Shown piece after piece: positions 1 to 52,123 of a stretch of 52,123 bases of DNA. The translations under genes were made by a program, and so were the position numbers. How positions within the stretch are numbered: position 1 is the first letter of the stretch; every line of letters begins with the position of its first letter. Below the pieces are notes generated by a model. The model was given only the letters and a program-made list of their open reading frames with translations. It had not been told where the DNA came from and searched no databases. Origin of the DNA: Bacillota bacterium (GTDB lineage: Bacteria > Bacillota > Bacilli > Alicyclobacillales > SLC66); contig JAJZCL010000001.1 in the NCBI GenBank assembly GCA_021846165.1, positions 1 to 52,123 of the forward strand, read 5' to 3'.

Positions 1-699
1 CCGCATGCGTTGTTCCACCATCGCAAGCTGCACCCGATCATTGACGTTGGCGATATCCTCCGCATCTCTCATCATGATCGGCAGCACCCTGCCCCCCGCC
101 GCGCGAATGTGGGCGACACAATCGGTCAATAAATACTCCTCTTGCGCGTTATCCGACGTCATTTTCGGGAGAGCCTGGAGTAGTTCCGCCGTCTGAAAAG
201 CGTAAATTCCGCTGTTCACCTCGCAGATTGCCTTGACTTCATCATCCGCATCCTTTTCCTCGACAATGCGATCCACGTCACCAGCAGGGTCGCGCACGAT
301 CCGCCCGTATGCGTAGGGATTGTCCACATGCGCCGTTAAGACCGTCGTCGCCCCGTTCGTTTCTGCCGCATCAACCAGCCGCAGTATGTCGTGACGGGAG
401 AGGAGCGGACTGTCCCCATATAATACCACCGTCAATGCGTCTGACGACAATTGGGGAATCGCTTGCATCACCGCGTGACCGGTTCCGAGCTGCTCGGTTT
501 GGCGCACGTAAACGACAGTATCCCCAAGCACGGCGCGTACCTGCTCTTCCAGCTTTCCCACCACCACCACCGTGCGCACAAACCCAACCGCCCGCATCTC
601 ATCCACAATGTGGGCAATCATGGGCTTCCCGCACACTTCATGCACCACCTTGTGACGGCGCGACTTCATTCGCTTACCCAGTCCCGCCGCCAAGATCAC
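1..699 (-). CDS. glmU: GlmU (bifunctional UDP-GlcNAc pyrophosphorylase / GlcN-1-P acetyltransferase), N-terminal part; the 3' end runs off the window
   Basis: Absent from the ORF track because the frame is open to the window edge. Reverse translation from GTG at 699 (GGAGAG 7 nt upstream) reads VILAAGLGKRMKSRRHKVVHEVCGKPMIAHIVDEMRAVGFVRTVVVVGKLEEQ, which contains the LAAGxGxRMKS nucleotidyltransferase signature. It lies downstream of spoVG, as in Bacillus. Confidence 0.8.
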   Translation of the reverse strand, partial: MILAAGLGKRMKSRRHKVVHEVCGKPMIAHIVDEMRAVGFVRTVVVVGKLEEQVRAVLGDTVVYVRQTEQLGTGHAVMQAIPQLSSDALTVVLYGDSPLLSRHDILRLVDAAETNGATTVLTAHVDNPYAYGRIVRDPAGDVDRIVEEKDADDEVKAICEVNSGIYAFQTAELLQALPKMTSDNAQEEYLLTDCVAHIRAAGGRVLPIMMRDAEDIANVNDRVQLAMVEQRMR

Positions 700-807
700 C
701 GCTATTCTCTCCGTAACGGTCGCCCTCCCAACGATGATTTCCGACCTCCATATGAAAACCACTTGCATTCTATCACATCTATGTGCAGTCTTACACGATT
801 CGACACA

Positions 808-840
808 CATAAATAACCGCCCAAACTCATTTGGGCGGTT
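808..840 (-). terminator. Intrinsic terminator downstream of spoVG
   Basis: Stem aaccgccca (815-823) pairs with tgggcggtt (832-840). On the minus strand it is followed by UUAUUUAU. Confidence 0.65.
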
Positions 841-859
841 CATGTATTCCATTAATGCG

Positions 860-1141
860 CTACTCTTCAGCCACTTTCGATACCGACTCATTCTCCCGTA
901 AGTATTCCTGCAAGACGGCATCCTGTATCTTTTGCCGCGTGCTGGAAGTAATGGGGTGGGCAATATCGCGAAATTCGCCATCTGGGGTTCGTTTGCTTGG
1001 CATCGCGACAAACATGCCCGAATTGCCGTCAATGACCCGAATATCGTGGACGACAAACTCGTTGTCGAAAGTAATCGAAGCTATGGCCTTCATTCTTCCT
1101 TCAGTGGTGACTTTCCGTAAGCGTACGTCAGTAATATTCAC
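860..1141 (-). CDS. spoVG: Septation/sporulation protein SpoVG
   Basis: 93-aa ORF starting [39 protein letters not shown], the typical SpoVG N-terminus. Synteny with ridA and purR supports the call. Confidence 0.95.
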
Positions 1142-1248
1142 CCCTGCTCACCGCCCTGCGATCAAAGTTCTGTCATTGGGTACGTATTCCACATTCTTGT
1201 GGATAAATCCTTCTTCGCAGAGTCTAAAAAGTCAAAATTTTATGTTGC

Positions 1249-1629
1249 TTACAATTGTGCGATCACTTCGATCTCCACTTTGGCGTCGCGCGGTAGCCGT
1301 GCCACTTGCACCGTCGAACGAGCCGGGCGGTGTTCGCCAAAAAACTCGGCATATACCTTGTTGATCGTCTCAAAATCCGCCAAGTCCGACACGAATACCG
1401 TCGCTTTGACCACCCTAGCCGACGTCGCGCCCGCTGCCTGCAAAATCGCGTTCAGGTTCGCAAACACTTGCCGCGCTTGCGCTTCGGCATCACCCGTCAC
1501 CATTTGCCCGTCTGGAGTCAACGGAATTTGTCCAGACGTATAAAGCAAATCCCCCACCCGCACCGCCTGCGAGTACGGGCCGATCGCCGCCGGTGCGGCG
1601 TTGGTATGCAAAACCTTGATTTCTTCCAT
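1249..1629 (-). CDS. ridA: RidA/YabJ family reactive-intermediate deaminase
   Basis: Contains [12 protein letters not shown]...GQIPL..G, the YjgF/RidA motif. I prefer the ATG at 1629 (GGGGGG RBS 6-7 nt upstream) over the track start at 1647, which overlaps purR. Confidence 0.9.
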
Positions 1630-1643
1630 GTCAAACCCCCCGT

Positions 1644-2453
1644 TCAAGAATAATAATTGCCCGGCTCAATCACCACTCGCCTGATTGCCTCATCCATGTG
1701 CGCCAGCGAAAACAGAGAAATATAATCTGACACGAGCTTGTCCTCCGGTTCCGCCGTTTCCATAAAGATCCCGACCCCCACGACGAGCGCGTCAAATTCG
1801 CCCATCAGTCCCTTCATCGCCTTGACGGTTCCTCCCGCTTTCATAAAGTCGTCGACGATCAAAACCTTCGCTCCCTGTTTCAAAGTTCGACGGGAAAGTG
1901 ACATCGTCTGAATCCGACGGTCAGATCCAGACACGTAATTCACACTGACCGATGAGCCTTCAGTCACGCGGTGATCCCGGCGCGCGATCAGAAACGGGCA
2001 ATTGAGCGCCTGCGACGTCACCACTGCTAAAGGGATTCCCTTGGTTTCCACCGTCAACACCACGTCCGGCGCTTCCCCGGCAAACCGTTGCGCAAAAAGC
2101 ACACCTACCTTGCGCAACACATCCGGCTCGGCGAGCAGGTCGCTCATATACAAGTAGCCACCGGGCAGAATACGATCCCCGTGGCTCAATCTCTCGATGG
2201 CGTTGTTGACAAAACGATCCGCATCCGCCTCTGCAATCCCAGGTTGGTAAATCACCCCGCCCATGGCACCCGTTTGCGTGAACAGCCTGCCATCGCCATC
2301 CGCCTCCACCACCGCCCTGATGATGGCAAGGTCTTCGCTTAACGACGACTTGGCCGCATCATACTCTTCGGCCATTTCCGTCAACGACAACGGTTGACCG
2401 GGATGATCCAGCAACTGACGCGTCAGGCGTACAATCCGCTCACTCCTGCGCAT
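1644..2453 (-). CDS. purR: Purine operon repressor PurR
   Basis: 269 aa with an N-terminal [20 protein letters not shown] winged helix and a C-terminal PRTase fold ([13 protein letters not shown]). Conserved position between ispE and yabJ. Confidence 0.93.
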
Positions 2454-2543
2454 CCGCCGTGCTCCTCTCTATCCGTCCAGTCCAAATCTAAACCCGACTA
2501 TAACACTCCTAGAATTGCCACCGCAACCGAATGTTTAAGCGAT

Positions 2544-3413
2544 TTAGCACGTTTGGCAGAGAAACAATTCCTTTATCGCCGGACGCAGGCTGTTGAACGC
2601 TTTTTTTGCTTTTTGCTCTTTATCCGTAAGCCCAAAAACAGTCGGACCGCTCCCCGACATCAAACTGACCGTCATTCCCAGTCTGGCAAACTGATCCTTA
2701 ATCCGATCAATTTCCGGAAACCGCTGCAAGGTCACCGTTTCCAGCACGTTGCCCGCCGCTTCGGCCACTTGCTGCAACGAACCGCTTTGCAGCGCGGCGA
2801 TCATTGCGTGCGCACGCGGGTGATTGGTTACCTCGTCCAACTTCAAATCAGCGTAAATCTCCGCCGTGGAAACGGCAACAGGGGGTTTGGCCAGCAATAC
2901 CCAATACGCAGGTTGGAGCGGCAACGGTTCTACCCACTCGCCGCGACCGCGCACCAGCGCCGTTCCGCCATACACGCAGAACGGCACATCAGAACCCACG
3001 CGCGCGCCAATCGCGCTGATCTCCGACAAAGGCAGATCAAGTTGCCAAAGTCGGTTTAGCCCCCGCAACACCGCCGCCGCATTGGAGGATCCCCCCGCCA
3101 ATCCAGCCGCCACCGGGATGCGCTTGTCAATGTCGATGTGTACCCCTTCCTTGATCCCGCACACTTGACGCATCACCTGCGCCGCTTTATACGCCAGATT
3201 GCGCTCGTCTACAGGAAGAAAAGGGGTATTGATCGTCAGCGACACCCCTGCTTCGTCGCGTGGAAACAGCGTAATATAGTCGCTCAGATCGACCGTCTGC
3301 ATGATCGATTCCAGTTCGTGATACCCATCGTTCCGCTTGTGACGAACATCGAGGGAGAGGTTGATCTTAGCCCTGGCTCGTTCATAAATCACGCCCACAC
3401 CCCCTTGTTCCAT
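2544..3413 (-). CDS. ispE: 4-diphosphocytidyl-2-C-methyl-D-erythritol kinase
   Basis: Contains AKINLSLDV..KR.DGYHELESIMQTVDL and the GHMP kinase motif PVAAGLAGGSSNAAA. The start codon is uncertain by a few codons. Confidence 0.92.
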   Translation of the reverse strand: MEQGGVGVIYERARAKINLSLDVRHKRNDGYHELESIMQTVDLSDYITLFPRDEAGVSLTINTPFLPVDERNLAYKAAQVMRQVCGIKEGVHIDIDKRIPVAAGLAGGSSNAAAVLRGLNRLWQLDLPLSEISAIGARVGSDVPFCVYGGTALVRGRGEWVEPLPLQPAYWVLLAKPPVAVSTAEIYADLKLDEVTNHPRAHAMIAALQSGSLQQVAEAAGNVLETVTLQRFPEIDRIKDQFARLGMTVSLMSGSGPTVFGLTDKEQKAKKAFNSLRPAIKELFLCQTC

Positions 3414-3443
3414 ATTACATGAAAACTGTACAAAATAGCACGA

Positions 3444-3468
3444 AATCCCCGCAATGTTCGCGGGGATT
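3444..3468 (-). terminator. Hairpin between cphA and ispE (possible weak terminator)
   Basis: aatccccgc (3444-3452) pairs with gcggggatt (3460-3468). The U-tract after the stem on the minus strand is interrupted (UCGUGCUAUUUUG), so function is uncertain. Confidence 0.4.
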
Positions 3469-3487
3469 GCAAAAAACTTTCGTCACG

Positions 3488-6124
3488 TCAGCGAACCTGA
3501 ATCAACTCCTGCTGAACTTGCGACAGATCCACCTCACGGCCACCGCGCTGTTCAATCAAATCGACCAGCGGCTGCAATTTTTCAAAAAACGCCACCAGTA
3601 CGCCTGCGTGATCAAAGTTGTCAAGCGCGTAGGCGAGTGCCTTACGTTCATTCAACACTTGCACGACGGACGTTTCTTTACGAACGCTGACCACGGCACA
3701 CTCGATCAGGTTTGCCACTTCGCCCGGCTGCCGCCCGCGCAAATCCGCGTCTTCTTTAATGACTAGCGGCGAAAAGTAGCGAGCCGCCATTCTGGCAGCG
3801 GCGGCGATGACCTTGTCGTCGCGGTCGCCGGGGTACCCGATGACCGCTGGCGTCATGCTCCGACTCCACCTTTGCACCATTTCTCCAATCGCCTTCATGC
3901 CGTCTTCATTGTGTCCATAGTCGAGGATCACTTTGAGTCCTGACGGCAATTCATACATCTGAACGCGTCCAGGGTTATGAGCAAACGGCTGAAAACTCCC
4001 CACCGCCGTCCTGCACGCGGATCTCGACACCCCAAGCTGCCTCGCGGCGGCAATCGCGCACAGCAAGTTGGCCACATGAAAATGCGCCGTTCCCTGTATG
4101 GTTAAGGGAATCTCGTCGATTTTTGCGATTGGCCACAGCAACGCGCCAGCGCCCTCGACCAGCCAACCATTGTGCTGGAAAAAAGCCTGTCCGCCAGCCG
4201 CCAAATGCTTTTTGATCACGGGCGAGTTTTCGTCCGTACCAATCCAGACGATGCGCACCTTAAAGCGCGGCGCCAGTTTGACCAGTTCCGCATCGTCCGC
4301 ATTCAACACGATGACACCGCTGTCGCGCACGCGTTCCGCAACGAGCGACTTGACATGCGCGATATCTTGCACCGTCGCAAGACCATCCTGCCCGATGTGA
4401 TCCCCCGTAATGTTCGTCAGCACCGCCACGTCCGCCCACTCATACCCTAGCCCCTCGCGCTGGATGCCGCCGCGGGCGGTTTCCAGCACCGCCACGTCCA
4501 CGGCGGGGTCTGACAACACCATATGGGCGCTTTTTGGCCCCGATGCGTCGCCCGCCCACACCAGATCAGCGCCGACGTACACGCCATCGGTCGTCGTCAT
4601 ACCGACCACCTTGTACACTTTTTGCAAAATGTGACGGAGCAAGCGCGTCGTCGTGGTTTTGCCGTTGGTGCCTGTGATGCTGACGATCGGCACATGCGTG
4701 GTACTGCCCAAGGGAAAGAGCGCCTCAATGATGGCGTCGCCAGCCGCCTGCGGTTCGCCGAAACTAGGGTAGTGGTGCATGCGAATGCCTGGCGCCGCAT
4801 TCACCTCGATGATGGTGGCGGGATCGGTGCCGTTGCCGATGTCGCGCACGATCATGTCGACGCCGCAAACGTCGAGTCCCACCACGGCTGCCGCTTTTTC
4901 TGCGGCGTGCGCATGAACGGAGTGCGTGCGTGCGGTGACGTCGATCGCGGTTCCGCCTGTACTCAAGTTGGCGCTGTCCCGCAGCATGACGACTTCACCT
5001 GCCGCCGGAATCTGATCCAGCGTCCGATTTTTTCTGGCGAGAAAGCGCAAAACGAACTCGTCAACCGGAATTTTCGTGAGCGGTTTCTCGTGATCATCGC
5101 CGCGCTTGGGATCGCGGTTCGCCGCGTCGACAAGTTCTTGCACCGTGTGTTCCCCATCGCCTACGACGTGCGCAGGCACGCGCTCTGACGCGGCGACGAA
5201 CCGCCCGTTCACAATCAGCAGGCGATACTGCTTCCCTTCCACCTGCTCTTCCATCACCACCTGTTGGGAAACCGTCCGGGCAAACTCATACGCCGCCCGC
5301 AGGTGAGTTTCGTCATCCAGTTCCAGCGTGATCCCTTGCCCCTGACAGCCGTTAATCGGCTTCACGACAACCGGCCTTTGCAGTTCGTGAAATAACGCGT
5401 GCGCCGCTGCGTACGAACTCGCCGTGCCTCCCTTTGGAACCCTCATCCCCACACCCTGCAACAGCAGCTTCGTCAATTCTTTATCGCTGGCAATGTCAAC
5501 GCCGATCGCCGAAGTCTGACTGGTCAGCGTAGCTTGAATCAACTTGCGGTACTTACCCGTTCCTAGCTGCACCAGGCTGCGCTGACCAATCCGCCGCACG
5601 GGAATCTGCCTGCGCCGCGCCGCCTCGACGATCGCCCTCGTGCTTGGTCCGAGATCCACTTCCGCCTGAATTTTCTGCACCCTTGACAACTCACCCGCTA
5701 CGTCGAACGCCCGCTTCTCTAACAGTGATTCGATTAGGTGAATGGCGATCGGGACCAGCAGCGGCGCCACGTACTTTGACTCCATTTCCATGACCACATC
5801 GTACAAATTCGGCGCGCTTGACACCCTCGTTCTGCCATACCGCACCTCATACCCGAGCCTATGTTCAAGTTCCAGCACTACGTGTTCGACGATATGGCCA
5901 AAGTACGTACCGCCACGCAAGCGTTCAACAAACCCGCCCGATCGCCCTAACCCGCAGTAGTGCGTGGCGATCCCGGGCAACTGCTCTAGTAAGCTGTCCA
6001 CAAATCCGGGAAATTGATGGCTTTCGCGTCCTGTCAAGTCTTCAAGATCCAGCTTCATCGCCAACACCGGTCGATGCAAGTACACGTTTGGCCCTTCCAA
6101 TAGACGCATTTCCGTCACTTTCAC
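3488..6124 (-). CDS. cphA: Cyanophycin synthetase CphA
   Basis: 878 aa. The N-terminal region MKVTEMRLLEGPNVY...GGFVERL.GGTY.GH..EHV.LEL is typical of CphA. A central ATP-grasp is followed by a C-terminal Mur-ligase module with the P-loop ITGTNGKTTT. It overlaps cphB by 4 nt. Confidence 0.93.
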   Translation of the reverse strand: MKVTEMRLLEGPNVYLHRPVLAMKLDLEDLTGRESHQFPGFVDSLLEQLPGIATHYCGLGRSGGFVERLRGGTYFGHIVEHVVLELEHRLGYEVRYGRTRVSSAPNLYDVVMEMESKYVAPLLVPIAIHLIESLLEKRAFDVAGELSRVQKIQAEVDLGPSTRAIVEAARRRQIPVRRIGQRSLVQLGTGKYRKLIQATLTSQTSAIGVDIASDKELTKLLLQGVGMRVPKGGTASSYAAAHALFHELQRPVVVKPINGCQGQGITLELDDETHLRAAYEFARTVSQQVVMEEQVEGKQYRLLIVNGRFVAASERVPAHVVGDGEHTVQELVDAANRDPKRGDDHEKPLTKIPVDEFVLRFLARKNRTLDQIPAAGEVVMLRDSANLSTGGTAIDVTARTHSVHAHAAEKAAAVVGLDVCGVDMIVRDIGNGTDPATIIEVNAAPGIRMHHYPSFGEPQAAGDAIIEALFPLGSTTHVPIVSITGTNGKTTTTRLLRHILQKVYKVVGMTTTDGVYVGADLVWAGDASGPKSAHMVLSDPAVDVAVLETARGGIQREGLGYEWADVAVLTNITGDHIGQDGLATVQDIAHVKSLVAERVRDSGVIVLNADDAELVKLAPRFKVRIVWIGTDENSPVIKKHLAAGGQAFFQHNGWLVEGAGALLWPIAKIDEIPLTIQGTAHFHVANLLCAIAAARQLGVSRSACRTAVGSFQPFAHNPGRVQMYELPSGLKVILDYGHNEDGMKAIGEMVQRWSRSMTPAVIGYPGDRDDKVIAAAARMAARYFSPLVIKEDADLRGRQPGEVANLIECAVVSVRKETSVVQVLNERKALAYALDNFDHAGVLVAFFEKLQPLVDLIEQRGGREVDLSQVQQELIQVR

Positions 6125-6945
6125 AGGAGTTCACCCCTCGTGAGGCGTTCTACGTCAGGCTGCCGCTCTCGAAGCATAAAGTGGTACCCTGTCGGCAATA
6201 CGTGCAGTTTTACCCCATACAGCGCCATCGGGTCGTTTTTTTTTAAGTGATCGATATTAGAAAAAAGCAGTGCCCCCGCGTCTACAATCACCACCGCGCC
6301 CCGACCGATAACGCGCAACTCATTGTCCTCGACAATCACCGCCGTGTCCTCGTCAATCCCCAGTCCTAGGTGATGCGGGTACATTGCGACCGCCGTGAGC
6401 AGTCTGCCCAGCCTGCCCCTTTGCGCAAAGTGCTGATCGATCACCACCCCGTCGATAAACTCCATCCCCGGCGCCATCGTCACGATGCCCAACCTCGGGT
6501 TGGTATCCCCACTGCCGTCGACGATCATCGTGCTACTCATCATCGAAGCCCCGGCACTCGTCCCCCCCAGCGCCAGTCCCTCATTGTGGCGCGTGTGCAA
6601 CACTGCGTCAACTTTGGTGCCACCCAGTAATTCGGTAATGCGGATTTGTTCTCCGCCTGTAAAAAAAACGCCTGTCGCTTCTGCAATCGCTTTACAGGCG
6701 CTTTCCCTGTTGGCCGCCTGTCGCGACGACACGTCGAACGTGCGCACATCCTCGACATTGAGGCGTCCGAAGGCATCGATGTACTCGGCGCCAACCTCGA
6801 CAGGCAGCTTGGTGGCCACCGTCATCACAACGACGCGCGCGTGCGTTCCGCCCGCAAGGCGAACGAACTCCCGCAAGATCGACATGTCCTCATGCTTGTC
6901 TTCCGCGCCGCCCACGATGACGAGGGGACCCTTGTGTCCGCTCAT
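6121..6945 (-). CDS. cphB: Cyanophycinase CphB (peptidase S51)
   Basis: Contains VIVGGAEDK..., FFTGGEQ, and GGTSAGAS around the nucleophile serine. The track start at 6981 is a TTG sitting on the sspF terminator; I prefer the ATG at 6945. Confidence 0.9.
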   Translation of the reverse strand: MSGHKGPLVIVGGAEDKHEDMSILREFVRLAGGTHARVVVMTVATKLPVEVGAEYIDAFGRLNVEDVRTFDVSSRQAANRESACKAIAEATGVFFTGGEQIRITELLGGTKVDAVLHTRHNEGLALGGTSAGASMMSSTMIVDGSGDTNPRLGIVTMAPGMEFIDGVVIDQHFAQRGRLGRLLTAVAMYPHHLGLGIDEDTAVIVEDNELRVIGRGAVVIVDAGALLFSNIDHLKKNDPMALYGVKLHVLPTGYHFMLRERQPDVERLTRGELL

Positions 6946-6977
6946 GATTGTTAACCAACCTCCAAGGATTTCACGAT

Positions 6978-7002
6978 TCAAAAGAGGCGGCCTTGGCCGC
7001 CT
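6978..7002 (-). terminator. Intrinsic terminator of the sspF-like gene
   Basis: On the minus strand: AGGCGGC-CAAG-GCCGCCU followed by CUUUUG, 19 nt after the sspF stop. Confidence 0.7.
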
Positions 7003-7020
7003 GGTCGCAACTCTCTCCGT

Positions 7021-7212
7021 TTAATGCAACGATCCGTTCGGTCGGTTGGCTAAGGCCTCCTCCGCGATCTCAATCGCGCGCTTGACCATGTTCCCGGCAT
7101 CGCGCGTGGTGATTCCTCCCCAACCCTCACGCATGAGAGTGGGGTAGAAGCCCAATTCTTTGGCCAATTCATACTTGAGCGCGTCCGACATCATACTCCG
7201 CCTTCGCCCCAT
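7021..7212 (-). CDS. sspF: Alpha/beta-type small acid-soluble spore protein
   Basis: [22 protein letters not shown]...[20 protein letters not shown] matches the SASP alpha/beta signature. ATG at 7212 has a GGGGG RBS. Position next to veg as in B. subtilis. Confidence 0.88.
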
Positions 7213-7374
7213 GATCGAAACCCCCTTCGAGAAATTGCGTTCCTGTTGTATCATGCCCCCCCAAAAATTCGCTTATGCCAAAATCAAAAGGCCGCCCTCC
7301 GCCACACTGGCAGAAGACAGCCTAAAAAACACAAAAGGTCTGAATCAATTCACTTCACATTGCTGATGGTTCGA

Positions 7375-7653
7375 TCAATCTGCGGCGCTACCGACTCGAA
7401 ACTGTTCGTCTTCTCGCAACACCAACAGTTCAACCGTTTCCGTTAAGACGTCGGCATAACTGTAGGAAACCCGCTTAAAGGAATTCGACGCTTGATCCAA
7501 CTTGATCACAAATACAGAGGGATAGGTTTCCTCCAGGACACCGGTCCGCTCTACCGTTTTGCGGCGCCCACCATTAGCCCGCAATAAAATCTTCTCCCCT
7601 ACAAGGGTTTCGAGATTGCGCCGAATATCCTGCAAAGCGTTCTTTGCAGTCAC
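7375..7653 (-). CDS. veg: Veg (biofilm/sporulation-associated small protein)
   Basis: [53 protein letters not shown] is nearly collinear with B. subtilis Veg. I prefer GTG at 7653 (AGAGG 8 nt upstream); the track start is 7662. Confidence 0.9.
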
Positions 7654-7678
7654 CCACTCCACCTCTTTTCACTAATGG

Positions 7679-7746
7679 AGTGTAACACAAGCATAGTCCG
7701 TTGTCAAGAACGTGATATTATATCAGTGTATCTTTCATCTTGTCAA
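7679..7746 (-). promoter_or_regulatory. Tandem sigma-A-type promoters upstream of veg
   Basis: On the minus strand: TTGACA (7746-7741), 18 nt, TATAAT (7722-7717); and TTGACA (7707-7702), 17 nt, TACACT (7684-7679). Confidence 0.55.
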
Positions 7747-7753
7747 CACACTT

Positions 7754-8617
7754 TCAATAACGCGACCTCGGCAGGCCAATTCTGTACTTGCCGCGCGACT
7801 CAATACCGCCCAGTCCCTCCCTGCCGGTGATGGTCGATTGGACGACCTCGTAAATGTCGATGGTTTCCTGAATCGGGGTAAATGCGATTTTTTCCGCCAC
7901 CAGCACGGGGTCTAGGGCGTGAATCAAAATCCGATCGGGGGAACTCGCAAAATTCGCGCCCGCTTCCAGCAGTGCTTCAAAGTGAGATTGGCAGGCGCCG
8001 GCAAAAATAAACAACTCGTCACGACTGCGCTCATACCGCCTGGCGGCGCGCACCGCTTGCACGTAGTGATTGGAGTGTCGATATTGATCCATACGCAGCA
8101 TCTCTTGATGTTTCCCGTTACGCACCACGCTGTCATGACCCGTAATGACAAGGATATCCGGTTCGTACTCTTCCAGCAGTTTGGGCATAAAGCGCACCAT
8201 ATCCGCCTCCGGAATGTTTTTTCCCACCGCGCGAATGTCTAATTTCTGGTAAGTGTGCAGGCATTTCTCAAGGTATTGACCATCCCCGTCAAGGTGCAAA
8301 ACGCGCCCCGGCATCTCAAAAAAATCATCCAATTGCCGCTTTTGCCCCATGCGATGATCGGATTTTGCTTTTCCCAGTTGGCGACGAATCTGGATCTGGC
8401 GCAAGGACTCGTTTTCCAATTTGGCTTGCGCTAGGCGGTAAGTCATCATCTCATCCTTGCCGACGACCTCCAAATCGTCAAGCGGCGCATCGGCAATCAG
8501 TCGGACATCAAGCCCCTTGAGGGTTGCGGTGCCTGACTCTACATCGACAACATCCACCACAAACCAAACGTCCTTGCCATACGACTTTCTGACCACAAGA
8601 TCTCCTGATTTCCACAT
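7754..8617 (-). CDS. yabG: Sporulation-specific peptidase YabG
   Basis: GDLVVRKSYGKDVWF...ILVITGHD...HFEALLEAGANFASSP is typical of peptidase U57/YabG. ATG at 8617 has a GGAGG RBS. Syntenic with veg. Confidence 0.9.
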   Translation of the reverse strand: MWKSGDLVVRKSYGKDVWFVVDVVDVESGTATLKGLDVRLIADAPLDDLEVVGKDEMMTYRLAQAKLENESLRQIQIRRQLGKAKSDHRMGQKRQLDDFFEMPGRVLHLDGDGQYLEKCLHTYQKLDIRAVGKNIPEADMVRFMPKLLEEYEPDILVITGHDSVVRNGKHQEMLRMDQYRHSNHYVQAVRAARRYERSRDELFIFAGACQSHFEALLEAGANFASSPDRILIHALDPVLVAEKIAFTPIQETIDIYEVVQSTITGREGLGGIESRGKYRIGLPRSRY

Positions 8618-8703
8618 GCCAGAGCCTCCATCGACAGTCGCGCGTTCAGCCATCAGCTTATGTGCGATCGCCTATGGAGGTGACGGAAGCGATTCGTTTT
8701 GCC

Positions 8704-9183
8704 CTAAAACTTCGTATACCGATCCGCCACTTTAGAGGCGCCGAACGAATCGGGTTTGATACGGGCGGTATACCCGCTCTGCGTGATCCAGCCCGTTATC
8801 TCTTTGATGAGCGTTCTCGTTTCTCCTTCTTCGCCGATGTCGAGGTGAATCTCGATGGGCAGGTGATTCCCTCGCTTGCCCATCTCCATCTCAAGTTGCT
8901 GCACGACCTCCAACGCATAAGAGGCCTCCATAAAAATCCTTTGCTTAAACGAGAGTGTTTTTTTGTAGGGGCGTTTGAGAAAATAAAACCGCGCACCTTT
9001 CCCCACCCTGTGAATGACGATCGCCGTCACAAACAAGGCAAAGTGGTGCGCGGTGCGCGGTTGCGAATCGGATCCGACAATCAACCGGTACGTTCCGTCC
9101 GGGGCTTCTTCACAAAATCGCATGATATCGAGCGCCACGTCTTCCAGTGACATGGCTCCCTTTGTGGGACTGACAAACTGCAT
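8704..9183 (-). CDS. YkuK/DUF458 family RNase-H-like protein
   Basis: 159 aa: MQFVSPTKG.MSLEDV...YRLIVGSDSQ...IHLDIG, the DUF458 pattern. Confidence 0.7.
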   Translation of the reverse strand: MQFVSPTKGAMSLEDVALDIMRFCEEAPDGTYRLIVGSDSQPRTAHHFALFVTAIVIHRVGKGARFYFLKRPYKKTLSFKQRIFMEASYALEVVQQLEMEMGKRGNHLPIEIHLDIGEEGETRTLIKEITGWITQSGYTARIKPDSFGASKVADRYTKF

Positions 9184-9207
9184 ACGACCTCACCGCCTAT
9201 TGGTTGG

Positions 9208-10101
9208 TCAGTCGCCGTCCTGAACAGCTTGATGCAGCGCGTGCGCCAGTGCGGCGAACTCCCGAATCGACAGCGTCTCGCCACGGCGCGACGGATCGAT
9301 CCCTGCTAATTTTACCCATTCTGTTAAAGAACCTTTCGACAAATTGTGAAATTCCCCTGCGAGTGCGTTGTTCAGTGTTTTTCGCCGCTGCGCAAACGCC
9401 CCTTTTACAACTCTAAAGAAGGTTTGGCGATCAACGCCTTGCGCGTCCGGGTGCGGCCTGATTCGTATCGAAACGACAGCCGAATCGACGCCCGGATTCG
9501 GCAGGAACGATGATGCGGGCACCGTCTGCAGCAAACGCGGCTCCCCATAGTACTGCACCGCCACGCTAAGCGCCCCGTACGTCTTGCCGCCCGGTGGTGA
9601 CGTCATCCGCTCGGCCACCTCTTTTTGCACCATCAACACCATCTTCTCAATCGGAAGCATGGCTTCCAGCACCATCATGACGATGGGCGTGGTGATGTAA
9701 TACGGCAAGTTCGCGACGAATCGATAGTCCCACACTCCCGAATCAGTTGCAAATAATGCAGGGTAATCGAATTGAAGCGCGTCTGCGGCGATGACCTCAA
9801 CCTGCGGATATGGACGCATGGTTTCGCGCAGTAGCGGCAGGAGGCGGCGGTCTTTTTCCAGCGCCACAACCTTCTCAAACCCAGCCTCCACAAGCGCCTG
9901 CGTAAGCGTGCCGACGCCAGGGCCAATCTCCAGTGCGGCAAGGCGTTTGCCGCTTTTTGCGTCAGACCTCGCCTCTTCCACAATAGCATGCAACACGCGC
10001 CCGTCAATTAAGAAATTTTGGCCGTATTGTTTTTTTAGCGTAAAGCCGTGCGCACGCAGGAGTTCTTTGACGACGGACGGTTGATAAAGCGGGGCGGTCA
10101 C
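9208..10101 (-). CDS. rsmA: 16S rRNA (adenine1518/1519-N6)-dimethyltransferase RsmA/KsgA
   Basis: KKQYGQNFLID, the SAM motif LEIGPGVGTLT, and NLPYYITTPI. Confidence 0.95.
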   Translation of the reverse strand: MTAPLYQPSVVKELLRAHGFTLKKQYGQNFLIDGRVLHAIVEEARSDAKSGKRLAALEIGPGVGTLTQALVEAGFEKVVALEKDRRLLPLLRETMRPYPQVEVIAADALQFDYPALFATDSGVWDYRFVANLPYYITTPIVMMVLEAMLPIEKMVLMVQKEVAERMTSPPGGKTYGALSVAVQYYGEPRLLQTVPASSFLPNPGVDSAVVSIRIRPHPDAQGVDRQTFFRVVKGAFAQRRKTLNNALAGEFHNLSKGSLTEWVKLAGIDPSRRGETLSIREFAALAHALHQAVQDGD

Positions 10102-10652
10102 TGCGGATCGCTCTCCAGCTCTGTCAGCGCCTGTTGAAACTCAGCCCGGCTCACGCGCAACGCATTCAGGCGCTTTAGGAATGTTTTGGCATTGGCGTAA
10201 CCGATGCGCAGCGCTTCGCCAAGCCTTTCTCTGCGCACCGCCGCATCTCGAATCCCAATCAGCCCATACTCCGCCAAATCGCGTTCGGTAAACTCTGGCT
10301 GCACGTTTTCGACAACGCTCCGCACTTGCGATAGCGCCCGTTCAATCTCCGCCAAGGCTGCGTTTTCGACCCCGATGTCGCCATTTTTGTGCGCCGCGCG
10401 ACGCGGCAAATACGCGTGCTTGCTGTCGGGGAACCGTTTTGTCAAATGGCGCCGAATCTGTTCGCCAGCATAGTCGGGGTCGGTGAAGATGATCAGGCCA
10501 CGCGCCTTTGCTGCGCGTTCAAGACGCTGGTACACGTCCTGACGGATATGCGCACCGCCCGTGACGATCACGTCCGCCTGCACCGCTTTTTGCACACGGT
10601 CGCGATCGTGTTCGCCTTCGACGACAATCACTTCTTGGATTTGCACAGCCAA
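10098..10652 (-). CDS. rnmV: Ribonuclease M5 (Toprim)
   Basis: IQEVIVVEGEHDRDRVQKAV...IIFTDPDYAGEQIR is a Toprim domain. It overlaps rsmA by 4 nt, as usual for this pair. Confidence 0.9.
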   Translation of the reverse strand: MAVQIQEVIVVEGEHDRDRVQKAVQADVIVTGGAHIRQDVYQRLERAAKARGLIIFTDPDYAGEQIRRHLTKRFPDSKHAYLPRRAAHKNGDIGVENAALAEIERALSQVRSVVENVQPEFTERDLAEYGLIGIRDAAVRRERLGEALRIGYANAKTFLKRLNALRVSRAEFQQALTELESDPQ

Positions 10653-10653
10653 T

Positions 10654-11433
10654 TCACTCCTGCATCTGAAACACGCGCAAGGCGTTTTGATAAACGGCAG
10701 CAGCGACAGCGTCCGCCATTTCCGGGCGAATTTCGATCAACTTTGCGAGTACATGCCGCACATGCGCCGGCTCGTTGCGGCGTCCGCGATAAGGCTCCGG
10801 GGTCAAGTACGGCGCGTCCGTTTCGACGAGCAGTCGGTCAAGCGGCAGCGCCGTCGCCACCTTGCGCAGGCGCTCCGCGTTCTTAAACGTCAGCGGTCCG
10901 GAAAACGACAGATACAACCCCATTTTCAAGCAATCCGCCGCCATTTCCACACTGCCGGAAAAGCTGTGCATGATGCCGCCACGTAGCAACGGCGATGCCG
11001 AGCGCAAGTGCGCAAGCACGTCTGCGTGCGCCTCGCGGTCGTGGATCACAACCGGCAGACCCTTGCGTTTCGCTACCTCAAGCTGCGCGGCAAACACGCG
11101 CGCCTGCACGTCACGGGGTGAGTGATCGTAGTGGTAGTCAAGGCCAATCTCACCGATTGCGACGACCTTAGGCTCGTCCGCCCATGCCTCTAGGTCGGCC
11201 AGATCCTTGTCTGTCACGGATTTTGCGTCGTGCGGATGAACCCCGACCGCCGCATACACCTGCGTGTACTTCGCCGCGAGTTCCAGGGCGCGGCGCGACG
11301 ATTCTTGGTCGTACCCCGGAACCAGCATGCGCAGGACGCCCGCCTCAGATGCCCGCTTGATGATGTCGTCCGCTTCGCCGTACAGGTTCTCGTCGTTGAG
11401 GTGGGTGTGCGTATCAAAAATGGCGTACGTCAC
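10654..11433 (-). CDS. tatD: TatD-family metal-dependent DNase (YabD)
   Basis: AIFDTHTHLND...GEIGLDYHY...VIHDREAH...ETDAPYL. GTG at 11433 with a GAGGAG RBS. The track start at 11490 would overlap metG. Confidence 0.9.
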   Translation of the reverse strand: MTYAIFDTHTHLNDENLYGEADDIIKRASEAGVLRMLVPGYDQESSRRALELAAKYTQVYAAVGVHPHDAKSVTDKDLADLEAWADEPKVVAIGEIGLDYHYDHSPRDVQARVFAAQLEVAKRKGLPVVIHDREAHADVLAHLRSASPLLRGGIMHSFSGSVEMAADCLKMGLYLSFSGPLTFKNAERLRKVATALPLDRLLVETDAPYLTPEPYRGRRNEPAHVRHVLAKLIEIRPEMADAVAAAVYQNALRVFQMQE

Positions 11434-11443
11434 AGCAGTCTCC

Positions 11444-13429
11444 TCACTTGACCTTGGCGCCGACCGGGATGTCCCCAGATACCGTGGCAAGCACCAGTTG
11501 CGTATCCGTCGACGCCGCGAGGATCATGCCGTGGGACTCCACACCGCGCAGCTTGACGGGTTTCAGGTTGGCCACGAGGATCACCTTTTGCCCTATCAGT
11601 TGTTCCGGTGCGTAGTGCTTCGCAATTCCGCTGACCACCTGCCGCACCTCATCGCCAAGGCTGAGTTGCAGCTTCAGTAATTTGTCCGCTTTTGCGATTT
11701 TTTCCGCACTGACCACCTCGGCCACGCGCAGTTCCACTTTGGTAAAGTCGCCGATCTCAATCAGGGACACCACGCCTTCTGGTTGCGCTTGGGTTGCTTT
11801 GTCACCCGCTTTGTTCGCTTCCTTCGCGGGCGCAACCGATGCGTCGGGCAGCGCGAGTACGCCCAGCACGGCAAGCTCCTTTTCTACATCCAGACGCGGA
11901 AAAATCGGCTCTCCCGGCGCCGTGACCAAATTTGGCGGAAGCGTTCCAAAGACGCGCGCCGAGTCCCACGTCGTCGCCGCGCCAGACGCAAGACCCAGCT
12001 GCCGCCGCATCTCTGGCGCCGTTTTCGGCATGAACGGCTCCATCCAAACGCTAACGATGCGCAACACCTCAAACATCGTGTACAGCACCGTGTTCAGGCG
12101 TTCGCCTTCTCCAGCCTTGTGCAGCGCCCACGGCGCCGTTTCGTCGATGTAGCGATTGCCCCGCCGCACCAATTGCCAAATGGTTTCAAGCGCCTTGGAA
12201 AACTCCTTGCGCTCCATCGCCGCCTCTGTTTGGTCGGCGAGACTCACGATCCAATCCCTTAGTTCCGTTTCTAGTTCCGTCAGGTGCGCGGGTTCGGGAA
12301 TCACACCGCTTGCAAACTTTTTCAACATCGCGAGCGAACGGTGCAGCAGGTTGCCAAGGTCGTTCGCAAGATCGTAATTCAGCCGATCCATAAACGACTC
12401 ATAGGTGAATACGCCGTCTTGACCAAACGAGATCTCCCGCAACAGGAAGTAGCGCAGCGCATCGGAGCCGTAGCGGTCGATCAACTGATTCGGATCGATC
12501 ACGTTGCCCTTTGATTTTGACATTTTGCCGTCTTTCATCAGCAGCCAACCATGTCCCACCACCTGCTTGGGCAACGGCAAATCAAGCGCCATCAGCATGA
12601 TCGGCCAGTAAATCGAATGGAACCGAACGATCTCTTTTGACATCATGTGGACGTCCGCCGGCCAGTACTTCGCGAAGCGCGCCTCCAGTTCGGGGTCTCC
12701 CGACAGGTACCCGAGCGCGGTGATGTAATTGGAGAGCGCGTCCAGCCACACGTAGATCACATGCTTAGGGTTCTCACGCACCGGGATGCCCCAGTCGAAC
12801 GTCGTGCGCGACACGCACAAGTCCTCAAGCCCTGGCAACAGAAAGTTGTTCAGCATCTCATGCTTTCTCGATTCAGGCTCCAGAAACTCGGGGTGATCCT
12901 TGTAGTACTGCACCAGGCGATCCGCATACTTGCCCATTCGGAAAAAGTAGCCTTCTTCCTTCACCCACTCCACTTCGCCGCCGCACTCCGGGCAGTGTCC
13001 GTCCTTGAGTTGAATTTCCGTCCAGAACGACTCATCCGGTGTGCAGTACCAGCCTTCGTAGTGATCCAGGTAAATATCGCCTTGTTCGAGCAGTCGGCTG
13101 AACATCTTTTGCACCACCGTCGAGTGGCGCTCCTCCGTCGTGCGGATGAAGTCGTCATAAGAGATATCGAGCCGTTCCCACAGTTTTTTAATTCCTTCGA
13201 CAATCCCGTCGATATACGCAAGCGGCGTCATCCCTGCCGCTTCCGCCTTGCGTTGCAGCTTCTGACCGTGTTCGTCCGTCCCCGTCAAAAATCGCACATC
13301 ATAGCCGCGCAAGCGCTTGTAACGGGCAAGCGTATCGGCCACCGTCGTCGAGTAGGCATGACCGATGTGCAGCTTGTCATTCGGATAATAAATGGGAGTC
13401 GTAATGTAAAAAGTCGGTTTCGTCACCAT
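11444..13429 (-). CDS. metG: Methionyl-tRNA synthetase with C-terminal tRNA-binding (EMAP/Trbp111-like) domain
   Basis: FYITTPIYYPNDKLHIGHAYST (HIGH motif), KMSKSKGN (KMSKS motif), and a C-terminal FTKVELRVAEVVSAEKI...LKLQLSLG OB fold. ATG at 13429 has a GGAGG RBS. Confidence 0.95.
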   Translation of the reverse strand: MVTKPTFYITTPIYYPNDKLHIGHAYSTTVADTLARYKRLRGYDVRFLTGTDEHGQKLQRKAEAAGMTPLAYIDGIVEGIKKLWERLDISYDDFIRTTEERHSTVVQKMFSRLLEQGDIYLDHYEGWYCTPDESFWTEIQLKDGHCPECGGEVEWVKEEGYFFRMGKYADRLVQYYKDHPEFLEPESRKHEMLNNFLLPGLEDLCVSRTTFDWGIPVRENPKHVIYVWLDALSNYITALGYLSGDPELEARFAKYWPADVHMMSKEIVRFHSIYWPIMLMALDLPLPKQVVGHGWLLMKDGKMSKSKGNVIDPNQLIDRYGSDALRYFLLREISFGQDGVFTYESFMDRLNYDLANDLGNLLHRSLAMLKKFASGVIPEPAHLTELETELRDWIVSLADQTEAAMERKEFSKALETIWQLVRRGNRYIDETAPWALHKAGEGERLNTVLYTMFEVLRIVSVWMEPFMPKTAPEMRRQLGLASGAATTWDSARVFGTLPPNLVTAPGEPIFPRLDVEKELAVLGVLALPDASVAPAKEANKAGDKATQAQPEGVVSLIEIGDFTKVELRVAEVVSAEKIAKADKLLKLQLSLGDEVRQVVSGIAKHYAPEQLIGQKVILVANLKPVKLRGVESHGMILAASTDTQLVLATVSGDIPVGAKVK

Positions 13430-13450
13430 CGTACCTCCGTGCAGCATAAG

Positions 13451-13479
13451 AAAAAGCCTCGCCCGTACACCACGGCGAG
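13451..13479 (-). terminator. Terminator-like hairpin inside the short metG leader
   Basis: On the minus strand: CUCGCC-GUGGUGUACG-GGCGAG followed by GCUUUUUC. It ends about 12 nt before the metG RBS and lies downstream of the candidate metG promoter. Confidence 0.5.
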
Positions 13480-13509
13480 AACTTTTCCCCGCATTTTCCT
13501 TTAGCAAAC

Positions 13510-13538
13510 ATCGTAGCAAGAAAGGCAGACCGTGTCAA
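13510..13538 (-). promoter_or_regulatory. Candidate sigma-A promoter of metG
   Basis: On the minus strand: TTGACA (13538-13533), 17 nt, TACGAT (13515-13510). Confidence 0.55.
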
Positions 13539-13552
13539 TTTTCGATCCGGTG

Positions 13553-14071
13553 TCAATCCATCACATTCGTCGAGTTTGTCGTCACGCGACTTCCATACCA
13601 CGTCCTGTTCCCGGCTACACTAAAGTTGAATGCGTACTTATTCGACCAAGCGGTTTGCAGCATGATGATGAAGAAGACGATCGAACCGACCCACGGGATC
13701 AGATTCCACAACAACAGCCACGGACTTCTTCCATATCCGATCAAGAACTGCGCTAATTGAATAATTAAAAATATGGCAACAAACAAAAAATACAAGTACC
13801 CTAAAAACGGTATGATGCCCACAACCATCGCGGCAATCGCAAGAATAGGGAACAACGCCCACTTATCCCAATTTAAAGCTTTCGCGGTAACGAACGGCAT
13901 CCCGTAGGGAAGCCACGATACCCAAGCCCACTCGACGCCCGCCTTCTTGCCCAACCTCATGTAGGTCAGCCCGCCCAATACATACAAGGCGATGAATACA
14001 ATGATTGTGATTATCATAAAAACGCCTGTGAACAGAAAAAGAAAAGGATTGGGATGGCTTTGATAATACAT
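13553..14071 (-). CDS. Hypothetical polytopic membrane protein
   Basis: Four or five hydrophobic spans (FLFLFTGVFMIITIIVFIALYVLGG, ALFPILAIAAMVVGIIPFLGYLYFLFVAIFLII, and others). ATG at 14071 has a GAAGGGGGA RBS. I recognise no family. Confidence 0.6.
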   Translation of the reverse strand: MYYQSHPNPFLFLFTGVFMIITIIVFIALYVLGGLTYMRLGKKAGVEWAWVSWLPYGMPFVTAKALNWDKWALFPILAIAAMVVGIIPFLGYLYFLFVAIFLIIQLAQFLIGYGRSPWLLLWNLIPWVGSIVFFIIMLQTAWSNKYAFNFSVAGNRTWYGSRVTTNSTNVMD

Positions 14072-14178
14072 ACTAAATCCCCCTTCTATGATCATCTTCG
14101 AAATCAGTATAATTTATGAGTGTGATTGGAACAATAGTCAGTTTGACTAAGCCAGTCGTCAACTCATTTACACGTTCT

Positions 14179-14910
14179 TTAGCGAGTTTCTTTGCGTTTA
14201 AGAGGGATAGGGGCACGCTTAGGTCGGGGATAGAGCGCGTGCTGCAACTTCGTCAACGCCCGCGCCTCGATGCGCGACACATACGAGCGCGAGATCCCCA
14301 TCATTTCAGCGATCTGGTGTTGCGTCCATTCGACGCCGTCTTTCAGCCCGTAACGCAACACGATCACCATCTGCTCGCGATTGTCAAGACCGCGCAACAT
14401 GTGCCGCAATCGCTCCTCTTCGATTCGCTCGCCGACCAATTTCTCCAACTCGTCCGTCTCCGACCCCAAAACATCGCGTAAGGTTAAGTCATTGCCCTCC
14501 TTGTCCGTTCCAATCGATTCATCCATCGACACGTCACGCTTGGATTTTTTGCGTGAGCGCAAGTGCATGAGCATCTCGTTTTCAATGCAGCGCACAGCAT
14601 AGGTGGCAAACTTGGTTCCAGCATCCGAGCGGAAGCTCTTTACGGCCTTAATAAGGCCGATGGCACCTAGCGAGATCAGGTCGTCTTCGTCGACCCCTGA
14701 ATCCCTGTACTTTTTCGCGATATACGCCACCAGACGCATATTGTGCTCGATCAGTTTTTGATAGGCGACTTCGCTGCCTTGTTTGAGTCCCTCCAGACAA
14801 GCTTTTTCTTCCGCTTCATCAAGCGGTTTCGGAAACACCTGGTTTTTTACATAGGATGCAAGCACGGCAGTCTCGCGGGCATAGGTATATTGCGCTAGCC
14901 ATACGGACAA
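14179..14910 (-). CDS. sigK: Sporulation sigma factor, pro-sigma-K-like
   Basis: ASYVKNQVFPKPLDEAEE...LIEHNMRLVAYIAKKY...DLISLGAIGLIKAVKSF...ATYAVRCIENEMLMHLR...GISRSYVSRIE is collinear with B. subtilis SigK, including the YVKN.FP.PL pro-sequence junction. Uninterrupted, with no skin-like element. Confidence 0.8.
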   Translation of the reverse strand: MSVWLAQYTYARETAVLASYVKNQVFPKPLDEAEEKACLEGLKQGSEVAYQKLIEHNMRLVAYIAKKYRDSGVDEDDLISLGAIGLIKAVKSFRSDAGTKFATYAVRCIENEMLMHLRSRKKSKRDVSMDESIGTDKEGNDLTLRDVLGSETDELEKLVGERIEEERLRHMLRGLDNREQMVIVLRYGLKDGVEWTQHQIAEMMGISRSYVSRIEARALTKLQHALYPRPKRAPIPLKRKETR

Positions 14911-14953
14911 GCTCCTTCACTCCCGTCAGCAGTTTCAGACCATGCTATGCAAT

Positions 14954-14970
14954 TGTCGAACATTTCGTCA
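14954..14970. promoter_or_regulatory. Two candidate Spo0A (0A) boxes in the sigK-abrB intergenic region
   Basis: TGTCGAA at 14954-14960 on the plus strand, and TGACGAA on the minus strand (ttcgtca, 14964-14970). Both fit the TGNCGAA consensus. abrB is a classic Spo0A target. Confidence 0.4.
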
Positions 14971-15194
14971 CATATTTTAAAATAATAGCCTGACTTACAA
15001 ATTGCCTATTGCGAAACGCTTGCAAGAGTGGTAGACTTTCACTAGTTAATTTGTGGGTTAACCTTAACGAAATCTGCATAAGGTTGTGTCTGATGACTTT
15101 GGCAGATCACATGAAGGGGAACACAAGTTGCAGGCTCCACATGTTGTTCCTATTTGTTTCAAAAAACCTATCCATACGAGGAGGCATATGCTTC

Positions 15195-15443
15195 ATGATG
15201 AAATCCACTGGCATTGTCCGTAAAGTTGACGAACTAGGACGTGTCGTCATACCGATTGAATTACGCCGTACACTTGGTATCGGTGAAAAGGACGCCCTGG
15301 AAATTTACGTCGACGGAGACAGAATTGTGCTGAAAAAGTACGAGCCTGCCTGCATTTTCTGCGGACAAGCGGATCAAATCATTCACTTTAAGGGCAAAAA
15401 CATCTGCCCATCCTGCATCGAAGAGATGTCGCAAGCTCACTGA
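15195..15443 (+). CDS. abrB: Transition-state regulator AbrB
   Basis: MMKSTGIVRKVDELGRVVIPIELRRTLGIGEKDALEIYVDGDRIVLKKY is near-identical to the B. subtilis AbrB SpoVT/AbrB domain. GAGGAGG lies 10 nt upstream of the ATG at 15195. The track start at 15009 is an artefactual extension. Confidence 0.93.
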   Translation: MMKSTGIVRKVDELGRVVIPIELRRTLGIGEKDALEIYVDGDRIVLKKYEPACIFCGQADQIIHFKGKNICPSCIEEMSQAH

Positions 15444-15445
15444 CC

Positions 15446-16303
15446 CTATTGATCTTTAGCGTCCAACATCGCCCGATAGACAACCCGCCGCGACACGCGG
15501 CGGGTTTTTGCCGCTTCCTTCAACGCCTCTTTTTGTGACATTCCCTGTTCTATGTAATCATTTACCTGCTGTATGAGCGCCTCCGCATCAGGCTCGCATT
15601 CCCGATCTTCTGCCAGCTCTCTGGCACCCTCCACAACGATCACATACTCTCCGCGTTCTTGCGTCGCTTCGACAATTTTCTCGTACTCGTCAAGGTGACC
15701 GTTCACGTACATTTCGTGTAGCTTACTCAATTCTTTGACGACGACGATGCGTCGATCCCCAAGCTGACCGCGCATTTCTGCAAGCGTAGCACGCAGGCGA
15801 TGGGGCGCCTCGTAAAACACCAGTGTGCCAGGAAAATTCGCAATCCGTTCCCACTCGCGACGGCGTTCTTTTTTGCCGACAGGAAGGAACCCGACAAACA
15901 CGCTGCGCCTAACTGGCAGACCCGAACCGACTAACGCCGTGACGAACGCACTTGGCCCTGGCAATACCTCGACCCTGATCCCCGCCTCGTGCAGTTCACG
16001 AATCAGTTCCTCACCAGGATCGGACACTCCCGGCATGCCCGCATCCGACACAAGCGCGCCGCTGCGACCACCTTCCAGAAGTTTGCGCATTTTCTCTCCT
16101 GCCGTTTTGAGATTGTGGCGGTGATAGGAAAACACCTCAACCGGGTGAATGTCAAAATGAGTGAGCAACTTGCGCGTGTGGCGGGTATCTTCCGCCGCGA
16201 TAAAACTAGCCTCACGGAGAATCCGTAAGCCTCGCATTGTGATATCCTCCAAATTGCCGATCGGGGTCGGGACGACGAATAGCGTTCCTGGTTCTTCACT
16301 CAT
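15446..16303 (-). CDS. rsmI: 16S rRNA (cytidine1402-2'-O)-methyltransferase RsmI (YabC)
   Basis: [20 protein letters not shown]......[11 protein letters not shown] is the tetrapyrrole-methylase fold. ATG at 16303 overlaps the yabA stop (ATGA). Confidence 0.92.
15482..15510 (+). terminator. abrB intrinsic terminator, embedded in the 3' coding end of convergent rsmI
   Basis: AACCCGCCGCG-ACA-CGCGGCGGGUU followed by UUUUG on the plus strand, 39 nt after the abrB stop. Confidence 0.7.
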
Positions 16304-16623
16304 GTTCGTTGCAGGCTTTCCATACAGAATAAGCACTCACCTTTGCGCATGCTGCCATAGTTAATGTTACAAATGTGAAACCCATCGTCATACAGTGTAT
16401 GCAAGTACTTTTTCGCTTCACTTGGCGGCGCTTCATGACTGACGCCGAAGTCAACGCGATCACGCAAATTGGCGTTTTCCAATATTAAGTTCTGATTTTC
16501 TTCCAGCAAATCGCCAACCATTAGCCTTAATTCGCTGATTTCCTGGTAAAACATCCCTATCCTCTCCTGCAACTGCTCCATGCGATGGAAAAGTTCCTGC
16601 TTATCAATCAAGTCCATCACCAT
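16300..16623 (-). CDS. yabA: DNA replication initiation control protein YabA
   Basis: Coiled coil [48 protein letters not shown] plus a C-terminal Zn-binding module HICN....GECLFC. The start (16623 or 16617) is uncertain. Confidence 0.85.
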
Positions 16624-17485
16624 CCGTTCCCCTGACAGCATCAAGCAAAAACACTTCCCAGGCTAATTGCGCGTTGACATGGCTTTGCATTTGCCGTTTT
16701 CGCCGGAACGCCGCCATAGCGAGCCGCGCATAGCGGTGAGCAACCCCGGACTCATGCGCCGTGGTGGCACGCTCGTGCAGGTGGCGAATGACCAAATCGG
16801 CAAACGCGAGGGATTGACTGGCGTTAAAACTCCACTTTGTCCACTTGTCCGCCACCAGTAACCACCCCTTGCGTTCGCTGCGAAACGCAGCTTCACCAAT
16901 GGTTCTGGCAAGGTCTAGCAATGCTTCGATTTTCTCGTCATCATCGAACTCGAACACGGAAAAATCCAGAAAACCGACGGCTGGAGTGGTGGTTTCGTGC
17001 TGAATGCGCAATAACAAGACACGCGAACGAAGCGTAGGGATCAGCGCAGCCGGGGACGAAGTCAGCAACAAAAAGAGGCGATTGACCAACGGTTCTTCCA
17101 CCCACCTCAGAATGGCATTGGCCGCTTCGATCGTCAGTTTGTGCGCGTCTGCCATCACGATCACATGCAAACGGTTCGCGCTTGCCATCAGGGCATCTGC
17201 CTTGATCGCTGATCTCATTTGCTGAATTTTAAGGCTGGCTCCATCAGGCGCCAACCACTCCACATCCGGATGACTGCCGCCCGCCAGTTGACGGCAAGAC
17301 TTGCACTCACCGCATGCTGCGTGATCCACAGGGTGTTCGCAATGCAGCAACGCCACTGCAGCGCGAGCAAACTCGTTGAGCGCCTTGGCATCGTCTGCCA
17401 TACACAAGTAAGCATGCGCTAGGCGGTTTTCCTGATGCCACCGATAGAGCCGCTGAATCCCTTCGCCTGCATCCATCGGCCTCAC
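16604..17485 (-). CDS. holB: DNA polymerase III delta-prime subunit
   Basis: NRLAHAYLC..., Zn module [10 protein letters not shown], and [26 protein letters not shown] (clamp-loader box). Positioned between yaaR and yabA. Confidence 0.88.
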
Positions 17486-17491
17486 CCCATT

Positions 17492-17941
17492 TCAAATTTG
17501 CAGGCTGATCAACAAGCCTTTTACCTCGCCCACGATTCGCAACATTTGCAAAGGTTCGTTTTGATCCGCAACCGCTATATTCAGCAAGTCAATCAAACGT
17601 TTGTCAATTTCCTGCACAACCGCGAACACCCGCTGTCTGCCCAAACGATCGGTCGAATACTTGGACGATACGCCGAAACTGCCCTTGACAAGAATCGCCA
17701 GGTACTGCTTCACCGCTTGACGGTATGCGTAAGCGGCGTCGAGCGACTGGGTGGAAACCAGCAGTTCGCCTTTCTGATTGACCTCTTGGAGCAAACGTTC
17801 TAGCGTCGCCCTTTGCTGTCCTCCTTCCGCCTCGTCAAGTAGCGAGCGAAACAGTTCCGAATCGCTGGCTCTCCCCGCATCCTCTTGGTGAGCAACCCGC
17901 TCTGGCCTCAGACCTTCTCCACCGAAGCGATTGATTTTCAC
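17492..17941 (-). CDS. yaaR: YaaR/DUF327 family protein
   Basis: VKINRFG...F...L...........L..LL.EV...G..L....S......Y...V..YL is the DUF327 pattern. GTG at 17941 has a GGAGGG RBS 7 nt upstream. Confidence 0.75.
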   Translation of the reverse strand: MKINRFGGEGLRPERVAHQEDAGRASDSELFRSLLDEAEGGQQRATLERLLQEVNQKGELLVSTQSLDAAYAYRQAVKQYLAILVKGSFGVSSKYSTDRLGRQRVFAVVQEIDKRLIDLLNIAVADQNEPLQMLRIVGEVKGLLISLQI

Positions 17942-18019
17942 TAACCGTCCCTCCGCGCCAACCAAAATGCCCATCATGATCAGCGGCCTTCATCCATGCG
18001 CACGTCAGACACCACACGA

Positions 18020-18682
18020 TCACAATCGTAATATGGCACGCCACATTTGTTCTGTTAGCTCCTCAGCGCATTCCGTTCCATCCAACCACACATAACGCTT
18101 GGGATCCTGCTCGAAAAGCGCGCACAATCCAGAGCGCACCCGCGCAAAAAAAGCGCTGCCCCGGCGTTCAATCCGATCCGCGCGCACCTGTGTTGCGCGG
18201 TCGCGTTCGGAGATTCTTTGCAGGGCAACCGCCACCTCAACATCAATGATCATGGTCAAATCAGGCAGATAATCCGCCACCGCAGGCTCGTTTACTTTTT
18301 TCACCAATTCAGGGTTCATTCCCCGCTCCTGCAACCCGTACCCCTGGTAGGCAACGCTGGCATCGACGAACCGATCACAAATGACGCTGACGCCTTGCGC
18401 TAGCGTGGGCGCAATGATCCGTCGTACATGCTCAGCTCGTGACGCCGCATAAAGGTACATCTCCGTCAGCGGTTCCATCTCCCTATCCGGACTCAGCAAC
18501 AACTCCCGAATCGCGTCGCCAATTGGCGTCCCACCCGGTTCCCGCGTTTTGACGCATGGCCGCCCAGCCGCCAAAAAACGCTGATACAGCCGTTCCACCT
18601 GCGTGCTTTTCCCGGCGCCGTCGATCCCTTCAATCGCGATAAAAACCGCTTTGTTCCCGCTTACTTCCTCCACCTTACCCAT
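18020..18682 (-). CDS. tmk: Thymidylate kinase
   Basis: FIAIEGIDGAGKSTQ (P-loop), REPGGTPIG, and DRF..S..AYQG. ATG at 18682 avoids overlap with the upstream gene. Confidence 0.93.
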   Translation of the reverse strand: MGKVEEVSGNKAVFIAIEGIDGAGKSTQVERLYQRFLAAGRPCVKTREPGGTPIGDAIRELLLSPDREMEPLTEMYLYAASRAEHVRRIIAPTLAQGVSVICDRFVDASVAYQGYGLQERGMNPELVKKVNEPAVADYLPDLTMIIDVEVAVALQRISERDRATQVRADRIERRGSAFFARVRSGLCALFEQDPKRYVWLDGTECAEELTEQMWRAILRL

Positions 18683-18695
18683 GCGTTCGCAGCCT

Positions 18696-20111
18696 TTACC
18701 GCCCTTCCACGTCGAATCCATCCAACCGCAGTCCTAATTCAGCACACTTTTTGATATATTGTATCATATTTGGCGTATACACCTCATCCGCCAGTAGCAG
18801 CGGAATCCCTGGCGGATACAGCGTGATGCCGCGAACCGCCCGTTGACCGGCAAGACCGTCCAGGTCGCGCCAATGCGTTTTACCGAATCCACGACTTGCT
18901 GGCGCGACCTCCGCAAAGCGCGGTAGCATTGCGTCCCACCCCCCAGACGACGCCGCGACCACTCTCGTCTTGCCTGCAAACTCGCGCCGAATGACCGCTA
19001 CGACCCGTGCCACATCCTTGCCGGAGTTCGCGTAGGACCACGCCAGCAGTACCCGGGCAGGATCGTACAACTCGACATATGCACCTTGCTCGCTTAAGCG
19101 CATGGCCAGTTGATCCCCTTGTATTCCCCACTCCTCCGACTCGATCGTCCACTTGAACGGATCGGTCGCAAACCCGCCAAAGTCGCTATTGACTAGCCCG
19201 TGCCAAGTCCGCGCAAGCTCCGAGCGAGCCGTTTCTAGCTCCAGCAGCGTTGCACCCAGCAACTCTTGCCCGTATGCCGCGAGCTGCGCACGCGCGGCAT
19301 CGATAGAGGCCAGCAACAGATATGAGGGGGAGCTGGTTTGCAAAACGCGCAGGTAATGCCGAATCGCTTCCCGGTTCACGGCCTGTCCGTTCACGTGCAA
19401 GATCCCCGTCTGCGTGAGCGCCGCCGTCATCTTGTGTGCGCTGTGTACCACGATGTCCGCTTTTGCGTGAACCGCCGAAACGGGTAACGACGGATGAAAC
19501 GCCAGGTGCGCTCCGTGCGCTTCATCTACGATCACCAGCTTTCCCCGGGCATGCGCCGCTTCCACAATACGAGGCAAATCCGCCACCACGCCGTAGTAAG
19601 TAGGGCTGGTCAGCACCACCGCCACCGCTTCAGGATGAGCATCCATTGTCGCCTCCAAATCCGCGGCACGAACGGCGCCCAACAACGATCCAGCACGCGC
19701 TGGCGTCACCGCAATCACACGCGCTCGCGCCAAAGCCAGCGCATGCCAAACAGACTGGTGCGCGTCGCGACCGACAATCGCCGTTTCTCCTTCCGCAACC
19801 ACACTTAGCACCGCTGCAAGGTTCCCCACGGTGCTTCCGTTCACCAAAAAAAACGCATGGTCGCTCCCCCACGCCTCTGCCGCCAAGGCCTCCGCTTGCG
19901 CAATCGCGGCATGAGGTTGATGTAAGTCGTCAAGACCGGGCAGCTCCGTTGCGTCCAAGCGCGCGATTGTGCCTGCATACTTTGCAAATTCCGCATCAAA
20001 ACCACGTCCCGCTTTATGACCTGGGACGTGTACAGAGGTTCGCTCCAGGCTTTGATGACGCTCCAGAGCCTGCAAAATCGGTATCATTCGCTGATTAAGC
20101 AATTTTTCCAT
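18696..20111 (-). CDS. yaaO: Orn/Lys/Arg decarboxylase family PLP enzyme (YaaO-like)
   Basis: 471 aa with HVPGHKAGRG, GSTVGN, and SAHKM (PLP lysine). Syntenic with tmk. Confidence 0.85.
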   Translation of the reverse strand: MEKLLNQRMIPILQALERHQSLERTSVHVPGHKAGRGFDAEFAKYAGTIARLDATELPGLDDLHQPHAAIAQAEALAAEAWGSDHAFFLVNGSTVGNLAAVLSVVAEGETAIVGRDAHQSVWHALALARARVIAVTPARAGSLLGAVRAADLEATMDAHPEAVAVVLTSPTYYGVVADLPRIVEAAHARGKLVIVDEAHGAHLAFHPSLPVSAVHAKADIVVHSAHKMTAALTQTGILHVNGQAVNREAIRHYLRVLQTSSPSYLLLASIDAARAQLAAYGQELLGATLLELETARSELARTWHGLVNSDFGGFATDPFKWTIESEEWGIQGDQLAMRLSEQGAYVELYDPARVLLAWSYANSGKDVARVVAVIRREFAGKTRVVAASSGGWDAMLPRFAEVAPASRGFGKTHWRDLDGLAGQRAVRGITLYPPGIPLLLADEVYTPNMIQYIKKCAELGLRLDGFDVEGR

Positions 20112-20129
20112 GCAGTTCAGTATAACGCA

Positions 20130-20336
20130 TTAGGGAACCATTCGCTCCATGCTAAGGTCTCGCCATAGAACGGCTAGTTTCTCTACATAATATTGATATC
20201 GTTCGTCCGCTACATCCGTGTGTACAATTTTGCGTTCACAGTCATTGCATAAAAAGTGATGCAGCAGTTGGAAACCGCGCCCCTGTGCGACCATGCGGCC
20301 ACAGATGACGCATTCTTTTCCCATATCCGATTCCAT
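20130..20336 (-). CDS. csfB: Anti-sigma-G factor Gin/CsfB
   Basis: CVICG....G......FLCNDCERKIV...V.D..Y..YV.KL shows two CxxC pairs and the length typical of Gin. ATG at 20336 follows a GGAGGGG RBS. Confidence 0.75.
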   Translation of the reverse strand: MESDMGKECVICGRMVAQGRGFQLLHHFLCNDCERKIVHTDVADERYQYYVEKLAVLWRDLSMERMVP

Positions 20337-20468
20337 CAAAGTGCAGACCCCTCCGTTCCGCTCGCGTGATGAACATTTCCAAGCTAGCAACTAGTATGGC
20401 TCGTTCCTACCCATCCTAAACCTTTTTTTGCTGTTACTCTATGTAACCACCGCTCATTCCGTGAACGC

Positions 20469-20493
20469 AAAAAAGAGTCGCATCCAGCGACTC
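20469..20493 (-). terminator. Intrinsic terminator after the DUF1641 gene
   Basis: On the minus strand: GAGUCGC-UGGAU-GCGACUC followed by UUUUUUGCG. Confidence 0.75.
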
Positions 20494-20557
20494 CCCTCGC
20501 ACTCACTTGACGCACCACAGCACCAGACTTCACGCCTTCAGGATGCATGTATCAAAA

Positions 20558-21124
20558 TTACTTCTTGGTCGAAACCTCGTTCAGATATGCGTTGGCAATC
20601 CGCAATCCCTTTTGCACAGTGGGGTCTTTCAAGAGGCGCATCAGACCAAACACGCCGAACGTGGTCGTGTCTTTTTCCGCTTTCGCCAGCGCCGTCTTCA
20701 GCATCGCGAAGTTGTCGGTCGCGCACTTTGCGACTGGCTTGGCCGCGCTTGTCACCGTGTTCACCGTAAGCGGCAACAGTTCTTTGTCGGTGATCATCGG
20801 TTCCACCAGATCCAAGCCCATTTCGAGCCAGTTCATTAACTTCACCAACATCGGCAACTTTTCCAAAAGCGCCATCGCCGCGCCAAGGTTCTCGGCACTG
20901 AGCGGTTTGGCCAATTTTGTGACAGAGTCGATCGCCATGTCGATCAACTCCTCATCTTTCGCAAGCGGCTCAACCAATGCGCCGCCCAATTCAAGCGCGG
21001 TAAACAGTTTTGCCAACATCGGCATCTTGCTCAAAACCGTAATGGTGGCAGACTGAATTTCAGGGTCGCCCATCATCTCCATCAAGGCATCCACATTTTG
21101 ATCAACCATTTGCGCATATGCCAT
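20558..21124 (-). CDS. DUF1641-like protein
   Basis: Internally repeated helical segments (LAKLFTALELGGALVEP / LVKLMNWLEMGLDLVEP) and a C-terminal FGVFGLMRLLKDPTVQKGL motif typical of DUF1641. ATG at 21124 has a GGAGGGG RBS. Confidence 0.6.
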   Translation of the reverse strand: MAYAQMVDQNVDALMEMMGDPEIQSATITVLSKMPMLAKLFTALELGGALVEPLAKDEELIDMAIDSVTKLAKPLSAENLGAAMALLEKLPMLVKLMNWLEMGLDLVEPMITDKELLPLTVNTVTSAAKPVAKCATDNFAMLKTALAKAEKDTTTFGVFGLMRLLKDPTVQKGLRIANAYLNEVSTKK

Positions 21125-21225
21125 ATATCCCGTTCCCCTCCATAGGTAAACTTGCTTCTCTATACATTTTAACATACTGGTTTGTGCTATACTACGCGCA
21201 GGATTATGGTCGGGGTGATTCAGGC

Positions 21226-22854
21226 ATGCGCGAAGATGGGGCTGGCAGGTTTGGCCGCGGCGCTTCCATTATGGTGGCCTCTGTCTTCATCTCCAAATTG
21301 CTGGGTCTCCTCGTCGTCGTGCCACTGCAAAACATCATTGGCGGGTATGCCTACGGCATATTTCGCATCGCCTACCCTCTATACACCATCATGTTGACCC
21401 TCGCGACCATCGGCTTCCCGCTCGCCTTATCCAAAACCATCAGTCAACTCTCTGCCGCCGGCAAACACCGTGAAGCATACGCGAACTTCCGTGCCATCGG
21501 ACGCTTCATGCTGATTTTCGGCGCCATCGCTTTTCTGTTGATGTGGTTCGGTGCCCCGCTCTATTTAACAGTCACACTACCGCACGACTCTAGATCATTA
21601 ATCATCGCGGCGATTCCGGCTATCCACACCTTGGCGCCGGCACTTCTGCTGTTGCCGTTGATCAGCATTGAGCGGGGGTACTTGCAGGGGTACTTGCGCC
21701 TCGAAGCGTCTGGCGCATCGCAGGTCGTCGACCAGGTTGCACGCGTGACCTTCATATTGATTGGCACCGTCATTGCCGCGCTCATGGGCGTTAACGCGTC
21801 AACCAAAGCGGCCATTGCCACATTCGGCGCTACCGTCGGGGTGTTAGGCGCATTTTTGCTGCTGCGCGTGTCCGTGCGCAAACTGCGTAAGGAAACGCTG
21901 CGCAAATCAAAGTTCTCACCGTATACGCCGCCACGCGCACAAGACGTGTTTCGACAATTGTTTGTTTACGCGCTGCCAATCGCCACAGGCACGCTCGTAT
22001 TGCCGCTCGCGCAGGCGATTGACGCATGGACGATTCCGCGGCTGCTGGTGGCAAGTGGTGCGACGATGGTCAAGGCGATCACCGATTATGGAATTTATAC
22101 GGGCGAAGCGCTGATTCTCATGCAACTCCCGCTGTCTTTTGCCAATGCGATCGGCGCATCCATCATGCCCGCCTTAACTGAGTCGCGCGCTGCGGGGGTT
22201 CCCCACGCTGTGCGGGCGCGATTAAACGCCTCCCTGAAAATGATGGCGTTTATCACCTTTCCGGCAGCCCTCACGCTCGGTCTGTTGGCCAAGCAGATCA
22301 ACATCGCCCTGTTCGCCAGTTCAAGTGGCACAGTGGCGATTGCCATTGCAGGCATCATGAGCATTTTCAGCGCACTGGAACTCGTGTCAACGTATATATT
22401 GCAGGGTTACGATCGCTTTTACCGCCCCGTCGTCCACATGTTTGTCGGACTCGCGATCAAGCTGGCGCTGAACATCCTCCTCATTCCTTTTTTTGGAATC
22501 AACGGGGCGGCAATCGCCAGCACCATCGGGTACTTGATCTCCGCATGGCTCAACATGCGCGCCGTTCGGCACTTCTCCGGGGCGCGCGTCCAGTTCCCCA
22601 AAATCGCATGGCGCGCGTTGGCAGCCTGTCTTTTTGTCGGAGCATGGTTTCTGCTTTGGCAAAAAGGCATCGCCATCTTGCAAGTATGGCAACCGCAGCT
22701 AGCGTCCATGCGCATAGTTGCGCTGCTGGAGGTGCTAGTCGCCCTTTTTGTCGGCGCACCCATTTACCTGTTCTTCGCACTGCGGTTCCGCGCCGTAAGC
22801 GGCAGTGAGCTTTCCAAATTGCCGCTCGTTGGCAAACTCCTCATTCGCACCTGA
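21226..22854 (+). CDS. MOP-superfamily flippase (MurJ / SpoVB-like polysaccharide biosynthesis protein)
   Basis: About 540 aa with at least 12 hydrophobic spans. N-terminus GASIMVASVFISKLLGLLVVVPLQNIIG..AYGIF. ATG at 21226; the track start at 21118 overlaps the divergent gene. Confidence 0.75.
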   Translation: MREDGAGRFGRGASIMVASVFISKLLGLLVVVPLQNIIGGYAYGIFRIAYPLYTIMLTLATIGFPLALSKTISQLSAAGKHREAYANFRAIGRFMLIFGAIAFLLMWFGAPLYLTVTLPHDSRSLIIAAIPAIHTLAPALLLLPLISIERGYLQGYLRLEASGASQVVDQVARVTFILIGTVIAALMGVNASTKAAIATFGATVGVLGAFLLLRVSVRKLRKETLRKSKFSPYTPPRAQDVFRQLFVYALPIATGTLVLPLAQAIDAWTIPRLLVASGATMVKAITDYGIYTGEALILMQLPLSFANAIGASIMPALTESRAAGVPHAVRARLNASLKMMAFITFPAALTLGLLAKQINIALFASSSGTVAIAIAGIMSIFSALELVSTYILQGYDRFYRPVVHMFVGLAIKLALNILLIPFFGINGAAIASTIGYLISAWLNMRAVRHFSGARVQFPKIAWRALAACLFVGAWFLLWQKGIAILQVWQPQLASMRIVALLEVLVALFVGAPIYLFFALRFRAVSGSELSKLPLVGKLLIRT

Positions 22855-22858
22855 CACG

Positions 22859-23122
22859 TCACATCACCCATTGGTGAATGGCGGCCATCGCGACAACCCC
22901 CGGCCATCCCAACACCGCCGTCACGCCGAGCGTTCCCGCGTTCACGGGAATGTGCAGTCCTGCGGTTCTCCCAAGGTAGTCGACCAACAGCAACACGCTG
23001 CCCCCGACGAACAGATTGCGGAGCAATCCGCCGAGGAAGACCCATGGTTTTTTTACAATGAAATACACGAGTACGAGCGACACGACAATCCCTACCGCAA
23101 TCAAAACCGGATACGACGTCAT
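22859..23122 (-). CDS. bofA: Pro-sigma-K processing inhibitor BofA
   Basis: 87 aa with two TM segments, ending GLHIPVN..T..V..LLG.PGV, the BofA pattern. ATG at 23122 overlaps the yaaL stop. Confidence 0.85.
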   Translation of the reverse strand: MTSYPVLIAVGIVVSLVLVYFIVKKPWVFLGGLLRNLFVGGSVLLLVDYLGRTAGLHIPVNAGTLGVTAVLGWPGVVAMAAIHQWVM

Positions 23123-23412
23123 TACATCTCCTTCCAAGAATAACGCGCCTCTGCGTCCACTTCGACCACAATAGGCACCGTCAAACGCTCCCGACGAACG
23201 ACGCGGAGCAGCCCCTCATAGCGTTTTTCGGCCGCTAATAAGAGGTAGATCGCATCGTCGACAGACTCAGGATTAGACGCTTGGTTGAAGTTTTGCATTG
23301 CAATTTGCCAGGCGACGTACGCTTCGTCCAAATCATTGATAAGTTGCTGGTGTTGCTGTTCCTCATTGCTTATTTCACGCTTACAACACGCGTTCAACCT
23401 GCCCCCCATCAC
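23122..23412 (-). CDS. yaaL: YaaL/DUF2508 family protein
   Basis: L..L..A...W..A...F......P...D.AIY.L.A.E.RY..LL. Conserved position between recR and bofA. Confidence 0.75.
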   Translation of the reverse strand: MMGGRLNACCKREISNEEQQHQQLINDLDEAYVAWQIAMQNFNQASNPESVDDAIYLLLAAEKRYEGLLRVVRRERLTVPIVVEVDAEARYSWKEM

Positions 23413-23485
23413 TCACCCTCTACCTTTCAGGCAACTTCAATCTGGTAGAGTATAGTCGAGGAGAACGTAATTTATGACTGTAGCA

Positions 23486-23500
23486 CACAAAAACGGCGCC

Positions 23501-23514
<14 letters not shown>
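23486..23514 (-). terminator. Intrinsic terminator overlapping the recR stop codon
   Basis: On the minus strand: GGCGCC-CAAUUUGA-GGCGCC followed by GUUUUUGUG. The recR stop (23501-23503) sits in the loop. Confidence 0.6.
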
Positions 23515-24102
<588 letters not shown>

Positions 24103-24103
<1 letters not shown>

Positions 24104-24414
24104 CAAAACATGCCGGGTAAATTAAGCCCTTTAGTGTATTTGCTCAAGTGGGTTTCCGTCAGCGCTTCGGCCTTGCTTTCCGCATCGCGGAGGGCTGTCA
24201 GCAATAAGTCTTCCAGCATTTCCACATCTTCGCCGTCGACAGCATCAGGGCTTATCTTCACCCGTTGAACCTTACGGTGGCCATTCATTTCGATTTGAAC
24301 CGCACCGCCGCCCGCGCTCCCCGTCACCAACATGGTTCCTAGCTCTTCCTGAGCGCGCGTCATGTCTTCTTGCAGCTTTTTAGCCTGCTTCATCAGTTGA
24401 TTCATGTTCTTCAT
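24103..24414 (-). CDS. ebfC: Nucleoid-associated protein YbaB/EbfC (YaaK)
   Basis: MKNMNQLMKQAKKLQEDMTRAQEEL......GSAGGGAV....NG......V.I is the YbaB family pattern. Confidence 0.93.
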
Positions 24415-24417
24415 TCG

Positions 24418-26166
24418 TTATCTCTCCGTTTCATCTTGCAATTCAACGCGATCCTCGCCAAACCACTCAAGCACTTGCTCCACCCACGGTTCATGCGGCG
24501 AATCGCTCTTCACGACGTCGACAGAAGAAGACTTGAACGCATCCCACTCGTCGATTCGAACCGCCCGCAACTTGATGGGCGCTCGAAAAAGCGACCGCAG
24601 CACGCCTTCGATGATATCCTTGTGCGGCGAACGCATCACCGTCTCGGCATGCACCTGTCCCTGAAAGACTGTAATCAACACGCCTTGACGGACTTCTTCG
24701 GGAGTGCCGGCAAGTAACCAGGCTCGTGTCTGGATGCTGTGTTTTTTGACTTCTTCAAGCACAGCTTGCCATTCATTTTTGATTTTCGCAAGTAGTCGCT
24801 GATCTTCAGCGCCAGGCTCCTCCCCAACCGTAATGCCACTGTGCTGACGCATGGGACGCGGACTAGGGACTGCCTTTACTGCATCCTGCCGCTCGAAACG
24901 ACTTGCTTGCGCTGAGGCCGTTTGCACGGGCGTCGCGGCAAAGCTGGACTGCGTTTGGCTATCCGCCACCTTTTGCTCAAGATCCGCAACACGCTTGGTC
25001 AACTCCCGCAAAGCCATGATCATCTCGCTAGCAGGCGCTGCCACAACGGCGTCCGCGCTGAGGCGTGGCGTGACTTCCGCCGTCGTTTCTGTCGTGACGG
25101 CAAGCAACCCCACTTCCACAAACATCCGCGCCTGCGTTTGGTAGCGTAGTTCCGCTTGCCATTTGATCAAGCGATCGACAAGCGCCAACACCGCATCGAG
25201 TGGTACACTCTGCACGACGACGGGAAATGTGGGGTCAAACCGCCCCCGATCCTGAACTTCTTCGACAGCCACTTGTTTTTTGGCCAAAATCACATCCCGA
25301 CAATACGCCAGCAAATCCACTAGCAGCATTAACGGTTCGGTGCCCTTCTGCCACAAGCCGTTCAGGTGCAGCAACAGGGACACGTGATTGCGATCCAGAA
25401 TGTGGCGCAACAACGCGCCCACCTGTTCACTCGGCACTCCCCCCGCTACCGCAGCCACTTCCTCTATGCCCATCGCGCCTCCGGAATAGGCAATCGTCTG
25501 ATCAAACAACGCCAGTGCATCCCGCAAGCCACCTTCGGCAGCGCGAGCCACGTACCAGAACGCTGGCTCTTCAACCGCAACCCCGACAGCCTCCGCCACC
25601 TTACGCAGGCGCTCAACAATGATCTCACTCGACAAGCGACCAAAGTCAAACCGTTGGCAGCGCGATGCGATCGTAGCCGGTACTTTATGGATCTCTGTGG
25701 TGGCAAGAATAAACAAGCAGTAAGACGGGGGTTCTTCAATCGTTTTCAACAGGGCGTTAAAGGCTTCCGGCGTAAGCATGTGGACTTCGTCGATGATGTA
25801 TACCTTGCGCTTGGCCTCGCTCGGCGCATACTGGACCTGCTCAAGCAGCGAGCGGATTTCGTCAATTCCGCGGTTCGAAGCTGCGTCCATTTCCACGACG
25901 TCGACGACCCTGCCTTCGAGGATGCCACGGCACGAAGGACACTCGTTGCATGGCTCAACGCCTTGAATACGCTCACAATTTACAGCTCTAGCCATGATTT
26001 TCGCCACACTCGTTTTGCCCGTACCGCGTGGCCCTGAAAAAAGATACGCATGCGCAATCCTGTCTAGCCGGATTGCATTCATCAGCGTCGTCACGATATG
26101 GCTCTGACCGACCACCTCCGCAAACGCCTGCGGTCGCCACTCGCGGTAAAGTGCCGTATACGTCAT
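24418..26166 (-). CDS. dnaX: DNA polymerase III subunits gamma/tau
   Basis: MTYTALYREWRPQAFAEVVGQSHIV..L.NAI...RIAHAYLFSGPRGTGKTS, plus the Zn module CNECPSC. ATG at 26166 has a GGGGGA RBS. The track N-terminal extension to 26232 overlaps the region just 3' of the SRP RNA hairpin. Confidence 0.95.
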   Translation of the reverse strand: MTYTALYREWRPQAFAEVVGQSHIVTTLMNAIRLDRIAHAYLFSGPRGTGKTSVAKIMARAVNCERIQGVEPCNECPSCRGILEGRVVDVVEMDAASNRGIDEIRSLLEQVQYAPSEAKRKVYIIDEVHMLTPEAFNALLKTIEEPPSYCLFILATTEIHKVPATIASRCQRFDFGRLSSEIIVERLRKVAEAVGVAVEEPAFWYVARAAEGGLRDALALFDQTIAYSGGAMGIEEVAAVAGGVPSEQVGALLRHILDRNHVSLLLHLNGLWQKGTEPLMLLVDLLAYCRDVILAKKQVAVEEVQDRGRFDPTFPVVVQSVPLDAVLALVDRLIKWQAELRYQTQARMFVEVGLLAVTTETTAEVTPRLSADAVVAAPASEMIMALRELTKRVADLEQKVADSQTQSSFAATPVQTASAQASRFERQDAVKAVPSPRPMRQHSGITVGEEPGAEDQRLLAKIKNEWQAVLEEVKKHSIQTRAWLLAGTPEEVRQGVLITVFQGQVHAETVMRSPHKDIIEGVLRSLFRAPIKLRAVRIDEWDAFKSSSVDVVKSDSPHEPWVEQVLEWFGEDRVELQDETER

Positions 26167-26285
26167 TGCTTCATTCCCCCGCTCAAAGATGGCAGCAGGA
26201 TCGAAAACGTCGTCCCAAACCCTTTTGAACACATGCGGATGTGACCGCCGAATTCGTGTATGACCGATTCCTCTCCCAACACAAT

Positions 26286-26432
26286 CGGCTGAACTCTCAG
26301 CGACACAGGGTCAGGCCAAACTGCGGCACCCGAAAGGATTCCCTTAGTGCTGCTTCCGTCAGGATCTGACACAGTTCGGGATCTCTCGTCGCGCAGAACC
26401 CAACCCACGTGTACGCTGAGACTTCAGCCGAT
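26286..26432 (-). ncRNA. ffs: Signal recognition particle RNA (4.5S/scRNA); the coordinates are the long hairpin only and the true ends are uncertain
   Basis: The minus strand contains GUGUCAGAUCCUGACGGAAGCAGCACUAAGGG...GGGUGCCGCAGUUUGGCCUGACC, which includes the domain IV GGAAGCAGC motif. The hairpin is closed by AUCGGCUGAAGUCUCAGCG pairing with CGCUGAGAGUUCAGCCGAU. Located between tRNA-Ser and dnaX, as scr is in Bacillus. Confidence 0.8.
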
Positions 26433-26439
26433 CATAAAA

Positions 26440-26529
26440 TGGCGGAGAGGGTGGGATTCGAACCCACGAGCCCCGCAAAGGGCTACTCGCTTTCGAGGCG
26501 AGCTCCTTCGACCACTCGGACACCTCTCC
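26440..26529 (-). tRNA. tRNA-Ser (anticodon CGA), CCA encoded
   Basis: Minus strand: GGAGAGGUGUCCGAGUGGUCGAAGGAGCUCGCCUCGAAAGCGAGUAGCCCUUUGCGGGGCUCGUGGGUUCGAAUCCCACCCUCUCCGCCA. It has a 7-bp acceptor stem, anticodon loop CUCGAAA, a long variable arm, and the GGUUCGAAUCC T-arm. Confidence 0.93.
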
Positions 26530-27010
26530 GCAGTTCGCGAGCATCAAGACGAGATCTTTTGTCGCGAAAGAAGTCTGCCAATATCTTAGCACACTGATCC
26601 GCCTTTATGCCAGCGGTAACTTGTGGATAATGATTGAACCCTTGAATGGCATACACATCGGCAAGCGACCCGAGCGCCCCCGACTTGGGGCTCGGTGCGC
26701 CGTAGCAAACCACCGCGATGCGACTTTGCTGGATCGCGCCTGCGCACATCAAACACGGTTCCAGCGTGACATACAGCCGGCATCCGGCAAGCCGCCAGTC
26801 TCCGCGTCGGCGGGCAGCGTCACGAATGGCAAGCACTTCCGCATGAGCCGTTGGATCATTCCAACTTTCTGCCATATTCCGTCCCAAACCCATGACGCGC
26901 CCGTTTGCGTCGACCACTACCGCGCCAATCGGCACCTCGCCCAAATCCAGCGATTGCGCGGCCTGCCCAAGCGCCAGTTCCATCGCCTGCTCATGACTTG
27001 CGACCTGCAC
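26483..27010 (-). CDS. tadA: tRNA-specific adenosine deaminase TadA
   Basis: GEVPIGAVVV, HAEV.AI, and TLEPCLMCAGAI (CDA zinc motifs). The last ~47 nt of the open frame overlap the tRNA-Ser gene. Confidence 0.9.
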   Translation of the reverse strand: MQVASHEQAMELALGQAAQSLDLGEVPIGAVVVDANGRVMGLGRNMAESWNDPTAHAEVLAIRDAARRRGDWRLAGCRLYVTLEPCLMCAGAIQQSRIAVVCYGAPSPKSGALGSLADVYAIQGFNHYPQVTAGIKADQCAKILADFFRDKRSRLDARELRRGVRVVEGARLESE

Positions 27011-27110
27011 GCATACACCCCATTCGATTATCCTGACAACAATTTACCACACTCACCAATTGGGCGCTGCTGCATAGCCTAGATCACAGAAAAGGAAGAG
27101 GTGAACAGCC

Positions 27111-28952
27111 ATGTGCGGCATCACGGGTTACATCGACTGGGAGGAAAAGGAGTCTGATCACATTTTACGGGAAATGAATGTCACACTCGCCTGCCGTGGG
27201 CCAGATGAAGAAGGCAGCGCCCACTCCGGCGCGGCTGCATTCGCTCACAGGCGTCTCGTGGTCATCGACCCTGAAGGCGGCAAACAGCCCATGTGGCGCT
27301 CGGTTAACGGCCATCGCTATCTCATCACTTACAACGGCGAACTGTATAACATGGCGGAACTCAACAACGACCTGACGCAACGCGGTCATCGTCCGCAAAC
27401 CCGCTCGGACACAGAGTTACTGCTGCTTGCGTACATCGAATGGGGTCGCGAGTGCCTGCAAAGACTCAACGGCATATTCGCTTTCGCCATTTGGGACGAA
27501 TCGAACGAGCGCCTGTTTCTGGCACGCGACCGACTCGGCGTCAAACCGTTATTTTACTCTGCACAGTCAGGGTTTATCGCGTTTGGTTCAGAAATCAAGT
27601 CCCTACTTGCGCACCCAAAAGTCCCACCTGAAGTGAATATGGAGGGGTTGGCGGAACTATTCTTGATCGGCCCCGCACGCACGCCGGGTCACGCTATTTT
27701 CAAGCACATCGCGGAGTTGCCTCCCGGCCATTACCTGGCGTTTGATCGCGACCACTTATCTACTGCGGCTTACTGGCGACTGCAAAGTGCGCCGCACGAA
27801 GACGGCCTTGAAACGACGGCGGAACGGGTCGAAGAACTGCTCTATGACGCCGTGTCGCGCCAACTCATTTCCGATGTGCCACTCGCCACCCTGCTTTCCG
27901 GTGGACTCGACTCCAGCGCCGTTTCCGCCTTCGCCGCCGACGCCTTGAGCCGAAATGGCGAACACCTGCACACCTATGCCATCGATTTTGTCGATATGGA
28001 CAAATACTTCATCGCCAACGCTTTTCAAACCGGCAGGGACGCCCCTTGGGCGGAGCGGGTCGCGCAGCACATCGGCAGTGTCCATCACCCTGTGATCATC
28101 AGCACCGCACAGATGACGAAGTACTTACTGCGCCCACTGTACGCGCGTGACCTGCCGGGAATGGCCGATATTGACGCTTCTTTGTTTTTGTTCAGCCAGG
28201 AAATCAAGCGTCACGCCACCGTCGCTTTATCTGGTGAAGCGGCGGACGAGGTGTTTGGCGGCTATCCCTGGTTCCATCGCGAGGACGCGCTTAGTGCCGA
28301 CACGTTCCCTTGGTCTTTGCGCCTGCACGAGCGGATGGCCTGGCTGCAACCTGAATTATTGGCGACCATGAATCCACAAGCGTATGTGCAGAACCGTTAC
28401 CGCGCGGCGCTTGAGGAGGTACCGAGGCTACCCAGTGAAAACCCGTCCGAAGCGCGCATACGGGAAATTTCCTACTTGAGTATCACGCGTTTTTTGCCTA
28501 CTTTGCTTGAGCGCAAAGACCGCATGAGCATGGCGACGGGACTGGAGGTGCGTGTTCCTTTTTGCGATCACCGTCTTGTCGAGTATGTATGGAACATCCC
28601 TTGGGAAATTAAAAATTACGGCAACCAATCCAAGGGGATTTTGCGCAAGGCGCTCGCCGGTTGGCTGCCAAACGATGTGATCGAACGCAAAAAAAGCCCT
28701 TACCCCTCAACGCCAGACCCAATTTACCTTGAAACGGTGCGTGCTAAGTTCGAGGATCTGATGCACGAACCCAGTTCCCCATTGCTCGCGCTCATCAATG
28801 CGCCTTGGCTCAACGAATTGGTCAAGCAAAGCAAGGAAACGACCGCACACCGCCCGTGGTTTGGGCAGATTATGGCCGTGCCGCAAATGTTCGATTATTT
28901 GATCCAAGTGAACGAGTGGTTACGCGCCTATCATGTGCGCCTTGTCAATTGA
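27111..28952 (+). CDS. asnB: Asparagine synthase (glutamine-hydrolysing)
   Basis: MCGITGYI (Ntn Cys2), HRRL.VID, and the SGGLDSS PP-loop. 613 aa. Confidence 0.93.
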   Translation: MCGITGYIDWEEKESDHILREMNVTLACRGPDEEGSAHSGAAAFAHRRLVVIDPEGGKQPMWRSVNGHRYLITYNGELYNMAELNNDLTQRGHRPQTRSDTELLLLAYIEWGRECLQRLNGIFAFAIWDESNERLFLARDRLGVKPLFYSAQSGFIAFGSEIKSLLAHPKVPPEVNMEGLAELFLIGPARTPGHAIFKHIAELPPGHYLAFDRDHLSTAAYWRLQSAPHEDGLETTAERVEELLYDAVSRQLISDVPLATLLSGGLDSSAVSAFAADALSRNGEHLHTYAIDFVDMDKYFIANAFQTGRDAPWAERVAQHIGSVHHPVIISTAQMTKYLLRPLYARDLPGMADIDASLFLFSQEIKRHATVALSGEAADEVFGGYPWFHREDALSADTFPWSLRLHERMAWLQPELLATMNPQAYVQNRYRAALEEVPRLPSENPSEARIREISYLSITRFLPTLLERKDRMSMATGLEVRVPFCDHRLVEYVWNIPWEIKNYGNQSKGILRKALAGWLPNDVIERKKSPYPSTPDPIYLETVRAKFEDLMHEPSSPLLALINAPWLNELVKQSKETTAHRPWFGQIMAVPQMFDYLIQVNEWLRAYHVRLVN

Positions 28953-28982
28953 CGGCTCAGTGATTGCGACCAAAGCGACTGG

Positions 28983-29594
28983 TTAATTCGCAGTGATGCT
29001 GCGGATGATTTGCGTGAGTTCCTTGGCGCACAGATCAAGGTCGTCATTGACGATGAGGTAATCATAGCTGTCCCGACAGTTCAGTTCCAGTTCCGCGCGC
29101 GACAGGCGCTGCTCAATGTTGGCGGGGTCAGTATCCCGTCCATACAGCCGATTGGAAAGTTCAGCCATCGACGGTGGGGAAATAAAAATTGTGCGGATGT
29201 GTTCCGGAAATACTTCCATCGCATCCGCACAACCCAGTACATCCATGTCGGTAATAATATCGTAACCGTTGTCAATCGCGTATTGAATCGTCGGCAAGTG
29301 GGTTCCGTAATACGCGTTCGTGTGGATTTTCTTCCATTCCAAAAACTGACCCTGTTCTATCATCGCTTCAAACTCCGCCGTACTGATAAATGCGTACGGG
29401 TTCAGTTGGCTTTCGCCGGGGCGCATTGGCCTTGTGGTGGCGGACGGCATGTAGTAAACTCCGCTTAAATCCTTCAGGATGCGGCTCAATAGTGTATTTT
29501 TTCCTACTCCAGACGGGCCGGAAAGTATGATGAAATAACCGTTGCGGTTTTTCCGGTCTGCTCTGTGAAAATCAATCAACAACTCGGGAACCAT
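28983..29594 (-). CDS. Guanylate-kinase-family protein (accessory paralogue)
   Basis: FIILSGPSGVGKNTLL (P-loop), SATTRPMRPGE, F.EW......YYGT. It sits outside the usual gmk context and is visibly more AT-rich than its neighbours. Confidence 0.75.
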   Translation of the reverse strand: MVPELLIDFHRADRKNRNGYFIILSGPSGVGKNTLLSRILKDLSGVYYMPSATTRPMRPGESQLNPYAFISTAEFEAMIEQGQFLEWKKIHTNAYYGTHLPTIQYAIDNGYDIITDMDVLGCADAMEVFPEHIRTIFISPPSMAELSNRLYGRDTDPANIEQRLSRAELELNCRDSYDYLIVNDDLDLCAKELTQIIRSITAN

Positions 29595-29776
29595 TCGTTC
29601 TCCCTCACCTGATTCGCTTTCTTTACGGGGTTGTCACATATTATGCAGGCTCCCTCACTCACTGTCAACAAACACCGTCTGGCGACTCGCGTGAAAAACT
29701 ATGAATTCGTTGCAGGAACCTCTAACGCGTTTCGCGAAATTTAATTAATAAGAGTTTACAATCGGTCGAACGGAAA

Positions 29777-32281
29777 GTGATGTTCATGGTGCGTCAAAAC
29801 GGAACACAACCGAGGAGAATCATCCTTAAGGATGGTCGTGTCGCTGAACTGCGTCTGGCGAAGAATGATGAATGCGACCGTGAATTAATTCACGACCTCG
29901 GTCAGCGCGTTTCCAAAGAAAGCTTATACTTGCGATTCATGCACATGATCCATGAATTCAGCAGTTCCCTAATTACCGACATGATCGGCGACGGCGGACC
30001 GAATGGCGCGGCTCTGATGTGCATGTCGGGCAATCAGTTGATCGCCGTCGGCAATTACGTTCGCATCAACGACACCACGGCGGAAGTCGCTTTTTTGGTG
30101 GATGATAGAATCCAAAAAAAAGGCCTCGGCACTTTGCTGTTGGAGTATTTGGCGGAAGTGGCGTGGAATCACGGCATCGTCCGCTTTGAGGCGGACGTCC
30201 TTCGGGATAATTACCAAATGCTGGGAGTCTTTCGCGCCAGCGGGTATGAACTCGTCAGCGAATACGATTCTGACACCCTCCATTTATACCTGTCCCTCAG
30301 CCACACGGACAGCTTCCGCACGCTGCGCGAATCACGGGAGAAGAAGGCGACCGTCGCTTCGCTGCGCGCTTTTTTTGAACCAAAAACGATCGCGGTGATC
30401 GGTGCTTCGCGAGACACGCGCAGTTTGGGTCACTTATTATTGAAAAACCTAGTGCAAAGCGAGTTTTCCGGCACTGTGTACCCCGTCAACCCTACAGCGT
30501 TGTCAGTATCAGCGGTAAAAGCGTACCCCAACATACAATCTGTTCCTGAAACGATCGATCTGGCGATTGTCATGGTTCCCATGACGCAGGTATTGACCAT
30601 TGTCGACCACTGCATTGAGGCGGGCGTCAGCGCCGTCATGATCATCACTGCCGGATTTTCGGATGCGACACCGGAAGGCCTCGAACTTGAACTGGCGGTA
30701 CTTGGCAAACTTCGGGGGGCTGGACGACGGTTGATCGGCCCGAACAGCCTTGGCATGCTCAACACGCAGGCTGACATCCACTTTAACGCTAGCCTTGCAC
30801 CGATCATGCCTTCTGCTGGCGGCATCGCGATTGCCAGCCACTCTGGAGCGCTTGGCATTGCGGTGATCGACTATGCGACCCGCATCGGAGTCGGTGTGTC
30901 TAGTTTTGTCAGCCTGGGCAACCGTGCCGATGTGTCGAGCAATGATTTGCTCCAGTACTGGGAAGACGACGCCAATACCAAGATCATCGTGCTGTACCTC
31001 GAATCCTTCGGAAACCCTCGCAAATTTTGGCGCATCACGCGCAGAATCGGCCACAACAAGCCCATCATCGCCGTCAAAAGCGCGCGTACGCCTAGCGCTC
31101 TGGAGATTTCGAAAACGCGCATGAACACGCTGGCGGCACGCGATGTGGCGGTTGACGCACTGTTCCGCCAAGCAGGCATCATTCGCGTAAACACACTTCA
31201 AGAGCTGTTTGACGTCGCGGCGTTGCTGTCATTTGTGCCACTGCCGCGCGGTCGTAAAGTCGCGGTCGTGACCAATACGGCGGGTGGCGCCGTCATTACG
31301 GTTGACACGATTGTCAGGGAAGGGCTGGAGTTTATCGGTCCCGTCATCAACCTGGGCTTTGAGGCCTTGACAGAGAGTTACCGGGACGTGTTACCACTGG
31401 TGCTGCGCGATCCCACGATCGACGCCTTGGTCGTCATCTTTACGCCTGTTGGGTTTATTGACGAAGACGAGGTCATCAAAGCCATTGCTTCCGCCATCGA
31501 AGAGGTGGTGTTGGACGCTGAACTGGACGAGAACGGGCATCCGATCCTCAAACCAGTGGTGGCCAACTTTCTCTGGAAAGGCGATTTTCTGGTCGATTAC
31601 ATCCAAGCTGGTCCACAGCGCATTCCTGTGTACCCTTTTCCTGAACACGCCATTCGCGCATTGTCGAAAGTAGCGACATATGCGGAGTTCAGGGATAAGG
31701 AACAAGGTGTCGCCCCCATTTTCGAAGATGTGGATCTTGAATCCATTCGCTCTTACGTTCGTCAATTTGCCGTGAAAGGCGATACGCACTTGACTTCGAG
31801 CGCTTCGCTTGAGTTGTTGCGCATACTCGGAGTCACATTTGCCGCTGATACGGTGACCCGCATTGCCGATTCGGGCGCCGCTTCTGAAAGGAAGCCACTG
31901 TACTCTCGCGAGATCGCCATCGACATCACCTACGACAACTTGTTCGGTCCGATCATGCACCTGCGTGTTTACCACAACATCCACAACGCAGATCGCATCA
32001 CATACACCATCCCCAAAGTCAAAGAAGCGAGCCGCATTATGCCGCTCACAGATCTTGATGCGCGAGAACTGATTAATACAACTTATTACTTAGCAAAAAC
32101 GTCTGCCGAGGAAAGGCTTCAAGAAACGGAAAGCATCATTCTGGCTGGATTTATCTTGCGCCTATCCATCTTGATTGACGCCGTGCCGGAAATTCATCGG
32201 ATTCGCATCGACAAATTAGAAATTCTACAGAGCGGGATCTTGCTAGACCAAATGCGCGTTCGCCTTAATCCTACAGAATAA
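29777..32281 (+). CDS. Pat-like protein acetyltransferase: N-terminal GNAT fused to an NDP-forming acyl-CoA-synthetase-like region
   Basis: Residues ~15-175 form a GNAT domain (VDDRIQKKGLGTLLLEY is the Q/RxxGxG/A acetyl-CoA site). They are followed by a CoA-binding Rossmann fold (FFEPKTIAVIGASRD...VYPVNP), a succinyl-CoA-ligase-like segment (LIGPNSLGM, IASHSGALG), and VAVVTNTAGGAV. The start may be ATG 29780 or 29786. Confidence 0.8.
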   Translation: MMFMVRQNGTQPRRIILKDGRVAELRLAKNDECDRELIHDLGQRVSKESLYLRFMHMIHEFSSSLITDMIGDGGPNGAALMCMSGNQLIAVGNYVRINDTTAEVAFLVDDRIQKKGLGTLLLEYLAEVAWNHGIVRFEADVLRDNYQMLGVFRASGYELVSEYDSDTLHLYLSLSHTDSFRTLRESREKKATVASLRAFFEPKTIAVIGASRDTRSLGHLLLKNLVQSEFSGTVYPVNPTALSVSAVKAYPNIQSVPETIDLAIVMVPMTQVLTIVDHCIEAGVSAVMIITAGFSDATPEGLELELAVLGKLRGAGRRLIGPNSLGMLNTQADIHFNASLAPIMPSAGGIAIASHSGALGIAVIDYATRIGVGVSSFVSLGNRADVSSNDLLQYWEDDANTKIIVLYLESFGNPRKFWRITRRIGHNKPIIAVKSARTPSALEISKTRMNTLAARDVAVDALFRQAGIIRVNTLQELFDVAALLSFVPLPRGRKVAVVTNTAGGAVITVDTIVREGLEFIGPVINLGFEALTESYRDVLPLVLRDPTIDALVVIFTPVGFIDEDEVIKAIASAIEEVVLDAELDENGHPILKPVVANFLWKGDFLVDYIQAGPQRIPVYPFPEHAIRALSKVATYAEFRDKEQGVAPIFEDVDLESIRSYVRQFAVKGDTHLTSSASLELLRILGVTFAADTVTRIADSGAASERKPLYSREIAIDITYDNLFGPIMHLRVYHNIHNADRITYTIPKVKEASRIMPLTDLDARELINTTYYLAKTSAEERLQETESIILAGFILRLSILIDAVPEIHRIRIDKLEILQSGILLDQMRVRLNPTE

Positions 32282-32363
32282 TGGTTTAAGGCACCGCTGA
32301 TCTGTGGTAGTGTAAAGCTATCCCATCATTATGATGATTATGAATCAAGGGAGTGCATAAAGA

Positions 32364-33188
32364 GTGGGACATGATCCGGAGTTGCATCCTACACCCCATC
32401 GTTTTCTACCCATCATTGAACCGGAAGATGCCCAGGTTCAGGAATTGAAGAACTTGCTTCATCAAAGTCACCGAACGGTCGTCATTAGCGGCGCTGGCAT
32501 GAGTACCGAATCGGGAATTCCCGATTTTCGCTCTGAAAACGGTTTCTGGGAAGAGGCAGATATCCTTTCCAAGATGTCCGATGCGCACTTAAATGCACAA
32601 CCAGAAGATTTTTGGCTGCACTTTAAACAAACGTTCATGAATCCGAGGTTCATGTCTGCAGTTCCGAATGAAGGCCATTTGGCTTTAGCGGAAGTCGCCG
32701 CCGTTGGCAAGCAGATCAAGATTTTCACGCAAAATGTCGACGGCTTACATCAAATGGCGGGGAGCATGAACGTATATGAACTGCACGGCAACATCCGCCA
32801 CGCCTTCTGCCCGAAGTGCCATACGCGTTACGGCATATCGCACATCCTCGCCGAAGATGTGCCGCACTGCAATTATTTCGATATGAAAGGGAACGAGTGC
32901 CAAGAAGCGCTTCATCCGGATGTCGTGCTTTTTGATCAGATGGTTCGCCATATGGAAGACGCATTCTACGCTGTAGTTCGCGCCGACTTGCTGTTGGTGC
33001 TAGGCACGTCGCTCCTGGTCGACCCGGTTGCCAGCTTACCCCAGTACGTGTCGGCAGAACACAAGCTGGCTATTGTCAATTTGGATGAAACCTACATCGA
33101 CAAACGCGCCGATCTCGTGATTCACGCCAGTGTCGGTCGCACCGTCAGTCGCGCAATTGAGCAACTTTTTTCGATGCCGGGGTATTGA
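32364..33188 (+). CDS. cobB: NAD-dependent protein deacylase (Sir2/CobB family)
   Basis: VVISGAGMSTESGIPDFRS, QNVDGLH, ELHGN (catalytic His), the Zn ribbon CPKC...HC....C, and LGTSL.V.P. Confidence 0.9.
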   Translation: MGHDPELHPTPHRFLPIIEPEDAQVQELKNLLHQSHRTVVISGAGMSTESGIPDFRSENGFWEEADILSKMSDAHLNAQPEDFWLHFKQTFMNPRFMSAVPNEGHLALAEVAAVGKQIKIFTQNVDGLHQMAGSMNVYELHGNIRHAFCPKCHTRYGISHILAEDVPHCNYFDMKGNECQEALHPDVVLFDQMVRHMEDAFYAVVRADLLLVLGTSLLVDPVASLPQYVSAEHKLAIVNLDETYIDKRADLVIHASVGRTVSRAIEQLFSMPGY

Positions 33189-33233
33189 CAATATTATATC
33201 TATCAATTATCAATGCAATCTCGTTTATGTATT

Positions 33234-33262
33234 TTACAAATTAAATGGATTATTTGTATAAT
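33234..33262 (+). promoter_or_regulatory. Candidate sigma-A promoter for the MCP-like gene trio
   Basis: TTACAA (33234-33239), 17 nt, TATAAT (33257-33262), inside a very AT-rich intergenic region. Confidence 0.45.
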
Positions 33263-33313
33263 AAAAAAACAGGGTTTCTTCACGTTGTGATTTCGTAATG
33301 AAGAAGGGAAAAT

Positions 33314-34147
33314 GTGAATAGTTTAATGATTCAAAATCAAGAAGACATGGCAACGCATCAAATTCAACTGCTCACCTTGTCCGCACCCAGAAATTCGTAC
33401 ATTTTGTTCATCGACGAAATCGGAAAGGTGGCGTTTGTACAAAAATCATCTCGCTTTCCTTTTCCGTTTGAACTCGGTCAGCACATCGACGATCCCGGCC
33501 TGAAAATTACCAACACGGCAAAAGCATGGCATAGTCGTGAGTATTTAGAGGCGGAGGGTAACCCTAAGAACTTTGGCTTTAACTATGTCACAAAGACAAT
33601 GCCTCTAAAGCATAATGACGGAACATTCGCGGGTGTGATTACCGTCATATTCCCGGGTAATAATTCGAAAATTCTGGAACAGGGGGTCAGCAACCTTTCC
33701 AATCAGGTAAGTGTCATCAATCAACTGGGTGAGGACATGCTTCGCGCGGCAACAGATAAATCTGCAAGCAATGAAGGATTGATCAAGCGAGTCATTGAGT
33801 TGCAGACTCATGCGAAAACGCTATCTGAAATCAATACGATCGTCGTGGAAGTGGCGAACCAAACCAATCTTCTAGGCATCAACGCCGCCATCGAAGCGGC
33901 CAGGGTTGGCGAAGAAGGCAAAGGGTTTTCACTGGTGGCAAACGAGATCCGCAGACTGTCGATCACCGTTAAGGAATCATCAAAACAAGTGAATGAGAAG
34001 ATCAACGAAATTTTTAATGATATCGGGATCATCCATCACTCCGTTCAAGTCAGTAGTATCGGCAACGAAGAAATGACCACACAACTGCACGAGCTTTTTG
34101 AAAGTATAGATCATGTGCATAAAACGTCCATTTCGTTGTTTAGTTAA
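33314..34147 (+). CDS. Soluble methyl-accepting-chemotaxis-like protein, paralogue 1
   Basis: No TM segment. N-terminal ~130-aa sensor-like domain ([12 protein letters not shown]...[26 protein letters not shown]...GVITVIFP). C-terminal MCP hairpin tip: [37 protein letters not shown]. Confidence 0.8.
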
Positions 34148-34167
34148 CATATAAAGGGGTAATTCCG

Positions 34168-35004
34168 GTGAACTTCGTTCACGAGATGACTGAAGAAGAG
34201 ATTGCCAAGGCAAGTGTAGAGTTGTTAATCAAAATGGCACCAAACGATAGTTACGTCATTTACATGGATCAAAACGGGGAGGTAAAAGGCATAAAAACAT
34301 CTCCTATTTTCCCATTCAAGATCAGTGTTGGCGACCACATCGAACAGGATCACTTAAAGAACACGAACACTGCAAAAAGCTGGCGCGATCGCAAGTATTA
34401 CGAGGCAGAGGGCAATCCCGCTTCGTTCGGATTCCCGTACTCATCAAAGTCAGTGCCCATCTTCGAAAACGGAAATTTTCACGGAATCGTTTCTGTGATT
34501 TTTCCTACCGATACCAGCGAACATCTGGAAACTGGCATTAATCAGTTGACAGATCGAGTCGGAGGCATCCGTGATATAAGCCATAAAATGCGCAACGAAG
34601 GGGAGGCGCAAACGAAGAGCGCCGAGGAAATCACCAAACGCGTGGAAGAGATGCACAAGCACACGCAGGGACTCCTTGAAATTAACTCACTAGTGACGGA
34701 AGTCGCTTCGCAAACCAATTTGCTAGGGTTGAATGCGGCCATCGAAGCGGCAAAAGCGGGGGACATGGGCAGGGGGTTTGGCGTAGTGGCCGATGAAATC
34801 CGCAGGCTTTCCTTGACCGTGACAGACTCGTCGACACGTGTCAATCATAAAATAGACGAAATCATTGAAGACATTCAATACATCGACCAAGCCATTCATC
34901 ATAACGCGAAGGACAATGAAGTGTTGTTTCAACAATTGCATCACTTGTCCAACAACATTCAACAGGTTCACGAAACTGCGCTGCAATTGGTCAAGCTGTA
35001 TTAG
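34168..35004 (+). CDS. Soluble methyl-accepting-chemotaxis-like protein, paralogue 2
   Basis: Collinear with paralogue 1 ([13 protein letters not shown]...[25 protein letters not shown]...GIVSVIFP; [37 protein letters not shown]). GTG start with an AAAGGGG RBS. Confidence 0.8.
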
Positions 35005-35048
35005 ATTGTTTTATGATTTTAATTTTTAAAAATTGATCGGAGGGTACT

Positions 35049-35867
35049 ATGTTAAACATAAGGGATTTAATTCCTTTTTTGCCTTTCATCAAAAGTACTT
35101 ATACTGAGGATACCCATCTGATCTTATTGGATCAAAACGAAGTGATCGCCTCGCTGCCAGGCGACACCATTAATTTGGGCGTTAAGGCTGGTTTGCCTAT
35201 GGAGAAATTAAAACACACGGTGACTTATCGCACTAAAATCGAAAAACGTGTATTGCGTGATGAACGAGGGCCTGAACATTTTGGTGTTGCTTACATTGCG
35301 TCGGCGGTTCCTGTTTTCGACAACCCTCAAAACACTGGCGAACCCATTGGATACCTCACAGCCGTCACGTCGATCAAATCACTTCAGGAACTACGCGCAA
35401 ATGCTCATGAACTTGCCGCCACTGTGGAACAACTCAGCGCCACCACGGACGAGATCGCAAATGCGTCGTCAAGCATTTCACATGATGCCAGTTCGCTTGC
35501 AGACTATGTAGGCAAAATGTCCGTGAACGTTAAAAACATCAGTGAAATCGTAAAGTTTGTTCAGGAGATATCCTCGCAATCTAATTTATTAGGGTTAAAT
35601 GCGGCGATTGAAGCCGCACGAGCGGGGGAAGCGGGCCGCGGCTTCGGGGTGGTTTCGGACGAGATTCGCAAAATGGCGACGCAGAGCAAGGACTCTGCCG
35701 GAAAAATTCGTCAGATGGCGGAAGAGTTACAAAACGCCTTAAATTACCTAAATGATACCGTCAAGCGTGTGGCTGATAATCAGATGCAACACTCTGAAAG
35801 CGTGAATGAACTTCGCGCTGTGTTTGAACACATCGCGAATGTAGCGAGCAGTTTGTCACAACGTTAA
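35049..35867 (+). CDS. Soluble methyl-accepting-chemotaxis-like protein, paralogue 3 (more diverged sensor domain)
   Basis: [44 protein letters not shown] is a canonical MCP signalling tip. The N-terminal domain is only loosely similar to paralogues 1 and 2 ([19 protein letters not shown]). GGAGGG RBS. Confidence 0.8.
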
Positions 35868-35989
35868 TCCGACACATCTGCAGAAGTAACGAAAAGGGGT
35901 GATAATCTTGCATGGTGGATAGTGGATGGAAGATGAGCATCTAGTTTAACTTCAACATTGGTTATGTTTTAATCGGAAGGGATGATAGA

Positions 35990-37561
35990 TTGATGGATCA
36001 TTACAACTTCGGCGCCGCTGTTGAGGCGTATGCCAAAAACAACAGCGACCAGATCGCCGTATTTATGCACACTCCAAGTGGCGACTCCAGCGTAACGTAT
36101 GCTGAATTGACAACGGAAGCCGCGAAATTGCATACATCGCTCATCAACCAAGGATTGCAAGCGGGAGATCGCATACTTGTTTTGCTGACTAGGGGTATTT
36201 TGTCTTATGAGATTTACCTTGGATTGAATCGAATGGGAGCCGTCACCTTACCAGCTTCCGAATTGTTACGGGCTGGCGACATCAAGTACCGAGTTCGCCA
36301 TGCGGGTGTCAAAGCAGTGATCGTCGCGTCCAACATTGCTGATGAGGTGGAAACCGCACTCACTGAATTTCCAGATGTCAAACGCTTTGTTGTCGGTGAC
36401 GATCGCGACGGTTTTGTTAATTTGTTGGATTTGATGAAAGAGGTTGATGACAGTTCTTTGTTGCCGCCGGCAGACACCGACGCAAATGACATCGCCTATA
36501 TTTCTTATACTTCCGGAACCACTGGCGGACCAAAAGGCGTAGTGCATGTTCACGGCTGGCCCCGCGCACACTTGGCAAATGCTGCGACGTATTGGTTTGA
36601 TGTGAAGGAAAAAGAATGGGCATGGGCAACAGCGGGTCCTGGTTGGGCAAAGTGGGTTTGGAGCCCGTTCGTGTCGATTATCGGCAAGGGCGGCACCGCA
36701 TTTGTATTCACTGGACGCTTTGAACCTGAGGTATTTTTGGATATTTTATCCACTTACCCAATCGGGCTGTTTTGCTCTACGCCCACGGAGTACCGCTTAA
36801 TGGCCAAGTCGGCAAAAATCGAAAGTTGGCAGCCAAAATGTCTGCGCAGTGCTGTCAGTGCAGGCGAACCTTTGAACCGCGAAGTGATTGATGTCATTTT
36901 TAAACAGAGCAACGTGATGGTTCGCGATGGATATGGGCAAACGGAAAATTCCTTACTCGTTTCGACGCAGGTAGGCATGGAAGTCAAAAAAGGCTCAATG
37001 GGCAAACCGTCGCCAAATCACAATGTGGTGGTCATCGATGAGGACGGAAAACCACTGCCAGTGGGCAGTGTTGGTGACATCTCCGTACACCGCACCGCGC
37101 CCACTCTGTTTAGAGAATATTTGTACGACGAAGAAAGAACGGCCAAGGCATTTCGTGGCGATTATTACGTGACGGGTGATTTAGGAAGATTCGATGAAGA
37201 TGGGTATTTGTGGTTTGAGGGGCGTGCAGACGACATTATCATCAGCGCAGGGTATACCATTGGTCCCTTCGAGGTTGAGGATGCCTTGATTCGTCATCCG
37301 GCGGTAGCCGAGTGCGCAGCGGTTGCGAGTCCTGATCCAGAAAGAGGCAGTATTGTGAAGGCGTTTGTGGTGTTAAAGGCGAATGTGGAGGAATCCCCTG
37401 ACTTAGTAGTGGAGCTTCAAAACCACGTGAAAAACACGACAGCACCATATAAGTACCCACGGGAAATTGAATTTGTGAAGGATTTGCCAAAAACGACGAG
37501 CGGGAAGATCCGACGCATCGAGTTGCGCGCTCAAGAGAGAAGTCGCAAGTTGTCACAGTAA
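35990..37561 (+). CDS. AMP-forming acyl-CoA synthetase (medium-chain/acetyl-CoA-synthetase-like)
   Basis: YTSGTTGGPKG (A3 motif), DGYGQTE, YYVTGD, and LPKTTSGKIRR (A10 motif with the lysine that Pat/CobB systems acylate). The start is TTG 35990 or ATG 35993. Confidence 0.9.
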   Translation: MMDHYNFGAAVEAYAKNNSDQIAVFMHTPSGDSSVTYAELTTEAAKLHTSLINQGLQAGDRILVLLTRGILSYEIYLGLNRMGAVTLPASELLRAGDIKYRVRHAGVKAVIVASNIADEVETALTEFPDVKRFVVGDDRDGFVNLLDLMKEVDDSSLLPPADTDANDIAYISYTSGTTGGPKGVVHVHGWPRAHLANAATYWFDVKEKEWAWATAGPGWAKWVWSPFVSIIGKGGTAFVFTGRFEPEVFLDILSTYPIGLFCSTPTEYRLMAKSAKIESWQPKCLRSAVSAGEPLNREVIDVIFKQSNVMVRDGYGQTENSLLVSTQVGMEVKKGSMGKPSPNHNVVVIDEDGKPLPVGSVGDISVHRTAPTLFREYLYDEERTAKAFRGDYYVTGDLGRFDEDGYLWFEGRADDIIISAGYTIGPFEVEDALIRHPAVAECAAVASPDPERGSIVKAFVVLKANVEESPDLVVELQNHVKNTTAPYKYPREIEFVKDLPKTTSGKIRRIELRAQERSRKLSQ

Positions 37562-37593
37562 TTACATGCACAATCTCATCTGCCTTGTGTATC

Positions 37594-37631
37594 GAAACCG
37601 CCCCCATCTAGTTTGAGTGTCGGGCGGTTTC
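37594..37631 (+). terminator. Hairpin after the acyl-CoA synthetase gene (no U-tract)
   Basis: GAAACCGCCC (37594-37603) pairs with GGGCGGUUUC (37622-37631) around an 18-nt loop. No T-run follows on either strand. Confidence 0.35.
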
Positions 37632-37670
37632 ACCCCACAGGGAAGCCCGATTGACTCCAAGTCGCAACGC

Positions 37671-37699
37671 TTGCATCACACATTATAATGCCATATAAT
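37671..37699 (+). promoter_or_regulatory. Candidate sigma-A promoter of tRNA-Arg
   Basis: TTGCAT (37671-37676), 17 nt, TATAAT (37694-37699). It ends 8 nt before the mature tRNA 5' end. Confidence 0.5.
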
Positions 37700-37707
37700 A
37701 TCTGCGC

Positions 37708-37783
37708 GCACCCGTAGCTCAGGTGGATAGAGCGGTGGTTTCCTAAACCGCGTCTTGCGGGGGTTCGAGTCCCTCCGGGTGCA
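37708..37783 (+). tRNA. tRNA-Arg (anticodon CCU)
   Basis: GCACCCG-UA-GCUC-AGGUGGAUA-GAGC-G-GUGGU-UUCCUAA-ACCGC-GUCUUGC-GGGGG-UUCGAGU-CCCUC-CGGGUGC-A. The acceptor pairs perfectly. U33 and A37 flank the CCU anticodon. My manual fold leaves an unusual 7-nt variable region. No CCA is encoded. Confidence 0.8.
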
Positions 37784-37802
37784 TTAAAAAATGTTGAAAT
37801 GG

Positions 37803-37840
37803 CGCGGGTTTTCACGATAATGAAGACCCGCGTTTTGTAT
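37803..37840 (+). terminator. Intrinsic terminator of tRNA-Arg
   Basis: CGCGGGUUUUC-ACGAUAAU-GAAGACCCGCG (11 bp including one G-U pair), followed by UUUUGUAU. Confidence 0.8.
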
Positions 37841-38102
37841 TTCGTGAATGATTGTTACTGACGTTCTTAATTGCCTGTAAACTGACGACGTTTATTGTCC
37901 AAATCTTGATAAATATCGTGTCCGACGCTAACCAGTCAAAGTGAACGTCATCCACGATCAGGACGAGTTGGATATGATGAATCGCGCACATCCGTTCGAG
38001 AGGTATCCAGCGTAGTCTGAAATCGGCGAATGGTCGTCGTTTTGCGAGTGCCGCAATCTTTAACATGGTTCGTGCAATGATCTTTCGAAATTGATGAGTC
38101 AT
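37812..38102 (-). pseudogene. Possible relic of an IS200/IS605 Y1 transposase (tnpA-like)
   Basis: The 96-aa ORF has HQFRKIIARTMLKI and IQLVLIVDDVHFDWL...VVSLQAIKNVS. These loosely resemble the KYRRK... and DHVHLL...LKGKSS blocks of TnpA. The 3' end overlaps the tRNA terminator. Weak call. Confidence 0.3.
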
Positions 38103-38226
38103 TTATCAAGTACGTTGTAAAACCCCGCACTTCAGTACTGTGGATATACCCCTACGGGGCACAAAGTAAGACGCTCGCCGTTAGGCGAATCTTTTCTTTT
38201 TACATCCAATATGGTACAAGGTAGCT

Positions 38227-38742
38227 ATGAAAACTTCCAAAGCGTATCGGTTTCGCTTCTACCCGACAGAAGAACAAGCGCAATGACTCTCCCGAATCTT
38301 CGGGGTTGTTCGCTATGTCTACAATTAGGCGTTAAAGCGAAAACGGACGCCTATTACAACTAAGGCCAACGGCTCTATTACAAAGAACTGTCAGCAAAGC
38401 TGACGATACTGAAACAACATCCAGAAACCGTATGGCTGAATGAAGTTTTGAGTGTGGCTTTGCAACAAGAATCGCGACAAAGCCAGAATCAAAGTTGAGA
38501 TGATTCATGCCAAGATTGCCGACCGCCGGCAAGACTCCTTGCACAAACTCACGACACAACTGATCCGCCAGAACCAAGTGATCAGTTTAGAGAGTTTGTA
38601 GGTCAAGAACATGATTCAAAACCACCACTTAGCCAAGTCCATTGCCGATGTAGGCTGGGGCGAACTTGTTAGACAACTCAAATAGAAAGCAGCTAGGTAT
38701 GGGAGAACGGTTGTGAAGATCGACAAGTTGATGGTGATTTAG
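38227..38742 (+). pseudogene. tnpB: TnpB (IS200/IS605 OrfB, RNA-guided-nuclease family) pseudogene
   Basis: MKTSKAYRFRFYPTEEQAQ is followed by a stop at 38284. After frame shifts the sequence continues LSRIFGVVRYVYN / VALQQ / IHAKIADRRQDSLHKLTTQLIRQNQVISLESL(stop)VKNMIQNHHLAKSIADVGWGELVRQLK(stop)KAARYGRTVVKIDK. These are all canonical TnpB blocks, but with stops, frameshifts, a large internal deletion, and no Zn-finger/RuvC C-terminus. Confidence 0.8.
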
Positions 38743-39276
38743 TTAGACATTATGATTTTCACCCTCGTTCTCAGTATCTTCCATTGCAACAGCCGTTTCT
38801 TTTTCAATTTGAATTTGTATATATTCATCATGCTTCGATTCTAATAATTTGAAATCACAGCATAAATACGCCAGTGGGTGTTTACGATTAGAACCTATTT
38901 TGTATACTTCATTTGCTTTTTTGTGAATATCCGATAGGTGTTGATTGCAGAATTTAAGTTCTGAGCGAAGTAAATTGCGATATGATGGAGCTTCCAAGCT
39001 AAAATCTTTCATACGCAAGACTTCATCGAAGGCTGGGAACATGAACGAAAAGCGAATAGAACTGATGGATCTACTCTTGTCTTTAATAATCAGGTTTGTT
39101 CTTTGTGGCGTATGAAAGGAGGAGATGGGTGCGAAATATTGATAGGAGTCGATCATCAATACGACACCGCAGACAAATTTATTATTTGTAGTGTAGCTCA
39201 TTTCTGGAACGTGATTATCAAATTGTTTTAAATATTGAATGTAGTCGTGATCTACTTCATATAATTTAAGCTTCAT
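38743..39276 (-). CDS. toxN: ToxN/AbiQ-family endoribonuclease toxin (type III toxin-antitoxin / abortive infection)
   Basis: 177 aa from ATG 39276 (GAGGTG 9 nt upstream): MKLKLYEVDHDYIQYLKQFDNHVPEMSYTTNNKFVCGVVLMIDSYQYFAPISSFHTPQ...FSFMFPAFDEV...YRNLLRSELKFCNQHLSDIHKKANEVY...CCDFKLLE. It is collinear with my recollection of ToxN and AbiQ (MKFYTISSKYIEYLKEFDDKVP...IGIVLEI.GHKYLAPLTSPK). It is preceded by the tandem-repeat RNA gene. Very AT-rich compared with the flanks. The track ORF (to 39426) wrongly reads into the repeats. Confidence 0.85.
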   Translation of the reverse strand: MKLKLYEVDHDYIQYLKQFDNHVPEMSYTTNNKFVCGVVLMIDSYQYFAPISSFHTPQRTNLIIKDKSRSISSIRFSFMFPAFDEVLRMKDFSLEAPSYRNLLRSELKFCNQHLSDIHKKANEVYKIGSNRKHPLAYLCCDFKLLESKHDEYIQIQIEKETAVAMEDTENEGENHNV

Positions 39277-39320
39277 ATAAAAAGGCACCTCAATATGATC
39301 CGCAACAATTCCTTCAATAT

Positions 39321-39348
39321 AAAAAGGGTTAGAGCATTGCCCCAACCC
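39321..39348 (-). terminator. Hairpin terminator between the repeat array and toxN (probable leaky attenuator setting the antitoxin:toxin ratio)
   Basis: On the minus strand: GGGUUGGGG-CAAUG-CUCUAACCC (9 bp including two G-U pairs), followed by UUUUUAU. It starts within the last 4 nt of the final repeat. Confidence 0.6.
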
Positions 39349-39516
39349 TGCATTAAGCTTCGCACTTTGGAAAGGTAGCGAAACACCCTGCATTAAGCTT
39401 CGCACTTTGGAAAGGTAGCGAAACACCCTGCATTAAGCTTCGCATTTTGGAAAGGTAGCGAAACACCCTGCATTAAGCTTCGCATTTTGGAAAGGCAGCG
39501 AAACACCCTGCATTAA
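39345..39516 (-). ncRNA. toxI: ToxI-like type III antitoxin RNA: 4.3 direct tandem repeats of 40 nt
   Basis: Exact 40-nt period. Units lie at 39345-84, 39385-424, 39425-64 and 39465-504, plus a partial unit at 39505-16. The RNA-sense unit is GUUUCGCUACCUUUCCAAAGUGCGAAGCUUAAUGCAGGGU. Only two variable positions exist across units. There are no spacers. A promoter lies upstream and a terminator plus toxN lie downstream. Confidence 0.85.
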
Positions 39517-39543
39517 AACGCTCAGTGATGCTTTTATCTTCAT

Positions 39544-39572
39544 ATTGTAATGAAAAGACGACGATTTGTCAA
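39544..39572 (-). promoter_or_regulatory. Near-consensus sigma-A promoter driving toxI-toxN
   Basis: On the minus strand: TTGACA (39572-39567), 17 nt (aatcgtcgtcttttcat), TACAAT (39549-39544). It ends about 28 nt upstream of the first (partial) repeat. Confidence 0.75.
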
Positions 39573-39610
39573 TGTGGCCGAGGAAACAACGTTTAAAGTT
39601 AACCCTGCCT

Positions 39611-39649
39611 GTACTTACCCTTGGTACTTACCCTTGGTATTTACCCTCG
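39611..39649. repeat. Three tandem 13-nt repeats upstream of the toxIN promoter
   Basis: gtacttacccttg (39611-23), gtacttacccttg (39624-36), gtatttaccctcg (39637-49). Confidence 0.7.
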
Positions 39650-40110
39650 TCAGTGAGTAAGAGCTTTGTGTCATATCGCAGAGCAGTACCCTCTGTTCAG
39701 ACTCAATCCTCGTCTATGGGTAAGATCCCGAAAATGTTGCGTATCGAAATTGCAATTGCTTCAGATGATATGCCAATAACAAAGCGGTTGTCATGATTTT
39801 CGAAAGAACCTCCTGAAGACTGTGGGTTCGTCCCTCTGGTTCCAACAATTGTAGCAGGAGCGAGAAGCGGACAGACATGCGATCCCGTTCTGACTTTTGT
39901 CTTTCACGCATCTTAGCATGTACAGCGATCACTTCATTTTGGGTTTTATCACTATGATGAACGGAATGAAGCCATGTTGAACTGGGATGAGCCTATTTTT
40001 CTCGTGGTCAAAAGTTCATTTCGCGCGTAAAGATAATTTTAAATCTTCATCCATATAATCGTTGACAATGAATCAATTATCGGCTGTGATTTCCAATCGG
40101 AGGTGCCAAA

Positions 40111-41319
40111 TTGAGTTCGTATAGCTATATTTCGCATTTAGAGTGTTCATTTTGTGGTACTGAGTACAAAGCGGATTCAAACATTCAGATCTGCGCTTCA
40201 TGCGAGCATCCACTTTTTGTTCGATATGACCTTGCTACCATGAAAAAAAGCATTTCCCGTGATGCACTTGCTGACAGACCGCAAAACTTCTGGCGATATC
40301 ATGAACTGTTGCCTGTGTTGCACCAAGAAAACATCGTGTCTATGAACGAACCATTCTCCCCCATTATCAAGCTGTCCGAATCCGGAAGCGATATGGGGAT
40401 CACTAGGTTATTCGCTAAAGACGAAGGTGTATTACCTTCCGGTACGTTTAAGGCTCGCGGCGCATCCATCGGCGTTTCCAAGGCCAAGGAGATAGGGGTG
40501 CGCGCCATCGGCATTCCAACTAACGGGAACGCTGGCGCTGCGTGGGCGCTTTACGCCGCTAAGGCGGGCATTCCCATCACCGTGGTCATGCCGAACACTG
40601 CGCCTGTCACCCCGCAAAAGGAGTGCCTGATTGCAGGCGCCAACCTGTACGTGATCGACGGAACCATTGCGGATGCCGGAAAAACACTCTCCCACATCAT
40701 CGATGCCGATTCGTGGTATGACGTTTCCACGCTCAAGGAACCCTATCGCCTGGAAGGCAAGAAAACGATGGGTTTCGAAATCGCCGAGCAGTTGGGCTGG
40801 AAGGTTCCAGACGTGATCGTTTATCCTACTGGCGGCGGCGCAGGTGTCATCGGAATTTATAAAGCGTTTCAAGAACTTCAGGAGCTTGGGTGGCTGGAAA
40901 AACGCATGCCCCGATTTGTTGTTGTCCAAGCCTCCGGATGCGCACCACTTGTCCGCGCATATGATCGTGGCGATCTGTTTTCTGAGGAGTGGCAAAACCC
41001 AGAAACGATCGCATTTGGCATGCGCGTCCCTAAGGCACTCGGCGACTATCTCATCCTTGACGTGATCAAGCAAACTCACGGCATTGCGATCAGCGTCAAT
41101 GATCGCGCCATTCAAGCGGAACGAGAAAACGTCGTCCGCAAGGACGGATTGCACGCCAGTCCGGAAGGCGCGGCTGGCATTGCGGGAGTGCGCAAGCTGC
41201 GTTCACAAGGTTGGATCCGCCCAGACGATACAGTACTCGTCATGAACACTGGTTCCGGACTCAAATACACAGACCAGATCACCGCCAAACCCAAAGCGTT
41301 TTCCTACTCCACAACGTAA
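40111..41319 (+). CDS. Fold-type-II PLP enzyme, threonine-synthase-like, with N-terminal Cys4 ribbon
   Basis: HLECSFCGTEY....IQICASCEHPLFVRYDL (Zn ribbon), PSGTFKARGAS (PLP lysine), and the VYPTGGGAG glycine loop. TTG start with a GGAGGTG RBS. Substrate cannot be assigned from sequence alone. Confidence 0.75.
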   Translation: MSSYSYISHLECSFCGTEYKADSNIQICASCEHPLFVRYDLATMKKSISRDALADRPQNFWRYHELLPVLHQENIVSMNEPFSPIIKLSESGSDMGITRLFAKDEGVLPSGTFKARGASIGVSKAKEIGVRAIGIPTNGNAGAAWALYAAKAGIPITVVMPNTAPVTPQKECLIAGANLYVIDGTIADAGKTLSHIIDADSWYDVSTLKEPYRLEGKKTMGFEIAEQLGWKVPDVIVYPTGGGAGVIGIYKAFQELQELGWLEKRMPRFVVVQASGCAPLVRAYDRGDLFSEEWQNPETIAFGMRVPKALGDYLILDVIKQTHGIAISVNDRAIQAERENVVRKDGLHASPEGAAGIAGVRKLRSQGWIRPDDTVLVMNTGSGLKYTDQITAKPKAFSYSTT

Positions 41320-41356
41320 TTGGAGCGACAATCGACAGATAAGGGGATACACCACC

Positions 41357-42790
41357 ATGAGTTCCAATGCGAAAAGCAGCTTCATCGCTGGCGAGTGGCG
41401 ATACAACAACGTTCAGGAGGAACTACTCGTCACTGTCCGCAACCCATGGAACGAAGACATTGTCTTTACTTATACGGAAGCCAGTCAGAGGGAGATAGAC
41501 GAGGCGGTACAGGTTGCGCAATCTGCGGCAGATCACCCGATCCCGCCGCGTGAAAGAGTTGCCATTTTGTCAAATGTAGCCGATCTTTTGTCTGACCGCA
41601 AGGAACAAGCAGCCACTTTGCTCACACAGGAAACGGGCAAGCCAATCCGCGACGCCAGACTTGAAGTGGAACGTGCCGTTTTGAACTATCGCGCATCCGC
41701 GCAGGAAGCGGCGCGTCAGCAAGGGTACACAGAAGCACAGGACGCCCCCGACGGAGAACGCATTTTCAGCATCACAGTAAAGGAACCGCTGGGTGTCGTG
41801 TGCGCCATTACTCCTTTTAACTTTCCCATTAATATTACATCTTTAAAAATTGGTCCTGCTCTGGCTGCGGGCAATGCCGTCATCTTAAAACCCGCCGACG
41901 CAACTCCCGCCACAGGCGCTTTCATTGTTGAACTGATGAAGGAGGGGGGATTGCCAAGTGGCTACCTCAATCTCGTCTACGGTGGCGCCAGCGTGGGCAA
42001 AGCGCTTGTGGCCAACCCGCACATCGCCCTTTATACGTTTACGGGCAGCGTCCCTGTTGGTGAGGAGATTAAGAAGAATTGCGGATTGCGACCTGTCATT
42101 CTTGAGCTTGGTTCTAACGCGCCGAATATCGTTCACCATGACGCAGACTTAGAAGCGGCGGTTCAAGCGCTAGTCAAGGCGGCTTACTCATTCGCCGGTC
42201 AAGTGTGCGTGTCGGCGCAGCGCATCTTCGTCCATCAAGCGATTTTCGACTCGTTTCTGGAGCGTTTTGTCACACGCGTGAAGGCCTTAAACATCGGTGA
42301 TCCGCTGGACGACTCTACTGAGGTGGGCCCGCTTATTAACGCGCATGCAGCGCTTCGCATTGAACGCTGGGTGAGTGAGGCGGTCGCACAAGGGGCGGTT
42401 TCGTTAACGGGAGGGGAGAGGCACGGCAGGTTGATGGCGCCTGTCGTATTGACCAACGTCAAGCCCGACATGGATGTGATGAGCAAGGAGCTTTTTGGTC
42501 CTGTCGTCAACATTTTATCGTACCAGACAGTCGATGAGGTCATCGCACGATGCAACGATAGCGATTTCGGTTTGCAAGCGGGGGTATTTACCAACGACCT
42601 GCAATTCGCGTTTGCGGTTGCCCACGGTCTCAAGATCGGCAGCGTGAACATCAATCAGTCGTCAACCGCGCGACCTGATTCGATGCCTTACGGTGGGATC
42701 AAAAACAGCGGCATCGGCAAAGAGGGGTCGCGTCCGTCAGTCGATTACATGAGCCACACCAAAGTCATTACCATACGCCACAAAATCTGA
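41357..42790 (+). CDS. NAD(P)-dependent aldehyde dehydrogenase
   Basis: ITPFNFPIN, LAAGNAVILKPA, ILELGSNAPNIV (catalytic Glu), and FAGQVCVSAQRIFV (catalytic Cys). 477 aa. Confidence 0.9.
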   Translation: MSSNAKSSFIAGEWRYNNVQEELLVTVRNPWNEDIVFTYTEASQREIDEAVQVAQSAADHPIPPRERVAILSNVADLLSDRKEQAATLLTQETGKPIRDARLEVERAVLNYRASAQEAARQQGYTEAQDAPDGERIFSITVKEPLGVVCAITPFNFPINITSLKIGPALAAGNAVILKPADATPATGAFIVELMKEGGLPSGYLNLVYGGASVGKALVANPHIALYTFTGSVPVGEEIKKNCGLRPVILELGSNAPNIVHHDADLEAAVQALVKAAYSFAGQVCVSAQRIFVHQAIFDSFLERFVTRVKALNIGDPLDDSTEVGPLINAHAALRIERWVSEAVAQGAVSLTGGERHGRLMAPVVLTNVKPDMDVMSKELFGPVVNILSYQTVDEVIARCNDSDFGLQAGVFTNDLQFAFAVAHGLKIGSVNINQSSTARPDSMPYGGIKNSGIGKEGSRPSVDYMSHTKVITIRHKI

Positions 42791-42821
42791 ATCGGATTAT
42801 CAATGAAAGAAGGCAACCGCA

Positions 42822-44195
42822 ATGAGTATTGTGGAAGAAGAAGCTTCACTCCCTTTATACGCCTTAAAAGACAACGACCGTAAGCACGTATGGCACTCTT
42901 TTGCGCCACTCGCCGGGGAGGCCTGGATGGTCAATCACGCAAAAGAGGAATACGTAACCGATATTGACGGTCAACGTTACCTTGACGCCATGTCTGGACT
43001 TTGGTGTGTCAACGCGGGATACGGTCAGGAACGAATTGCAAAAAAGGTGTATGAGCAAATGGTTCAACTGTCCTATTATCCCATGACGGCCGCGCACATC
43101 CCCGGCGCAAAGTTGGCGAAAAAGCTCAATGAGTGGCTAGGTGCCCCCTATCGAATTTTTTATGGTAACAGCGGTTCAGAGGCCAATGAGGCGGCATTCA
43201 AGATCGCCCGCCAATACCACTTTCTAAAGGGAAATCCCACGAAATACAAAATCATTTCCCGTTACCGTGCTTACCATGGTTCGACAATGGGGGCGTTATC
43301 GGCAACGGGTCAACAACAGCGAAAATACGGGTTTGAACCCATGGTGCCCGGCTTTCTGCATGTGCATCCGCCGGATCCATATCGAGACTTTGCGGAAGAC
43401 CACCTCGACGAGTACGGTGAACGCTTGGCTCGCGACCTCGAACGAACCATCCTTTGGGAGGGATCTGAGACAATCGCCGCCATGATCATGGAACCGTTTA
43501 TCACAGGCGGTGGCATTTTGATTCCGCCGCCGAACTATTTGCCACTCGTGGCCGAAATTTGTCGCAAGCACGACATTTTGTTGATCATCGATGAGGTCAT
43601 TAATGGATTTGGTCGCACAGGCAAAAACTTTGGCTTTCAGCACAGTTTGGTGACCCCGGATATGGTTACGATGGCGAAAGGAATCACTAGCGCATACTTG
43701 CCATTATCCGCTGTGGCCGTGCGCCCGGAAATTTACGAAGTATTTGAAGCGGCTGATGGAGAATACGCACGTTTTCGCCACGTCAACACGTTTGGCGGAC
43801 ACCCGGTCAGTTGCGCCGCCGCACTTGAGAACTTAGCCATCTTCGAGGAGTGGAATCTGGTTCATCGCTCAAAAACGATGGGAGCCATCTTGTTGGAAGG
43901 CCTAAACGACCTAAAAACACTGCCGATTGTAGGAGATGTCAGGGGGATCGGACTCCTAGCGGGTATCGAACTCGTGATTGACCGCAATACGCGCGAACCG
44001 TTGCCTGCAGCGCAAGTGGCCGCCATCGTCGGATCCTGCAAGACAGCCGGTGTGATTATCGGCAAAAACGGGGACACCGTGGCAGGGTTGAATAACGTCA
44101 TTACCGTTGCGCCGCCACTCACGGTCAGTGAAGAACAAATCGCCACGATTGTTGATGTATTGCGATCCGCGATCGCCGCGAATTTGCTGTCATAA
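42822..44195 (+). CDS. Class-III (omega) aminotransferase
   Basis: YGNSGSEANEAA, LIIDEVINGFGRTGK, and MAKGITSAYLPLSA (PLP lysine). It resembles beta-alanine/taurine:pyruvate-type transaminases. Confidence 0.88.
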   Translation: MSIVEEEASLPLYALKDNDRKHVWHSFAPLAGEAWMVNHAKEEYVTDIDGQRYLDAMSGLWCVNAGYGQERIAKKVYEQMVQLSYYPMTAAHIPGAKLAKKLNEWLGAPYRIFYGNSGSEANEAAFKIARQYHFLKGNPTKYKIISRYRAYHGSTMGALSATGQQQRKYGFEPMVPGFLHVHPPDPYRDFAEDHLDEYGERLARDLERTILWEGSETIAAMIMEPFITGGGILIPPPNYLPLVAEICRKHDILLIIDEVINGFGRTGKNFGFQHSLVTPDMVTMAKGITSAYLPLSAVAVRPEIYEVFEAADGEYARFRHVNTFGGHPVSCAAALENLAIFEEWNLVHRSKTMGAILLEGLNDLKTLPIVGDVRGIGLLAGIELVIDRNTREPLPAAQVAAIVGSCKTAGVIIGKNGDTVAGLNNVITVAPPLTVSEEQIATIVDVLRSAIAANLLS

Positions 44196-44346
44196 TGTAG
44201 TGTTCAAAATGGATTCCGGCTTCACCGATTTAGTTCCGTCGGAAGGAAGCCGGTTTGACTTTTTGGCCATCATTTCATACCGAATCATTATTTTATACTT
44301 TACTTGCAATAATAATGCCTTTACAATGTTCGAGGAGGTCGATCTT

Positions 44347-44724
44347 ATGTTTCGTGAAATCTGCAAAGGCAAAATTCACCGCGCGACAGTCACTGAAGCG
44401 AGGCTTGATTACGTGGGCAGCATCACCATTGACCGCGCCCTGATGGATGCCGTAAATTTGCGTCCCTATGAAATGGTGCAGGTGACGAACGTAGCAAATG
44501 CTGCGCTGTGGCGAACGTACGCGATTCCGGCTGAAGCTGGCTCGGGGACAATTTGCCTGAACGGACCACCGGCGCGTCTGTTTCAACCGACAGACTTGGT
44601 CATTATCCTGTCGTTAGCGACAGTGACGGATGAAGAGTATGAGCAAACGACGGCGAACGTGGTTCACGTTGATGAAAAAAACCAAATTTCGAGAATAGAG
44701 TCCCATCGCTTATGGGAGCTGTAA
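44347..44724 (+). CDS. panD: Aspartate 1-decarboxylase (pyruvoyl-dependent)
   Basis: MFREICKGKIHRATVTEARLDYVGSITID (the G-S self-cleavage site is present), YAIPAEAGSGTICLNGPPA. ATG at 44347 has GAGGAGG 9 nt upstream. The track start at 44107 is an extension. Confidence 0.92.
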   Translation: MFREICKGKIHRATVTEARLDYVGSITIDRALMDAVNLRPYEMVQVTNVANAALWRTYAIPAEAGSGTICLNGPPARLFQPTDLVIILSLATVTDEEYEQTTANVVHVDEKNQISRIESHRLWEL

Positions 44725-44736
44725 TCGGAAAACTTC

Positions 44737-44770
44737 GGGCTGGTCGATGTACCATCCAGCCCGTTTTTTG
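44737..44770 (+). terminator. Intrinsic terminator after panD
   Basis: GGGCUGG-UCGAUGUACCAU-CCAGCCC followed by GUUUUUUG. Confidence 0.75.
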
Positions 44771-44788
44771 TCATGTGACCGGCCAACA

Positions 44789-44989
44789 TTATAGACTGGC
44801 ATCACCGTTGAGAATCAGTTCGGCAAGGCGATACAACACAGAAGGGCTCACCACCTCTTGTTTGCCGAGTACTGGGTGAATCGTATACGCTTGTGCAATC
44901 CACCTTCTTCCGCTCACCTTACGCAGGCCGATAGCGGTAAAAGTGACGCCTTCCATTAACACCTCAATTGGAAATTTAGGGACATCCAT
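44789..44989 (-). CDS. Small hypothetical protein
   Basis: 66 aa from ATG 44989 (AAGGAAGTGGAG upstream). No recognisable motif. Coding status is uncertain. Confidence 0.35.
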   Translation of the reverse strand: MDVPKFPIEVLMEGVTFTAIGLRKVSGRRWIAQAYTIHPVLGKQEVVSPSVLYRLAELILNGDASL

Positions 44990-45228
44990 AACTCCACTTC
45001 CTTTTGCGCTCACCAACACATCATCACTTACATTATAGACTTATCTAACCCTTCCCATGAAGTGTGAAGTTCACAGATTGTTTGTGAATCATTATATTCT
45101 AGTGTACAATTTCTTAAATGCGTTTTTCGGGCAACAGTTCCATCTATACGTTCAGCATAAAGTGAGTTTTAAGGAAGCTTTGGTATATTGAAGACTGCTA
45201 ACGATGATCATTATTTTGGGGTGAACAT

Positions 45229-46377
45229 ATGCGTATATTGATCACAGGGGGAGACGGTTTTTGCGGTTGGCCCACTGCGTTGTACTTATCCCGTCAGGGT
45301 CACCAGATCGCCATTCTTGACAACGAGATGAGGCGAGAGTGGGATCACGAACTCGGCATCGGATCTTTAATTCCCCTTCCTACCATGGAAGAACGAGTCG
45401 CCGAATGGCAGAAGCACACGACTAGCCCATTTCGCGCCTATCACGTCGATATGCGCGATTATGACGCTCTGGCGACTGCCATCATTGAATTTCAGCCGGA
45501 GGCAATCGTCCACTTTGCGGAACAGCGCTCAGCACCTTATTCTATGATTGATCGAGATCATGCGATCTTCACGCAAACCAACAATATCATCGGCACGCTG
45601 AACCTGCTCTACATCATGAAAGAGATCGCACCCGATTGCCACCTCATCAAGTTGGGCACAATGGGCGAATACGGAACTCCGAACATTGACATTGAAGAAG
45701 GCTACTTAACGATTGAGTACAAAGGTCGCACAGACACACTGCCATACCCGAAGCAACCTCCGTCAATGTACCACCTGTCTAAGGTTCACGACACCCACAA
45801 CATTGCGTTTGCGTGCCGGTCGTGGAACCTGCGCGCGACCGATCTGAACCAGGGAGTGGTTTACGGGGTACAGACCGAAGAAACGCTCACGCACCCGCTT
45901 CTCACCAATCGTTTTGACTACGATGAAGTGTTCGGAACCGCGTTGAACCGCTTTTGCGTGGAGGCAGCCGTGGCGCATCCGTTAACTGTGTATGGTCAGG
46001 GCGGACAGACCCGCGGCTTCATCAACATCAAAGACACCGTCCGCTGCATTGAGATCGCTGCCTTAAACCCCGCACAACCAGGGGAGATGCGAGTGTACAA
46101 CCAGTTTACCGAGGAGTTCTCTGTTCAGGATCTGGCGAATCGGGTTCAGCATGCGGCGCAAGGCCTGGGTTTCAACGCGAGTATCGACCATTTGACGAAT
46201 CCGCGCGTTGAATTGGAACAGCATTATTATCATGCGGCGCACACCAAATTGATTGAACTGGGACTCGAACCCCACCTTCTTAACGAAGAGGAGATCCGTA
46301 CCATCATCCAAATGGCAATCGCGCAAAAGGATCGTGTACGGATGGAAAAAATCAAACCTACCGTCACATGGCGGTAA
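45229..46377 (+). CDS. sqdB: UDP-sulfoquinovose synthase
   Basis: MRILITGGDGFCGWPTALYLS..GH, FAEQRSAPYSM, and KLGTMGEYGTPNIDIEEGY...PKQPPSMYHLSKVHD.HNI match the SQD1/SqdB-specific blocks within the SDR epimerase fold. Confidence 0.85.
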   Translation: MRILITGGDGFCGWPTALYLSRQGHQIAILDNEMRREWDHELGIGSLIPLPTMEERVAEWQKHTTSPFRAYHVDMRDYDALATAIIEFQPEAIVHFAEQRSAPYSMIDRDHAIFTQTNNIIGTLNLLYIMKEIAPDCHLIKLGTMGEYGTPNIDIEEGYLTIEYKGRTDTLPYPKQPPSMYHLSKVHDTHNIAFACRSWNLRATDLNQGVVYGVQTEETLTHPLLTNRFDYDEVFGTALNRFCVEAAVAHPLTVYGQGGQTRGFINIKDTVRCIEIAALNPAQPGEMRVYNQFTEEFSVQDLANRVQHAAQGLGFNASIDHLTNPRVELEQHYYHAAHTKLIELGLEPHLLNEEEIRTIIQMAIAQKDRVRMEKIKPTVTWR

Positions 46378-46405
46378 CCACTTTACTCGTGTCTGGGGGA
46401 TTCTC

Positions 46406-46849
46406 GTGATTCGAACCGCTAGACTTTGGTTGCTGAGGTTACGCTCTCTCCGGTACTTAAAGTTTTTGCTTGTTGGCATACTAAATGCCGGAGTCGATCT
46501 TGCCGTCCTGAACCTGTTGTTGGTAATCAGACCGACAAAGTCGCCCTATTTACTGATTGTATATAACACCATTGCCGTGGTTTGCGCGATTGCCACCAGT
46601 TATGAGATTAACCGACGATGGACGTTTTCTGACCGCAGCAAAAATCGCAAAAGGGAGCAAAGGCTTTTTTTTGCGCAGGGAATCCTAAATGTTGCCGTTA
46701 ACAACGGCGCACTGGTATTTATTTCGCGCGTCATGTATTCTTTTAATATCTCTTTCATCATCAGCAGCAACCTTTCCAAGGTTTTCGCCATGGCGATATC
46801 TTCTGGTTTGAGTTATGTGATACTTCGTCATTTTGTTTATCACGCCTAG
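46406..46849 (+). CDS. GtrA-family membrane protein
   Basis: YLKFLLVGILNAGVDLAVLNLLL...SYEINRRWTF is the GtrA-like pattern, with four TM spans. GTG at 46406 follows a GGGGGA RBS. The track start at 46253 overlaps sqdB. Confidence 0.7.
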   Translation: MIRTARLWLLRLRSLRYLKFLLVGILNAGVDLAVLNLLLVIRPTKSPYLLIVYNTIAVVCAIATSYEINRRWTFSDRSKNRKREQRLFFAQGILNVAVNNGALVFISRVMYSFNISFIISSNLSKVFAMAISSGLSYVILRHFVYHA

Positions 46850-46890
46850 CTGAACACTGCGGACAGGCGCACAGCTCAGGAGGTTTGGCA

Positions 46891-48120
46891 GTGAAAATCG
46901 CTTTGTTTACAGAAACATTTTTACCATCCACTGACGGTATCGTCACGCGGCTATTGGCAACCATTGATTATTTGATCGATTCTGGTCATGCATTAGCCAT
47001 TATCGCTCCTTATGGGGCGCCTAAACTGTACAAAGGGATACCTATCCTGTCCATCAGCGGGTTTCCTTATCCTTTTTATCCACAGCTTAAGTTCTGCCCT
47101 CCTAGCAGGTCAATGGGGGCGTTTTTAAGAGAGTTTCAACCAGACTTGATTCATGTCATCAACCCTGTTGTACTTGGACTTGGTGGCATTTTTTACGCTA
47201 AAAAGATGCGCATTCCGCTTGTCGCCTCATTCCATACTCACCTCGCCAAGTACGCGCAAACATATAATTTGCCTTTTCTTGCTCCTGTAGCATGGCACTA
47301 CCTACGGTTCATTCACAACCTGGCGTCCGTTAACCTTGCCACATCCCAAGCAATGGTTCGTGAATTATCCGGAAGAAGGTATCGGAATGTGCGTTGGTGG
47401 GAAGGAGGCGTGGATACTGAACTCTTTCACCCGCGCTTTCAATCTGAAACCATGCGCAGCACGCTAACGGACGGTCACCCAGAAAATTTTATTCTATTGT
47501 ATGTCGGAAGACTGGCACACGAAAAAAATCTCGCTCAGATCCGTCCACTTTTAGACGCGATCCCCAACTTAAGTGTCGCATTTATCGGCGACGGCCCTGC
47601 GAGAATCAAATTAGGACAAGCCTTCTCAGGCTCTAAGGCGAAGTTTTTCGGGTTTTTGCATGGCGAGGAATTGGCATCGGCATACGCTTCCGCGGATGCG
47701 TTTATTTTCCCATCGACAACGGAAACACTGGGGCTGGTTTTGCTGGAAGCGATGTCTTCGGGTCTTCCTGTCATCGCGGCGGAAAGCGCTCCAACCATCG
47801 AACTGTTTCAAAACCAAGAATTAGGCATCGTTTATCGTTCAGGAAATATGTCATCTCTGATCGAGGCGGTGCGGTTGCTAATGGCGCAGCCTGATTTACG
47901 CAACCGGATGAGCCTTAACGCCAGAAGCGCCGCTCAGACTCGCAATTGGATAGCGCCGACTCAGCGGCTTGTTCATTACTATGGAGCCGCAATGCGCGCT
48001 CACCGTATTTTCCATGCGAAATCCAGTCAATCCCATGCAAGAGTCAACGAAAATTATTACAAATCTAATCTCGGAACCCGTCGGGGTGATGAAGGTGCCA
48101 ATTCCATGCGGATTCAATGA
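46891..48120 (+). CDS. sqdX: GT4 glycosyltransferase, SqdX-like (sulfoquinovosyl-diacylglycerol synthase candidate)
   Basis: VKIALFTETFLPSTDGIVTRL is the SqdX-type N-terminus. The EX7E region is PSTTETLGLVLLEAMSSGLPVIA. GTG at 46891 has an AGGAGG RBS. The 3' end overlaps convergent galE by 56 nt. Confidence 0.8.
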   Translation: MKIALFTETFLPSTDGIVTRLLATIDYLIDSGHALAIIAPYGAPKLYKGIPILSISGFPYPFYPQLKFCPPSRSMGAFLREFQPDLIHVINPVVLGLGGIFYAKKMRIPLVASFHTHLAKYAQTYNLPFLAPVAWHYLRFIHNLASVNLATSQAMVRELSGRRYRNVRWWEGGVDTELFHPRFQSETMRSTLTDGHPENFILLYVGRLAHEKNLAQIRPLLDAIPNLSVAFIGDGPARIKLGQAFSGSKAKFFGFLHGEELASAYASADAFIFPSTTETLGLVLLEAMSSGLPVIAAESAPTIELFQNQELGIVYRSGNMSSLIEAVRLLMAQPDLRNRMSLNARSAAQTRNWIAPTQRLVHYYGAAMRAHRIFHAKSSQSHARVNENYYKSNLGTRRGDEGANSMRIQ

Positions 48121-49060
48121 TGGATGCCAAATCCTGATACTTTGGTTCCCACTTTAATGCCACCTTGGCTAGGTCTGAGGACGCAACGAGTACGGCTGGA
48201 TCGCCACTTCTCCGTTCGCCCACCAGATAGTGAATCTCGCGTTTCGTTACCGCACGCGCAGCGTGAATCACATCAAATACCGAATACCCTGTTCCGATCC
48301 CTAAATTAAACGCTTCCGCGCCCACCACGCGATGACGCAGTCTTTTCAGCGCAAGCCGATGAGCGCTCGCCAAATCCATGACATGGATGTAATCGCGAAT
48401 GCACGACCCGTCTGCTGTAGGATAATCATTTCCAAAAACAGTGAAATGACTGCGCACGCCGAGCGCTGTTTGCAGTAGAAGCGGAATCAGGTGAGTTTCA
48501 TGCATGTGATGTTCTCCAATTGGCAGTGTCGGGTGCGCACCCGCCGCATTGAAATACCTTAGACTGATCGATTGCATGCCATATGCGGAATAACACCAGT
48601 ACAGCATGCGTTCGATGGCCAGCTTGGTTTCGCCGTATGGATTCGTTGGTCGTTTGGGATGATTTTCGCCAATTGGGATCGCCTCCGGTTCGCCGTACGT
48701 TGCTGCTGTAGATGAAAATACGATCCTCATCACGCCAGCTTCCACCATTGCTGCGAGTAATTCAGCGGTACCCGCCACATTGTTTTGATAATAAGTCAGC
48801 GGTACACGCACGCTTTCCCCCACTTGCGAGTAGGCGGCAAAATGAACGACCGATTCGATGGTGTGGCTACGCATCACATGCACCAGCGCGTCCCGATCCC
48901 TAATGTCAAAATGATAAAAAGGAACATTAAGCGCCCGTACCGCTTCCTCGTGCCCCAAACCAAGGTTGTCGATCACCACGACTTCTTCGCCGTGTTCCAA
49001 TAATTCGGCCACTGTGTGACTGCCAATATACCCAGCACCGCCTGTCACCATGATCGTCAC
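48065..49060 (-). CDS. galE: UDP-glucose 4-epimerase
   Basis: IMVTGGAGYIGSHTV.ELL..G..VVVIDNL, YGETKL (YxxxK), and NLG.G.GYSV. GTG at 49060 has GGAGGA 6 nt upstream. Confidence 0.92.
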   Translation of the reverse strand: MTIMVTGGAGYIGSHTVAELLEHGEEVVVIDNLGLGHEEAVRALNVPFYHFDIRDRDALVHVMRSHTIESVVHFAAYSQVGESVRVPLTYYQNNVAGTAELLAAMVEAGVMRIVFSSTAATYGEPEAIPIGENHPKRPTNPYGETKLAIERMLYWCYSAYGMQSISLRYFNAAGAHPTLPIGEHHMHETHLIPLLLQTALGVRSHFTVFGNDYPTADGSCIRDYIHVMDLASAHRLALKRLRHRVVGAEAFNLGIGTGYSVFDVIHAARAVTKREIHYLVGERRSGDPAVLVASSDLAKVALKWEPKYQDLASIIESAWNWHLHHPDGFRD

Positions 49061-49181
49061 GTAGATTCCTCCATGCATCCTATGCTAATCCTCAATGTAC
49101 CACATCAAATCTTTTTGTGACGCGGTATAATATCTCTGATATGAATCTTCGACAACAAATGATAGGTTTGGAGGAAGATCG

Positions 49182-50357
49182 TTGGTCAACCGATTTGATG
49201 AACATATCCAAAGATTCCATACCGCATCTGTCAAATGGGACGGTATGAAGCAGCGTTTTCACACCGATAAGGCTCTTCCCATGTGGGTCGCTGACATGGA
49301 TTTTGCCGCGCCCGAGCCTGTTCTCGAAGCACTGGCACAGAGGGTTCAACACGGTGTTTTTGGATACACCTATCGAACTGAAGAATACCTGAATTCGATT
49401 CGCTCGTGGCTGTTCCGCCGGCACCGCTTCACAATCGATACGTCGTGGATTGCGCATGCGCCGGGTATCGTTCCTGGTGTCGGATTTATCATTGATGCGC
49501 TTACGCAAGTAGGCGATAAAGTGGTCATTCAACCGCCTGTATACTACCCTTTTGAACGCGTCATTCGCAACTATCAACGAGAGGCCGTATACGCCCCGCT
49601 TGCGTTTGATGGCAATCGCTACCACATGGACTTTGACGCTTTAGAAAGACAGTTTCAATCCGGCGCCAAGGCATGGATTCTTTGTAGTCCCCATAACCCT
49701 GTTGGGCGCGTATGGACGGAAGATGAGCTTCGCACTGCCGGTGAATTGGCGCTAGCTTATCACGTCACTGTCATCAGCGATGAAATCCATCATGACCTCG
49801 TTTTCAAACGTTACCGTCATACCCCATTTGCGTCGATAGACGAACGTTTCAAAAACATCAGCGTCACGGCGATCGCGCCGAGCAAGACGTTCAATTTGGC
49901 AGGGTTGCAAACTGCGGTTGTCATCATCCCCAATCCCGACATGCTCATAAAGTACAGGAAAGTCTTGCAAAAGTACTCGATGGAAGGCGCCAACACATTT
50001 GGGGCGCTCGCTTTGGAGGCGGCCTATCGCAGTGGTGAGTCATGGTTAGATGAACTGCTTGATTACCTAGATGACAACCTTACGACGCTGCGACGGTTGT
50101 TAGCCGAGCAAATGCCCGAAATTCACTTGATTGAACCAGAGGGCACCTATTTGGTATGGCTGGATTGCAGAGAATTGGGATTATCCAAAGAAGAATTGGA
50201 TCACTTTTTTATCCATGAAGCAGGGGTCGCCTTGGATGAAGGCCACTTATTCGGAGAGGAAGGCAATGGCTTTCAACGCATAAACCTTGCCTGTCCAAGA
50301 ACAGTTATCGAAGAAGCGGTCACTCGCATCGCCACCGCATGGCACACTAGACATTAA
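49182..50357 (+). CDS. patB: PatB/MalY-type PLP-dependent C-S lyase (aminotransferase class I/II)
   Basis: R..T.S.KWD..........LPMWVADMDF..P, LCSPHNPVGRVWT, and APSKTFNLAGL (PLP lysine). TTG start with a GGAGGA RBS. Confidence 0.85.
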   Translation: MVNRFDEHIQRFHTASVKWDGMKQRFHTDKALPMWVADMDFAAPEPVLEALAQRVQHGVFGYTYRTEEYLNSIRSWLFRRHRFTIDTSWIAHAPGIVPGVGFIIDALTQVGDKVVIQPPVYYPFERVIRNYQREAVYAPLAFDGNRYHMDFDALERQFQSGAKAWILCSPHNPVGRVWTEDELRTAGELALAYHVTVISDEIHHDLVFKRYRHTPFASIDERFKNISVTAIAPSKTFNLAGLQTAVVIIPNPDMLIKYRKVLQKYSMEGANTFGALALEAAYRSGESWLDELLDYLDDNLTTLRRLLAEQMPEIHLIEPEGTYLVWLDCRELGLSKEELDHFFIHEAGVALDEGHLFGEEGNGFQRINLACPRTVIEEAVTRIATAWHTRH

Positions 50358-50381
50358 GCTTGAATCCCCATCCATCCTACA

Positions 50382-50429
50382 CCCCTAAAACCATGCGCAA
50401 TCCACACAAACTGTGCATGGTTTTAGGGG
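50382..50429. terminator. Long hairpin between convergent patB and the CBS gene
   Basis: CCCCUAAAACCAUGC (50382-50396) pairs with GCAUGGUUUUAGGGG (50415-50429), a 15-bp stem. The right arm contains the CBS-gene stop codon. There is no clean U-tract on either strand. Confidence 0.45.
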
Positions 50430-50929
50430 TTGATCGCCAAAAACGTTTTGACGACCGCGCGCACCACATCCCCCCGACTGACAATCCCCATTAAATGTCC
50501 ATCTTTTTCAACGGGAACCTTTTTAATCTTACGCCTAGAAAGCAGATCGGCAACCGCCACAATATCGTCCTGTTCCCGCACGGTCAATACTCGTTTCACG
50601 CCCACATCCAACACGTTCATCTGAACAACCCGCTTCATGTTCTCTTGCAGTTCATCATACTCCGCATCCATTCCGGCTCCTGAGTTCAATCCGATTCCAG
50701 AATAGTATTCAGCCGCCATTGTGAAATAATTCAATGACCGATTCAAGTGCTTGCCGATCTGCCGCATGATGTCGCCGTCGCTGATATAACCAATCAGTCG
50801 CTTGTCGTCATCTACCACCGGCATGCCGCCGATGCCGTGTTCGGCAAACTGTTCCAAGACACTGCGAACCGTGTCCGTCCTTTTCACGGTATACACGTCG
50901 GTAATCATGATGTCCGCCACCTTCACCAC
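50423..50929 (-). CDS. CBS-pair domain protein
   Basis: 168 aa with two CBS motifs (VADIMITDVYTV...GIGGMPVVDD...LIGYISDGDI and VLTVRE...KKVPVEKDGHLMGIVSRGDV). Confidence 0.85.
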   Translation of the reverse strand: MVKVADIMITDVYTVKRTDTVRSVLEQFAEHGIGGMPVVDDDKRLIGYISDGDIMRQIGKHLNRSLNYFTMAAEYYSGIGLNSGAGMDAEYDELQENMKRVVQMNVLDVGVKRVLTVREQDDIVAVADLLSRRKIKKVPVEKDGHLMGIVSRGDVVRAVVKTFLAINP

Positions 50930-51090
50930 ACATGCCCCCTTTTTAATCTGATTATGCAGAGCTTTGCACAGATCGTCAACGTTAGTATATCGTTATCGTG
51001 GGTTGTTCTATAATTTTTCATACCCTATACACAATCATGTGGTACGTTTATATAATGAATACAAAATCGCTTGGAGGAATCACTTATTCC

Positions 51091-52123
51091 ATGAAAAATA
51101 CTATCTGCATCGTTGGTTTGGGTTTCATAGGCCTACCTTTAGCCATGTCTTTTTGCGAAAAGGGACTTGCTGTCATCGGGTTGGATGCTGATCAACACAA
51201 GATTGGACAATTGCGACAAGGCCATACTTCGGTTCATGAAGACTATCACGGGGAACCGCTTGTTACTGTGTTACGTCGCCATCTTCAAAGTGGCAGTTTC
51301 ACACCCACTTTCCAGTGGCATGAAACGACGGCGAGTAAGTCATTTATTGTGACTGTCGGTATTCCGGTTGGCCTCGAAGGAGAACTGAACACGCAGCCGC
51401 TGTTGGCGGCAATGAACGACCTCGGACAGGCTCTTAAGCCAGGGGATTTGGTTCTCATTCGCAGCACCCTGGTTCCTGGCATGATGGAAGAACAACTGAT
51501 TCCACGTTTAAGAGCAGCGAGCAAAATGGAGCCAGGTGTGGATTTTCACATCGCCTATGCGGCAGAACGCGTGGCGGAAGGCCGCGCCATGTACGAGTTT
51601 CAAACGCTCGACATTGTACTTGGCGGATACACGAAGACCTGCGCCTCCATGGCAAAAGATTTGTTGGCTGAATTGACTTCAGGACAGTTGCATAGTACGA
51701 CAATGGCGATTGCCGAAGCGGTAAAGGTTGTGGAAAATGCGCAACGAGACGTCAATATCGCGCTCGCCCAACAACTAGCTCGTTATGCGGAGTCACGACA
51801 CATGAATGTCAACGAGTTGATCCGTATGGCGAATACGCATCCCCGAGTCAATCTTTTGGAACCCGGAATTGGCGTCGGCGGTTACTGTATTCCGAACGCT
51901 TACCACTACTTGAACGCCTCACTTGATGACGAGAACGCTTTGCCGCTTTTCCGTCTGGCACGTCAAATTAACGCCTATGTTCCTAATTACCTGATGGACA
52001 GGCTGGCGGGAGAGTTGTTGGCTATGGGCAAACCCATTGCGAAAAGTCGCGTCGCTGTGCTAGGGCTTGGTATGAAGGACGGTTCTAACGACACACGCAA
52101 CAGCCCTGCCGTCGATTGCGCGG
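51091..52123 (+). CDS. UDP-glucose/GDP-mannose (UDP-ManNAc-type) dehydrogenase family protein; the 3' end runs off the window
   Basis: Absent from the ORF track because the frame is open to the window edge. ATG at 51091: MKNTICIVGLGFIGLPLAMSF (Rossmann fold), AYAAERV.EG, VENAQRDVNIAL, and GVGGYCIP (catalytic Cys). Confidence 0.85.
   Translation, partial: MKNTICIVGLGFIGLPLAMSFCEKGLAVIGLDADQHKIGQLRQGHTSVHEDYHGEPLVTVLRRHLQSGSFTPTFQWHETTASKSFIVTVGIPVGLEGELNTQPLLAAMNDLGQALKPGDLVLIRSTLVPGMMEEQLIPRLRAASKMEPGVDFHIAYAAERVAEGRAMYEFQTLDIVLGGYTKTCASMAKDLLAELTSGQLHSTTMAIAEAVKVVENAQRDVNIALAQQLARYAESRHMNVNELIRMANTHPRVNLLEPGIGVGGYCIPNAYHYLNASLDDENALPLFRLARQINAYVPNYLMDRLAGELLAMGKPIAKSRVAVLGLGMKDGSNDTRNSPAVDCA

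Follow-up and report, generated by a model that had tools for sequence, protein, structure and literature searches.

A minus-strand locus with the structure of a ToxIN-family type III toxin-antitoxin module in an uncultured Bacillota bacterium

Does a short minus-strand segment, in which a promoter-like sequence, a run of tandem repeats, a hairpin and a small open reading frame follow one another, encode a type III toxin-antitoxin module, and is this copy likely to be active? The segment lies in the 52,123-nt stretch of DNA analysed here (the window), from the genome (a MAG) of an uncultured Bacillota bacterium of a lineage related to Alicyclobacillaceae. A sequence-only reading had taken it for an intact locus of this type. 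Our results leave little doubt that the locus is, by its structure, a ToxIN-family module. This interpretation is supported because every feature described in that reading is present, the toxin is a ToxN/AbiQ protein, and the relatives, the pseudoknot and the similarity of the RNA to ToxI of Pectobacterium atrosepticum (ToxI_Pa) all agree. In the literature a type III locus is called on a ToxN homologue with a palindromic terminator and a tandem array ahead of it, a promoter being preferred (PMC3401426), and all four elements are found here.

The putative antitoxin, toxI, is a single array at 39345..39516 (-) (Tandem Repeats Finder: period 40, 4.3 copies, 98% matches, 0% indels, score 323), and the 40-nt spacing was also given by a separate repeat search, which confirms the head-to-tail array of 4.3 copies read from the sequence earlier. 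In a ToxI_Pa-like register the array consists of four full 40-nt units on the minus strand (u1, 39513-39474; u2, 39473-39434; u3, 39433-39394; u4, 39393-39354) and a 9-nt partial unit, AUGCAGGGU (39353-39345, -). The junction word TTAATGCAGGGT is present in five exact minus-strand copies at 40-nt spacing, against 0.16 expected by chance in the window. Written in RNA sense, the two promoter-proximal units are CCAAAAUGCG and the two toxN-proximal units CCAAAGUGCG, with CGCUGCC in place of CGCUACC in the first unit; direct reading thus returns the C/T and T/C differences between units that had been described. A CRISPR array, likewise dismissed in the sequence-only reading, was rejected, as the units stand head to tail, with 0% indels and without spacers. 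The suggestion that the locus represents a 40-nt-period variant did not stand. The 2012 survey of 67 toxIN loci (PMC3401426, Table 2) already covers repeats of 31-62 nt (mean 38.1) in 1.9-5.6 copies; the locus is therefore not a new variant, and an array of 40 nt x 4.3 copies, directly upstream of toxN on the same strand, falls within that range.

The array is preceded by a sigma-70-type promoter, TTGACA-17-TACAAT (39544..39572, -), the predicted driver of toxI-toxN. It matches the consensus at 11 of 12 positions, the sequence-only reading having called it near-consensus, and a scan of 2.2 kb, by consensus match only, ranks it first among six promoter-like sites. With transcription predicted to start about 7 nt downstream of the promoter, some 24 nt of leader would precede the first repeat junction, and TTGACA...TATAAT-like boxes occupy the corresponding place in the relatives. 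Between toxI and toxN lies an intrinsic terminator, AGGGUUGGGGC-AAU-GCUCUAACCCU followed by UUUUU (39320..39349, -). Its hairpin (39349-39325) has 11 pairs, 6 of them G-C, and a 3-nt loop ahead of TTTTT, and it folds at -16.6 kcal/mol (z = -4.27), a value that 0 of 200 shuffles equalled. The 5' arm starts within the partial last repeat, and a hairpin with a T-run is found at the corresponding position in all relatives. A ribosome-binding site, GAGGTG (39286..39291, -), is read directly 9 nt upstream of the toxN ATG at 39276; the same box is present in the nearest relative (L007), with GGAG or GGGG boxes at equal spacing in the others. The hairpin with its U-run, the GAGGTG box and the start codon were all part of the earlier description and are upheld.

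The toxin gene, toxN (38743..39276, -; ATG at 39276, stop codon ending at 38743), encodes a 177-aa protein whose proposed ToxN/AbiQ identity is well supported by matches to Pfam ToxN_toxin PF13958 (1.7e-34, covering profile positions 1-159 of 159) and to the PADLOC AbiQ model (1.1e-30). No Pfam family besides ToxN_toxin matched the protein at E <= 1. A search of NCBIfam gave no match to the toxin, which is uninformative because the Pfam and PADLOC matches are strong. Among solved structures, phmmer retrieved 4ATO, 2XD0, 7D8O and 4GLK. The AF2 model (pLDDT 93.2) has its best Foldseek matches in the four solved ToxN/AbiQ structures, namely ToxN_Bt, AbiQ, ToxN_Pa and ToxN_Ec (TM 0.67-0.81), with CptN reaching only 0.53-0.60 and MazF 0.45 or less; the comparison of structures thus bears out the family assignment. 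In alignment the start codon coincides with those of relatives, and the toxin is under purifying selection, with a dN/dS of 0.18 against an 81% relative, a value that averages over both lineages. In the numbering of ToxN_Pa/Ec, where the catalytic set is Lys33, Thr/Ser52, Ser53 and Lys55, the residues K33, G37, A49, P50, S52 and S53 are conserved and position 55 is His (SSFHT). The description of the locus as intact is thus borne out in part: the open reading frame, the array, the promoter and the terminator are intact, but the residue that aligns with the catalytic Lys55 is His.

Comparison across arrays supports an H-type pseudoknot with single-stranded tails as the predicted fold of each repeat RNA. 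We examined 28 distinct units from 12 arrays (the window and 11 other loci), in which 97.1% of 278 cells are paired and 17 cells carry double-sided changes, as against 3.3 in shuffles. None of 500 shuffles reached the observed pairing or covariation score, and sliding the partners lowers pairing to 40-56%. When ToxI_Pa is added to the set, 95.9% of cells are paired and 5 of 10 pairs are compensatory. The helices backed by this covariation are the two that had been proposed from the sequence, GUUUCGC/GCGAAGC and AGGGU/ACCUU. All pseudoknot pairs are kept in the four window repeats: the A-to-G difference of the first unit turns U9-A18 into a U-G wobble, and pairing is therefore kept. Energy-based folding of single units recovers the second helix (S2) and is no better than shuffles (z -0.2 to -0.6), which is not counted against the structure because pseudoknots lie outside the energy model.

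The RNA itself also resembles the founding antitoxin. A model (R1) built from clade units alone, with Pectobacterium sequences left out, hits ToxI_Pa units on plasmid pECA1039 four times in exact register (E = 0.0086 for three hits, 0.017 for the fourth); taken singly the hits are weak (10.5 bits), and the E-values are only roughly calibrated. The window units score 56-58 bits each with R1, being self-hits by construction. The 36-nt ToxI_Pa unit given in the sequence-only reading matches pECA1039 exactly, and the 40-nt unit does align with it, as suggested earlier. Sequence kinship to the founding ToxI is not required for ToxIN membership, since antitoxins diverge between members. Repeat position 11 corresponds to A6 of ToxI, a ToxN contact in the E. 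coli complex. The window has U there, and 26/28 clade units other than the window's have A; the unit L015_u1 also has U. Rfam returned nothing on the window repeats at E <= 10. We rejected this silence as a sign of divergence because Rfam is equally blank on the true ToxI_Pa array of pECA1039.

The processed toxI unit most likely starts at AUGCAGGG, with a predicted cut at UUA|AUG. Five identical UUA|AUGCAGGGU junctions bracket the four full units and align with the cut site of ToxI_Ec/Pa, GAA|AUUC (PMC8860590); by this homology, ToxN is predicted to cut the minus strand transcript between 39514/39513, 39474/39473, 39434/39433, 39394/39393 and 39354/39353. The register first proposed, GUUUC...AGGGU, in which AGGGU closes the unit on its 3' side, is probably not that of the processed RNA, since both homology to ToxI_Pa and the heterogeneous arrays of relatives favour the AUGCAGGG start. 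In the latter, over 70 cells, Watson-Crick pairs form in 62 when AGGGU pairs inside its own unit and in 50 when it pairs with the preceding unit, so that the alternative register is modestly disfavoured.

We propose the following series of events, in which processing, inhibition, cut position and trigger are modelled on the family, whilst the layout, the family membership of the toxin, the pseudoknot, the RNA similarity to ToxI_Pa and the purifying selection on the toxin form the observed part. The constitutive promoter would transcribe the four 40-nt toxI repeats. The hairpin, whose start lies within the partial fifth repeat, would end most transcripts and let a minority continue into toxN, partial read-through of such a 'leaky' terminator being assumed from the family (PMC3401426). 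ToxN, acting as a sequence-specific endoribonuclease, would cut the array transcript at each of the five UUA|AUGCAGGG junctions to give 40-nt RNAs. Each of these would fold into an H-type pseudoknot (S1, AGGGU/ACCUU; S2, UUCGC/GCGAA, extendable to GUUUCGC/GCGAAGC in this genome), and its single-stranded tails would fill the active sites of ToxN, locking the toxin in an inactive RNA-protein ring. If transcription were to collapse, for example upon phage infection or DNA loss, the labile RNA would not be replenished, and free ToxN would then cut cellular and phage RNAs and bring about growth arrest. By analogy with the family, the locus is very likely a ToxIN-family module that works in this way, and the activity of this particular copy is probable.

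The toxIN locus occupies a small chromosomal island, a 2.3-kb low-GC stretch (35-45% against about 52% GC) adjoining tRNA-Arg(CCT). An IS200/IS605 TnpB remnant adjoins toxN; it is a pseudogene with six in-frame stops and ends truncated at the toxN stop codon. No intact gene besides toxIN is present on the island, which is flanked by genes of metabolism and not of defence. A search for att-like direct repeats of the tRNA-Arg 3' end at the island's borders found none. A DNA-level search of a plasmid collection found no plasmid with this toxIN and matched only the TnpB remnant, best to an Alicyclobacillus plasmid tnpB (72%). A scan of genome contigs with the toxin gave only three distant relatives (25-37%). 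One related locus, L013, has Aldedh and Aminotran_3 beside toxIN, as does the window; synteny was rejected, as gene order and orientation differ and no DNA similarity reaches past toxIN. The layout of the window recurs at eight independent loci with toxins 50-60% identical and on two viral contigs, comprising a promoter, 2-3 repeat units of 35-42 nt homologous to those of the window, a partial AAUGCA, a hairpin, a ribosome-binding site and toxN. Five clade members (L011, L012, L016, L020 and L023) lie in prophage-like contexts.

Two related phage contigs, L019 and L024, carry orphan copies of the clade repeat, with no toxin. Judged from their sequence, these orphan repeats would be a signature of antitoxin-mimic counter-defence, which implies phage pressure on the clade.

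We weighed three other explanations. The repeats could be coding sequence, forming the N-terminal extension of a longer protein, as a frame open from GTG 39426 gives a mechanical ORF of 227 aa and the public gene call for the contig is 216 aa (P0001). Such an extension would, however, have to cross the 11-bp terminator hairpin and its T-run. Close relatives all start at a Met aligned with ATG 39276, which has its own ribosome-binding site, and the Pfam match begins at residue 3 of the 177-aa form. Moreover, differences among the repeats are compensatory base-pair changes and indels whose lengths are not multiples of three (units of 35-42 nt), so that the constraint is on RNA structure and not on codons. 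A like annotation artefact is known from pECA1039, where a RefSeq 'hypothetical protein' lies over the true ToxI array, and we regard the coding explanation as scarcely credible. The merging of repeats and toxin in the 227-aa ORF had been pointed out from the sequence, and the deposited call proves over-extended as well, at 216 aa; the remark that protein-only annotation swallows the antitoxin is therefore correct.

The two remaining explanations accept a ToxIN structure and differ over what it does. In one, the toxin is attenuated or inactive, and the locus, domesticated or in decay, is a relic within a mobile island that has itself degraded, giving no defence or addiction phenotype. This draws on the His at the Lys55 equivalent, since Lys55Ala abolishes the toxicity of E. 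coli ToxN (PMC8860590), and on the presence of Lys or Arg at positions 54-57 in 41/42 aligned relatives, a feature that the window toxin lacks in a loop where the alignment is uncertain; the window toxin keeps only Arg59, as does the sole exception, P0010. The neighbouring TnpB pseudogene and the absence of another intact gene from the island point the same way. On the other hand, the loop after the catalytic Ser varies within the family (SSFK, SSFNK, SHxxxK), two relatives (P0011 and P0021) likewise lack a Lys at 55-57, and His, with Arg59 nearby, can act as a general acid/base in RNases. The toxN ORF is full length, without frameshift or stop, the dN/dS is low, albeit averaged over two lineages, and the promoter, ribosome-binding site and terminator are intact. 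The four repeats remain 98% identical with every pseudoknot pair kept, which would be unexpected if the antitoxin were no longer needed, and a relic appears improbable. The other explanation holds the module to be active and to serve mainly in addiction or stabilisation of the tRNA-adjacent island, or to bring no current host benefit, in place of abortive-infection phage defence. The setting beside tRNA-Arg(CCT) with a TnpB remnant and metabolic, not defence, genes as neighbours would fit, and type III systems also stabilise plasmids (PMC3401426). Against it, each of ToxIN_Pa, the ToxIN_Bt-type systems and AbiQ was either discovered as an abortive-infection system or proved to be one (PMC3401426 and PMC5086642), and the clade includes the members in prophage-like contexts and the orphan repeats on phage contigs. 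The two roles are not mutually exclusive, and the reading of addiction or no host benefit in place of defence is on balance unlikely. We favour a working ToxIN module that, by analogy with family members described in PMC3401426 and PMC5086642, may act in abortive infection.

The locus is an ordinary ToxIN member and adds one member to a well-known kind of system, here a chromosomal ToxIN in an uncultured lineage related to Alicyclobacillaceae. It does not change what is known of type III systems, and a specialist might wish to pursue only two points, the His in place of Lys55 and the orphan repeats borne by phages. It is rather doubtful that the locus and its relatives constitute a distinct ToxIN subfamily whose clade is possibly in an active arms race with phages (the mimic arrays of L019 and L024). 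On the RNA side such a subfamily would be marked by a ToxI of roughly 40 nt in which S1, S2 and loop 2 are longer, and by the different cut context UUA|AUG; on the toxin side, by a shorter loop behind the catalytic Ser, without the Trp57 region, and, in this genome, by His55 for the catalytic Lys. The phages may carry orphan, copy-number-variable mimic arrays of the clade repeat. If this were true, the clade's catalysis, its specificity or the stoichiometry of its complex may depart from those of the solved ToxIN triangles. Protein-based pipelines do not see the antitoxin, and the deposited toxin call runs through the terminator into the repeats. As no Rfam model detects even the founding ToxI, such loci are systematically under-annotated. 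The 28 distinct units from 12 arrays are a small comparative set, which could seed an RNA family model.

Among known systems, ToxIN_Pa of P. atrosepticum pECA1039, to which the E. coli ToxIN is near-identical (PDB 2XD0/2XDB/2XDD and 7D8O), shares with the window the order of promoter, tandem repeats, partial repeat, terminator and toxN. The toxins are of equal Pfam family and fold, although their identity is only 28%. The repeats have AU.C.GGUGAUU.GCUACC.UU..AAGUGC.AG..UA in common; the window unit retains S1 and S2, the G that follows S1 invariantly and the positions of the U...U pair, and the junction keeps A|AU, the predicted cut context being UUA|AUG as against GAA|AUU. The units differ in length (40 nt in the window, 36 nt in ToxI_Pa) and copy number (4.3 and 5.5), the window unit having one more S1 pair, about three more loop-2 nt, two more S2 nt and a 3' tail 2 nt shorter. 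The window toxin lacks a loop stretch of about 7 residues, the Trp57 region with it, and has His for Lys55 and Ser for T52. ToxIN_Pa resides on a small enterobacterial plasmid, whereas the window locus lies on a chromosomal island in a Bacillota MAG. The ToxIN_Bt repeat is 34 nt long and present in 2.9 copies. This system from Bacillus thuringiensis (4ATO), whose host is also a member of the Bacillota, is the best solved match to the window toxin (phmmer 1.7e-10; Foldseek TM 0.77/0.81), with about 23% identity over the structural alignment. ToxN_Bt has Arg after the catalytic TS, not His as in the window. Its cut site is A|AAAA (PMC5086642), which the window repeat junctions do not contain. 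AbiQ of Lactococcus lactis (4GLK) is close by PADLOC (AbiQ model, 1.1e-30) and by fold (TM 0.74/0.79), but gives only 9.5e-08 in phmmer. It is a demonstrated abortive-infection system that cuts at A|AAA, and its catalytic residue is a Ser (Ser51), as in the window toxin, not a Thr (PMC5086642). CptIN and TenpIN are alike in general layout, with tandem RNA repeats, a terminator and an endoribonuclease toxin with a Kid/MazF-like core, and CptN (4RMO) is a clearly weaker structural match (TM 0.53/0.60, E = 6e-3). Membership of these families was rejected: the locus belongs to toxIN, because ToxN_toxin is the sole Pfam match and the fold resembles CptN less well.

The 177-aa toxin matched the Pfam ToxN_toxin profile (PF13958) with an E-value of 1.7e-34, covering the entire profile, and the PADLOC AbiQ model at 1.1e-30, and by sequence search alone it matched 4/4 of the solved family members, i.e. 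ToxN_Bt (4ATO), ToxN_Pa (2XD0), ToxN_Ec (7D8O) and AbiQ (4GLK). An AlphaFold2 model with 43 homologues as input was confident (pLDDT 93.2, pTM 0.87), and Foldseek against the PDB ranked the same four structures first (TM 0.67-0.81), with CptN next at 0.53/0.60 and MazF/Kid toxins far lower. Judged from profile matches and predicted fold, the toxin is therefore a ToxN-family protein, and the ToxN/AbiQ assignment proposed in the sequence-only reading thereby withstood both the profile and the structural check. A CptN or TenpN identity was rejected on the same evidence.

Reading 38600-39750 on the minus strand, we recovered the array, promoter, hairpin, RBS and ORF as they had been described. The toxI array (39345-39516, minus strand) is the single tandem array reported there by Tandem Repeats Finder (period 40, 4.3 copies, 98% matches, no indels, score 323), and the 12-nt junction word TTAATGCAGGGT occurs in five copies at an exact 40-nt spacing, compared with a chance expectation of 0.16 across the window. 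The promoter, TTGACA-17-TACAAT (39572-39544, minus strand), agrees with the consensus at 11/12 positions. The array is followed by a terminator-like hairpin of 11 pairs and a T-run (39349-39325, minus strand; -16.6 kcal/mol, z = -4.3), the strongest such site in the region, by the RBS GAGGTG (39291-39286, minus strand), 9 nt 5' of the ATG at 39276, and by the toxN ORF (39276-38743, minus strand), which encodes 177 aa from that ATG. Protein-only annotation does, as had been pointed out, run through the terminator into the repeats: the mechanical ORF list stretches the toxN frame to 227 aa, and the deposited toxin call P0001 (38743-39393, minus strand) has 216 aa and a start within the repeat array. 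On the Pectobacterium plasmid pECA1039, source of the founding 36-nt ToxI repeat (ToxI_Pa), a RefSeq 'hypothetical protein' CDS (L018:1172-1393) likewise covers genuine ToxI repeats.

The window units differ at two positions only. At RNA-sense position 18, unit 1 has G and the remaining units A; at position 29, the two promoter-proximal units have A and the two toxN-proximal units G. The latter difference (39474-39513 and 39434-39473 versus 39354-39433, minus strand) falls on the equivalent of ToxI_Ec G21, the G of the U:U:G triple, a position at which A is also frequent in relatives' units. Mutating the equivalent G lowered the antitoxin activity of ToxI_Bt (PMC8860590, discussion).

The E. 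coli and Pectobacterium ToxI crystal structures comprise a 5' tail (-3..0, AUUC), a four-pair S1, S2, a U:U:G triple and a 3' tail (26-32), with the cut at GAA|AU (PMC8860590). Units of the clade were placed in this register, starting AUGCAGGG, and then aligned. Of the 278 cells that 28 distinct units contribute to the transferred H-type pseudoknot (S1, columns 5-9 with 18-22; S2, columns 12-16 with 33-37), 97.1% are paired. Cells changed on both sides number 17, versus 3.3 in shuffles (e.g. 8/19 and 15/34, where G-C becomes A-U, and 6/21, where it becomes A-U or U-A), and displacing the 3' partners by 1-3 columns lowers pairing to 40-56%. With ToxI_Pa added, 5/10 pairs show a compensatory change. 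The A18-to-G change in unit 1 retains pairing as a U-G wobble, and S2 can be extended to seven pairs (GUUUCGC/GCGAAGC) in the window genome, which is impossible in most relatives. The window unit exceeds ToxI_Pa by one pair in S1, about three nt in loop 2 and two nt in S2, has a 3' tail two nt shorter, and is therefore 40 rather than 36 nt long.

The 36-nt ToxI_Pa unit given in the sequence-only reading is exact on pECA1039 (NC_011767.1). A covariance model built from clade units only (R1) finds the ToxI_Pa units of this plasmid's 2.5-kb locus in exact 36-nt register, three of them with E = 0.0086 and the fourth with 0.017. At 10.5 bits these matches are low and the calibration is rough, yet they are top-ranked and in phase; at the level of sequence comparison, the RNA kinship between the clade repeat and ToxI_Pa is real but distant. 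Rfam detected nothing on the true ToxI_Pa array of pECA1039, Rfam 15 being without a model that detects genuine ToxI_Pa, and was therefore unusable for the window repeats.

In ToxI_Pa/Ec the nucleotide that directly follows the cut is A-3, with which the A of AUGCAGGG aligns; cleavage is accordingly predicted at UUA|AUG in all five junctions. If this position, which we infer from the alignment, is correct, processing would release four complete 40-nt units, and the last cut site would be supplied by the partial fifth repeat, which overlaps the terminator's 5' arm. The sequence-only reading had instead let the unit end in AGGGU, and S1 would therefore form between neighbouring units. Across arrays with differing units, 60/70 S1 cells pair with the preceding unit (50 Watson-Crick), whereas 65/70 pair within the unit (62 Watson-Crick), a modest preference that favours the ToxI_Pa-like within-unit topology over the AGGGU-terminal register.

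The database protein nearest to the toxin shares 81% identity with it and is encoded on a contig of 687 bp; identity falls to 50-60% in the next relatives. DNA was taken for nine relatives' loci, and all those with enough upstream sequence carry a tandem array that repeats every 39-41 nt, with units clearly like those of the window. Their layout is constant, i.e. a TTGACA/TATAAT-type promoter, 2-3 units each starting AUGCAGGG, a partial unit (U)UAAUGCA directly adjoined by a hairpin and T-run, an RBS and toxN. Two further complete loci (L020 and L023) came from a pattern scan of a viral collection, and contigs L005 and L006, each from another sample, carry the window locus at 100% identity. 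Units within one array diverge substantially at L011:2822-2952, L013:2824-2952, L014:2828-2951 and L020:498-620, for example GGGAGAUUCACUGCCC...GUGUGAGG beside AGGUGAUUCGCCACCUU...GUGCGAGG; in such arrays each unit keeps its own compensatory pairs, whereas the window's four units are 98% identical. The 35-nt unit of L014 is the nearest to ToxI_Pa in length and sequence.

The clade's ToxI-like repeat, here of 39 nt, was also seen on two related IMG/VR phage contigs, with two full units and a truncated one at L019:5300-5397 (plus strand) and one full unit and a truncated one at L024:2465-2523 (minus strand); the two contigs have common flanking sequence and a one-copy repeat difference. These orphan repeats lie between a 167-aa ORF and the gene for a 512-aa protein, terminase-like by eye, the L019 array being upstream of this gene, and no ToxN was detectable anywhere on either contig. 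Single clade units occur at L021:1931-1979 and L022:1260-1300, likewise on IMG/VR phage contigs that lack ToxN. In the Pectobacterium phage PhiTE, expansion of pseudo-ToxI repeats reportedly lets the phage escape ToxIN; by analogy, the orphan repeats may be an antitoxin mimic, which hints that the clade is under phage counter-pressure.

The locus lies inside a 2.3-kb low-GC stretch (37784-40110; 35-45% versus ~52% GC), bordered by tRNA-Arg(CCT) at 37708-37783 and by a PALP-family gene from 40111, that contains only toxIN, a TnpB remnant and non-coding DNA. The remnant is a decayed IS200/IS605 TnpB pseudogene (38227-38742, plus strand; HTH_OrfB_IS605 4e-16, OrfB_IS605 1e-9), directly downstream of toxN and convergent with it. 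It is interrupted by six in-frame stops, carries an internal deletion, is cut off exactly at the toxN stop codon, and has its nearest DNA match in tnpB of an Alicyclobacillus sp. TC plasmid (72% identity). No att-like direct repeats bounding the island were found, and the flanking genes are metabolic (acyl-CoA synthetase-like, aldehyde dehydrogenase, aminotransferase). A 13-nt tandem repeat, GTACTTACCCTTG x 3 at 39611-39649 (two exact copies, one at 85%), precedes the -35 box of the toxIN promoter by 40-75 nt, and an imperfect palindrome, GGTAnnTACC, is contained in every unit. Nothing comparable was seen ahead of the promoters of relatives; the repeat may be a remnant or may act as an operator. 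The host, an uncultured bacterium of the Bacillota, has a MetRS that shares ~65% identity with its counterparts in Ferroacidibacillus, Collibacillus, Effusibacillus and Tumebacillus, in agreement with the 'Firmicute' host named earlier.

On sequence evidence, the window toxin is probably active. In favour are an intact ORF, a dN/dS of 0.18 against the 81% relative, conservation of K33, G37, A49, P50 and S53 in the alignment, and a nearly homogeneous array with every pair kept. Position 52 is Ser, as in AbiQ, whose key catalytic residue, Ser51, tolerates replacement by Thr (PMC5086642). However, a His (APISSFHTPQRTN) aligns with the catalytic Lys55; Lys55Ala abolishes the toxicity of ToxN_Ec (PMC8860590), 41/42 aligned relatives have Lys or Arg within positions 54-57, and the nearest relative has Lys55. 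The loop at this position is ~7 residues shorter throughout the clade and differs across the family (SSFK., SSFNK, SHxxxK), and two relatives also have no Lys at 55-57; the equivalence of Lys55 and His is therefore uncertain. The His or Arg59 may replace the function of Lys55, and we regard the His as a caveat on the probable activity rather than as evidence of inactivation.

Type III loci overall were found chiefly in Firmicutes, Fusobacteria and Proteobacteria (PMC3401426; PMC5086642), and the 2012 survey, which established the three type III families, lists 67 toxIN loci, mostly chromosomal (PMC3401426). Their repeats are 31-62 nt long (mean 38.1) in 1.9-5.6 copies, and their toxins have a mean length of 168 aa (PMC3401426; PMC5086642). 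With 4.3 copies of a 40-nt unit and a 177-aa toxin, the window locus is mid-range, and its description as a '40-nt-period variant' is not borne out. It shows 4/4 of the features by which the survey calls a locus (PMC3401426). The ToxIN interpretation is correct, and the locus adds a member to the known toxIN family.
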